Positions 1-64,000 of a stretch of 64,000 nucleotides of DNA are shown in pieces. The stretch is from Takakia lepidozioides. Its lineage: Eukaryota; Plantae; Bryophyta. Position 1 is the stretch's first letter. Every line of letters starts with the position of its first letter. The translations under genes were made by a program, and so were the position numbers. The stretch spans positions 72,416,001-72,480,000 of the forward strand of contig CM060732.1 in the NCBI GenBank assembly GCA_030704615.1, read 5' to 3'. Under the pieces are notes generated by a model. It was given only the letters and a program-made list of their open reading frames with translations, was not told the DNA's origin and searched no databases.

Positions 1-359
1 TTCCAGCCTATGCGGTTTATTTGGCCTGGCCCTTCACAGTTCGCGACGATCCAACATGCATCAATATTTTCAGTCACTGAGCGAGCTCATTCCATTTGCA
101 TGTGCAACGCAACAAGTGTCTTTACAGAAGAAGATGAAACAGAATGCCATGAAACGTCATGAAAACAGACGCATTCTTACACTCAGCATACTGCAATGTC
201 ATTGTGGCCAAGCAAGAAAAAATGGAATCGTCATAAGAAGACATCTGAATTTCCGCCTGCCGCATCCTCATCAGGATGTGTACAATTGCCTCTTTGCATT
301 CGTTCGTTCAGGCACAGGTGGCAGATGACGCTTTCTACCGCGTGCCTCCAGAATTCCTT

Positions 360-3103
360 CTATCTCACAAGTGAGTTGGTGTTTCCATCGTCAACCTCAA
401 TGAGAGTGGGGTCGTCTTGGGGATGATGAATACCCTCCTCCATTGTGGACGTCAAATCGCAAATTTTCCCTTTGGCTGCTCGAACCCTAACAAGAAGGTG
501 TTGCTGTAAAACCGTGCTCTGTCTGGTCATGTCGAGAATCCGCTCGAACTCAGTTGATATCATTCCCAACAATGGCAGTCCTGGACTTTTCTGAGACGAA
601 TATGGTGATGAGTTGTGTGTGGAAGGAAGGGGAGGCGCTTTGGAGCGCATTGATGTGGGTGATTGCGGTGGTGCAAACAGGCTATGAAGGCCTCCTCTGC
701 TGCTGCCAATAAGGCTTCCACAATATTTTGCTATGGTGCCATCTTCCAAGTTGGGGTGCATCATTTGCAAAACCTTCACCTGATGTGCACACATATTCCC
801 TTTGCGGGCATGACGACAATCGCAACACCCCCAGTTGGACTGTGGATTGTGAACCGTATAAGTAGTCCCGTCATCCCAAATACATTTGACAGTTGCGATG
901 CCCCTTCTGTCTGCGGAAGGTTGACGGAATCTGTTTGGCAAGCAAAATAGAGCTATAGACGAAGCCTTCGAGTCGCTTATTACGGATGAAGCCATATGTT
1001 TTGGCATAGGACATATACCAGTAATGAGTGAGCAAATCACCTGTGAGTTCATGAATGAGCCAATCGACTCGTCTACTGACCAGTTTAGTCTTTGTGCATT
1101 TCAGCTGTGCCTTCAGATTTCCATGATAAGCTTCAATGGCGGCATTTGTGTCTTGTCTTGCGTGTGGAATGTTGCGAGAACCCAATGTCCACATCTTAGC
1201 TTCAGGAACCCACTCCTGCTCCAAGTTGTCACAAAATCCACTTAGAGTGGGGTACTTGAAATGCAAATTCACAAGTTCGCACACCGCCCATGCTTCACCT
1301 ACGTCGCCCTCGTTTTTTGACGCACTATACATGATTTTAGACATGTCTTGCATGACACATGCACGCAAATCTGCATCTTTGATCTTAGACACAACATTCT
1401 TTTGCCATGCTCTCCTCACATGCCAAAGGTATAGAAATACTGCAGGCTGCCCCCACATGGCCCTGACATAGAAAGACATGTGAGAACATTATAATGTGGA
1501 GAAGTGCAGAAAACCTCGGAGTTTCAAAGAGGTGTGAATTGACAATCACCTGATTGCTTTTATTTCAGCATCTGCGTCATCAACAATGAAAGCATGTGGG
1601 CACCATCCTGCCTAGTCACCCTGAAGCTTCCCGTTCAGTGCAGACATCCATGGCTCCAAATCGATTGCCTTTGATCTCGCTGTGATGATGAATGCAACTG
1701 GGATTCCATTCAACCACTGGTCGAATACCATCATGGTGTATAGCGGGTACTACATAAACAACAGTCAATGTACAACAATTCAGGCAAGTTTGAATGGAGA
1801 AAGATCTGAGGAGGACCTTTGTACAATGTGGGGATGCAATATGGCAAGTACACCCTAAACTTGACTTCAACGATTGTAATGAAGAAAAAACAGAGATCAC
1901 ACCTTCTTCCCATTGGTTCCGAAGGTGGCGTCGCAAGCGACAATTCTATGATGGCCAAATTTCAACATTTGATCTCGCTTCCACACTGTTTGTATGCCAA
2001 GAACGAATGGAAGATCAAGCTTGATGTCACTGGATGTCCAAGCCTTGTGGTTCTTTTCTTCTTGGTAGTAGAAAACATTGGCCATATTTTCATGCACCCA
2101 CATGCGGACACTCTGGGCATCATTTGGGTGTTTTCTGAATGTCTCTTCATCGCATAGCGTCGCAAAATTGCGTATGTCTTGGGAGAGGAGAAAAGTGTCA
2201 CGGTTGACGTCCAACCCTTGCTCCATCAACTCCTTCACTCGCATGGTGTGCTTGGCCATTATCTTGTTCATGCTTAGCCCAAGACGCAAATTGTGCAAAA
2301 TCCATGACTTCATGTCATCACTAAGATGGGGAGCCATTGCACTTCGGTTCAACTAACATGAAGGTCCGTGGCATATCTCACCTCTTCCATTTATATGTTG
2401 TTTCTCATGATAAACTATCTCCGCCATAGCAGGGTCCAGGTAGCATTGTTTGACAACAAATCGGCACATGCAACCCTTCTCCTGTTTTGTTGTTTGTAGT
2501 CCTTACTTGTTTTGGTTTTTGTCCTTTGGATTGCGGCCCTACTCTAGGCTTCCTCCCCCTTTTCTTGGCTGGACCTGCACGCCATTTTTTGGCACGCATA
2601 ACATCTGTTATCTCCACAGTGTTTTGGGTATTGTCTTGTGGGCCATAGGCGCAGTGATACATAGGAGCGGTTCTAAAAGGCCACTCATGTTTTTGGCATA
2701 GGTAAAGCAGAAGTGCATGGCTAGTGGGATTGGACACAACCTATATAGTGGGCAGCATTCATTTCATTTTTCATGAATCATGAATTCATACCTTGTAATG
2801 TTCATGGCACTATTGATGCGTGGTGCCTGAAGACTCCCAGCAGGGGTGCCCTTTTGTCGATGACTTCGGAAGGTGCATGGGGCCTCTTTCAGGGAGGACT
2901 CACCAGCAATGAAGTCGACCACCCGATTCCAAGGGATATATGCAATTTCAGCTGTGTTCTGATCATGTGTCTGTCCATGCCATTGGGACCTCCATTGCAC
3001 GTCATGGTGTGTGAAAGTACCTGTCTTTTGGTGTTTGTAGCAGACCTTGCAGTTTACAAAGAAGGTGGGGCAAAATTTTGCCATCTTCAACCACTTCAGC
3101 CAT
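360..3103 (-). pseudogene. Decayed intron-containing Mutator-like (MULE) DDE transposase gene with N-terminal zinc finger and C-terminal SWIM finger
   Basis: Spliced by eye: KGCMCRFVVK...H...CHG zinc finger; first D in VACDATFGTN, then an intron, then YPLYTMMVFD; second D in FIVDDADAEI; YLWHVRRAW (CxxH position); E in TNAAIEAYHGNLK; SWIM CCDC-x7-CAH. In-frame TAG stops near 2353 and 1612 and frameshifts near 930 and 3025. The other end of the element lies outside the window. Confidence 0.85.
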
Positions 3104-3802
3104 GCTTACACAAACAAGATCCTTCTGAGTTTGTTGTTGTCTTCTTTCGCTGCCCTATCCTGCCACAAACGTCGTACTCTTTTATTCTGCTGGCAGATTA
3201 TGGCATGTATAGCTGGTATATTTATGCATCAGACAACAAATTGCACCCTATGAAAGCACCAACTTCTTTATGTGGGCCAAACATGCACACAATTGCAATT
3301 TACTATGGAATGCTTCATGAACAACTGGTGCAAGATACAACAACAATTCGATTTAGAATGTGAATGCAGAGTGACAGGGTAGGGACACGTTTCGGAAGCA
3401 TGGAGAGAACGGAAATGCACGATGAGGGTAGCAAAACCCTCGATTGGGGTGGCAGTGTATGTGACCACGTGGCGTATATCTGAACGTCCATTCGTTTCCT
3501 CAGATTTGCCATTTGGAATTTGAATTCCCGTCAGAATGATTTTGAAACAGGGCATAATGTATGCTTAGGATACCATGTATGCTTGGGATAGCATGTACTA
3601 TGGGGGATGGACGACGATGGCATGCCCAGGATGGGAGGCGGGATGGGGATGCGGGTGAGGACACGTCTCATGTCCCCAGCGGGCACATGAGGCGCGGGGA
3701 GGCGTGCCGCGCGGTGTGCGGCGACGGAGGGGGGGGGGGGTTCCACGCTGGCTGAACCGGCTCCCTCGCATTCAACTCCAGGCCCCATCTAATGCTTGGC
3801 GG

Positions 3803-4013
3803 GGGTAATGCCCTGAGTGGAGGGCAACTCAGGGCATTCCCAGATTTAGGGGCCCGACGGTAGCCCAAGGGGAAGGCCCAAAAATCCAGGAATGCCCAAC
3901 ACCCGGGGCATTACCCTGAGTAAAGAAATGCCTTTAAAAAAAAATAAAAATCTAATGGCCTGTGCGGCATTCTGCATTTCGGAATGCACTCGAGGGAGGT
4001 GATGGGTGCATTC
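3803..4013. repeat. Hairpin plus repeated AATGCC/GGCATT motifs (probable MULE subterminal region)
   Basis: 12-bp perfect stem AATGCCCTGAGT / ACTCAGGGCATT with an 8-nt loop at 3807-3838; about 8 copies of AATGC(C/A) in alternating orientation upstream of the transposase. Confidence 0.5.
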
Positions 4014-4129
4014 CGATGAATTCTGCTTTTCAACGGCACGATAAATACATTTTTTTTTTGACAGTGCTTCACCTAATACAAACAACCCACGAGGCGACGA
4101 TTCCAGTTATTATCATTGGACCGCATTAG

Positions 4130-5370
4130 TAACATGTAATTTGGACCATGTTACAAGTTACAACATCAACCAGACTGTTTTTGAGAAAGCAACCCTCCAG
4201 CCACTTCTCCGGGTAGCTATTTTTCGGGTCATTTGATGAGGAGAGAACTCAAATGACAAAAAAAAAAGGAAAAAAAAAGAAAAGATCAACCTTTCTGAGA
4301 AAACGATATATTGTATAAAGGGAGGCTCACTTGGGAGGTGAATTGGTATGAGACCTGCCCACAGTCGCAACACCTGCGTGATGATACTGTGTTGGTTTCT
4401 TGTCGTTGTGCAGGTCAGGCAGGCAGCAGACGTGTTCGGGATAAGAATGCCGAGGCCTCGCTGGCACTGGATTGTCACTGCAGAATGTCAAATCCCTCTA
4501 TGTAACTTACTGCTCACAGGCTCAGTGGAGGGTGTGCTGTGCTTGTTGCCGCGCTGGTAGAGTATCACAGTGACCCCTTCATCAAATTTGCTGAGTATCA
4601 TAGTAATCAACTTCCCGGGAGGACGATTCAAGAGGTTGACTTCCCTTTGCTTGTGGGGTTTTACTTCTGCACTTACAGATCCTTCTTCATTTGGGTCTTT
4701 TACAATAAGGCTTTAGAGGGTTTTGATGAACTGAAGAGAGTTTAGTACAAGACTGGCACAGTCTACAACGATGGAAGTGAAAAAAACAACCTGTTGCTTG
4801 CTTATCCATCACATGCATCTCATTCCATGGTTCTCAAGTGCAAGGGATATCAACATTGTTGATCAACTTAAAGTGAGTAAAGAGGTGATGATTCCTATTA
4901 TTAGTACTGCTAATCTACAGTGAGAGGAGAAAATAGCCTCTTTGAACTAACCTTGTTCAATTTGGACTTGGTCCTGTCACTGTCTTATTCGGTGTGACAT
5001 TTGTGTGCAGCTTAGTGCTTATCTTATGCCCATTGGGCGTTTGTATCTCTCGCCCCCAATTAACATACAATGCGGACTACGTTAGGAGTTTGAGTTTCAG
5101 GGAAAGCAGTCCTTCAGCTACTTTTCCGAGCGAAATTTTCGTCATTTGATGCTGATGAATCCGTTCACAAGATCAACCTTTCTGAGATATCGATTAAGTT
5201 TATACCCGATGCAAAGGGAGGCTCAGCTGGGCAGGTGAAGTGGTATGAGACCTGCCCACATTCACAAAACCTGCATGAACGGATACACACAACACATGCG
5301 TTGGTTCGTTGTCGTTGTGCTGCAGGAGGTCTTTGCGATGAAAGATTCCCAGAGATGTCAACTCTCTCAC
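4130..5370 (+). repeat. Diverged direct duplication of about 300-370 bp (about 4130-4500 and 5061-5370)
   Basis: Both copies share AAGATCAACCTTTCTGAGA, AAAGGGAGGCTCA, TGGTATGAGACCTGCCCACA and TTGTCGTTGTGC in the same order. Confidence 0.75.
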
Positions 5371-6328
5371 AATGAATGTGCTGAGTCGGATTGCTATCGA
5401 TTTCCACGATTTCCAGAGTGTTTTGTACGAAGACCAGTGTAACTTTCACTGAATCTTCAGTAGAACTGCGCACAGAAAGAGCCCAGGAACCATTCTCTTG
5501 GTGAGCGGCAGGTCTCATACTGCTCGTCTTCATGGGCACTAGCTAGTTGTGCAAGGAAGCTCCAGTGTGGCTTCCCAAGCCTGGGGAGTAGGCCATAGCT
5601 TTTTCCATAGCAATTTCAAACACTTCTGCAGGAGCGATCCACAGGGTAGCTCCCACACATGTCAGTGCCTTGTTGAGTGAACACATGGATGCCTAGGTTG
5701 GTGGGCAGCTACCTGATGTGGACAATCTGCATGGCTGGCCAACTTCTTTGTGCTTTGGAAGCCCCCATGAGTTTGGTGTGACAGAATGACCGAGCAAAAA
5801 TGCTGACTTGCATGAAAAGTGACTGATTGATAAGATGTATGGTCAGAGGGTGGAATCGGCCCAGGGCTCGAGTCTGCAACCCATTAGTACTACAAGACTG
5901 CAAAAGTCAATTCAGATAAATTTACTGTAATGCAACGCAATGGGATGATCTCCATCTTCCTGAAGAGAATTGTCCCAAGTCAATTGTAAGTCAATACTTA
6001 GTGACACAAACTCTGACTGCCCTACCAGTCAAGTGTGCCTTGCTGGGTGACCAGGCACAACTTGGGCACTGCAAGGAACCCAGTCTGGGGACTTTGCAAG
6101 TACCTGCAAGGACCCAAATGGCTGACAACCTACTTACGAAGTAGAATGATGGAACTGAGTTGAGCAAAGAGCATCTTACTTCTGTCAAACTTACTTTACA
6201 GAGACCAACTCATATTACAATATAGAGACAATTTGATTGCCAAGTCAACTCACTCCGCAATCCAATAGATCAATCATGGGGTTGGGTGGCCCCAACTCAG
6301 TCCAGCTTACTGTATGATGCATGATCAG

Positions 6329-9300
6329 CTAAGTGGCATCCTCTACAGTGGATATTTGTACGGGGAGAGACCGATTGGTAGTCTCACCTAATCTCACCAA
6401 TGAGGGTGATTTGGGTCCGCGTGCATATTCTATTACCATAGGCTTTCCTTTAAGATTATAACCATTCACCAGCTTTAGTGCCTGACCCGCTGTCTCCACA
6501 TCTGCAATCAATTTCAAGGCAAACACAATTTGAATGATGCATTTAGCAGAAAATATTCCATTCAGAGGGATACATGACAATGTACATATTTTCGGATCTA
6601 CCTTTCCAAGACTATATAGATGGAGTCCATGCAAGTATTTGTTAGAAAAGTGGAACTACCATGTAAATGTGTCTTAGTTGTATCTCAATAGTTCTAGTCT
6701 GTACTATGATAAGCGATCTCATACCCCGCGCGTCTTCGCTTGGCAAATTTTTGACTGATTTCCTGATCACCCACAAGCGCATACACTACCAGAAGGCACG
6801 GAAAATTTCATGTTCGCACAACATAAACAGAAGTTCCCACTTGTGGGAGGGTCACATCTGTGCTGACCAAAGGAATAGCTTCCAGATGGCCCTATGACCA
6901 CAGCCTGCCACGTCAGTGTCTAGGGGTGTAAGCAAATGTGCTGCAACGTGTTTTGTGTGATAGTTAGGCTTGGTGATGCAGTCAAAGGACCTAAATAAAG
7001 CTGTGACTGTGCGAGCGATAGGTCTTAAGTGGTCTGAAGACTCCTTATCATAAAGCAAACAAAGCCACTGCCTCCCAATCATAAGTTCCAGTGTCAGTTA
7101 AAACACATCCCCAGAAGACATACATATAGCCACTAACATCAGTCAGGATATGCAAACATCATACCAACCTACTCTAAAAATGCAAACAAAAAGGACTGTG
7201 TGCATCAACCCCAACTGTATGCTCAAAATGCATGGAATCAAACATCAATCCACAGATCCTTGACCCTCCCAAAACCATATCGGCAGAGCTCAGGCAAGGC
7301 TGCCTACCAGGAAAAGTGACAAATGCCTGGCCTTTCATACGCCCACGTTGCATCAACCGAAACACAAACTGCTGCCCTCCACTCCTTTGAAATCGTATGA
7401 ACAGCGCTTTCAAGTCCGATTCTATGACTCCCGGCACCAGGTTTTTTATATACAGAGTCTGTGTCAATTTTGGCAAATAAGTCAATTGAGAAGTCATGGT
7501 TTGAGCAATCAGCATCTACCACTGAGAAGTACTACTAGACAGTCTCAGTAATCAGCATCTACCAATTACAGTAGTACATGGACAATCTTCATAGGTAAGA
7601 CATCACTTGATGAGCACTCAAGCCCACGGTTCTTTGACATGATAATGATCAGGGTTATCATATGGAGAATGTGTACATTAGAGGGGTCACCAGGCGCGTA
7701 GTTTGCAAACTTCCCTCCGGGCAACTGCCGTATATCCTCCTCCCCCAACTGACTAGCACGAATCTCTTCTTCGGACACCTCCCTTACACACTCCTCCATA
7801 GAACTCTCTGTCTCCGGTGCCTCTATTGTGTTGGCAGACTTGGATCTTGCACCTGTGCAAGAAAGCACATCCCTTACTGCTGTTGGAGACATAGTAGCCC
7901 TGGAGAGAGCCTCCTGCTGTCTCTGCTCCAGATAGGTGTACATGTCGAGCACTGGAGGGGCTGGGCTTGCAAAAACTTCAGCAGCCGTTCGGGGAGCATC
8001 CTCTTCCGCCATGCATCTGGCTCGTTCCTAGTTAATCACATTCTTGTCAGCACCCTAGAACAACCCAATTGGCGATTATGATAATTGCAGGTTTGTGGTG
8101 TATGTCACCAACCATGGTCAACCCAGCTATCAAAAGGGAGGTCATAGGGTCACTGCTGACGTAATGTGTGGGTACTTGGTGCTTTCAAGTTCTTTGGGGA
8201 GGGTTGCGCCAACCAGGCTGCCCCAATTGTGGCCGTTAGAAGGTCTCTCCACTGTCCAAAGGAAAGGCAGTAGCCCCTTAGGGTGAAGAGAACCATAATT
8301 TAAGCTTCCTTCACCATGAGGCCACCTTTTCTCCTGGTAAAAGCAAAGAGACAAGCCTTTGCCAATGGAAGGGATGCCACATGCGTGATAAGTTACGATC
8401 AGAGATCACATAATCTGAAAACTTTTGCAAGATGCAGATTTTGACCCCAGGAATTGGCACTGGCATGAGGAAGGAGTTACCTCCATTCACCTAATTAGTG
8501 CTGAATTGCAGGAGTGCCCCATAGGCTTGTGTGTGTGAGAGAGGGTGGTTTGCTTACTTCTGGAGTAGTTCCCTTGCACAGCTCACTCTGCTCAACTTCT
8601 CCCAACAATGGCTTGCGACCACCAGTGCCTGCTATCCCCAGCACATGCAAACAGTAATCTTTGTATTTTGGCAAAATTTCCTCTACTACAGTGCCTATTG
8701 ATGCTTGTAAGAATCATTTTGTCAAATTCTTACAAAGTCGTACAATTAGCAGCTAATTTCACTGCCACTCAATAACACGTAAGGGTTTCATGCACTCAAT
8801 CCTTCCAAGATGTCAATGACAGAAAGCTATCAGATAAATACCGTCTGAACTGAGGTGCGCAATGCCATGCAGCCTGTCTTTGCTCTGCGGCAGTGAGGCC
8901 TCCAGCTCTTCTGCATGCCTTCCTCGCTTTGGCTGCCCTCTCTGTGTGTCGCTGCCCCGCTCTCTTTCCAGTGCAGCTAGTTGCTGCTGCTCTACTTCTA
9001 TTCTTTGTATAAATGCTGGGTGTGCACCATATCTCTTGCGCTTGAATCCTGCCTACATGTTAGAATGTTGTTAGCAGTCATGACACGGAGGTCAGCAGAA
9101 GAACAATGTCTGCGCCCCAGAACTAGGAGAATCAAGCCAAAATGTTGTTCATGCTTGCCAGCAAGATGTCAGCAGCTCTATCAAAGGCACAAATGTTCAG
9201 CGAGCCCATACCTTTTCAGCAGAAGTACAAGGCACAGACAAAGCCCGGTTTTCGGCAACTTTTAGAAAATGGTCCCTGTTCAAGCCACAGGGCACCCATG

Positions 9301-10875
9301 AAGTTTGACAGATGCATGATGTAAACCCCCTTCTCATCGGGGAGGGGGGGGAGAGAGTCTTCCTTTGAACAATAAACAGATACAGAGAGGAAAGAGAGAT
9401 TGTCAATGCCGGATGTGAGGGCGGCCTGAGGAAAATATCTAAAATCTGATACAATGCCCAGGGTTGTCTCAGCAGAGAGCGATTCCCTTCAGGACCGTCA
9501 AGAACATAGTCCCTGCACCTCTGTTTACCACCTATGCTGAGCCTAAGGACTTGGCCCTGTTGGGGTCTAATTGCTGGGCAGCTCACGCATAGCAGATTGA
9601 TGCTTGTGTGAAGGGCTTTCTAGAGGAAATCTGGAAAGCCCAAACTAATTGTTTATACCAAGGTAAGTCCCACAACTGGAGCGAGCCCCTCACAAGTAGT
9701 CTCTGTTCCTTCTTGTTCTGCCCAAACTGGGCAAGGGACAATGGCCACAAGGCTATGCAAACAACATCTTATGAGTACGTCAGAAGCCAAGTGTGTCATT
9801 GAACAGAAACGGAGGGGAGGAGGTATACACACTTGATTTCAGCATCCGACAAGCCCTTCGACTGCAGTAGATCACGAAGGGCCCAAGCTTTCTCATCAGC
9901 CTGTCTTTGTCGCAAGGAAAGTTCTCGAAATTCGGCCAGGCTTGCCACGCCGGCTGATGCATGGCCAATGCATCGCATACTCTCTGTGGCCTCCTTGAAG
10001 TCCACTTGCTCCAGTCTGGGTCAATATGCTCTTTTTGTCAGACTGTTGATTTCCATTACGAAATGCCAAAACAACACTCTACTACCTAGAGTGTGGTGCA
10101 ATTTGCAGCTGCAACAAGGTTACTTTGCCAGAACATCCAATAACCAGGATTTCCCAGCCCACATTTCTGACTTGACGCTGACTCCATTAAGTGGAGACAA
10201 GTGCCCATGAACACATGGAGCAGCAAACCTCCCCCGACTGTTGCGAAAATGTATCCATTGTATGAACCTCACTTCAGTCTGCTTGAGGCTAGAAACAACA
10301 TTGACCACATGAGGGAACTTGGGATTTTAGTGACAAGAATTGATGTGCAGGATAATATCTGGATGACAATCACACAAAATAGTGAACTTTTAATTATCTA
10401 TCAGATCATACATTGTAGTACATGTGCCAAAAAATTTTCCATGACTTTCTAGCTATGTCAGCCACAAAATTCACGTGCCTACAATCTCCTAATGCATAAT
10501 TCTAGCAGGAAATTTATACAGATGTCTTGCACTGAACTATGTTTACCATACACATGTGGCATTAGATCCTACACCAGGTTTGTGCAGCGATTCCAGGCCT
10601 GCTGCTCTACCCCTATGAATGGACAGATGGGATTCTCTCAATGGTTTTACTGCCCCTCGCACTGTCAAAGGGAGAAGAAGAAATTTCACAATTCTCAAAA
10701 AGACTTGCTGCTTGCATACGGTCGTACTTTGGTTTCCAACAAGCGGTGCTGTTCTACAGCAAGAAAAGAGGGTTCCACACCTGCCTGTGGTGGAAAGCTG
10801 TTTCTCCAGCAGCTGCTGCAGGGTAACCTCTGCTTGTGATTTGACGGGCGGGCCCCCTTCCTGACAGGCCGCCAT
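6329..10875 (-). CDS. RBM41: RBM41-like RNA-binding protein (U11/U12-65K paralogue; single C-terminal RRM), about 8 exons
   Basis: Phase-consistent GT-AG exons (10875-10781, 10015-~9833, ~9276-9212, ~9052-8842, ~8633-8539, ~8027-7677, 7458-7308, 6501-6329). The N-terminus AEVTLQQLLEKQLSTT...AGVASLAEFREL...GLSDAEI and the RRM EEDIRQLP..FANYAPGDPSNTLYIKNL..SDLKALFIRFQ..FRLMQRGRMKGQAFVTFP..ALKLVNGYNLKGKPMVIEY match my recollection of animal RBM41. Confidence 0.8.
9420..9778 (+). mobile_element. 3' fragment of a non-LTR retrotransposon (LINE) in intron 2 of the RBM41-like gene
   Basis: QIDACVKGFLEEIWK and the 3' end GGCCACAAGGCTA...TCTTATGAGTAC are shared with copies at 18514, 51270 and 56066. 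Confidence 0.75.
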
Positions 10876-11130
10876 GATGCGTCCCAAGTCTCAACCGAGC
10901 TCCCAGATCACACGAACAATGCGCATCCGGCCTTGAGAATCCTCGCCATGCTCCTCTCGTTTTCACTTTGCCCTAACCCTAATGGATGTCGTCGTAAATG
11001 AGGAGGGATATCCATACACTTGGAGCTGAACTATCAACCACGATGAGCATTATTCATCCATAGACCGGATGCTACATCCAGAGATCGCTGCAGGAGAGAG
11101 AGAGAGAAAAGACAGTGAGTGGAGGAGACG
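10876..11130. promoter_or_regulatory. Probable bidirectional promoter between the RBM41-like gene and the AKR gene
   Basis: Only 255 bp separate the divergent ATGs; telo-box-like CCCTAACCCTAA near 10971 and a GA-rich leader before the AKR ATG. Confidence 0.55.
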
Positions 11131-14100
11131 ATGGCAGCAGGCCAGGGAGGAGCGAGGCAATGGCGAGGCTGGAGATCGACGCAGCATCAGCAGCGCCTGC
11201 GGTTCTCGGCTCTAGTGACATGCAATGCATTGATAACATTCGCGTGCTCGCTTCTTCTGGCTGTTCATTTCTTGTGGCGGCCTGGCCCCGATTTATACAA
11301 GGACCAACTGCAATTTTCTTTCGAGCAGGAGAGGCGGACATGGACTACGACCATTGGGAAAGTGAACGAAGACAGTGTGTCTCTTGTTCACTCCAAATCG
11401 AGCCCCGGTTTTGTCACTCTTCATAATGGCGTGCTCAGTATGTGATGCTTTGTCCAGTTGGTGGGATTTGAAGATTTTTTTTAATTCAAGTGTCAGATAG
11501 CTACCCGCGGAGTGCACATATCATTAATGATTCTGTTTGCTTCGGCGTTTGTTTCTTGTCTGGCTTTTGGTGGTACTTTCTCGCGATGTTCGCAATGAAG
11601 AAAGGAAATGTTCCTTCCATCGCTCGCTTAAAGATGCTGTGTTTCCCTATTGAAGAGGAATCTTTCAACAATTTACGAGGGGCAAACCTCTTGTTTGCTC
11701 TCACGACATATTCGCACGATTAATTGTGCGTGCCGTAGTACTAAGCCCAGAATTCAAGAGGGTGGGTGTGGAACATGCATGATTGGGGAGAGGCTAGCCT
11801 AACAGCAGAGACATACGAGCTGAATGTCTCAGCAGGGTGGGTTTGGGGCAGTGCCACAGCTGGGATTTGGAACAGCAGGTCTGGGTCTTTCCACTGAGGT
11901 TGCAGTATCCTGGGCTCTGCAATCTGGCTATAGGTTTGTCCTCCACTCTATTTTTATCCAAGAGTGGAAGGCATATACATGTGGAATGGCAATGCATGTT
12001 TTATTTCTAGATAGGGCCTTAAGCATGCACTTGGAAGATCTAATAGCATCAGAGGGGGCAGTGTTACAGATTATTGGATTCAGCGCAGGCCTCCGAATGG
12101 TACAATGAGAAGGCTGTTGGTGCTGCAATTAAACACTTTGGCCTCCCAAGGCATGAACTGTTCCTGGTTTCAAAGGTATAAATCCAAGCCTACGATATCT
12201 CATGCAGTGTTTCCCATCGTGCTACTGCTACTTAATGCCACCCATTGTATAGCTAAACACAACTTATGACCACAGTTTTTCCGTTTTATGAGTTATAACC
12301 AGAAAGAGCTTGCCAATTGACAGTTTTTGTATTGATTATCTTGATGTGACAGCTACACCCAAGGCACTTGGGATACGAGGTCACAAGGCAGCACTTCAAC
12401 AGCTCCTTGCAAGATTTGCATACATCATATCTGGACCTCTTCCTGCTTCACTATCCCAGCTGCTTTCCTACCATATGTGGGGACTATAAGCCTGCTGGAT
12501 CCTGGCAAGAAAGGTGTGCATTTGGTGCTACAAATTGTATCCGAATTTCTTTTACCTTCTCTCCCTTTTTGGGGCTCTGTTTTAAGTAGAGACTACCCAG
12601 TCAGTTGGGCAGAGTCAATGAAGTGATCAACCAGTATGTTTAATCTGTCTAACTTGACTTGGTCAATGGTTAATTGTAACTCTGGAGATATCTTGATACT
12701 TATAATAATATGAATCGGTCAATGGTGTCCAAGACACAGCCCTTGCATTTGGCATGCCCTTGTTTGATCGATATTATTACTTCAGTCATAAGTTACTTAC
12801 ATAGACTACAAATGTATTAAAATTAGACAGAAAAAATCTGAAAATAGCCCAGAGAGGACTGCAAGGGCCCATTGGACAACTTAGAACAAACCATGAACAA
12901 TTTCAGAACAAGCAATTGTGAGCCCGAAGAAAAAGATCCTGTGCAAGGCACTTCAGATCTTCAACGCTGAAGGCCTCTGCTAAAGATTGGGAAGCTCTAA
13001 AGAGACAATAGTATCTCCCTTGCATCTAGGCAGGACGAGAGATGAAAAAGTGGTGTCTGTTTTCACTTCCTGTGCAGCCAGGAGAGAGAGAGATTAACTG
13101 ACCTCCCTTGTGTGGATTGCCATGGCAGCTGGAAGGCCTTAGAAGATCTCTATCATGAACTAAAAATCAGGACAATTGGGGTAAGTCTTGCCCACTCTTC
13201 GTCTTTCCTCATGTTGTAAGAATCCTACTGTTATCCATGAAAACTGCCTTAAAGTTTCCCAATCTTAAAAGAATGTTTGTATGATAGATCTAAGAAGTCG
13301 GAGGCAAGATGTCAGGTGAGCAATTTCAACAAGGAGGAGCTCCAGCAGCTTGTTGCGATTGCACGGGTCAAACCTTTTGTAGTTCAAAGGTAGGTGGACC
13401 TTTTTCAACTATCCATTTTTGAACTGGATGTACTTCACCTGTGTGAGTTAGAAGTAGTGGGGATTAAATGTGGGGGGGGGGGGGGGGGGCAGTTAGATAC
13501 ATCTTGCTATAGAGACAAATATTATTTTTGTATAGCAGGACTATGTTCTTCAGGACAGTTTTGGTGCATGTAGGCTGCATTGTTAATGAATGACCACATC
13601 CAGTTCTTCCACATTCCGAGCTCAAAGGGTAAGTGTTATGTCATATGCACATTATCTTATTTGGGTCTAGAGGGATGTAGAACTTCTTTGGGTTGTTCTT
13701 GAAAGAGGAGAAAGTGCAAAATCTGGTCAACATGATGACGGAGTCTTTGACATAGAGTTTCAACCATCTGCACACGTCATGCTCTGTGATATTCCTCCCC
13801 ATGCCATAAGCTGCCAAGATCAGGCCATCTCATCTGAAAACACTGAGGATGAGGCCTTCACCCCATGTGCATCTGAGTGCTTTTTTGAAGATACAGTGCC
13901 TTTTTTTCTTCAGACTACAGTCCAGTGATAGTACTAAGAATGTACTCAGTGCTGACTTTGAGCTTGGTTTGTGAAAGCAGGAACTCAGACCCTTTCAACT
14001 CTGACAACGAGATGCAGGTACTATTGTCCCTCTTTTGGCACCTCCCTTACCCATAAGACCAGTACTGTGCCTCTTATCAATTGGTCCTCCATGATTCAAT

Positions 14101-15173
14101 CAGAGTATTTAGTACACAGGGTTGTGTTGACATTGCTATGTTGTGCTGTAACACCTGCTGTAGCTTTATGGTGATTAGGCAATTTGCATATGGAACTGTA
14201 TTTTTTCACGCTAACAAGCTTCAACTTACTGCAAACATGAATTTGAAATTGAGGAAGCTACATTATGTGAAGTATGGGCGCTAACTCTGACTAGTTATAA
14301 TTGATTCAGGAATATTGTCATAAAGAGGGGATTCAATACATGGGTTACAGCACGTTAGGCAGCCAGTGGCTTATGCGAGGGTTCTTGTCCAACCCGGTAT
14401 TCTATCAAATCCAGTTCTTTCTTTGGATGTGTTCATCATTATGTTTGCCAACCAAAAATCTGTAAATTATTTAGAATTTATTGTATTCTAATGCTAGGTG
14501 GGTGGTGAACTTTGTTCTGAGATTCAACTTTGCAAATTGTTGGGTTGAGTTATGTTCTTTTGATATGTCGATGTGAGCAGGTGCTCAATCATCCCACAAT
14601 TTGGAGTATTGCAGCTACTCAGAATTGCAGTCCTGCTCAGGTATATCTTTCTTGCAAATTCAGGGAATCTAGGAGCAAAACTTGGCATGTACAATTGCAG
14701 GTTGTGCCAGACCCTTGTCTCATGGCTGTGTTTCTCTGTGAGACTCAGATGTGAACAAAGTGTCTGCAGTGCAAGCACAGCTGCATGTGTGACATCTGGG
14801 CTAGCCAGATTGTAATTTTGTCCCTCGCATTGGTTCCGCACACAGTTCTGGAGCAGCCTCCATCCCTGGTTGGTCGAGGTCTGATGGCAGGATTGGACAG
14901 TAGTATTTGCAGGAGGGTTGCGCGGTCCAGAAATAATGTCATAAGTACAGGGAGGAGTCAAACGGCAAAATGCAGCTTTGATTGCACTCATGTTTTGTTG
15001 GCATTGAACAGGTGGTTTTGAAGTGGGCTCTAGAGAAACAACAGGTGGTTATCCCACGATCTAGTGACCAGCATCGAATATATGAGAATCTACAGGCTCG
15101 CCATTGCAAGCTCAGCAATGCCCACATATTCCAAATTGATGCCTTGGATGGTCATGCTCCTGTGGTAGCCTAA
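11131..15173 (+). CDS. Aldo-keto reductase with predicted N-terminal membrane anchor, 10 exons
   Basis: PQLGFGTAGL, GYRLLDSAQASEWY (catalytic D, Y), LFLVSK (K), YLDLFLLHYP (H), IGVSNF, SPAQVVLKWAL, VIPRSS..RIYEN; all junctions GT-AG and phase-compatible; hydrophobic stretch FSALVTCNALITFACSLLLAVHFLW in exon 1. Confidence 0.9.
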
Positions 15174-16187
15174 TATGCATTTTTTCTTTCTTGATCTTCC
15201 AATTGTTCTCTTTTTTTACATGCAGACTGGTCATAATCATGTTAGGCCCTTAGCACCGGGTTCCATCTGCAAGCAATAGGCTGAAGTTGTGCAAGCAAGC
15301 ATTACACTGAAGAGATGGGTTTGCCCCAGAGTAAGAATGGTCAACTAATCATGTGGTAAATTTTGTAGTAAAAGGTTTGTTGGTGACGTGCATCTGATGT
15401 ACATCTATAATTGCAAGACCTCTTTTTAGCCTCCAGTGTTAAGATATTCAAGGCAATATCGCAAGCCTCATCAATAGGCCATGTTGAAACAAGTTGAGGA
15501 AATCTGACATTACTAGGTTTCCCTTGGAAGACATTTCTAGATTTTCCACAATGTCACCTGGCCTTGTCACAAACCCACATTTGCTGGTTTCACCATGTCA
15601 AACTGCTGGGGCAAGGGGCCAGGGGTATGCATATAATCTTTTCGTTTTGGGGCGAGATTTGGCAAGTACTCCAGCCATGGAGTGTTTTTCAAATCTTCAT
15701 ACCTGTCAGTTATTTATAATTGTTGGTTATTTGGGTTAACTGGCAGACTGGTTCTTTAATAACCTAAATGATAAGGTGTGCCACCAACTGGAAGAATTGG
15801 CTGACATTCAAAAAGACCAATTTCATGGCCCCCCAAACCCCCAATTCACTGCCCTGGTAGGTAAGGGTCAGGTGTAGCTACGAAAGCAGAAATGCATTGT
15901 AGCCCATACCATCACAAGGTCGGATGCACAAGAGCACTTTGGGCAAATTCACTTCAGGGGCCCATAGAGGTGAAAGAAGCAGAAAAAAGACTATTATGCC
16001 TGCAAATGATGTAGTCCCAGGTTGAGAGATGTCTCTTTTGAGACTAACTGCTCACTCTAACCACTGACACTCTTTGACTCCACTCGGCCACCCCTACCAA
16101 TCAGGCTTGGGGGGTACTGTCACTTCTTTCTGGATAAAGAATGACATTGAAGACACCAGAAAGCGTCTCAGAAATCAAATGTATGAG

Positions 16188-19739
<3,552 letters not shown>

Positions 19740-20348
19740 CGCCTCCTCCAATTACGAAAATTCAGCAGAAGAGGAGACAAACCAGAGCCTTGTCCGTAGT
19801 GCTTTGCTTTGTTTGGAGCAAAGAGCAGAGTTGTGGAGAATTTGGCTGTGGAGCAAGGGTAAGGTCGATTTGCTTCGAGCCTTCCGCCTTCCGTGCCTCC
19901 TCCAACAAGAGTTTCATCCCCAGTTTGAGTGCAAACGTAAAGTCAGCAAAATTGGGCACAAGTTTCCGTGCAGACGTCTCGCAGGTCGCTCGGCAAAACC
20001 CAAACTGGGTATGATACCTAATTTCATCCCGTGTTTCTTTCCTTTGTATCGGTTTGGTCCCCAGTTTCTTAACTCGTCCCCAGTTTTTGGCACTTTACGG
20101 AACACTTTAATGTCATCGCGATATTCCAGAACAAGTCTGCACTCGCGCTCCTCTCTCCAAGAGAGACAGAGAGAGACAACGGGTCGGATCGGGTCGACCC
20201 GTGTCGGGTGACTCAACCCGTTGGATCGTCGCCCGCGCAGAGGTTCGGCCGTTGTTTCGTGGGGTCAGCCCCTGGTAGCGAACAAACACCGTGCGATCAT
20301 TTGATATCGAACGATCTAAAAACACGAAAGGATTCGGGTGTATATCAG

Positions 20349-20943
<595 letters not shown>

Positions 20944-20974
20944 TTTGTGCTGGAGGCTTTGTTTCTGTTCTAAT

Positions 20975-20990
20975 GGTGTTTTTTAACACC
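20975..20990 (+). terminator. Histone 3'-UTR stem-loop-like element
   Basis: GGTGTT-TTTT-AACACC (6-bp stem, 4-nt U loop) followed by ACC, 31 nt after the H4 stop codon. Confidence 0.7.
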
Positions 20991-22315
20991 ACCTTTCGAA
21001 GTAATTCTCACTCCGGTGCTAGTAGGTTCTGTTTCTGGTCGTAGAGTTTGCATGTTTTTGGTGGTATAGCTTGTCGCTAGTTGCACTCTCGCAAGTTCTT
21101 CCAGAGTGCTTTCGCTTGGGGCACAATTGCTTTTCAGGGCTGCACGCTTCTGATCTGTTGCCGTTCTGGTTCAAATCTTTGTTTATGCTACTGGTTGGCA
21201 TGAGAATGTGAGTGGTTTTCCTTTGTAGAGAAGCATGGAGGGTTACAGGGATCTGCAGAGAAGGTTGGAGGTCTTGTAGAGGTTTGAGATGGACCCTTCC
21301 CGTCTGGTAGGGATGCGGAAAGACGTCGACGAGTTTGAGTCTCTTCGACTATTATGTAGTTCTAACATGTCAGCGGATAGTATGCTATGATAATGTGGAT
21401 CAATTCACTGATAATCTGGTAGTTCATGTTCGTACCAATTGTCTTGGATAGTTGCAGGCAAGATAATGGTTTAACTGCCGCCTTGGCGCTTGGTGCTTAT
21501 TAGAGTAGATCTACGATGTCATGTAAACGATAGGGTTGCATGTTAGTGCTTGTTGTTACACAACATGTGAAGATTCGACCATGTAGGGCTAAGAAGATCA
21601 CACCTTCTTTACATGTAGTGTCCCAGACAGTGAAATTTTCACTATAAGGTATCTAAATCTATGTAATGGATGCAATCTCAAAAGTTGCGATTGGTTTTAG
21701 GGCAGCCTTCGGAGCAGCGAGCACAGACTCTCAATGAATTGGTGAGACCCCCGAGCACATCGTTGTTATCCATTCTGCTATCAAAGTGTTGCAATGTTAT
21801 TGCATATAGGTAACAGTCACTTCCATGGCATTCAAATCTGCACTTAGCATTCGACAGTTGGAATGCGAACAGTTAGCAGTGAACTACCACTCCATCTCTG
21901 CTTCAATTTCGGAAATTAGCTTGAATTTTCACCTGGAAGCGTGCGAAATCTCGGAACATGTTTGTTGCTATGCTCGGATATTTGAGTAGGTGACAACTAA
22001 CAAGTATAATGGTGGACAAGATAAAGATTTGACACCTACCTTGACGCGCATGCTTGGTTTGCTCACATCCTGTAACATGACTCCTGCCTCTAGTAGCGTG
22101 AGATGACTGGCCGTCCCACTCTCAATGTCGATTCCACAATAACGAATTGGACTGCACATTTTTTTTGCATTTTAGATTGAATGTGTTTACTGAATGAATA
22201 TGTCTCCCTATCCCACCCTTAGAGGACAGTCCCTGTAAGCCCCCGAGTTTGTTAAATACTCAAGACAGATGATACAAACTACAAACAAGAGTAACAAGAA
22301 CTCAACAAGCTCCAC

Positions 22316-22327
22316 TGGCATCAGAGC
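22316..22327 (+). mobile_element. Orphan tRNA-Met(i) primer-binding-site-like sequence of an LTR element
   Basis: TGGCATCAGAGC (one mismatch to TGGTATCAGAGC) one base after a CA; no second LTR or coding sequence identified. Confidence 0.35.
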
Positions 22328-22458
22328 TTTGGAGCATCTTCGTCTAGGAGAAGGGTCTTTCTTGAGACCCTTCCCGGATTTGAGCCGTCGCGAGCCTCTT
22401 CTCCTGCGTAAAGAACTATGATTTTTATTTACTCATTTATTTATTTAGGGGATGAAAC

Positions 22459-23109
22459 CAGTGTTGGACTGGTATACCTGGTTTAACCGAGGTATGGAAT
22501 ACAGGTATGAATATATATATATTGAAGAACATACCAGTCGGGTATGAAAGAACCAGTGTATCCATGTGATACACGTACTGGGGTGTGTATGTCTTTAGGG
22601 TTCCCCCCACACATACCATACCAGTCTGGGTATATGGAGGAATAGCGTGGTCCGAGACCAGTATTGCAGTGAGTTCATGGCGAATGGAGGTACGTATGAG
22701 TATATGTTAGTGCAGCTAGTTATACCCTGTACTACAATTTGGTTAATTCAAGGCTCCATGTTGCAATTTAGACTTCATTTGCTGTTTCGTGCTACTTTGG
22801 GTTACCTTTGCCTAGTGTTTCATGGCTTGGATTAAAATTAGCTATGTGCTAAATGACATTTATTTCTATGTATGGTGAGCTGTAGAAATACCATACCAGT
22901 GCTCATACCCCCCAGTATCACTACAGAGAAAGGGCAATACCAGTACCATACTCATATATAGTCCACAGTACAACTACTCTTACCAGATTCATACCCAAGT
23001 TGCTCATACCTGTATAGATACCTATACCAGCCTGGTATTAAAAAGGGGTGGGACCCTTCATACCAGGACCAGTCTGGTATTAAAAAATGGACATACCAGT
23101 CCAACACTG
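22459..23109. mobile_element. Non-autonomous hAT element (MITE), 651 bp
   Basis: 17-bp TIR CAGTGTTGGACTGGTAT / ATACCAGTCCAACACTG; 8-bp TSD GATGAAAC at 22451-22458 and 23110-23117; many internal ATACC(AG) subterminal motifs. Confidence 0.92.
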
Positions 23110-24313
23110 GATGAAACCCGATTATTTTATTAAGTGCGGAAAAATAAACCCCATTGGGGCCATAAGGCATGCACACTTGCAGTGAGGGACGAACCCAGAG
23201 AGCACTGTTCTCTCTTGGAAGAGAGGATCCCTCACTGTATAAGTATTCCAACCGCACATGCACACTTTACCCCCCCTCTACACCCATCTACATCCGGCTG
23301 AGAAAGGCAGTGCTACTATCTGCAGACTAGGTCTAAGCTGCCATTGAAGCAGGAGCTCACGAGGTGCGATCTCCCAAATCAGGGAACGATCTGACGATGC
23401 AGAGTTCCAAACTATAACAGCTAGGATCTAAAAGCTGCGAGAAAACAGAATCTGCCATCTAGAGGACATCGATGAAGAGTGAAGCCTGGACCTGTCCAGG
23501 TTTTGGGGGTTTTTCTGTCATATGTTCAAATACCTCATGTTTCCTGTATATAAAGCTGTACAGGTTTTCATCCTGTGGACTAGTAGAGTAAGAGAGAGAG
23601 AGAAGGTGTGAGACCATTGAAGAGGGTAGCTTGGAGACAGACATTGGCGGACGAAAGACGAAGCAGGCCGAGGAGCGATTTCACTGGTCGAAGCTTTTTC
23701 CATTTGCGGAGTACCTTCTGAATTACGTAAGGTATTTTGCCAGCGTGGCAAGGCCCTTACGGGGGACCGGAAGGTACAGTGCAGTCTTCTGCCCTATAAA
23801 CGACCTAAAAATGAACTAAGAAAAATATCATGGTTCTTTACGACTGCTTAGAGCCGCGGCGCAGAAGGTTTTGATCTGCTGGAAATTAATCTTTTCAATT
23901 GCAGTTGCATTCTTCCGATTTGTTTTTGTTTTTGAAGGAAACACCTGGGAAACCCCGAAATTCAGCAGTCACGAAACTTCCAAGGCCGTGAGCATGTGGT
24001 ATAATAGGATACAAGGCGCAAAACCCTCATTTCCGGAGGTGCGCTGCGTGCCACGCTCCTAAGGGAAGCTCGCCACCAGCCTCTGTAACCTAGAAAGCCT
24101 TCATCTCCATTTGCTGTGTATGCGACAGGCACTGCTTGGGTTCGGAAATGACGCTTGTCCTCTGCGATAAGTATCCACTATAGAAAAAGCACTCTCCACA
24201 GAGCGGGCCGCCCGTTGGACAGACTGTCAGATCCTCTGCTTTTGTCGTTGATTCTGAGGGCAGAGTCGAGTAGCAGTCTTCAGCCGGATCGGCTGTGTTT
24301 TAGAAGAGGAATC

Positions 24314-25570
24314 ATGAAGGTGACGGTGTTGACAGCCGATGAGCGGATAGTTTCCCTGGATGTGGAGCCTGACGAGCTGGTTGAGAATTTGAAGGCCATA
24401 TTGGAAGTGGAGACACAAGTACCGCTTAGTCAGCAACAAATATTGTTCAATGGCCAAGAGGTTCCAAACACTGCCCGCCTGAATGCAGCTGGTGTAGTTG
24501 ACAATGACTTGTTAATGCTTGTTTCGGCCCCCACGTCCTTCAGTGCAGGAGGGCTGGCACCAAGCGATTTGGCCCTCAATCCAGATGGGTCTGCTGTCAA
24601 TCCGATTGCCCTTCAGAGACACCTTCGTGGTGATCCGAATGCCATGAATCAGCTACAGCTAAGGAACCCTGAAATAGCACAAGCGGTGCTGGGCAATAAT
24701 GTTGAGGTCTTCCAGAGGCTTTTACGACAGCAACATCAACACGCAAAAGAGCTTGAACAGCGGCATCAACAAGAAATTGATTTGATGAATGCTGATCCTT
24801 TTGATGTGGAGGCACAAAAGAGAATCGAGGAAGCGATTCGTCAGAAAAACGTGAATGAGAACTGGGAGGCTGCAGTTGAGTACAATCCAGAGGGTTTTGC
24901 GCGCGTGATAATGCTCTATGTGGATATGGAGGTCAATGGTGTTCCTTTGAAGGCGTTTGTGGACAGTGGAGCTCAAAGCACTATCATTTCAAAGCAATGC
25001 GCAGAACGGTGTGGGCTTTTCAGGCTGTTGGATCGACGTTATGTTGGCATTGCCAAAGGAGTTGGTCAGACTGAGATTGTTGGGCGGATCCATGTTGCAC
25101 CGCTCAAGATAGGGGGCAACTTCTACCCCTGTTCCTTTACCGTGCTGGACCAGCCTGATTTGGAATTTATTTTTGGCCTAGATATGCTTCGAAAACATCA
25201 GTGTTCCATTGATTTGCAAAACAACGTTCTTCACGTTGGTGGAGGGGATATTTCTGTCCCTTTCTTGCAAGAGAAAGATCTGCCACTGCATTTGCATGAC
25301 GATAAACAAGTTGAAGATGCTCCATCGGCCTCTGGCACCAGCAGTGCTTTAGTAGACGTGCATCCCCCAGAAACCATTCATGCACCTGCTGGTCGAGTAT
25401 CTGCCCAGGATGCAAAGAAGAGAGCTAGAAGCCCACAGGACATGTCTGCAGCAGAGTTGAAGGTGCAAAGATTGGTGGATCTTGGGTTTGATCGTGCAGC
25501 AGTTCTCCATGCCCTCGTTCTCTTCAAGGGAAATGAAGAGCAAGCTGCTAGCTATCTATTTGGAGGCTAA
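24314..25570 (+). CDS. DDI1: DNA damage-inducible protein 1 (UBL - retroviral-type aspartyl protease - UBA), intronless 418-aa CDS
   Basis: UBL MKVTVLTADE..VENLKAILEVE; DPFDVEAQKRIEEAIRQ; MLYVDMEVNG..AFVDSGAQSTIIS; FIFGLDMLRKHQC; UBA LVDLGFDRAAV..GNEEQAASYLF. Confidence 0.96.
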   Translation: MKVTVLTADERIVSLDVEPDELVENLKAILEVETQVPLSQQQILFNGQEVPNTARLNAAGVVDNDLLMLVSAPTSFSAGGLAPSDLALNPDGSAVNPIALQRHLRGDPNAMNQLQLRNPEIAQAVLGNNVEVFQRLLRQQHQHAKELEQRHQQEIDLMNADPFDVEAQKRIEEAIRQKNVNENWEAAVEYNPEGFARVIMLYVDMEVNGVPLKAFVDSGAQSTIISKQCAERCGLFRLLDRRYVGIAKGVGQTEIVGRIHVAPLKIGGNFYPCSFTVLDQPDLEFIFGLDMLRKHQCSIDLQNNVLHVGGGDISVPFLQEKDLPLHLHDDKQVEDAPSASGTSSALVDVHPPETIHAPAGRVSAQDAKKRARSPQDMSAAELKVQRLVDLGFDRAAVLHALVLFKGNEEQAASYLFGG

Positions 25571-26338
25571 TGATGGCTTAAGCTGTGCATCATTGTTAGA
25601 AGCGAGGCTTTCTAGACAGCCCGCTTTGCAGAAGAGTTTAAGTCTACAATTGAATTTTGTGTAATTCCTGGATAGAAAATAAAATGCTTGGAGACTCCCC
25701 TGGATTGGTGTGCCAAAGAAAAGCAAAGATGAGTATGTTGACATGCACTTGGAGTCTACCTATTGCATGAATGTATCATGCTAAATAACCATTACCTTGT
25801 GGGCCTAAGGAGGCTTCAAACAATAGCTTAAAACTACACTCCTACGTGCGCTTTGTGGGTCATAGCACTGGCTTTTGGTGCATGCTCTTGGCACCTTCTC
25901 AACACTGCGCTCAAGGATGGATGTTTTGGGGAAGTCAAAGCACCTGCCGCAGACATGCTGCAAAACCAGACACAAGGACTGGAGCAAGAGAGGCTTGTCC
26001 TTCAGCAAAAATCAGAGTATCACTTAGGTGTTGCTCTCAATTTTTCCCAGGCTTCAGCAATTGTTGGATGGTGGGTGGTGCGGGTGTTGGTCCTAGACTT
26101 TGGGCTTGTTGTGTCAAGGTATTCCTTCCTCCCATTTGAGGCCATGTAGCACATATGCTCCCACTTTTACATGCTTGTGCTTGGAGCTTGGGGCTTTTTT
26201 GACCATTTTTGGTTTTCTCACTTTCTCTAGGTCCCACAGCTCATCTGGCCTCCAGTGGGCATCATCTTTTTTTCTACTTCTCTAGTTTTCTAGTTCTATG
26301 TTGTCTAGACGTTAGAATTTTTTTCATCCAGATCAGGC

Positions 26339-27196
26339 TTATGGTCTATTGGGCCAGCTATCCCTTTCCGCGGCACCCTCCTCCTTCAATAACAGCGCCT
26401 TCACCATCGCATTGTGGATCAGCTGCTGACCAGCCTCATCACATATATACACAGGAAGTGTTGTTGCCATAGTTGAAGGAAGCCCATAACCTGCCAATGT
26501 TGCCTCCACATCTTCCCTGACTGCCCCAACTGACCCATGCGAGTACTTCGTGGGTGGTGGCCACTCTGCACTATTAGGTTCAGGATAACAAACAGATTGC
26601 AATGCCGGTTCCTTCAATGAGCTTTGACTGAATCTGTCAAAATCCAGTGAGGAATCTCTAGAGGTTGCAGGTAGCCTTTGCTCACCACTCCGTCCCTGTG
26701 CCGCCTTCCACCCACGGTTGTCCTGTGACCCTTTTTTCCATTGGGGCTTACTATCCTCCATTGACCCTGCCTGAGAAGTGGTACTACAATCATCCGTCCA
26801 GTCATGCTGCTCCCCTGACAGAGCCCCATGCAATAGTGGTGATGTTGAGCTTTTACTTAGATCTATTGAAGAACCTCTGGATGCTCGTCCCTTTCGCAAG
26901 CGTCCAATGTCACCCTCTGAGCCCGTCTCAGATTCAGCAGCTGAATTACTCCACTTCTGCTGCTTGATTGACAGGGGCGCAAGCAATGTTGCGGTCCCAC
27001 CACCATCAATCCAAAGCTCACTACGTGGGCCACTACTAGTACTGGCACTTGAGGACAAGTCATCAGTATGCCAGGGCCTCGCAGCATCAATCCTCAGGCC
27101 AGCATCATCATTAAACCGAGGCCTTGCTGCATCAATCCCCAAATTCATAGCTGCTCTTGCCTTACCCCTTTGAACAGACTGCCTTGCAAGCTCCAC
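26339..27196 (-). other. Unassigned Ser/Gly-rich open frame (possible decayed TE ORF1 or gene relic)
   Basis: 285 codons open, non-ATG start, internal IDAARP duplication; no domain recognised. Confidence 0.25.
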
Positions 27197-27316
27197 ACTC
27201 GGGGCTTCAGGCTTCGGCTGTTTATGCTTCTCACACCAACTGGCATGTGCCCTGCTTATGTATGTAGTCTGGAGATTTTTGAGTTGTCTCTGAAAAACGA
27301 TTTTGAGGACATATCA

Positions 27317-29500
27317 TTACCAATAATCCCCACAAGAACACAACCCATCCTCAAAGTGATGGAAGCGGATGGCATCCCTTGCAACAATGACTCGCCCAAC
27401 AATCTGTGAAATGAACTTGGTGGCAGTGTGGCAATCACCACATATCCGAAAGTATTTGATTATGCGTAGGGGGGTGCCAGGAGGTGTGTTGATGAGCCCG
27501 AAAGCAATGGCCAGCCTTTCACTGTGGTGCAGGAGGGCCTGTTCCTTTTGCATCCGGTCTACATCATGCAAGACAAAGCAAGTGTCTGGCACATATCCTG
27601 CTTCCTTCATCTTCCTATTCAAGCTATTTAACTCTGCATAGATCTCCTCTGTTTGGAGGTGTGATCTATCTTCTACAATGAATCTATGTACAGTGTTCTT
27701 CACCTCAATCCAGCTGCAACCTGGCTCCTTTTTCACACTTCTGTCCTCCATTACTTTCCTCACTTTTGCTACATCATCCCACCTGCCAGCTACAGAATAG
27801 ATGTTTGAAAGAAGCACATATACTCCAGCATTGTGTTGTTCAAACTTCAGAACAGATTCTGCGGCACACTCTGCGAGTTCCACATTGCCATGGATTCTGC
27901 AGGCACCAAGCAAGGCCTCCCACACTGAAGCAACTGGTTCACATGGCATTTTGTTGATGAAGTCTTCTGCTTCAGCCAGGCCCTGCATGGCCAAGAAGAT
28001 CAACCATGCAGCCATAGTGACTTCCTGTTGGTGTGATGCCATAATCCTGACCCATAGAAAGGAAATGCTGATGACCTTCATCCACTAAACCCATATAGCT
28101 GCATGCAGACAGAACCCCAATAAATGTGACATTGTCTGGCTTCACCCCCTCCCATTGCATCTGTTTAAAGAGTTGGAGAGCCTCGTTACCGTGCCCATGG
28201 TGGGCATACCCTATTATCATTGCATTCCATGAGACCACATCTCGTTCAAGAATTGTGTCAAACACCTTCCGTGCATCCCACACGCTCCCGCACTTGGCAT
28301 ACATGTCGACAAGGGCATTCCCAACACTGATGACCGACTCACATTCAGAAGTGATGAAATGGGCAGGGACACACTTGCCCTCTTCCAGGGCTGCTGCGCT
28401 GGCACATGCATTGAGGATGCTAATAAAGGTAACCTCATTGGGCTTCACCCCTTCTCCTTGCATTTGCTCAAAGAGTTCAAAAGCTTCCTGAAAATAACCA
28501 TATTGAGCAGATCCTGCAATCATCGCAGTCCATGTGACCACATCCCGCTTGTGCATTTTGTCGAACACTCGGCGTGCATCCACCACACTCCCACATTTGT
28601 AGTACATGGTGATAAGGGCAGTGCCCACTCGGACATCTGACTCAAATCCGGCTTTCATGATGCCCACATGGAGCCGCTTACCTTCTTCCAGAGCTGCTGG
28701 AATGGCACATGCATTAAGGATGCTAATGAAAGTGACCACATTTCTGTTTTTCATGTTGTCATATACTCGGAGGGCATCTACCACACTCCCGCACTTGGAA
28801 TACATACTGATCAGGGCAGTCCCAACTCGAACATCCGACTCAAATCCAGCTTTGGTGATGCCCGCATGGAGTCGCTTGCCTTCTTCCAGAGCTTCTGGGA
28901 TAACACAAGCGTTGAGGATGCTAACAAAAGTGACCATGTTGGGCTTGGTCCCTACTCTCTGCATTGTCCGGAAGAGTTCAAATGCTTCCTCCCTATGACC
29001 ATGCTGAGCGGATCCTGCAATCATGGCAGTCCATGATACCACATCTCGCTTAGGCATTTTGTCAAAAACATGGCGCGCATCCACCACACTCCCGCACTTG
29101 CAATACATGTTGACAAGAGCGTTTCCCACTCGGACATCTGACTCGAGTCCGGCTTTGATGATGCACCCATGGAGCCATTTGCCCTGCTCCAGAGCAGCTG
29201 GGATGGCACTCGTGGGCTAATGAAAGTAACCCTGTCTTCCTTTGTGCCCTCCAATTGCATTTGCTGGAACAGTTCAAAAGCCTCCTCAGCATCACCTTGC
29301 TGGGCACATCCTGCAATCATCGAAGTCCACAACAACACATCTCGCTTAGGAATTTTATCAAATAAGCGTCGTGCAACCCTCAAATTCCCACATCTGCAAT
29401 ACATGCTCACAAGGGCGGTGGCCACTCGCATGTCTGCATCGTATCCAGCTTCGCAGATGCCCACATGGGAGCACCACTGTTTGCCCATGAAGCCATGCAA
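27317..29500 (-). pseudogene. PLS-class PPR-E-DYW (C-to-U RNA-editing factor) pseudogene
   Basis: Regular P-L-S triplets (DVVSWTAMIAG / VTFISILNAC / VRVGTALISMY), PG-box KKEPGCSWIEV, HSERLA, CGDCH and terminal CSCGDYW; frameshifts near 29215 and 27980; degenerate N-terminus. Confidence 0.92.
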
Positions 29501-30127
29501 ACCGTCAGGAGGCTTTGGAGTGGGACAGCACCATAACTAAAGTACCCTCAATGCTCTCTCTCTCTCTCTCCCTCCTCAACGAGTGATGTGGATGAATGAC
29601 AAAATGAAGGGATCCAACTCCCAAGAACGCAAGAAACAAGTCACATAGCAAACTGCAAATTTCCCAAAGGCCCAACCCATAGTACCAGTAAACACCAACA
29701 GTTAGCTAAGAGCTTCCTCGGAACAAATCCGATGTGTTTTCTGTCAGCACATGCTCAGACAAAGCTAAGCTTCATGCCACCGAGGGCAGTAGAAGTGTGT
29801 CCTCTGCCGACATATACCACACCAAAGTTGTTTTCTGGTGTTTTCTGGAATGCCCATGTGCTAGCTGGACATTGAAAATGGAGTCAAATGCAATTGATGC
29901 CATTGGGTGCATCCATGAGTTGCACGCAAATGTCTATTACTCTGTTTCAATTGCTGGGGCATCTGCAATTGAACTCAAAGATGAGTTAGAGGTTTCTCCC
30001 CCATCATGTTCATGTGTGCAGAAGATCCAGTGATTGATCACCATTGATGTGTCAAACAAAAGGAAATAAACTTTGTGCACCACTTCTACTACCGTAGAGT
30101 CCTTCGATGTCCGGGGTTTAGTAATTC

Positions 30128-30320
30128 ACTAAGGTAGCATGTGCTGTTGGCCCAAGTGTCCAAGCCCATGTGCAATCTCCTATGTATCCAAGTGCGTCTC
30201 CTATGTCGAGGCCCAAGTGTGACCTCTAGGGTAGTTTGTGCCATTGGCCCATGTGTGAATAATTGAAATCTAAGACCAAGTGCAATTTCCTATGTATCCT
30301 AGTGCGTCTCCTATGTCGAC
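30128..30320. repeat. Tandem repeat of about 110-120 bp containing CCAAGTGCGTCTCCTATGTC; third copy at about 31150-31225
   Basis: The motif (one copy with a variant base) is seen at about 30188, 30298 and 31203. Confidence 0.75.
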
Positions 30321-31100
30321 ATGATGCTCAGTTACCATAGATACAGCACATGATGCGTCGTCAGCCTGAGAAGAAACATCATGATAAACATCAGGATTGA
30401 AATAAATTCTCACACCTCAAAATATTAGTGACATACTTCCACACAATCAAGATATTAGTTATATGAGAAGATGACACCTTAGAGACCAGAATACACCACT
30501 GCATAAGAAATCTAGTCAAACATGACATTAGAACGATTATTAACAATATAGACAGAAACAAAAACTAATGAACACCTTAATCTTCTTAAACTTCAGTTGT
30601 TCCTGGTTGTAGGCTTCGTCAAAGGACAATGCATTGCCATCTTGAACCTCGCCAGAAATTATTCTCTGCATGGCACGATTTCGAACTCTGACTTTCGATC
30701 TATCATATCTACACATTCATCATGAACCACCATGAGTATGTAAACACGGAAAGAAATTTTAAGTTAAAAAAATAGGAACAAAAATCAAGAAACTGGTAAA
30801 GTGATGGAGTAATTCTTACTTTGGGTAGATCTTGGCATCACAAGTCCCGAAATCTTCATACTGTATTCCACATGAACAAGAGCATCTGCCATTCGCGTTA
30901 TTGCGATACCTCTGCCGGTCTTATTCGTTATTCTCTTGCCCTTTAGGTCAAGAATATCTTCTGTCAGACGTTTGCTTGACAATCTCAGGGTGTTTTTCCA
31001 TGCAGGAATCTTCGTAAACCAGATTGGATCCTTATGAGGCTCGCACTTATTCTTTGGTGTTAGGAACAAAGCATGGGGAGATGCATCTGTCCACTTGGGG
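30320..31100 (-). mobile_element. Crypton-like (DUF3504-type) tyrosine recombinase relic with introns
   Basis: LFLTP..WFTKIPAWKNTL..ITNKTGRGIAITRM..MKISG(H)RD (1-nt frameshift); GT-AG intron 30819-30709; then K-Y (putative catalytic Tyr) DRSK..RAMQRIISG. Confidence 0.65.
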
Positions 31101-31315
31101 CCAATCACTGCTGCAGGAAAGCCCACTTTGCTATTTTTCCTACCTGGGTAGGTGGCCCAAGTGTGTAGTGTCATCTAAGTCCAACTGCAATCCCCTAAGT
31201 AGCCAAGTGCGTCTCCTATGTCTACTTCCATGGTAAAGTGGGCCACGAGTAGGGAATTCCAAAAAGGCCTTGATGTGAAATGCATTGCAATTCACTTGAT
31301 CACCCCTAAAAGTGT

Positions 31316-31450
31316 GCAATTCAATTGAATTGCAAGGGCAATTCAATTGAACTGCTAAAACTAGCTTGAAAACAAACCTAATTTGCAATTCAATTGAATT
31401 GCTAAAACTAGCTTGAAAACAACCTTAATTTGCAATTCAATTGAATTGTA
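31316..31450. repeat. Array of 18-bp palindromes GCAATTCAATTGAATTGC within a tandem unit of about 47 bp
   Basis: Four near-perfect copies; the unit CAATTCAATTGAA(C/T)TGCTAAAACTAGCTTGAAAACAA..TAATTTG is repeated. Confidence 0.8.
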
Positions 31451-32427
31451 ATCTATAATTTTTAACTTATTTCTGTATATATTGTATATATATGTATATA
31501 TTTAAATTATACATATACGCATACAAAAGTATAAGCTAAAAATACATGTTGCCCGGCTATTCTTGTTGTCCGTCTGTCAATCCTTGGCCCGTGGTAAGGC
31601 TGGAGCCCGAGATAAGCCTAAGGGAGAGCGAGAATCACGAAGCGCTTGTAAAAGCGGGAGAGCTGGAGAAGCCTGATTGTTTGACCGATTTAGCCACCAT
31701 GCCGTTGCTTGTAAATCGATGCAGCATGCTACGTCGATTCGACCTGTTCTCCCATTTCCAATTAATAAATTTCCATGGCCACTGTCCCAGTACTGCCTTA
31801 TCGATTCGCATTCTTTGATGATCATTTGTCGGACTATGTCTAGTTTGAAGTGTCTTGTACAATCATTGAAACTCATGTAATGAGATCACTGATTGTTTTG
31901 CGTAATTGCCTTATGTATTCACTTTCTATGAGATGAATGAATGAGATGATAGTCCATAATGTTTTCGCCCATATGGTGGCCCAGACTGGCGCCTCCTTAC
32001 CCAAGCAACTGATCCGAAACTTGCAGGTCCAGTTGTGTTTTCCCGGGGCGAGTGAGCTCGGAAGAAATCTGGTCTGACTGGACTTGAAGAATGAGAGTGT
32101 GAGTGCGCATGTCTGACTACAAAATCTATGAATTTAAATTCATCCATGAAGCATGATTGACTGATGCGGATAGTTGCTTGATGAGAGTAGCAAGAGTCAC
32201 ACTAGTTGAGCAATAACATTGTCTGTGTCACGGACACATACGAACTTGCCTGCTTAGACAGCTGAAGAGTAAGACAACACAGATACCCTTGTAGGTCATT
32301 TGAGAATTTGAGATGAGGCTGCCTGCATCTATAGAATTCTTGCTGCGTGCCTGGAGATTTGTGGTAGCTCTCGCTGGACCATTTGATGCCCAATTGGCCA
32401 GATGGGACGTCAATGTAGACACTTCGA

Positions 32428-34140
32428 TTAATGAAGGCCCGAGATAGCAACATAGTATGGGCGAATGTCAGCTTTAGTCACCAGTCCGCTGCAAGCATAA
32501 GGATCCTTCTCAATAAATCTGTGCACCTCTGAACCAAAGAAGCCAGTCCATATGAGATTAGTCAAATTTGCGAACAGATAGTTGCCAAAACTTGCATTTA
32601 CTGCAAAGGATGTCATTTTTGTCACTCCACTTATCACAAAGTTCATGCTCACAGATACAATCCATGTGTTATATGATTTGCAGTGAAGAATTTGGCATGG
32701 CATTGAGCAATTGTCATCCCTCCAGCCTCTCCTCTCTCTATATGCCCTCTTTCTAAGCCCTAAAAAGCTGTAACTGGAGTGAGTTTCTTTAGAGTACTGA
32801 TGTGGACCACCTCAATTAGAAAGCTTGGTCCAACTAATGGAGAGAGAGTTCACTCCCATGCTCTCTTTCTTTCCCACCAAAAACGTGTTCTTTCACTCTC
32901 CTGTTATGCTCCCTCCAAATGGGGCTCAGAGTTTAAGGCCAAAAGGCTGCACCAAGTCGTATGGCAAATGTAATACATTTTTGCTTGGGATCAACAGTTG
33001 CCGACCAACTCATGGGTGGGGAGTTTGCACCTTCAATAGACGGGACATGGAAGATCAGCAAGGCACCATCGATAGGAGAGCCCCATGCCCCTCCTAGCAA
33101 CAGCTTACCCTCCTCTACAAGCTGATTTGCGAGTGCCAAATGCTCTGCTCTGTACTGCTCCCGCCTTTCCATTATGTCCGGCACGTACTCTAGTCCAGGG
33201 CCACAAAGCATGCACAATGCAAATCCATCATATCGAAAATACTACCTCCCCCACCCTCCCCCCCCGCCTCCTTTTCTCTTTCCTGCCCTCCTATCCTCTC
33301 TCTCATCTCTCCCCTCTCTTGCGAGAACTTGGCTGCGTCAATAGTTTCCTTCTTCCTTCTTTCTTTATGTTTCTTTAGGTTCTTCTTCAGTTCCTGTGGT
33401 TCTACTACTTGAATCCCTTCCCAGGAAATAACAAATTTCTTTCCTTCACTCTCAATTACACACACCGTTTGCACGTAGAAGAGAACAAAAGCTGCACCCA
33501 CCATAAATCAATGCAAAATACTGTCGGGTGCCTTCATTCTTGTTTCCTCCTTCTGCTGCAGCATTGCTGGATCCGTCCACTGCAACCCCAGTAGCAAGTC
33601 TGTACTTGCCACGGATGGCAACAGGGTAAGATCCCAATTTGTTCGAATGGGTGCAGCAGTCGCTTAGAAAACCATACACAGATTGCCTGTATGATTGGCC
33701 TTCAAGCAGCTACCCTTGACACACACACGACGCGTGATAGGCAGGGAAAACTTGAGTCATCACCCATCTCCTATCTTATAAGAAAAGAGAGGCGAACAAT
33801 AAACTGCATCCTGAGACTGCTTGCCAGAGCTTTTGTGGTCTGGACGGAGCAGAAAGATAACACCAAATCACACCGTGAATGAAGAGACTTAACATCAAGA
33901 CGAAGAAATAAATGATAGGACATGCAGCAGCTGAAATGTCGCGATTCTGTTTCTCAATCGAGACCGTGGGAGCTAAGAATATGAAGCACACCTCTGGCCT
34001 CGTACGCTTGTGTGGAACTCCGGGATGTGAAAGGAACACGGTTGTGGGTATAGAGCAGGGAACCGATCCAAAACGTACGCGAAGTGTGAAATGGACAGAG
34101 CTGGCATGGATCCTGCTCTTCACCTGGTCACTATCACCAT
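32428..34140 (-). CDS. YCII-related domain protein (first exon uncertain)
   Basis: Spliced RQYFALIY|EYVPDIMERREQYRAEHL..GKLLLGGA..DGALLIF..IE|EVHRFIEKDPY..GLVT..IRPY. ATG candidates at 34107, 34140 and 34422 all give phase-2 donors. Confidence 0.85.
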
Positions 34141-35022
34141 CCTTCGCAAGTATTCTGTGCGCAACTTCTCTCTCTTCTCTCCCTCTCTCACAGCGTGACG
34201 ACTGTGTCAACGAGTGAACCTTCGGACCACGGGAGGACATGATGCATGGCATTTCGCATGACATGATCCTGCTTCACATGCTACAGATCTCAACTGCTTG
34301 CGCCAGTGGATTCGAACTCCAGGACGCACTTGTGGGCAGCAAAGTTGGTTATGAGGAACACTGCAAATAAGGGCAAGGAACGGTTTATGACGGAGCTGCA
34401 CAGCACCGCTACTTATAACCATTTGCTGCAGCAACAAATGTCATCTGTATGTGTTGGGGTATTCATACCCTGTGTGATGCTCATTGTGTTGATCTGTCTG
34501 TGTACAAATACCTCCCCTCATTCTATCTCATTGCTGTAAAATCTCAGCCTTGATGACAATACACTCTTGAACGTCATATGCAGTCTCATTCAGAATTTCT
34601 CTCCTTATTCCGGATGCAAGAAGAACGTGACCAAGCATGCGGCGTGCACCATGCTCACCTCAACTTCAGTTACAGCTCATCCATTGGAGGTTGTAGGAAA
34701 TCATGTAACTTGCAATTACAAAACAATTGGACCAAAGATGATGCCAACCCGGATTTGGGTGGCTCGGGATCATACCAACAACCATTTTAATCCTTGTGCA
34801 CTTACAATTGAGTCCATCTTCCTCCCCTGTGCAGATCATAGTCCTAAGAAATCACTATGGAATATAATGACAGAAGCGACAGAGCTATCAGCACTATATC
34901 CCACTCATCTGTAACTTACTGTCAACCAAACTCTTCTTTCCCTTACAGAGGTCAAATACCTCCAGCTAGAATGTCGCAATTTCCAAGATGATGGAAAAAC
35001 TGGCAAAATTCAAAGTTCCATA

Positions 35023-38000
35023 CTACACCTTCTTGAAGAAAGCCAACAAATTGCCTTTCTGCGGCCCTTTTCCTGCAGCCTTCCCGGCAGACTTGCTAGG
35101 AACCTTGGTGGAAGGTCCCTTCTGTATATTGGGCACCTTGGTATCTGATGCAGCAGGCCTGGAACCAACGACATGCATAAGAGAAAAGCATTCATCAGAA
35201 TCTAGTTGCCATAGTATTATCATTAAGGCTAAACCTGAGCCTCCTATTCACGTAACCAGAGAACAGGACCAAGAGGGGGGAAACGTGTGTAACATAGAAT
35301 ATACCCTGCAAGTGTAATGCTTTCGCATGACACACATGCTGTCAGTACTGCCTTAGACTTAACTTCGAGAATATCCTCAGAGAACGAATGTCTCTGTTTT
35401 TGAGGCCATGAATTCAAGCTAGTGTGGTGTAGCGTCATCACAGGCCCTGAACCAAGTTTGGATGGAGCAGGAAATGGGTTTGTGTGAGAAGGGATGTACT
35501 CATTAGACTTGACGCAGCCTAGTTGCATAAACTCACGGAAGGAGTAGAAAAGTGCAGAGTGAGAGAGAGAGGGGAAGCAATCTCACTTGTCTGCCAAATG
35601 TTTTGCATCTACAACAGTAGGCAGCACTGCAGGTTTGGCTGCTAAGCATTGGCCCTGTTTCTCCTTTTCTTCTACTCCATCGGTCTCCCAGGACACTTCC
35701 ATCACTGGGCAGAAACAAGTTGCTCAACTTGATCAATCATCAATTTTTCAGGGCAATAAATTCACAGCTTAAAACAAAGAATATCCGTTTGGCACATCAA
35801 AATTTGTGAAGTGAGAAGAATCACCGTGGAGCCTGGCAAGAGGTTCCTAAGAGAGCCAGTGACTTCCAACTGGACACTAAGATCTTCATCAGTATGCGCT
35901 AGTATTCTGCAGTCCATCTTGAATTTGCCTTGAGACCTTCAGGTGGGGCTTAGCAACCAGAATATCCTTGATACTACAATGATTCCACATCCTCTTCTCC
36001 AATATTGGGATCATGATATGGGCAAAAATTCACTCTCATATCTCCAGGTATGCCACACAGGTCCAACACAAAGATAAACCACGCCTCTGGACCTGTATCA
36101 ATCTAGGAGAAAAAAGCTTCCTCACAAAAGCAAGTTCTCTCCCAGTACCTTCTCGGCCACGGTCGTCAATTCGTGATTTGAGCACTTTCTTCCTTTTTGG
36201 GCCACCCAATGATGATGAAGCTTTCTCATGGGTTACAAACCCTGCTCCATCTTCCCCTTCCCTCTTCACCCCACTCACTTTCTCCACTGACCGACCAGAA
36301 GCATGCTCCAACGTGTCTGCAGCTTGATTCATTGGAGACTCGCGATTCAACTCTTTGTCACACACTGCGGATGTACTAATATACACATCCCTACCCTTCT
36401 GCTCATTATCACTCTCCTTGCTCCTCAAAATCCTGCTAGCAGGCATTGTGACATTTTCGGAGGCCCTCCTTAAGGAAATCTCTGACACATTCGCTGGAGG
36501 TTCTGGAGAGGCCAAGTTCACAATCTCCTCAGCATCCAGGCCCCCACAATCATCATCCTTCCTGCCCTCATCTTCGTCATCGATGATCAACTGTCGCTTC
36601 CTTCCTGTGCTTGTCTTGACGTGGCCCCGGCGGATCCGAGCAAAGTCAGCAGCATCATCGTCACTGCTTGCTTCACTGCCACTGGTCTCCATGGCTCGAA
36701 TGCCAGCCTCAGCATCGGCTGCAAGCAAGACATGGATCATCTCAGGAACTAGTTCAGGTTTATTAATGGAGGGGATCAGTCAGGAGTGTTTCAAGTTCAA
36801 TCACCCTCGATCACTCTGTACGATGAGGATGACTTCTTGAGGGTACTGCAGATAGACCAAATGGTTTCTGATACTATATGGGACTGCAACTATAGTCAAA
36901 ACATTCATCACCAACAATGTAACTCCAAAAAGCAAACGCTATCTTCAGTGACTTCTGGGTAGTAGAGTCCAGGCAGGAACTATTCGATTTCCGCCGTAGG
37001 ACCATCTTGATCTAGAAAACAAACACTCACTATCCGAAAATGACACCATAGCAATAGGGCAATTGGACGTGTAGCCTCCAATTTATGCATGAACTTGAAA
37101 GTTCTCAACATATATCCTAGTAATACTTGTTTTGAAACTGCGAATGGAATATAATATATCAGTAGTGTACCAGCATTCAAGTTGGGCAAAGAGTGCTTTG
37201 CAGCTTTTGATTCAGAAGCCTTTGGAGGAGGGGGCTTGGGTTTGTTGGATGCTCGCCCCCACAGACTTTTCAAAGAACCCCCTCCAATTGCCGCCATTTT
37301 CCCCATTCCTGCGGCCACATTTCCACCAGCACCTTTCGCACCTGCCCCTGAAATGCTGCTTTTCCTTGCGCCTACCTCCTTGACCTCTGCCCTCCCTTCT
37401 GCATTCCCCAAAGTTGAAGGGATGTTGCGACTATCTCCTGCAGTTGCCGCTTTCCCCTTTTCCACACAAACATTTCCAGAAGCAGCTTTAATGTTTGAGC
37501 TTTTCCCTTCGCCTGTCTCCTTGACCTTTGCCAAACAGCTTGGGGGTATTTTGCAAGTATCTTTCGAGTCTTCAAGAGAGTCTGTCCTGACAGCCTTTGA
37601 TACTGTCAAAGCTTTTGGAACAGGGGGAACACTTCTTTGAGGATTGCTTGTGGAAGGAGGCCGTGTCTGGCTGGGATGAGCTGACTTCTTTCCTCCAAAG
37701 CTTCTTGTCACTAGCGAACATGACACCGCACTGAACCTGCACACCCGATATGCACAACAACATGCAGCAGAAATTAGCATTGATCCTCTGTTTCAAGCAG
37801 CAGTTACCGGTTTAGGGGTCAACTTGACAAGTTCACCAGGTAAAGCTCTGACATCAATAGCGCAAGCTGGGATTGACACGTTTCTGTTGACCATAATGGC
37901 AATGAAATGACACACTAGTTCACTTCATTAAAGCTGCAACCCCCATTGATAGAGCCCAAGGGAAGGTGCCATGCCAACATCCTTCTATACAACATCAAGG

Positions 38001-39390
38001 TTAGTGAATCGGCTCTGAAAATAGGGAAATCAATGGATTTCAACAGTCTGGAAGTATTTGAAGGACCCTGCAGTAGCACCTACAGACAGACACGATCCAC
38101 AGAGATCTCAGTTTTGAGTATTACCGATTGTCACGAAGACAATTGGCAACATCTGGGGGCTGGTTAAAGAGCTCCTGCGCTTGCACCAAGTCAGCCATGC
38201 AAAGCTGTGCAGAATCCTTGGGAAGACATGGCTGCACACTGTACACATGGTATGATGGCGTCCCATCCAACACTTGTCTTGCCTCTGCCACAGTCAGCAC
38301 ACAAGAAAATGAATTCTCCCTCCAATTTCCTTCCCCGGTCTTGATGAGGAAGTCAAAGTGAATTACCTCTTCAAACAAATACCTCTTTTGTAAATGCTCC
38401 TCTATGTTCTACGCAGACAGGGAACATTCAAATCTTTATCCGTATTTTTGCATTGTTAAGTTTCACCAAGGAAAGGAGGGAAAAAGAGAAAAAGTAAAGA
38501 ACGTGGGTTGCAAAGTCTCCACCTACATATAGACATTCATAAGGTAGCAGATCCAACCACACCAGGATGATCAAGGGACTTTCAGAGACAAGGACCATCT
38601 TAGCATCTTAGCACCTTGCAGCTTGGCCTTGGGAACCAGTTGAACTGAGTAATTACGGGGCTCGCTCTTGGTCCACCCTGACACTGCATACACAACCTCT
38701 ATTTTTTCTCCATCATTCTGTTCCGCAAACTCCTGTAGAACCCTATCCCACCCATACAGCCATCAACCTCGGACAGTGATCTACAAAAAAACGACATTCA
38801 GCTACAAGATTAGCAGCCATTCACTTGTTCAGGATGAGGGACTATTGCCTGAGAACCGTTTTATGTGACATCCAATAAGTTATGGATAAAATGCTACCTC
38901 TTCGCTGCATTTGATGAAACTGAGAACTTTCGGCTCAGCCACTTGTAGGAAACCTGCACATCCTCCTCCACATTGACACCATCAGCCCATGCAATACCAG
39001 TTCTCTACTGTGGCTTTCCTCCATCAATTACACCTCATTTATCTCACATTCAAACTTAAAAGAACGTTCTGAAGAAGGTAATCAAAAAAGCTGACCATGA
39101 GAAACCATTAACTATTCCTGTGAACCTCAGGAAGGAAATACCATTGAGAGCATAGTTCCCACAGTCTACTAACCCTCCCCAGCCGGTCACATGGTGTGGA
39201 TGACTCAGCCCATCATCCATTGCAGTTGAAGACTGATTATTGATTTCAAGGGGTACTCATATCTATGAGAAAAACATAATGCTGACCCAAACAGGAGGCG
39301 GAGATCTTGAATGCATACCACTTGCAGGGCATCGCAGACGAGAGCTTGGAGGTGGTTGAGAATCGCCGATTCTGGCAAGGCATCCCCCAT
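35023..39390 (-). CDS. POLD3: DNA polymerase delta subunit 3, multi-exon
   Basis: VVSYKWLSRKFSVSSNAAKRVLQEF, YAVSG, HVYSVQPCLPKD, CLRDNRF, KRKKVLKSRIDDRGRE and a C-terminal PIP box QKGNLLAFFKKV. Confidence 0.93.
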
Positions 39391-39491
39391 AGCCACAGTC
39401 TCTGAGGTTCCTGTCCAGTCACAACTATCCTACACGTCGCTCTACACCTTCCAAACTCACAGCATCATGAACAAAGGATCTCCACAGATGG

Positions 39492-40197
39492 TCAGTAGCC
39501 CTTGTTTCCTCGAATTCGCTTCGTCATATCCACCTGTCCCACAGCCGCCCTGTAAAATCTCTTCGAAAGGTTCTACTTATAGGACCTTCAGTTGTTGGTC
39601 TCCGATGAGAGGTGAAATGAATTATCTTTCAGTCTGTCGAGGAATTCAATGCAATGCAACTCGTAGCTGTAATGTTATCCATATATTAGTAGTTCTGTAA
39701 AAGACAGTTTACGAGGTTCAACAAAACATGAAGGAAAACAAACCTGGCCACGCTTGCACTGAAAGTAGGTCTCCCGTAAGCCCACGCATTCAGAAGGAAC
39801 TGATGGACTCTTCTCTCCTGCACAGTCCTTGTAGGAACGCTTCTCCTCCTGCGTTTTCAATTTGCCATCTCTTTATGATTCGTCCCTGCCTCTAGCTTAA
39901 TTGTCTAACGAAAATATTGTCCCCATCAAAAAGTCTCTTTGGCAACGAGCTCTAACGTGGCGGAAACTATAATTTCTCTCAAAGAAACAGAATTGTGGAG
40001 GAAAAGAGGGTGGGATCGGAACGGAAGTCAAACATTGAGGGTTTAGGGCTCTGATGAATCCAATATGACTGAAACTGGAAAATGAACAAGGAAAACAAAT
40101 GCAACGGGTAAGGATGAGACAGGAATACCTTCATGCAACGCGACTCACTGAGGCACTTGACGAGCTCCAGGGCAAGGCCCTTGCAGGACTTGGCCAT
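39492..40197 (-). CDS. COA5: Cytochrome c oxidase assembly factor 5 (PET191 family), 3 exons, 71 aa
   Basis: Exons 40197-40129, 39848-39744 and 39533-39492 give MAKSCKGLALELVKCLSESRCMKEEKRSYKDC...ECVGLRETYFQCKRGQVDMTKRIRGNKGY; twin Cx9C-like pattern. Confidence 0.93.
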
Positions 40198-40969
40198 CGC
40201 TGATCAGGCCTCCTTCCCTGTCCTCCCTCACACTTCTCCCGCCACTACCCTGCGGTGGGAACATTGATGCCTTCCGTTCGGGAACGGATCTTCCAATAAC
40301 TAGGATCCTTGGAGAATATTTTGTCTACAATTACGTCCGTCGAGTCAAGTTTCGTCCATGGGGCATCTGCTTCCATCCAGTAGGGTATAAAGGCCTATGA
40401 CTGTTCATCTAACTATGGTGAAAAATCTAAAGTTGAATTTTAGTCATTTTCTACCTGTAGAGTTTGTTTAACGTCCAGTGAATTTCCAAAGCCTAGTGCT
40501 CAACACACAGTCCATGGAGGGGCCAATGGAGGGGCCAATGGCCTGTATAGAGTTTATAAGATGCCCACACTTGGAACTACTTGATTTCATGAAGTTTACA
40601 CAAAGTTGTAGTGTTTCAAAGTGATTGCAACTGGCAAAGTGCATTTACAGTTTTCGGCGTAGAGCAACACCAGGTGAAAGTGAATGAAATTGTACTTGGG
40701 AGAACATAGGAATTGTATCTGAAAGAAAGAGTACAAAAAGTTGTACAGAAATTCACTTATTACAATTGCTTCAAAGTTGAACAATGTCAAACCATACATA
40801 AATATCAAAATCTCCCTAAGATTTCGTTCATCATCAAGTTTTTAGCTTAATCATGGAACTCAAAATCATACAAGTTTCATAGCTGCCACTCTTACTAGAC
40901 GTGGAGTAAATCATGCTTGAGAAGTCTAATTGCAAGGGACACTTACATAATTATAGAGTGCAAACAACC

Positions 40970-41530
40970 AGCATGTAGCCCAGTGGTAATGGGCACATAC
41001 CACGTTGGATGTGGTTGTGGGTTCAAACCACGGTCTGGTGTGTCATGAAGGTGTCCACCTTTCAGCTGGAAGATAGTAGCCTTGTGGCGAAGTGGCACCA
41101 TAAGTTACGCTCCATTCGGGAGGCGTCATATTTTCTTTGGAGACAATTAAACTATAGCCCGGTGGTAATGGGCACATACCACCTTGGAAGTGATCGGGGG
41201 TTCAATCCACTGACTTGGGGTCACAAACAGTGTTGGACTGGTATACCGATAGTTTTTTTGATACCTAACCAGTACTGATAATACCTTGGTATCAATTTCT
41301 AAAAACTCTTGATATTGATACCCGTAAAACACCACACCAATCAGGTATTATTGATACCACCATGGTATCCAAATCTCAGATTTTTGCCAATACCAGTACC
41401 TCCCTGGTATCACAATTGGTCGGAGGCCCTATATACCAGTACCAGTCTGGTGTGTTCAAAATACGATACCAATCCAACACTGGTCACAAAGGTGTCCACC
41501 TTCTTATCAGAAGGCAATAGGCCTTTTGGG
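40970..41530 (+). mobile_element. Two tandem tRNA-derived SINE-like units (the second interrupted by a MITE); a third decayed copy at about 43533-43632
   Basis: A-box TAGCCC(A/G)GTGG at 40976 and 41155; B-box GGTTCAA(A/T)CC at 41020 and 41199; anticodon-like hairpin ACCAC-7nt-GTG(G/A)T; shared tail AAGGTGTCCACCTT. Confidence 0.65.
41228..41482. mobile_element. hAT MITE, 255 bp, same family as 22459-23109
   Basis: TIR CAGTGTTGGACTGGTAT / ATACCAATCCAACACTG; 8-bp TSD GTCACAAA at 41220-41227 and 41483-41490. Confidence 0.92.
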
Positions 41531-41786
41531 TCAAGAGACAGCATAATTTGCATTTCTTTTGGTAGGTGTCATTTGTATTAAATATATAATAATATGTAGA
41601 GTGTATACTATCAAAAGAAGTTAAAATCTACTCATTACCGCAATGCATAATGTCTTTCTAAGATGGACAAACACCTGTTACTAGTGCATTCTTTGAAACA
41701 TCTAATGTATGGAAACCCATCCCATCCATATCTACATAAATGCCAAACCAACCAGAACGGGCATGACACAGAAAATTTCTTGGTGT

Positions 41787-42573
41787 TGTGTAAACTCATC
41801 TTGTATTAAAGAAAAAGAAAAATCATTATTCATCACCTTTTCAAGTGCAATTTGAGGAGATCAACTGCAAGTACGTCAATATAATTTAAATTTCATTCAA
41901 TGGGTGTTCATGTGCGATATGCTGATGACCGGGCACTTGTCTGATGTATAACAATATTGAAAAAGAGATTATCCACAAGGCTTTGCAAAACATTGTTGCA
42001 TATGTTTATGGGACGGGAGGAGATGATGAAAGTTGTGAGGCTTCAAGAATATCAAGAGATGAACAAGGTTGAAGGTGACGAGTCTGTCTAACACAACCAC
42101 TTATGACAAAATTCATTACAACATATATGGTTGATACTGCTAATTCAGGATGAGCAACTGAAACTACAATCTGTCATTTGTTCATGTGAGTTCAAGTGCA
42201 ACGCTTCATATGGTATCGTATGCGGAAAGAACTTATGCTAGAGAAAGGGTTCAATGCCTACAAGCTTTAGTTTATGTACATGAGACTAGCTGCTCATTCA
42301 ATATTAATCAAGTTATTTGATATTGATGCGTTTTAGTATGATGAAATCGTCCTCAAGAATTAGCATTGCTCAACATGTACAGTTGGATCTTCCTTCCATC
42401 TCTGATGTGTTGTAGACACTGCCTAATTTTGGGCAGATGTACAATATCACGCTCAATGTTGAGTAGCATTAATATATCTGCGCTAGTTGATTTCCTCAAA
42501 ATTGCACTTGAAAAGCATGATGGATAATTTGTTATTTATTTTTTCAAAATAAAACTAGATGAGTTTAGGTACA
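41787..42573. mobile_element. Old foldback/MITE-like element with about 85-bp degenerate terminal inverted repeats
   Basis: AAACTCATCT...TTTTCAAGTGCAATTTGAGGAGATCAACT (41787-41870) is inverted at 42481-42573; no TSD recognised. Confidence 0.6.
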
Positions 42574-42812
42574 CTTTAGTTCCACGATTGAGCTAAAAAC
42601 CTAATGTTGGACCACATTTTGACATTGAATTAGTACAGTTTGATGTTCAACTTTGAAATTAGTGGCTGGGAACTTCTTAGAGGTTGGGATCTGATCTTGT
42701 GGGTGACATGTTATAATGACATAGAATATGACACCGAGAGAGAACGCATTCTTGCACAGAGATAAGCATTTTTAGAAGACCATCATGGAGGGAATCAGCG
42801 CGGTACAGACTG

Positions 42813-43375
42813 GTGGAGTATCTGTTGCACCTTTTCTTACCAGTACCCTTTGAGGACTGGATACGTATTGTTGTGGCAAAGGCAACAGAAAATTGGGAGG
42901 AAGTGATCAATGCAGATTTATTGCGCTTCGGCTTACCTCCCTCCTTGCATGTGAAGTCATACCCATCTATGATGGCCTACAAAAATCACTATAGAATAAA
43001 CCATGTCGATGGTAGACAACATGTCACTTTTGACAGTGGAGTGTGTTCCACATTTAAACAAGATAGTAGGAGTTTTGCTTGAGACTCTAATCTAGTGAGG
43101 GGTTCACTTCAGTATGTGGGAGTGATAGGCGAATTTCTAGAATTGGATTATGACACCCTACATCATGTACTTTTCAAGTGCACTTGGGTGAGAGCAAACA
43201 TGGTCGGTCACAATGCCACCATGAAAGAAGATGAATATGACTTCACACTAGTAGACTTCACAAAGACCTTCCTGGAAACGTGGAGCCATTCATTTATCCC
43301 AGCCAAGTGGAGCAAGTTTTTTTTCATAATGACCCCAAGAATGCAGGCTGGAAGGTTGTCTTGCACAAAATGCAA
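42813..43375 (+). mobile_element. CACTA (En/Spm) transposase remnant, DUF4216-like
   Basis: HVTFDSGV, YVGVIGEFLELDY..VLFKCTWV, DEYDFTLVDF, then (frameshifted) EPFIYPSQVEQVFF..DP..GWKVVL; contains a stop and a frameshift. Confidence 0.8.
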
Positions 43376-44259
43376 CATCAACTTTTTTTTACATATGTTG
43401 GTACATTTATGCACTATTCTAATGCGCCCCACATATTTTAGAAGGATGAGATCAAATGTTTCTATCATCTATTTTTTGCAACTTGCTACACATAATTTGT
43501 CACATTAGAATGTAGGATGCAAGAGCATTAGAGCATGTAGCCCAATGGTCGGGAGTGTGTGCCTTGTCTGTGCATAAAGTATGTGATTAAGGGTTCAAAG
43601 TGTCCACTTTCCAACATAAAACAGTAGTCCTAATCTTGGAGTTATAATTTATGCTTTTTGTATGAGGACTTATATATACATATATAAATATATGTGATGC
43701 AGGAGGGTTGGAATGCATAATAAGGTTGAAATCTACATGACAATCCATCATCTTAAAGCTTTGGAGAAAGCTGTATGGAGGTGAAAATAGAGCCTAAATT
43801 GACAAGAGAAGATAAGAATTTTTGACCAATTGAATGGATATATATGTCAAAGTGGGCATCCCACGGATTTTTACCAATTGTCATGCGAAAATTAGATCTA
43901 TGATTCACACATCAATATACAAATTTTCACATCATTAAAATTTGCACGATTTTCATCATTCTTATTATTTTAGTATGACCGTAGGTGATGGTAGCTCCAT
44001 GGCAATATGAACAATGAAAGCATATTACAAGTTCCGAGTCATGTAAACTTATATGTTATATATATATTTTAAAACTTATTACATTTGTCATGCATTCTTT
44101 GTGTGTAAAATTACATTAAAAAATCATGGTTAATGTGTTACTGCAATATTAGTTCTATGAGACTTACCATGATGCATTGCCTCTATTCTAACAAATATAA
44201 GTTGAAATCTATGTCATCTACCATGTTTTTATCAACTGGACTAGGTGAATGTTTTAGGA

Positions 44260-44386
44260 TTGGCTACGGTTAGTGATGCCTATGGAAGGAGAGGTAAGTG
44301 GATCATGATGCTTCAGGACTTTGATTTCAAAGTACAGCACATACCAGGGATGAAGCATGACAGTGTTGATGATTTTCAGTAGAAAC
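44260..44386 (+). mobile_element. Ty3/Gypsy RNase H C-terminal fragment
   Basis: LATVSDAYGRRGKWIMMLQDFDFKVQHIPGMKH..VD. Confidence 0.7.
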
Positions 44387-45829
44387 TGAGTGAGATAAGA
44401 GGACCCCGAGATTCTAACCACAGAAATCACAAGAGATGAGATGGAGGCCTATCATAACAGCCAATGTGAGGTCTTGGTTTTAATCAGTTATGTCGTTGCC
44501 ACAAAACTAGGTGAAATATAGGGACACATGTCTCTTTCTAATCCAAAACCCAACATGTGTCAAATATGATTCTTTCGATTCTTATAAGGATATTTGTATT
44601 TGGTGTGTTTCAGGAGCATATGAGACAAGGTAGCAAAAAAATTCAACATGAAGGAGACAAAGATGCGTAGTTCAGCGCATTTTTCCTTTCAGGATGTTGG
44701 CGAGCATTCATTTGCATAGAAATACCTTATGACCTTATATCATGAGTGGGTCCCAACTGTGCACACGTTCTTTATGTTCCATATGTGCCCCATTGATAGA
44801 TAAATGTGAACATATTACTATGCATTGCACGTATGTACCTTATATATTGAGCGGGTCCCAACTGGGTATATGTTCTCAGTGTTCCATATGACTTCCCTTA
44901 TACCGGCATACGAATAATGCTACGATTTCAGACGACAGGCACAAACAAAGTTGCGGATGAAGTGTAGGTCATTTCTATGCATTAAAGGTCCTCGAGCTCG
45001 TCAGTAAGGAGAAGGTACGATATAGTAGATGTATGTTAGTCTCTATGTTAGTCTCCAAAAATTGCTTAGATTGCTTAAATTTGATTTGACACTTTGGACC
45101 ATTTGTGGGTTTGCAGGGTTGGGAGTTGCATTCCCTACCTTGCACTGTTGAAGTGCTGGAGGCTTGTGGCAGGGCTGCGTCCATGGTTGGGAGTCCGAAC
45201 TCGGCGGCTCATCCGTTCCGTTCGTTCAACAACAAGCTTACAAAATTGCACAATGAGGGATGTCTGGAATGACTGAAGGAAGCACTGGGACAGAAAAGCC
45301 TGACAATGCAGTCCATTCTCGGGCTCGGCATCGAATTGGTGACGGAGGCCCTTGGGGCAGTGCAACGAATGCCGGACGAGCATTCGACAGATGACGAGGA
45401 TGCTTGGAAATCATGCATCTGAGCATCGCCAGAGAGGGGAGATGGCCACAATAAATTCTCGGGCTCGCCACCAGCTCGGTGACAGAGGCCCTTGTTGTTC
45501 TGGTTGTACTTGAAAACCTGCCTTGTGATTTTTGGCTGTAAATACCACTTAGCTTATATTGGAGATAGCCTTGGAAGAGAACATTGCACAAACAACCTTG
45601 ATTTGCCTGCGTCAAAATGATAGCACTGTGTTATGCATCATACATAGAAAGCTCAGTGAGATGAATACTCATGAGAGAGGTGAGGTACACTATTACCTTT
45701 TGGTATGGGCCATTTGGCAATTCAAGGCTCACTTCAGTATTTTGTGGTAAGGACTGACCTTCAACCACTTAGATGAAAAGAAGCAGGAATGATTAAAGAT
45801 ATAGATCTGACGGCAAGACTTACCTTTAC

Positions 45830-46086
45830 TGTGGGTAAGGGATGAAACACCCCAATACATGTGACACCATATTTCTGGAATATTGCATGCTATACCCTAA
45901 GTAGATAATTTACCTCCACCATTTTGTTTATATCCTTCAAATTTCATCAGCAGTAATATAGCCTTACCCGAGGGAAAATATTATTTCAAAAATATATAAT
46001 ACCCAGATCCGGAGGGTAAGACAAAATATTTTCTTCGTATCCGGATCCGGAAGGTATGTTTAAAACACTATACCCGCACAACACAG
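45830..46086. mobile_element. Right end of a hAT-like element
   Basis: Ends in ACCCGCACAACACAG followed by the 8-mer GTCACAAC; the matching left end is at 47625. Confidence 0.6.
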
Positions 46087-46200
46087 GTCACAACCCCCAA
46101 TGCTTGTGCAATATCTAGCCTTGTACATAGCATCCTATACATGAGACTTCCCAAAACAATTTGATAAGGAATAGCTTTCATTGTCTCCATGTTTGTAGCA
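46087..46200 (-). mobile_element. Ty1/Copia RT fragment (part 1)
   Basis: MKAIPYQIVLGSLMYRMLCTRLDIAQALGVV resembles the Copia PY..VGSLMY..TRPDI..VGVV motif. Confidence 0.8.
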
Positions 46201-47519
46201 CTCTCATGACACATATCCTTCAAGAACAAATGGAGTAGTTGCCAAAATACGTTCAATGACCCCATAGTCACTACTACGTTTAGGGCCCTAAATACATTGT
46301 GTTGTACCCGTGGGGGTCTACGAGGCCCGACGCCCTCTTGTGCCTAAAGAAATATACATCGTGGGCCCATCTACGACGGAAAAGCGTTGCAAATTCACAA
46401 TTATGCCCGCTTAGCCATGCAAATCGAAATTTGCGACTTTGCAAAGTCGCAAGAATATTTTTCAATTTGGTGATGGTCATTTTGTGACGTTTTTCCGTTG
46501 CAAAATGATACTCACTAAAAAAACATTTAAAAAATAAATAAATTATGTATCTTCGACGTCCAACCGTCATAATATAACGGTGAGTAGATTATGTACATTT
46601 TATGTAGATTTAGTAGATTTTGAGTAGATTATGTTGCGATATTTTTTATTGCCTTAATATATATAGTTTTTACAAAATTGTCCAAGTACTTTATTGCAAC
46701 GCCTATAGATTGCAAAAGAATGTTTTGAGCATCTGAAACCCTTGGGCGTTAAAAAAATAAAAATGCAAAACTTACGACCACCTACATTGACATTATCAAG
46801 CCTCCATTGCGTGATCTAAAGTTACTAGGGGTGTTCAATTTGGAACTGTTGCACTACTAAATATCCACGTGTCTACTTTGAGACTTGGTCGTGACTCTCT
46901 CATTTCAAAACTTCTTACTAATCAGGAGACTTCGGGCAAAGATTGCACTTTTCAACATGACCTCATGTTGAATCATCACCCAATTCAAAAAACCATTTTA
47001 CGATCTGCATCCATCATTGAAAATGCACTGGATCATACTTAAATGGATTTTGAGTTCTAAAATTGCAACTGAGATTCTCGATGGAAGCCTAACATAGTCG
47101 GTCAAAATGCCTATGGCTAGCAGCATTGTGTAGCCAATAGATGGAACCCAAATCCTCCCAATCAGATTTTACTAGTCTCAACAAGAATCACGGTAGACAG
47201 TAAAGTAGTTCAATTCAAAGAAAGAGAATTTTTCATATTATTTATCTAGGACTTAGGCTAAAAATAATCTAAAGTATACAACAGCCCTAATACACACACA
47301 AGTGACCCGAGGTCCAAGTCTTTAATGCCACCTAATTTCTACGAAGCTATTTGAAACACCCCTGCAAAGAAGCTAGAAATGATCACTTCCGATAAGTTTC
47401 GGGTTTTTTTTATGTTGTCAAGAACCCACAAAACCAAATTTTGCTGCGAATTGAGAACTGAATTGATCTCATAGGGCCCAATCATTGTAAGTGCAAAACA
47501 CATTTAAAAAATATATATT

Positions 47520-47624
47520 AGTGAAATATAGACCAAAATCAATTGTGTCTCTCAGATAACAAAAATCCACTTTACTGCAACCCAATATAGTTGCCCAAGG
47601 TTAGTAAAAAAATATGGTCACAAC
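47520..47624 (-). mobile_element. Ty1/Copia RT fragment (part 2, direct continuation of part 1)
   Basis: VVTIFFTNLGQLYWVAVKWIF.YLRDTIDFGLYF resembles VVSQFM.NPG..HW.AVK.I.RYL.GT.D.GL. Confidence 0.7.
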
Positions 47625-47880
47625 CAGTGTTGTGCGGGTTATTCATATAACGTGCTATACCGGTTGGGTATATCAAGGTATAACCATTTAACTATAATTG
47701 GACCGACGGTTTTACTTATGTGCCATCAGAATGTAATCGGAGGATAATTAATAGATGATTACCCTTACCCTATACATAATCAGGGTGTTTGGGTGTGGAT
47801 ATACCCTTCCCCGGAGGAGGGTAAGGATTAGCTCAAAGGGCACATCACTGGTGGGTAAATCATTACCCCATCCTATCCCT
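47625..47880. mobile_element. Left end of a hAT-like element
   Basis: GTCACAAC followed by CAGTGTTGTGCGGGT; shares GGAGGGTAAG subterminal motifs with 45830-46086. Confidence 0.6.
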
Positions 47881-48179
47881 TTGTCCAATTGGTTCCAGCT
47901 GCCTTGCTCTAACCTGTTAAAGGTAATTTACTCAACCACCTCAGTTGATCATTGAAGGCCCCACTGCTCTGCACTCACCCCCCTTAAATCAAGCTCGGCA
48001 ACCCCCAGGCTCTTGTGGCACTTACAAATCAACCCCTGATCTTGTGGTGCTTCCAAAGTAACATGTGCTCCACGCATGTCTTCTATACAAATCTTACTTT
48101 TTGGAAGCATTGATAATGTTCATAATTTGGACCATACCTACTCGGATGGTATTTCAGATGTTGCTCACAAGAGAATATA

Positions 48180-49945
48180 GATCTATGGCTATTGTAATAT
48201 CAATTTAGTTGGAAATGATGATGACCACCATCTACATCTGACTATGATTTTATGTTGGCAAAGGTACAATTAGTTGAAGCAACAAGAAACAATTAAAATT
48301 GCTATGTCATCAATTGAGGTAGAATATGCGGTTGCATTTTAAGCCAGGAAATAGACAATATGGTTATAATCCTTTTTGACAAGTATTGGTCATTCACAAA
48401 TGAATACCATGATCATATATGATGATAACCAAGGGTGTATTGCTATCTCATGAAACGTATTGAGATTCTTCATCATATGGTACAAGAGAATATTGAGGCA
48501 TAAGTTGTCAAATTGGTTTGCCGTAACACCAACAACATGGTTGCAAATAAAGCTTTATGCTGAAAAGCATGAACGTTTTCAACGCTTGATGGGAGTGTTA
48601 AAATGCTTAACTTGCAGATAACTGGTTGAGTGGGGCGTTGGAAATCAACTCCTTACTAAATTATTTCTACTTAAAATTAACCCTTAAGTTCCCAAGCGAC
48701 CTGAATCGGGTCACTTTGAATTTGCAGTTCGACCTAATTTTTGCAGATCTAATCTGATGGGGCCCACTCCTGAAGCTTTAATGACAAGGGATTTGTCTGG
48801 AGTATGATGCAAAAAACAAAAAACAAAAAAACAAAAGCTACGACCTGCAAAAAATATCTTAGATCTCTCATTTACGTTTTGGGGCCTGAAAAGGGCTTGT
48901 TGACCGCTGACGTGGCAGTAAACAAGCCAAGCCCAAAACAGATTGCGCTCTAAAAGGCCATTTTTGGCAGAAAATTAGCAATTTTAGAAAAAGCACTTCA
49001 CCTTGTGGTGTGTGAGCATTACATACACACATCCACCATTGGCTTTTAGAAATTTTGTAGAAAAAAAAGTACTTCATATGGAGGCACATTTTCTCGTCAA
49101 TTTTGAGATTTCAACCCCCATGTAATTGCATGAATAGCAACCATAGGTGAAAAAATCTGTTGGACCTGCAATTTAGTGGGGTCATAGCCACTCCACTATT
49201 GATTTGGAAATGGTGTGCAAAATTGGATAAAGCTAGGTTTTGATTTGGTCAAACCAATTTCTTTCTCACTTTTTCTTTGGGACCTGATATTTGAGGTCCG
49301 AGCCAACGCTATAATCTCACAATTTCCACGGTGGACTTGGCTCATTTTTTGGTATGTCATGCATAAATGAGCTGGGCCCATTGCTATAAGGCTGGAATCT
49401 CTGGATGATTTTTGGTAGGTTTCTAGGAGCAATTTACTGCAGCTGGGTACCCAAAATTGGTAAAAAGTCAAAAAAGGGCTTGGGAACTTAAGGGTTAATG
49501 TCACGACAAATCAATAATATGCAATAATAGTACTTAATGATAAGTCTCAGTTGACAATAATATGCAATAATAGTACTTAATGATAAGTCTCAGTTGACAG
49601 TGACTACAAGTCGTAGTACTGTAGTCGGACATGACTATAGAGCATCCGGTGGTCATACTTATCTTTGTTAATTTTAGCATGGACACTTGGTATAAATAGG
49701 CCAGGACTCAGATGGATGAACGGGAATTTGTTGTGTTCCTATGGTTGGGTGGGAACTCTCATTTACAGAAACTTTATCTTTTATCTTTTCTTTGATCCTT
49801 CTTCTTTCAGTATTCAAAAGATTTTGGAAGCCTATTGCTCCATTTGCAAATTTGACCCCTATGAAGGAGTACTATAACCCCGTTTGTAATTCACTATAAT
49901 TCAGGGGATTCAGATTTGCTTGCTATAAATTATAACTTTCTAGCA
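48180..49945 (+). mobile_element. Decayed Copia RNase H, PPT and 3' LTR (LTR about 48636-49945, interrupted by a piggyBac-type insertion)
   Basis: AMSSIEVEY, IYDDNQGCIAIS, HERFQRLMGV; PPT-like TTGAGTGGGG; LTR ends (C)GTTGGAAA...TTTCTAGCA; internal TATAAATAG and a 43-bp tandem duplication. Confidence 0.7.
48681..49494. mobile_element. Non-autonomous piggyBac-type element, 814 bp
   Basis: TTAA|CCCTTAAGTTCCCAAGC ... GCTTGGGAACTTAAGGG|TTAA: a perfect 17-bp TIR starting with CCC and a TTAA TSD at 48677-48680 and 49495-49498. Confidence 0.8.
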
Positions 49946-51269
49946 CTTTAATGGCCCATTCCACATACAACTTTAGCCATACCACATTGTATTAACGGTA
50001 ACCCACTACCATTCATATGTTGTGTCATATTAACTTATTTTGAGAATTTATTTTTTTAAATTTTAGAAAAAGGGAGTGGATACCCTTAAGCTTTATAAAA
50101 GTTTGGGACAAAAACGTCCACAAATAACATAGAGGAACAAATTAAACCTTTGGAAATTATTGTTCAACTAAGCTGAAATTTCGGAGATGTAATTTTATAT
50201 TGACATCTTTACTCTAAAACCTAACATTTGTCTTTATGTTAAATCTCTTAGACGTGACGGTGTTACCATATGTCCATCACTCAGACTAGTTCGCATGATA
50301 ATTAGAAAATTAATGTGAAGGCTTTGAAATCTTGAGATTGGGTAGCGAGTGAGCACATCATGAGCTCACTTAGGCCCCGGCCGCACCTAGCTGCTAAGCG
50401 GCTTGCTAAGCTAGCTACCAGCCGTTAACAGCGTGGTGACGGCCGCACTTGCCCATTACAACCCCCGCTAGTTAGCAGGCTCCTAGCTGCTGTTAAAGCT
50501 GACGTAGGGGTTCCTCCGAAATTTAGCACGTCCTCCCCCAAGGTGGTAAATCGCGGTCACCGACTAAAAATCGGGCAGTCGATCTTGCGCGCAACAGAGG
50601 TATGCAACGACTCCCCTTCCCTGCGATCTCTCCCTTTCTCCCTCCCTGCCCCTCTTCCCTCTCTCTCTGCCTCCCTCTCTTTCATCATCTCTCTCAATCC
50701 ATCTCCTTCTATTCTTGTTCTTTCTTGTTTTTTGTTTTTGTTTTTGGTTGTTTGTGTATTCATGGGGTGGGTGACTGCACAGCAAGGAGCGCGGGGCGGG
50801 CGCGAGCAAGTCACCGGCGACCGTAGCTCAGTCAATGCAACTCGTTCGCAATTCAATGAGTGCCATTTACATAGTGCTTTGTGCTTTCCACATGGAGTGC
50901 TTTGTGGCTGGTGCAATGGGCTTCCCTCCTGTTGTTCTTGTGGTCTCCACTGTTGGCGTCAGGCTTGAATTGAGGAATTGATCCATGCTCAGTCTTTGGG
51001 CAGCTGTTGGCTAGGCTTGTTGTTCGTTTCTTCTGTTTGAGAGGTGCTGGGTCAATTGCCATGTTGTATATGTACAGGTGGTTGTCCGGTTGTATTGATT
51101 TATTGTCACTTGCCATTAAAGTGGGTTAAATGACAATGAATATCATTAGTGGCTGGCTTACAATATCTGAAGCAAACATCCAAGCCAAGAACGATAGCAG
51201 ATAGTGAAATGTCCAGGGATGGTGTGATTGACTTAAAAACTGATGAGGTCCAAACTTGCCAAAACAGAT

Positions 51270-52355
51270 TGTACTCATAAGACGTTGTTTGCCGTAGCCT
51301 TGTGGCCATTGACCCCGCGCCCAGTTTGAGTGGGAACAAAAGGAACAGAACCTACCTCCGTCAGGGGCTGACGTTGGTAGTAAGACTTACCATCATATAA
51401 GGAATTAATCCGGGTTTTCCAGATATCCTCTAGAAAACCCTTCACACAAGCATCAATCTGCTGTGTGTGATTTGCCCAAAAACTAGGCCTCAGGAGGGCC
51501 TGGGCTTTTGGCTCAGCCTCGAGACTTTCAAAGTTGGTAAACAGGGGTACAGGCACAATTCCCTTGATAGAATTGAAGAGAGCGTCTCCTTGGTGAGAGA
51601 ACCCTGGACAGTGTATCAGAAAGTGAATACTGTCTTCAGATTGCCCGCCCACACAGCGGGCAATTGCACTCTCCCTTTCCTCTCTGCTTCTGTTTGCTGT
51701 TCAAAGGTAGGCTTCCTGCCCCGAGTTTAAATTTCAGTCTAGTGCCGAGAGTGGGTAGACCCTTGAGGTCATCCAAGATGTCCTCCCCCATGTCACTGAC
51801 TGGAAACCAACCCTTATGTTTGCGGATGACTTCGCAGGCATAGGGGAGACTCCAACCAATCTCCAGGAGTTGATTGATTGCGCGAAGAGATACTTTGATC
51901 TTTGGGGGCTAGAGGCTAATGTCAGCAAATGTGCAATGGTAGCATTCAACGACAGAGGAGAGGGAGGAAGTGATCTTAAGTGGCAGTGGGGTAGCCAAGA
52001 GATCCCGGTCATCCAAGATAAGGTTAAAGAGGAGAACTAGGGCCTCTATCATGGGATCGCCACCGTGCTTGAGCTCGTTGACAATACCATCAGGTCCACC
52101 AGCTTTATATCCATTTAAATGTTCAATTGCTTCCACAATCTCAGAAGAACTAATGGGAGCGTTATAAGCCATTGAAATATACTCCAGTTCATCAGGGTTG
52201 TTTTGAATCATAGGAACAATTTTTCCAACTGTGTCCCTCCATTCAGCAGAAGACCCCTCACTGTTAGACCTAGAAGTTTTGCCAAGGATACTGTAGTGGT
52301 TTTCAAAGGTTTTGACAATGTCAACCGATGAAGTCACCATTGCACCTTTAGATAT
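51270..52355 (-). mobile_element. Rearranged LINE ORF2 fragment nested in the Harbinger
   Basis: Minus strand: EIVEAIEHLNGYKAGGPDGI..LVLLFNLI and GTRLKFKL..CPLCG..EDSIHFLIHC with the family 3' end. Plus strand 51780-52006: RT motif LMFADD..LQELID..WGLEANVSKC. Confidence 0.85.
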
Positions 52356-52434
52356 GCCCAATAGAGACAGACAGACAGCAACAGAGACTAGAGTAGCACG
52401 ATTACTCATTTCAAGTTTAAATTGGAAAAAATAC

Positions 52435-52584
52435 CTCAGCTTGCCAACAACCTGCCAGTGTTGCTGCCTGGACCAGTGCTCTTGCAATAGGGTGGGATGT
52501 TGTCCGCTCAACACCAGCAGCCAAAGACAGCAAATCCCTCTCTGTCCATTTTGGAGCTCTGGAACATGAGAACCAATATCCCAC
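52435..52584 (-). pseudogene. Captured single exon of a P1B-type (PAA1/HMA6-like) copper ATPase
   Basis: AG|...|GT-bounded 150-bp segment reading KWTERDLLSLAAGVERTTSHPIARALVQAA (E-x3-HP nucleotide-binding-domain motif). Confidence 0.75.
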
Positions 52585-53308
52585 CTAAGAAAACGGAAAG
52601 TGACATAGGGGCACACGAAGAACATCATGCCCTTATTGCAACAACATTCCAGGACAACACATGCAAATGGTGGCTACAAATTATTCAGCAAGACTCTCTT
52701 GTAGTTCTAGGTTGTCAAATGGATTTCTCTAAAGATCTCTTCCTTTTTCTCTCTTTCTCAGGGCCCCGTGTGGGCGTTGTCAAGTTTGTTCATTCTTTCA
52801 CTTGCCTTCCAGAATATACAACAACTGGCAGTGCACAGCCCCACATGCCCCATCTCACCAGTACAGTGTAGGTATCAGAATCAATGTTCTACTATGTTAT
52901 GCAGTTTACTCCGTGATCCAATTGTCCATGGCTAAGCAATTTCCGAACCCAGATGATTTGAAGTCCACTGTCAACTCAGTGTTAGTATTCCACAGGGACT
53001 ATACACTATTGGCCAAAGTCCTCATGGAAAGCCCTCTCTTGGGTCCACTGGTTTTTAAGGGTTTTCTATGCAGCGGTTGCTAGATGTGCTACTTTGTCCC
53101 ATGGGTCCTTGGGGGCTCCCTGTGGACTTTATACAGATTCTTTCTTCCTCATGCAACGGTTTGGTTTGTTATTTGGTTTCTGGTGTTCTAGTGTGTCCCA
53201 TCACCCCTTTGACCTCCCTTGGACATAACAATGTTCTTCTTTCTTCTTCTCTTTCTATATGTTTGGAAGCTGAAAGTGGGGGGTTGGGGGGCGCAGCAAA
53301 GTCCACCA

Positions 53309-54298
53309 TGTCTGCATCCACAACGTCTGACAGCATCGGCAGTGGCCATGTGAGCTCCAAAAAGCGAGCCAGAGACAAGAACTGGACGGCTATGGAGGTA
53401 CATGTGTTAGCTGTCGCAAAGCGCCATGAGTGGGAGGCTTGGAAGGCCTCCAATGCGCGTGGCAACATGATGTGCGACAAGGTAAAATGGGAGAGGGTAG
53501 TTGAAGTGTTGGAATTGCAGGGTGTGAGCGGGCGGGACGTTGCTGGGTGCACCACCAAGTGGCAGCATTTGTGCAAGCAGTACAAAGACATCAGGGGCAC
53601 CAACTCAATGCCACCGGCAACCAGGACTACTTCACGATGAGTTCCGATGAGCGCGTGGCGTTGGGACTTTGGGACTTCCGAAGTCCTTCGCCAGGGACCT
53701 CTTTGAGGACATGAACTTCCTGGCTGAGCGTGCGTGCAACGCTCCCAAAGTGACATCAGCGAGCTTGAGGGTAACACCAATTGTTGCTCCTTTGCCCCAT
53801 GTAGACATAGATACATTGTTGCCTCATATGGAAGAGGAAGTACTACCCTATGCTAATAATGAGGCTGCACCTGCTCTACCATCATTGGATGGGGTGGCCC
53901 ATGTGCGGGTAGAGCATGATGAGGCGCCGATTCTTGCACGGGGTCGGCCTCCAGTGATGGGCCGGGAGAGGTATACCAACACCTCTCCCACACCTTTTAC
54001 CAATTCGACGGGTAAGAAAAAGAAGGGAAGCACAACCAGTGCCGATCTACTCAAGGCCTTCAAGGAAGGGAATGAAGGTTTGTTCAAAAATATGGAGGAG
54101 GATAGGAAGGAGAGAATGGACAGGTTTGCCAAATCTTTTCAACTTCAAGATGACATCTTTAAATTTGAGGTTGAAAAAGCTAGAGCAACCTTAGCTACAG
54201 AGCAGGCAGCTTCAGGTAACCAGCGCACCATGGTGTCGCATTTTGGAAAGCTCGTTGAGCATTTTGGAAAGCTAGTTGAGAATAAAGATGACGCCTAG
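53309..54298 (+). pseudogene. Harbinger ORF1: Myb/SANT (trihelix-like) DNA-binding protein, frameshifted
   Basis: NWTAMEVHVL..KWERV..RDVAGCTTKWQHL.KQYKDI; frameshift near 53595 and an 8-bp duplication at 53662-53677; coiled-coil-like C-terminus. Confidence 0.85.
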
Positions 54299-56065
54299 GG
54301 ATACAGGGGATGACGCCTAGAAAGATACAGAATATGCAATCAAAGAACAGAACAAGCTGCATGTGACATATTCAAGTTGCTCTGTTTGTTTAAAGAGACA
54401 ACTCTGACAATTTTGACAGATGTTTTTGTATCTCATACTTGTATTCATGCAACTGTGCTTTGAAGTACTGGACCTGACTGCTATGTTTCCTCATTAGATC
54501 CTTTTGCAGTGGCTGTGGGTTGTGTATTGTGCCAGACGCTCCATTGTCAATTTCAACATGTGATATCAGACCTTCAAGTGTGAACACACTTGAATCCACA
54601 GCCATGGATCCAAGACAAAAACAGGGCCAGAACTGGCCCCATAAACCTTGATACATAGATAGGCTACATCCAGGGTCATAGCAATGTGTACAGTGGCCTC
54701 TACGTCCCGTTGAGTTTGGTTCATAAATGCACACTATATCTCATTCCTGAATGCAGGTGCTTCTCAAAATGGTGGCCAGTTGTCATTGATCCTTCCAGAT
54801 GACAAGAATGAGCCTATCGAAATCTGCAAATTGGGAATTTTTGATAGCTTCAACTAGAGACCATGAATGCAGAGCTCCATTAGCATTGTCATGTACAACT
54901 GGTGTTGTACCCCAAAATCTGAAAATCCACACCATTGTTCTAAATCTGGTCTGAGGGCACTTAATACATGCCACCAACATGCGCGTGCAAAATGTGGTGG
55001 CGGGACTAATTTGGTCTTTTGTCCTGTGGATACTTTAGACATGGGCTGTCAATGGAAAATTAATGTCGTTTACAGCATTAATGTCTGGATTGTATCTCCA
55101 GTTGCTTAAACCATTGTTGGTCTTCCTGACAAAGTATGAGAGTTTCTATGTGACTCATGATATAGTTCAGGGAGTATAGGTGACCAATTTGAACAATACA
55201 AAAGCACCAAAAGCACCTCATACTGTCAGTGTGTTGTGTTGTTTGAACACAGGTTGTTCACAAACAACTCCTGTCATTTGAAAGATGCTTGTAGCTATGG
55301 TGGTGGTATCCTTGTTTGAGTGTGGCTGTAATTGATGCTACAGCTGTCTGGTTACCTGTTATGCTTTCCACAGAGAAGTCCAACATCACCTGACTTCACA
55401 CATAAGTGCACAAACCAGGTCAAACTTGTTTCCCAAAGTAAAGAATGCTAGTTGAGGCCCAGGATGAAGGCATTAGAGAATGTAGGAAGATCCAGCACCT
55501 TGTTTCTGGGAGTGAGAGGCTGCCTGAATGGGTTCACTTGCACATGCTCAACAAAAGCCACATGATGAGTGACACATGGAAAATAAGTGCCTAGGGACCA
55601 TAACAGTTTTCAATGAAAATAGCAGTAAGAGAATTCTTATCTTGACTGGAAAAGCGACCTACTAGGCCATGGATGTACACAAGCAAAGCACACACCTTAC
55701 CATTGTGAACCACTGACAATTTCACTTAAGTCAGCAAACACAAATACCTTTGGAACAATAAAGAAGAGAATGCTGCAGACTCTAATCTTAGAGTAAATGA
55801 CATAAAGATATTAATTTATAAAAAATCCAGCGCAGATCTCTTACAGCCCAATTGCTTGTCTACACCACTCTCTCCATCTCCTCTATGGGCATTGGAAAGG
55901 TTCAGGTTGGGATCCCAGCCTGAGGATGGAAACTGGTAGATGATGGGTTAATCTGCAGTGTTTGCTTGTACCCAGCTTGTGCCAGGGAAGACAACAGGGG
56001 ATTGGGATTGAGGAACATTTCTTCTTCCACTATCCACTCTAAGGCCTGCTAGAAAAGAAAGGAGA

Positions 56066-56330
56066 GAATGTACTCATAAGACCTTGTGTGCTGTAGCCTT
56101 GTGGCCATAAACCCTGTGCCCAGTTTGGGTGGAAGAAGATGGAACAACCACTACCTTTGTGGGGCCTCACTCCAGTAGTTCAACTTACCTCAGCCTTCCT
56201 AGATCCCCACTAGAAAGCCCTTCACAGAGGCATTATCAACAGCAGCCTCCTAGTCAACCCCCACAATCTCTCAGCCAAACATCATCCCCAGCTTTTAAAC
56301 ATAGCTTATGAGCATTGCTTGATCTGAAGA
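56066..56330 (-). mobile_element. LINE 3' fragment (same family) nested in the Harbinger
   Basis: Reverse complement of CCCAAACTGGGC..GGCCACAAGGCTAC..TCTTATGAGTACATTCTC. Confidence 0.7.
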
Positions 56331-56411
56331 TTTCCCGTCTGAAACATGGTTCACAAACGTGAGAAACGAACATTTCAACATGCAAAAAGTAAGCCTGCAT
56401 AGAGCACATAG

Positions 56412-57765
56412 TCATGTGTTGATGACGTGGTTGCACAATATCGCCCTCAAATCAGCACCAACTGTATGGCCCCTATTGACAACTGGTTCTTGACTGTGGG
56501 CAACTCGATCACGCTCCATGATGGCTGCCATGGCATCCATCTCATTGTAGATGCCCTCGAAGTCAAATTCCTTGAAATCAACCAAAAGATTATATAGGAT
56601 GCAGCAGGCATGAATAACCTGGGGCAAGAAATCAATGTCGAGTTTGCTCCTCCAACCCACCTCTTTGAAGGTACCTTTCATTTGACCAAAGGCAATCTCC
56701 GAGAAAATTCTTGCCTTTGACAATTGGTGATTGAAGATGGTTTTGGCTCTAGAGAGGACTGGAGCGTTGGGAGCTCTTTTGTAACTAGGGATGAGCCAGG
56801 GGAGGGCAGGGTAGACTGCATCACCAATAAGGAGTGGTGGGATCTCGTGTCCATTGTCAAGAATGACATTCTCACCACGCAAAAGAGTGCCCTGTGACGC
56901 AGGATAGAAAAGGGGGGAGTTCCGTAACACCCTAGAGTCGTTCATACTGCCGGGCTCTCCAACATAGATATCTACAAACTTTGCATCTGGATCCACGACC
57001 CCTTGTAGAACCATTGAATAGTAACCATTTCTGTTCCTGTAATCAAATTTGATGTCATTGTTAGGGGCCTTGATTCTGATCTGTGTACAATCAATTGCAC
57101 CAACAACATTCGGAATCCCTGATCTCTTCTCATTTTCAAGCATCGATTTCTTGAGAGTCTCACCTCCTTGCCACTGCAGGTGGTGACCCAGGACAGAGAT
57201 AATGGCAGGGACCACTTGTCGCAAAAGCTCATACAGAGTTGAACGACCAATTCCAAAAGCCTCGGTAATTTCTATTGTTGTGGCTGCCCACAGTAGTTTA
57301 TAAAGCACTGCCCCTACTCTCATCGGTACAGGTAAGCTCCTCCGATACCTAGTATCCTGCATTTGTATAACCGGTGCAAGGGCATTGCACAACCAATCGA
57401 ATGTGCCTGCACTCATCTTCATAATCTGCAGCCATCTCTCGTCATCATATTGCAAAAGAAAGTCCTCAAACCAAGCTCTCGATCTGTGCTTGACCCACAT
57501 CCCTGAAGACACACCACCTCTCGGCTTGTAGTTCATAATGGTCCAGAACTGGCGCTGCAAAAAAACTCCTACATGCAAGGAGTAACATATCTGGATCGTC
57601 CTCCTTGGCTAGGTCAATATCATGACGAAGCAGAGTCGGTCGTGCCTCTTGTGGGCGTCTCATCCCAAACAACTCTGGAGCCTGATCGAGCATGAACTGT
57701 ATAAAGACAAGAATCTCTCCCATGGCAATAGCCAATTCGTTTGTCATATTGAAGTCTGAACTCAA
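56412..57765 (-). CDS. Harbinger/PIF DDE transposase (HARBI1-like); probable frameshift near 57570
   Basis: HTH region (VGAVLYKL..FGIGRST), GAIDCTQI, YRNRNGYYS..LQGVVD, PGSMNDSRV, LIGDAVYP, FNHQLSKARIFSEIAFGQMK, ACCILYN. Confidence 0.92.
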
Positions 57766-57939
57766 GAACCAGCAACACCTCTACTACGGCAGTATTTAGA
57801 TTGGCATCTTCTATGACTCCAACTTTGACAATGAACCCTGTAGATATGAGCATTCCAATGCTTGAGAACACATCTCAAGATGGATATCATACATCACTAA
57901 CTTAGCTTGATCCACAGTATGGAGCATGAAAATGTAAAT

Positions 57940-58032
57940 GAAAATGTAGTCTCATGGAGTATCATTATTGCAGGCTATGCTCAGCATGGGTGTGGTAGGG
58001 AGGCCCTCCAACTATTTGAACAAACGCAATGG
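57940..58032 (+). pseudogene. PLS-PPR motif fragment inside the Harbinger
   Basis: ENVVSWSIIIAGYAQHGCGREALQLFEQ. Confidence 0.75.
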
Positions 58033-60143
58033 ATAAAACATAGAGTTTGGACAGATCAGAGTTGTCTGTAAAACAGTCTCTTCTGCAAAGGGCTTGTGTG
58101 CAGCAGCTGGTGGGCCCAGAAGGAGCTTGTGCAATATCATTGTGTTCCCTCCACTGGACACATAAACTTGAACAGGCTCTTCAAGACCAAAAGGTCGAGG
58201 CATTGATGATGTTTAAGCATTATCAGACATTGAAAGACATTTCAAAGGGATCGACCAGCCAAGCATGCCTGTCAAAACAAGGAGAAACCTGCATGGAGCA
58301 ATTCCAGAAAAAATTCTCACCTTTGCGACTCAGGAAGGCCTTTTGCTGTCTTCTAGCATCAAATCGCTGTGAACTCTACAGGCACCAAGCACCACAGCTC
58401 CCTCTTTCCTGCAGCCTTTCGCAGTTGGTGATCGCTTGTCACTGACAAAAAGATAGCACAAGTCTCTCAAACTGACCTTCCACTGGAACAGCAGTCTGAA
58501 CGCGGCAGGGCCTGGGTCGTCAAGCACTCCCACGGGCTCCGTCCACCATAGCCGCGGGAAGACGGGCGGGCAGCCCGATTTTTTTTTTTTGCGCTCATGC
58601 TAACAAACTGCCGCGCGACGGTTTGTTAGTAGCCAGGTGCGGCCGCCGTCGAGGTTCCTGCCAGACCTGCTAGCTAGCCGGCGCGCTAGCTGCGGCTAGT
58701 GGCCTGTTAGCTAACCGGCAGGTGCGGCCGGGGCCTTAGAGCATAAGTGAATGTTCTATATATTTTGGGAATAAATAAAAAGATACTATGGCAAAACAAA
58801 ATTGTTATTATCATGTGGGGAACACTGCGAAACTATTTCAAATCTAACAATATAACCATGTAACCACTAACTTAAGCATCCTCACCTCTGCTCACTCCAT
58901 ACCAACCTTTGTTTTAAGGTTTCAGTATTGTACCCGGATTATGTTTCTCATTTGCGAAACTGCTTTAGGCATTGAATACATTAGAAATACCCAGAGTTTC
59001 TCCTTTTTTGGATAATGATCTTTTGGATTTTGGCGACACTAGAGATTGTTTTGCCTGCAAAACCTGAAATGAATGAACTTGTAAAGTTTGGTGAAATATG
59101 GGGATCTAATGTGTTCATGGATTTCGGTGAAGCCAAAGATGATTTCCTTTAGAGATATAATGTGTTTATAGATTTTGACGAAATCTAAGATTGTTTCGCG
59201 GTGAAGGGTGTTTTTGTCTCTAAAAATTTCTTCTTTGTGTAGTTTTACTTACTACTACTACTACTACCACTTAGTACTATTATTACAGGACAGAGGCCCT
59301 GGAATCGAATTATATTGGTAAAGTTATATGTCAGTGTCACTAATGTTTTTATCATGGAAATAGTAATAATTGAGTAAATGAATTAGTAAAAAGTAGTATT
59401 TACATCTGATATATAATGACCTAATGTCACGGAATAAATCTATTACCATGGATTTGTGCTCACCCATACCAACCCCCTGAAATCTTTGAGGAGGTTTCAA
59501 AACCTCCAGATTCACAGGCAATATGAGAGCTCCTCTTGAAGCTCATGTAGATTTGTTGTGTGCTATCATATAAAGGCATGGAAACGGGCGTGGAATATCT
59601 CATTATTGGGTGCATGCTTGTTCAGACACATATTAGTACTTCATGTGAGCAGGCGACCCAGAAACCACTGGAGCTGGGAGGCTGCTGACTACCCTTGTAA
59701 TGGAATTGTTCTTTCAAGTGTGTGGGACCTCAATACATCTTCTCAGGCAATTGCTGAAGTTGACCTGGAACACTGTTCTGTTCAATCTTTTGCCCATGGC
59801 AATAACCCATTCGGTTTGTAAGTCACCCCTGCTGGAGCTCAGTGTGTGGATCAATGCCCTCAAAATAACAAAGGAAGATTATCAGATGGCTTACAAAAGG
59901 TGACCTTATAAGCTAAAAGGCAAACGATGATGGATTTTGAGGTAGAAACAGGGCACACTCCATGGCAGTTTGGTACATCAAATGCTCCTCATTTAATTTC
60001 TTTGCATCAATCTGATCGCGCCTCGGGAAATTCAGAGCTGATTTATCTGCTGGTGCATTGACCTCATAAGAGGACACATGAGGTTGATTCCAGAGTTGCT
60101 CCTCTACCTTGCAAGTAAGTAGATGTGACAAGTGACTGAGGTT

Positions 60144-60188
<45 letters not shown>
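60144..60188. repeat. (GA)n microsatellite
   Basis: About 22 GA units with one interruption. Confidence 0.9.
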
Positions 60189-60192
<4 letters not shown>

Positions 60193-61727
60193 ACAGCTTC
60201 TTTCTGGTCCATATGGCGATGGGCACCATGTCACTCCCAGCTGATGCAGATGTTTCTGTCAACTTAAACGGTACAAAAGTGAATGATTCCTGTACGAGGC
60301 TTTACAAATTGTGCCAGGTATTTAGTTGACTCCAGGTGACCAGTGCTCCTTCATCATAGTTCGGCTTCTTTCATTAGGAGAGGGACATAGATGATGAACC
60401 CAAGTTGTACCTTCCTTTTCGGGCCAGTGAAGCCATTTGAGGAGTGTTGTACTGTTCGTTCAGTGGGCGTTTGTGGCTTTAGAGATTAACTTTCCTAAGA
60501 GAACCTCGGGGAGGGAGAGATTTAGTGTAACTAACGTATTAGATTGGAAAGCGGCAATGCAGATCATGTAAGCCTCTGCCTCTGTCAACATTCGCCTAAA
60601 AATTGAGGCATAGCAAGGAATTTTTGCATTGCAGCTAGCTATGTGAAAACTTGTACATCAAAGCCATATTCCTGATCATTGGCTCCTGTACAAAGCCGAT
60701 GACGTTGCCTTCTGTAATGTAGATAGTGCTGTGGCCATGACGAACCAGGTACAAGATGATGACATAGAAAGCCGAAGGGTAATCGAGAGAAACGATGAGA
60801 TTGTGAAAGCGTTTGCTTTACTACCCATTAGCACAGCTGCACCATCCAAGCACATGCAAGGTCTACTTAAAAAGTGTGTAAGAACTCTAATGCCTATGAA
60901 TACTTCTAATGCAGAAGCTGGTTCAATCTTACAAGCTAATCCAATCTTGAATGTTTTGTTAAGGAAACCAATGACAGCATATATGGACTGTTTGAACCAT
61001 CTAAGCTGACTGACCAAAAAGGCCAGTGACATGTACCTTGAACTCCTTAAACAGGGGGCTAACTGGCCTACACTTCACATGTGTGATTCTTGGCCCATTC
61101 GAGCTAATCTGTGCCCTGTTTTGGGACTTCAGGCATCAACAAATGAACCTAGCTAGCTGAATTCATGAATACATATTGACATTGAGAATCCATATATGCC
61201 AAATGAACCTCTACAATGTGTGAGCCAGTGTAATCCAACAAGTAAAGCGATCTACCAGTTTCCATGCTTTGATGTTGGATCCTGACACTATATGTACAGT
61301 ATGTACCGTGTTGGCACTAGGCTTCCTTGTTATCAGGAAGTACCGCCGTCGCTACGCACATATTGGAGCCCCCATACTCAGTGCTTGCCTGCCTTCCTTC
61401 TCCATGCTGAAATGGTGATCAATCATCCCTCACATCTTGCAGGTATTGGAAGCTGCTATCAATGCAGCTCCACCAGACCGTGTTGCCAGTTCATCTTCCA
61501 GGCAGAACACCCTCCAAAAATACTAGGTACAGAATGTCTGTACACATTGCGGATCTGTTTCCAAGAAAAGGCCGAAACCTTCGTCTGAGACAGTCTTCAG
61601 ATACCTGCGTTCAGCTTTAAGGACGTGCGATTTTGAGAAAGTAGCCAGATGCTGCCAACTAGACCTGTTGATTGGGTCAATCAACCGTCTCCTTGCCAAA
61701 GAGGGACCTATGCAATAGTTTTCAAAC

Positions 61728-61752
61728 TGTGTGTGTGTGTGTGTGTGTGTGT
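61728..61752. repeat. (GT)n microsatellite in the NAC 3' UTR region
   Basis: Run of GT dinucleotides. Confidence 0.9.
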
Positions 61753-61794
61753 GGTGTGTATGTATAAGTGGGTGGCTGTGCGCGCCGCGCCACA

Positions 61795-64000
61795 CTAGTA
61801 TGCCCATAGACATTCGAGAGAGTCGACCGAAGGAACATCCGGCAGACCGTAGCGATTAAAGCGGTAAAGGCTCGGTTGGTCCCCACACAAACTTTCCGTG
61901 ACGCAGGACGATTCAGGCTCAGTCAGGTTTTGAAGAGGAATCCCTCCCGTTCCATCATGGAAGACGAGATTGTCGGCACCCCACGACGTGTAGTCGAGGC
62001 TTCTTTGGCTACTTTGGGCTTCGTCCTCCCCCTCGGCAGCATATGGCTCCAGCTTAGCCTGCTTCAAGCTTGCACGGAAACTAGCCGGGTCAAGAGACTT
62101 AAGAGACATCAAGTTTGTGTGCCCAAATGCTTGCGGAAGACTTGGCATCTCCTGGCGAAGTCTTGGCATGTTGAAATTGGGGTCGAAGCCTGGGTATTTG
62201 ACCGTATTGTTAGTCTGTCCACTTCTCCCAAGCAAGTCTACTCCTGGCATGCCCATTGCTGCAGATCCGGGTAAACCAGCCTCAGATCTGCTTCCAACAC
62301 TAGTCCATGCAGGAGGGGCGGTGTCCTCTTTGTGGTTGATGATCGGCGCCTCTTGAGGCTGGTCGTGGCGGTAGCAAGAGACCTGATCATTGGCCGTGCA
62401 TGTATCGCAATCAGTGCAAACACCTTCATCACTAATCGTGGGGTTCGGTGAATGGTCCAGAAGAGAGCTCGGAAGTGCATCATCGAGGTGATATTGCATG
62501 GAATGACCCATGCGAGAGTTCTCTGTAAAGAGAAAGCTCTTCTTGCTGCCAGCACTCTTCTGGAAGATGCGGCACACAACCCATTCGTCCTGCAAGACAG
62601 CACAAACGTTCAGATGTTGCCCATTAGTGGCCAGTACTAAAGGAGAGATTGTCGATAGCAGGTGACATCCGTGCTCTTCAGAGCGCTCACTACGTTATGC
62701 AAATAGGATGTATTGCACGGCTGCAAAGAGAAGAACAGGCCTGGTTCTAGGCCAACTTAATGTCTTTCATATGTACATGTACTGTAAAATGCATCGACGT
62801 CCCACAGCTAGGTAGTAGTAAGTGCCTGAACATTGCACTGGTCAAACCCCACTCACGATATGCTACCCCGAAAGTAATGCGCGCTTGCGACTCATCTTTC
62901 TCTTTGGACGTCCTATCAGTAAATGGCCAGAGCTCTCTGTAAATAGGAGATCATCGGGAATTTTGTGAATTATTACCCAAGTCGCTGATCATGGCTGTAC
63001 ACATCCATGTGGAGAAAGCTTCTAGTGATGATGTAAGTGTCTATGGCACCAAGGCTACTGGTCATTACTAGTGGGAAATTATTCAGAGTAGATAGAACTG
63101 TCGAAGTTTTGTGAAACCGCTTATCACTCTATAGAAAGGTAGCTTTCTGAGAAAATTGGCACAGGCTACCTGCTCACGAACCCGACCCACAAGCAGGCCA
63201 CTAAATGAGTTGGTGCAAGAATGCCCCGGGAGGTTAACCTCTCAATTCGAATAGCATCCAGAGAACGACGGGTGTTCATGAGACACCTTTAATTTCTCTC
63301 GTTTCTCTCTCTATTTCCTTACCTTCAGGCTGAAAGCGCGAGGTCTTGGACCATGCGAGGCCAGGGCAGGCATGGCCTGACCATTCCTAATCTGTATCGT
63401 TAAAGCGGACATGATAGAATCCTCACTTTGGCAACTCAAAATGTCTGATTTGGCCCTTGGGGGTTCTAATCTAAGGCCCTCCACATACAGTTCCAGGGTT
63501 CCACATACCTGAAAAAACGCTCCTGGCAGCAAGGACCTGCTGTAAGCTGCGGTGGAACCCCAGCAGTGGCCCCTAGATCAATTGAGTGCTCAGACAGTTG
63601 CTCAGATCTAATTGGATCAAGTAGCACTTGCTCAATTGATCATGGTCCATTATCGGGGCCAATCTGTATAACAATTCTCTATGACTTTGGGCACATGTCA
63701 GTCGGAGGCTTGCGCAGCGCATACCTTGGTCATCCGACTTGATTGAAGGTGATTACTGTCACCCTCCAGGCGGTACTCATGCATGATCCAGTTCGTCTTC
63801 TCTCCTTTGGGAGCCCGACCGAGGTAGAACACCAAAGTCTTCTTCATGCCCACGACGTGGGGAAGGCGGCTACTCACCACATCTCTGTCCTTGCCAGTAG
63901 CTTTCCAGTAGCCAGCGTCAGTCGCGCGATTGGTACGCATACCTGTTGGGTACTTGCGGTCACGAAGACTGAAGAAATACCACTCCTTTTCACCCATTTT
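61795..64000 (-). CDS. NAC transcription factor, NAM/CUC-like clade (5'-partial)
   Basis: Exon >64000-63725: [63 protein letters not shown]. Exon 62589-61795: [11 protein letters not shown]...LPSSLLD...QVSC...CLWAY. Confidence 0.95.

Follow-up and report, generated by a model that had tools for sequence, protein, structure and literature searches.

A GGUGUU-type stem-loop behind a histone H4 gene of a provisionally placed moss: a probable histone 3' processing signal

In animals, the histone stem-loop is bound by SLBP, and cleavage of the pre-mRNA is directed by the U7 snRNP and the histone downstream element (HDE). The original prediction for the locus described here started from the premise that land plants are regarded as lacking this stem-loop, a view that held in 2021 (PMC8600027) but was overturned in 2026 for moss, fern and cycad (PMC13130582). 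In the latter study, nanopore full-length RNA data revealed poly(A)-less histone mRNAs together with RF00032-type stem-loops and SLBP in P. patens, Adiantum and Cycas debaoensis (PMC13130582, Genome Biol 2026 27:146). Stem-loop motifs were found in 33 of the 51 poly(A)-less genes when the RF00032 cut-off was applied, loss was reported in Selaginella and in angiosperms, and Cycas panzhihuaensis has kept SLBP with all of its histone mRNAs being polyadenylated (PMC13130582). Furthermore, tail-less stem-loop histone mRNAs together with SLBP have been reported across bryophytes, along with LSM10/11 in land plants and a widespread occurrence of FLASH outside animals (bioRxiv 10.64898/2026.10.14.759114). 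The same preprint credits the presence of SLBP in mosses partly to Lopez and Samuelsson (2008) (bioRxiv 10.64898/2026.10.14.759114). Non-polyadenylated histone mRNAs with 3' palindromes and SLBP are also described for the green algae Chlamydomonas and Volvox, which like the land plants belong to the Viridiplantae.

The window analysed in the present study, i.e. the whole stretch of 64,000 nucleotides, contains a histone H4 gene whose features are collected in Table 1. Scanning the window for histone genes gave none besides this H4 at 20632-20943. The gene ends with the stop codon TGA (20941-20943), and plant H4 of identical protein sequence is present in 10348 blocks of public assemblies. The hairpin announced for its 3' side, GGTGTT-TTTT-AACACC-ACC at 20975-20993 and 31 nt past the stop, could be confirmed by direct reading. 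We consider it probable that this hairpin serves as the stem-loop for 3' processing and regulation of a replication-type H4 gene belonging to a moss. The feature is real and conserved, and it is almost certainly functional. The locus resembles the P. patens system in that both combine a moss, a core histone gene, a stem-loop of 6 bp and 4 nt shortly after the stop codon and SLBP in the lineage. It differs in being from a different moss and in having a hairpin under the RF00032 cut-off. The window hairpin is one more example of a phenomenon that was already published for mosses in 2026. It opens no new question, the concept being out since that year and moss SLBP being attributed to the study of 2008.

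Table 1. Coordinates of the H4 gene and of the elements around it in the window.
Feature	Position	Strand	Basis or remark
Plant histone promoter-like element: TGATGTCA followed by CGGATCG, hexamer/octamer-like pair	20393..20409	+	pattern scan
TATAAA box	20509..20514	+	pattern scan; 118 nt 5' of ATG
Intronless, intact histone H4 gene, 103 aa plus stop	20632..20943	+	ORF and translation
Conserved 27-nt island: 5' flank TTCTAAT, stem-loop, 3' flank ACCT	20968..20994	+	25/27 identity to L025, L044 and L048
5' arm GGTGTT	20975..20980	+	fully paired with 20985-20990 in MFE and consensus folds
Loop TTTT	20981..20984	+	first and third positions U, like stem-loops bound by SLBP
3' arm AACACC	20985..20990	+	read directly; MFE and consensus folds
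ACC tail (20991-20993) and putative cleavage zone, 4-5 nt after stem	20991..20995	+	zone by analogy with animal histone pre-mRNAs
GAAGTAA, weak purine element	20998..21004	+	read directly
Pyrimidine-rich block TTCTCACTCC, weak candidate downstream element	21005..21014	+	aligned in A2

The stem is built of six Watson-Crick pairs, beginning with GG and ending with CC, and the 4-nt loop is closed by the U-A pair T20980-A20985. The second G of the stem base is a key contact of SLBP. In the 5' flank CTAAT, positions -3 and -2 are A, and position -1 is occupied by T rather than by C or A; on the 3' side the flank reads ACCTT, and the two flanks correspond to the ACC(C)A 3' flank and the A-rich 5' flank of the histone element. 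The hairpin is like the animal RF00032 stem-loop in its 6-bp stem, its 4-nt loop, the two basal G-C pairs, the U-A pair at the top and the loop uridines 1 and 3, and also in the A's of the 5' flank, the ACC of the 3' flank and the location approximately 30 nt past the stop. In contrast to the animal element, the middle of the stem reads UGU/ACA instead of CYC/GRG, the base before the stem is U instead of C or A, a conserved purine-rich HDE was not found, and the hairpin obtains 20.9 bits compared to a threshold of 34.

The stem-loop had initially been called canonical. The gathering cut-off of the Rfam family RF00032 (Histone3) is 34 bits, the H4 hairpin stays below it, and scanning the window with RF00032 at the gathering threshold returned no match. 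The term canonical was thus overstated; the element is a GGUGUU/AACACC variant. When RF00032 was applied to comparison H4 loci, hairpins of the GGCYCT class passed with 34.8-38.9 bits, whereas those of the GGTGTT class failed with 19.6-29.3 bits; in that scan the loci L025 and L044, discussed below, did not reach an E value of 1. On tests other than RF00032, the window hairpin is assigned to the biological class of SLBP-type histone 3' stem-loops.

As regards the chance occurrence of such structures, perfect hairpins with a 6-bp stem and a 4-nt loop amount to 46 per strand in the window, three of them beginning with GG. The H4 hairpin is the only one among these three GG-starting hairpins (both strands, 128 kb) that has a U-A top pair and an AC tail in addition to the loop uridines 1 and 3. 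For comparison, we used 80 H4 loci on metagenome contigs, which provided 42 distinct GG-initiated 6-bp hairpins at most 150 nt past the stop. In the ungapped alignment of these 42 hairpins (A1) the GG start was part of the selection rule, so that the invariance of the GG...CC base pairs has to be read with this criterion in mind. Outside the selection rule, the alignment shows that the stem is closed by T and the 3' arm opened by A, that T occupies the first and the third loop position, that the tail is AC and that the 5' flank is rich in A. The columns of the stem-closing U-A pair and of the loop uridines 1 and 3 are at least 90% conserved (n=42), and the same is true for the AC directly after the stem. 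The window hairpin matches the features of A1 with the exception of the 5' flank, where A's occur only at -3 and -2. It is situated on the sense strand of H4, and its distance of 31 nt from the stop compares to 22-90 nt in the 42 comparison loci.

A covariance model (R1) was then built from the 42 H4 stem-loops, leaving the window out, and was run with filters off over the whole window (both strands, 128 kb). Its sole significant match was 20967-21002, with 21.6 bits and an E value of 4.4e-5, while the runner-up had 12.4 bits and an E value of 0.12. As controls, we included 22 H4 loci, namely nine chromosome-scale loci encoding the identical protein (L001-L009, taken among the longest contigs listed from exact H4 protein matches, and seed-plant-like by their UTRs) and 13 plant-type H4 loci from metagenomes. 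The hairpin was absent after the stop codon in all 22 control loci, and R1 found no match 3' of H4 on the gene strand. Weak R1 matches (E 0.005-0.08) appeared 100-200 nt upstream of the H4 start codons in L001 (1308-1342), L050 (1006-1040) and L008 (1367-1399). They were rejected as hairpins because they actually consist of the nonamer CCAACGG followed by CCACC, a combination that resembles the stem-loop's flanks but does not fold into a hairpin.

Conservation was evaluated with three metagenome contigs carrying plant-type H4 (L025, L044 and L048), which encode a protein 100% identical to the window H4 and whose coding sequences are closest to it in DNA (82-85%). All three show the GGTGTT/AACACC stem with the TTCTAAT flank 32-34 nt past the stop. 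The metagenome contigs Ga0116226_10106330, Ga0116231_10001981 and Ga0116227_10005157 probably derive from peat-moss-associated samples. In the MAFFT alignment of the H4 3' UTRs of the window and these contigs (A2), the island 20968-20994 is identical at 25 of 27 positions to each of them. Outside the island, the identity of the UTR amounts to 19-31% upstream and 27-38% downstream. Such an island within an otherwise unalignable 3' UTR points to purifying selection on the hairpin. The second and third loop positions do not vary among these moss-like relatives; the first and fourth do, as does the first base of the tail. RNAalifold applied to A2 gave the H4 hairpin as the only shared structure. 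The single-sequence fold of the window (MFE -23 kcal/mol, z -2.67) had additionally proposed a long-range helix of 9 bp, in which 20947-20955 pairs with 21011-21019 and brackets the stem-loop. This helix was rejected, as it is absent from the alignment fold and is not kept in L025 or L044.

The same stem occurs on other contigs as well. L016 and L043, both of high GC3, carry the 16-mer of the window (GGTGTTTTTTAACACC) in identical form, together with ACC, behind their H4 genes, and on L080, which also has a high GC3, a GGTGTT/AACACC stem stands behind both H3 and H4. These three contigs look algal. The finding of one stem behind H4 (L016, L043) and behind H3 plus H4 (L080) identifies GGUGUU as a genuine class of histone stem-loop in the green lineage; a text search of the literature for the GGUGUU stem variant gave nothing relevant. 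The H3 and H4 genes of L080 form a divergent pair, with stem-loops at 468-483 (-) and 1567-1582 (+), the loops of which read AATT and ATTT, i.e. the uridine at loop position 1 is not kept.

With regard to the organism, the window contains an intronless DDI1 ORF at 24314-25570 (+). The identity of its product falls from 79% with Sphagnum magellanicum and 78% with Ceratodon to 74% with Calypogeia and 67% with Marchantia, and the identity to any moss in the database is at most 79-83%. A maximum likelihood tree places the window DDI1 inside the moss clade with 95/95 support and the liverworts outside, and it separates the window sequence from the Sphagnum and Ceratodon groups alike. Hence, the organism is likely to be a moss, a placement that is provisional since it relies on the single gene DDI1. 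At the corresponding locus of Sphagnum magellanicum (L010), no H4 was called within 10 kb of DDI1.

Some further observations were made on the neighbours. The window DDI1 is an uninterrupted ORF of 418 codons, and the 79% identical gene of Sphagnum magellanicum (L010 10001-15594) spans 5.6 kb and presumably contains introns; the window gene may be a retrocopy or may have undergone wholesale intron loss. At 27317-29129 (-), a PPR gene that encodes E, E+ and DYW deaminase domains is divided between two overlapping ORFs in different frames (27972-29129 and 27317-28081). A short intron or a frameshift could account for this, or the gene could be a pseudogene. A PPR-DYW gene fits a plant with organellar RNA editing. 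Moreover, the ORF 56412-57578 (-) has DDE_Tnp_4 and Plant_tran domains and corresponds to a PIF/Harbinger-type transposase.

Promoter elements of plant type precede the window H4. A pattern scan gave the hexamer/octamer-like pair and the TATA box (Table 1) as well as a nonamer-like motif upstream of H4 at 20219. The string TCACAYGGATCGA, which resembles the plant histone hexamer/octamer, occurs 5' of H4 in the window (20393-20409) and on the moss-like contig L025 (about 940-960). The gene is like angiosperm histone genes in its identical H4 protein and its plant-type promoter elements. However, histone mRNAs of angiosperms are polyadenylated and SLBP is absent there, whereas the window H4 carries a stem-loop.

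The weak purine element GAAGTAA noticed at the beginning is indeed present downstream of the hairpin, but it is not conserved: L025 and L044 show no purine-rich sequence where they align with it. It was rejected as an HDE. More generally, A2 (window against L025, L044 and L048) did not reveal any conserved purine-rich histone downstream element, and the purine-rich HDEs reported for chlorophytes (bioRxiv 10.64898/2026.10.14.759114) have no evident counterpart in the window. The pyrimidine-rich block TTCTCACTCC aligns to TTGTCGCTCT of L025, L044 and L048 at a similar spacing from the stem. With a rough estimate of 0.1-0.2 for such a match of TTCTCACTCC and TTGTCGCTCT arising by chance, the block may serve as a lead only.

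Taking the animal biochemistry and the 2026 data for P. patens as a guide, a plant SLBP would bind the RNA hairpin of H4, recognizing the uridines of the loop, the A's of the flanks and the second G-C pair of the stem. The CPSF73-containing histone cleavage machinery, probably joined by a U7-type particle with LSm10, LSm11 and FLASH, would cut the pre-mRNA 4-5 nt past the stem, at about 20994-20995. The mature H4 mRNA would then end in the stem-loop and lack a poly(A) tail, and the complex of SLBP and stem-loop would support the translation and the S-phase-linked turnover of the H4 mRNA. By this analogy, we infer SLBP-dependent and poly(A)-independent 3' end formation of the H4 mRNA. The suggestion made at the outset that the lineage may retain an SLBP pathway fits the published moss data (PMC13130582; bioRxiv 10.64898/2026.10.14.759114).

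Other explanations have to be considered. The conserved stem-loop could be bound by SLBP and yet most transcripts could be polyadenylated further downstream, or both mRNA forms could be comparable in amount. We regard such a mixed or transitional use as possible, albeit on the unlikely side. It has precedents, because histone genes of P. patens, of the fern and of Cycas debaoensis yield both forms (PMC13130582), and the lack of a conserved HDE at the window H4 would be compatible with it. Conversely, the ACC flank, which is needed to position the cleavage site, is conserved, and a near-upstream-element hexamer is absent for about 790 nt: the first AAUAAA-type hexamer that the pattern scan detected 3' of H4 is at 21733. 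This gap fits a tail-less mRNA only weakly, since plant poly(A) signals are loose and a missing AAUAAA-type hexamer before 21733 represents weak evidence. The stem-loop could also be a relic, inherited intact in a species that no longer uses the pathway. Cycas panzhihuaensis shows that parts of the pathway can outlive the process, but the nearly invariant island in a diverged UTR indicates ongoing selection, and we give this explanation very little credence.

It is likewise very improbable that the hairpin is a chance palindrome or an element acting at the DNA level, for instance a terminator-like structure or an inverted repeat bound by protein, that has nothing to do with SLBP. The RF00032 score below the cut-off and a stem that departs from the animal consensus at four of six positions could be quoted in its favour. 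However, it was already disfavoured by the uniqueness of the strict pattern in the window and by the E value of the R1 match, and the position, strand, loop uridines and flanks agree with the 42 other H4 stem-loops. Moreover, the island is kept in the relatives and the stem recurs behind both genes of L080. Hence, a 3' processing and regulatory stem-loop is the reading that we prefer for the window hairpin.

Beyond this single gene, the results concern the way in which such elements are searched for. Surveys that rely on the RF00032 threshold miss genes with the GGUGUU stem (20-29 bits), and a stem-loop model trained on the green lineage detects this variant cleanly. One could go further and propose for mosses a histone 3' signal that is longer and of its own kind, in which the fixed 27-nt unit (UUCUAAU, GGUGUU stem, ACCU) is combined with a pyrimidine-rich block that replaces the purine-rich HDE. 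At present, we consider this extension rather doubtful. If it were true, it would imply that either the pairing end of the U7 snRNA is different in mosses or cleavage there is independent of U7, and published counts of plant histone genes with stem-loops would be underestimates, because the GGUGUU class falls below the Rfam cut-off.
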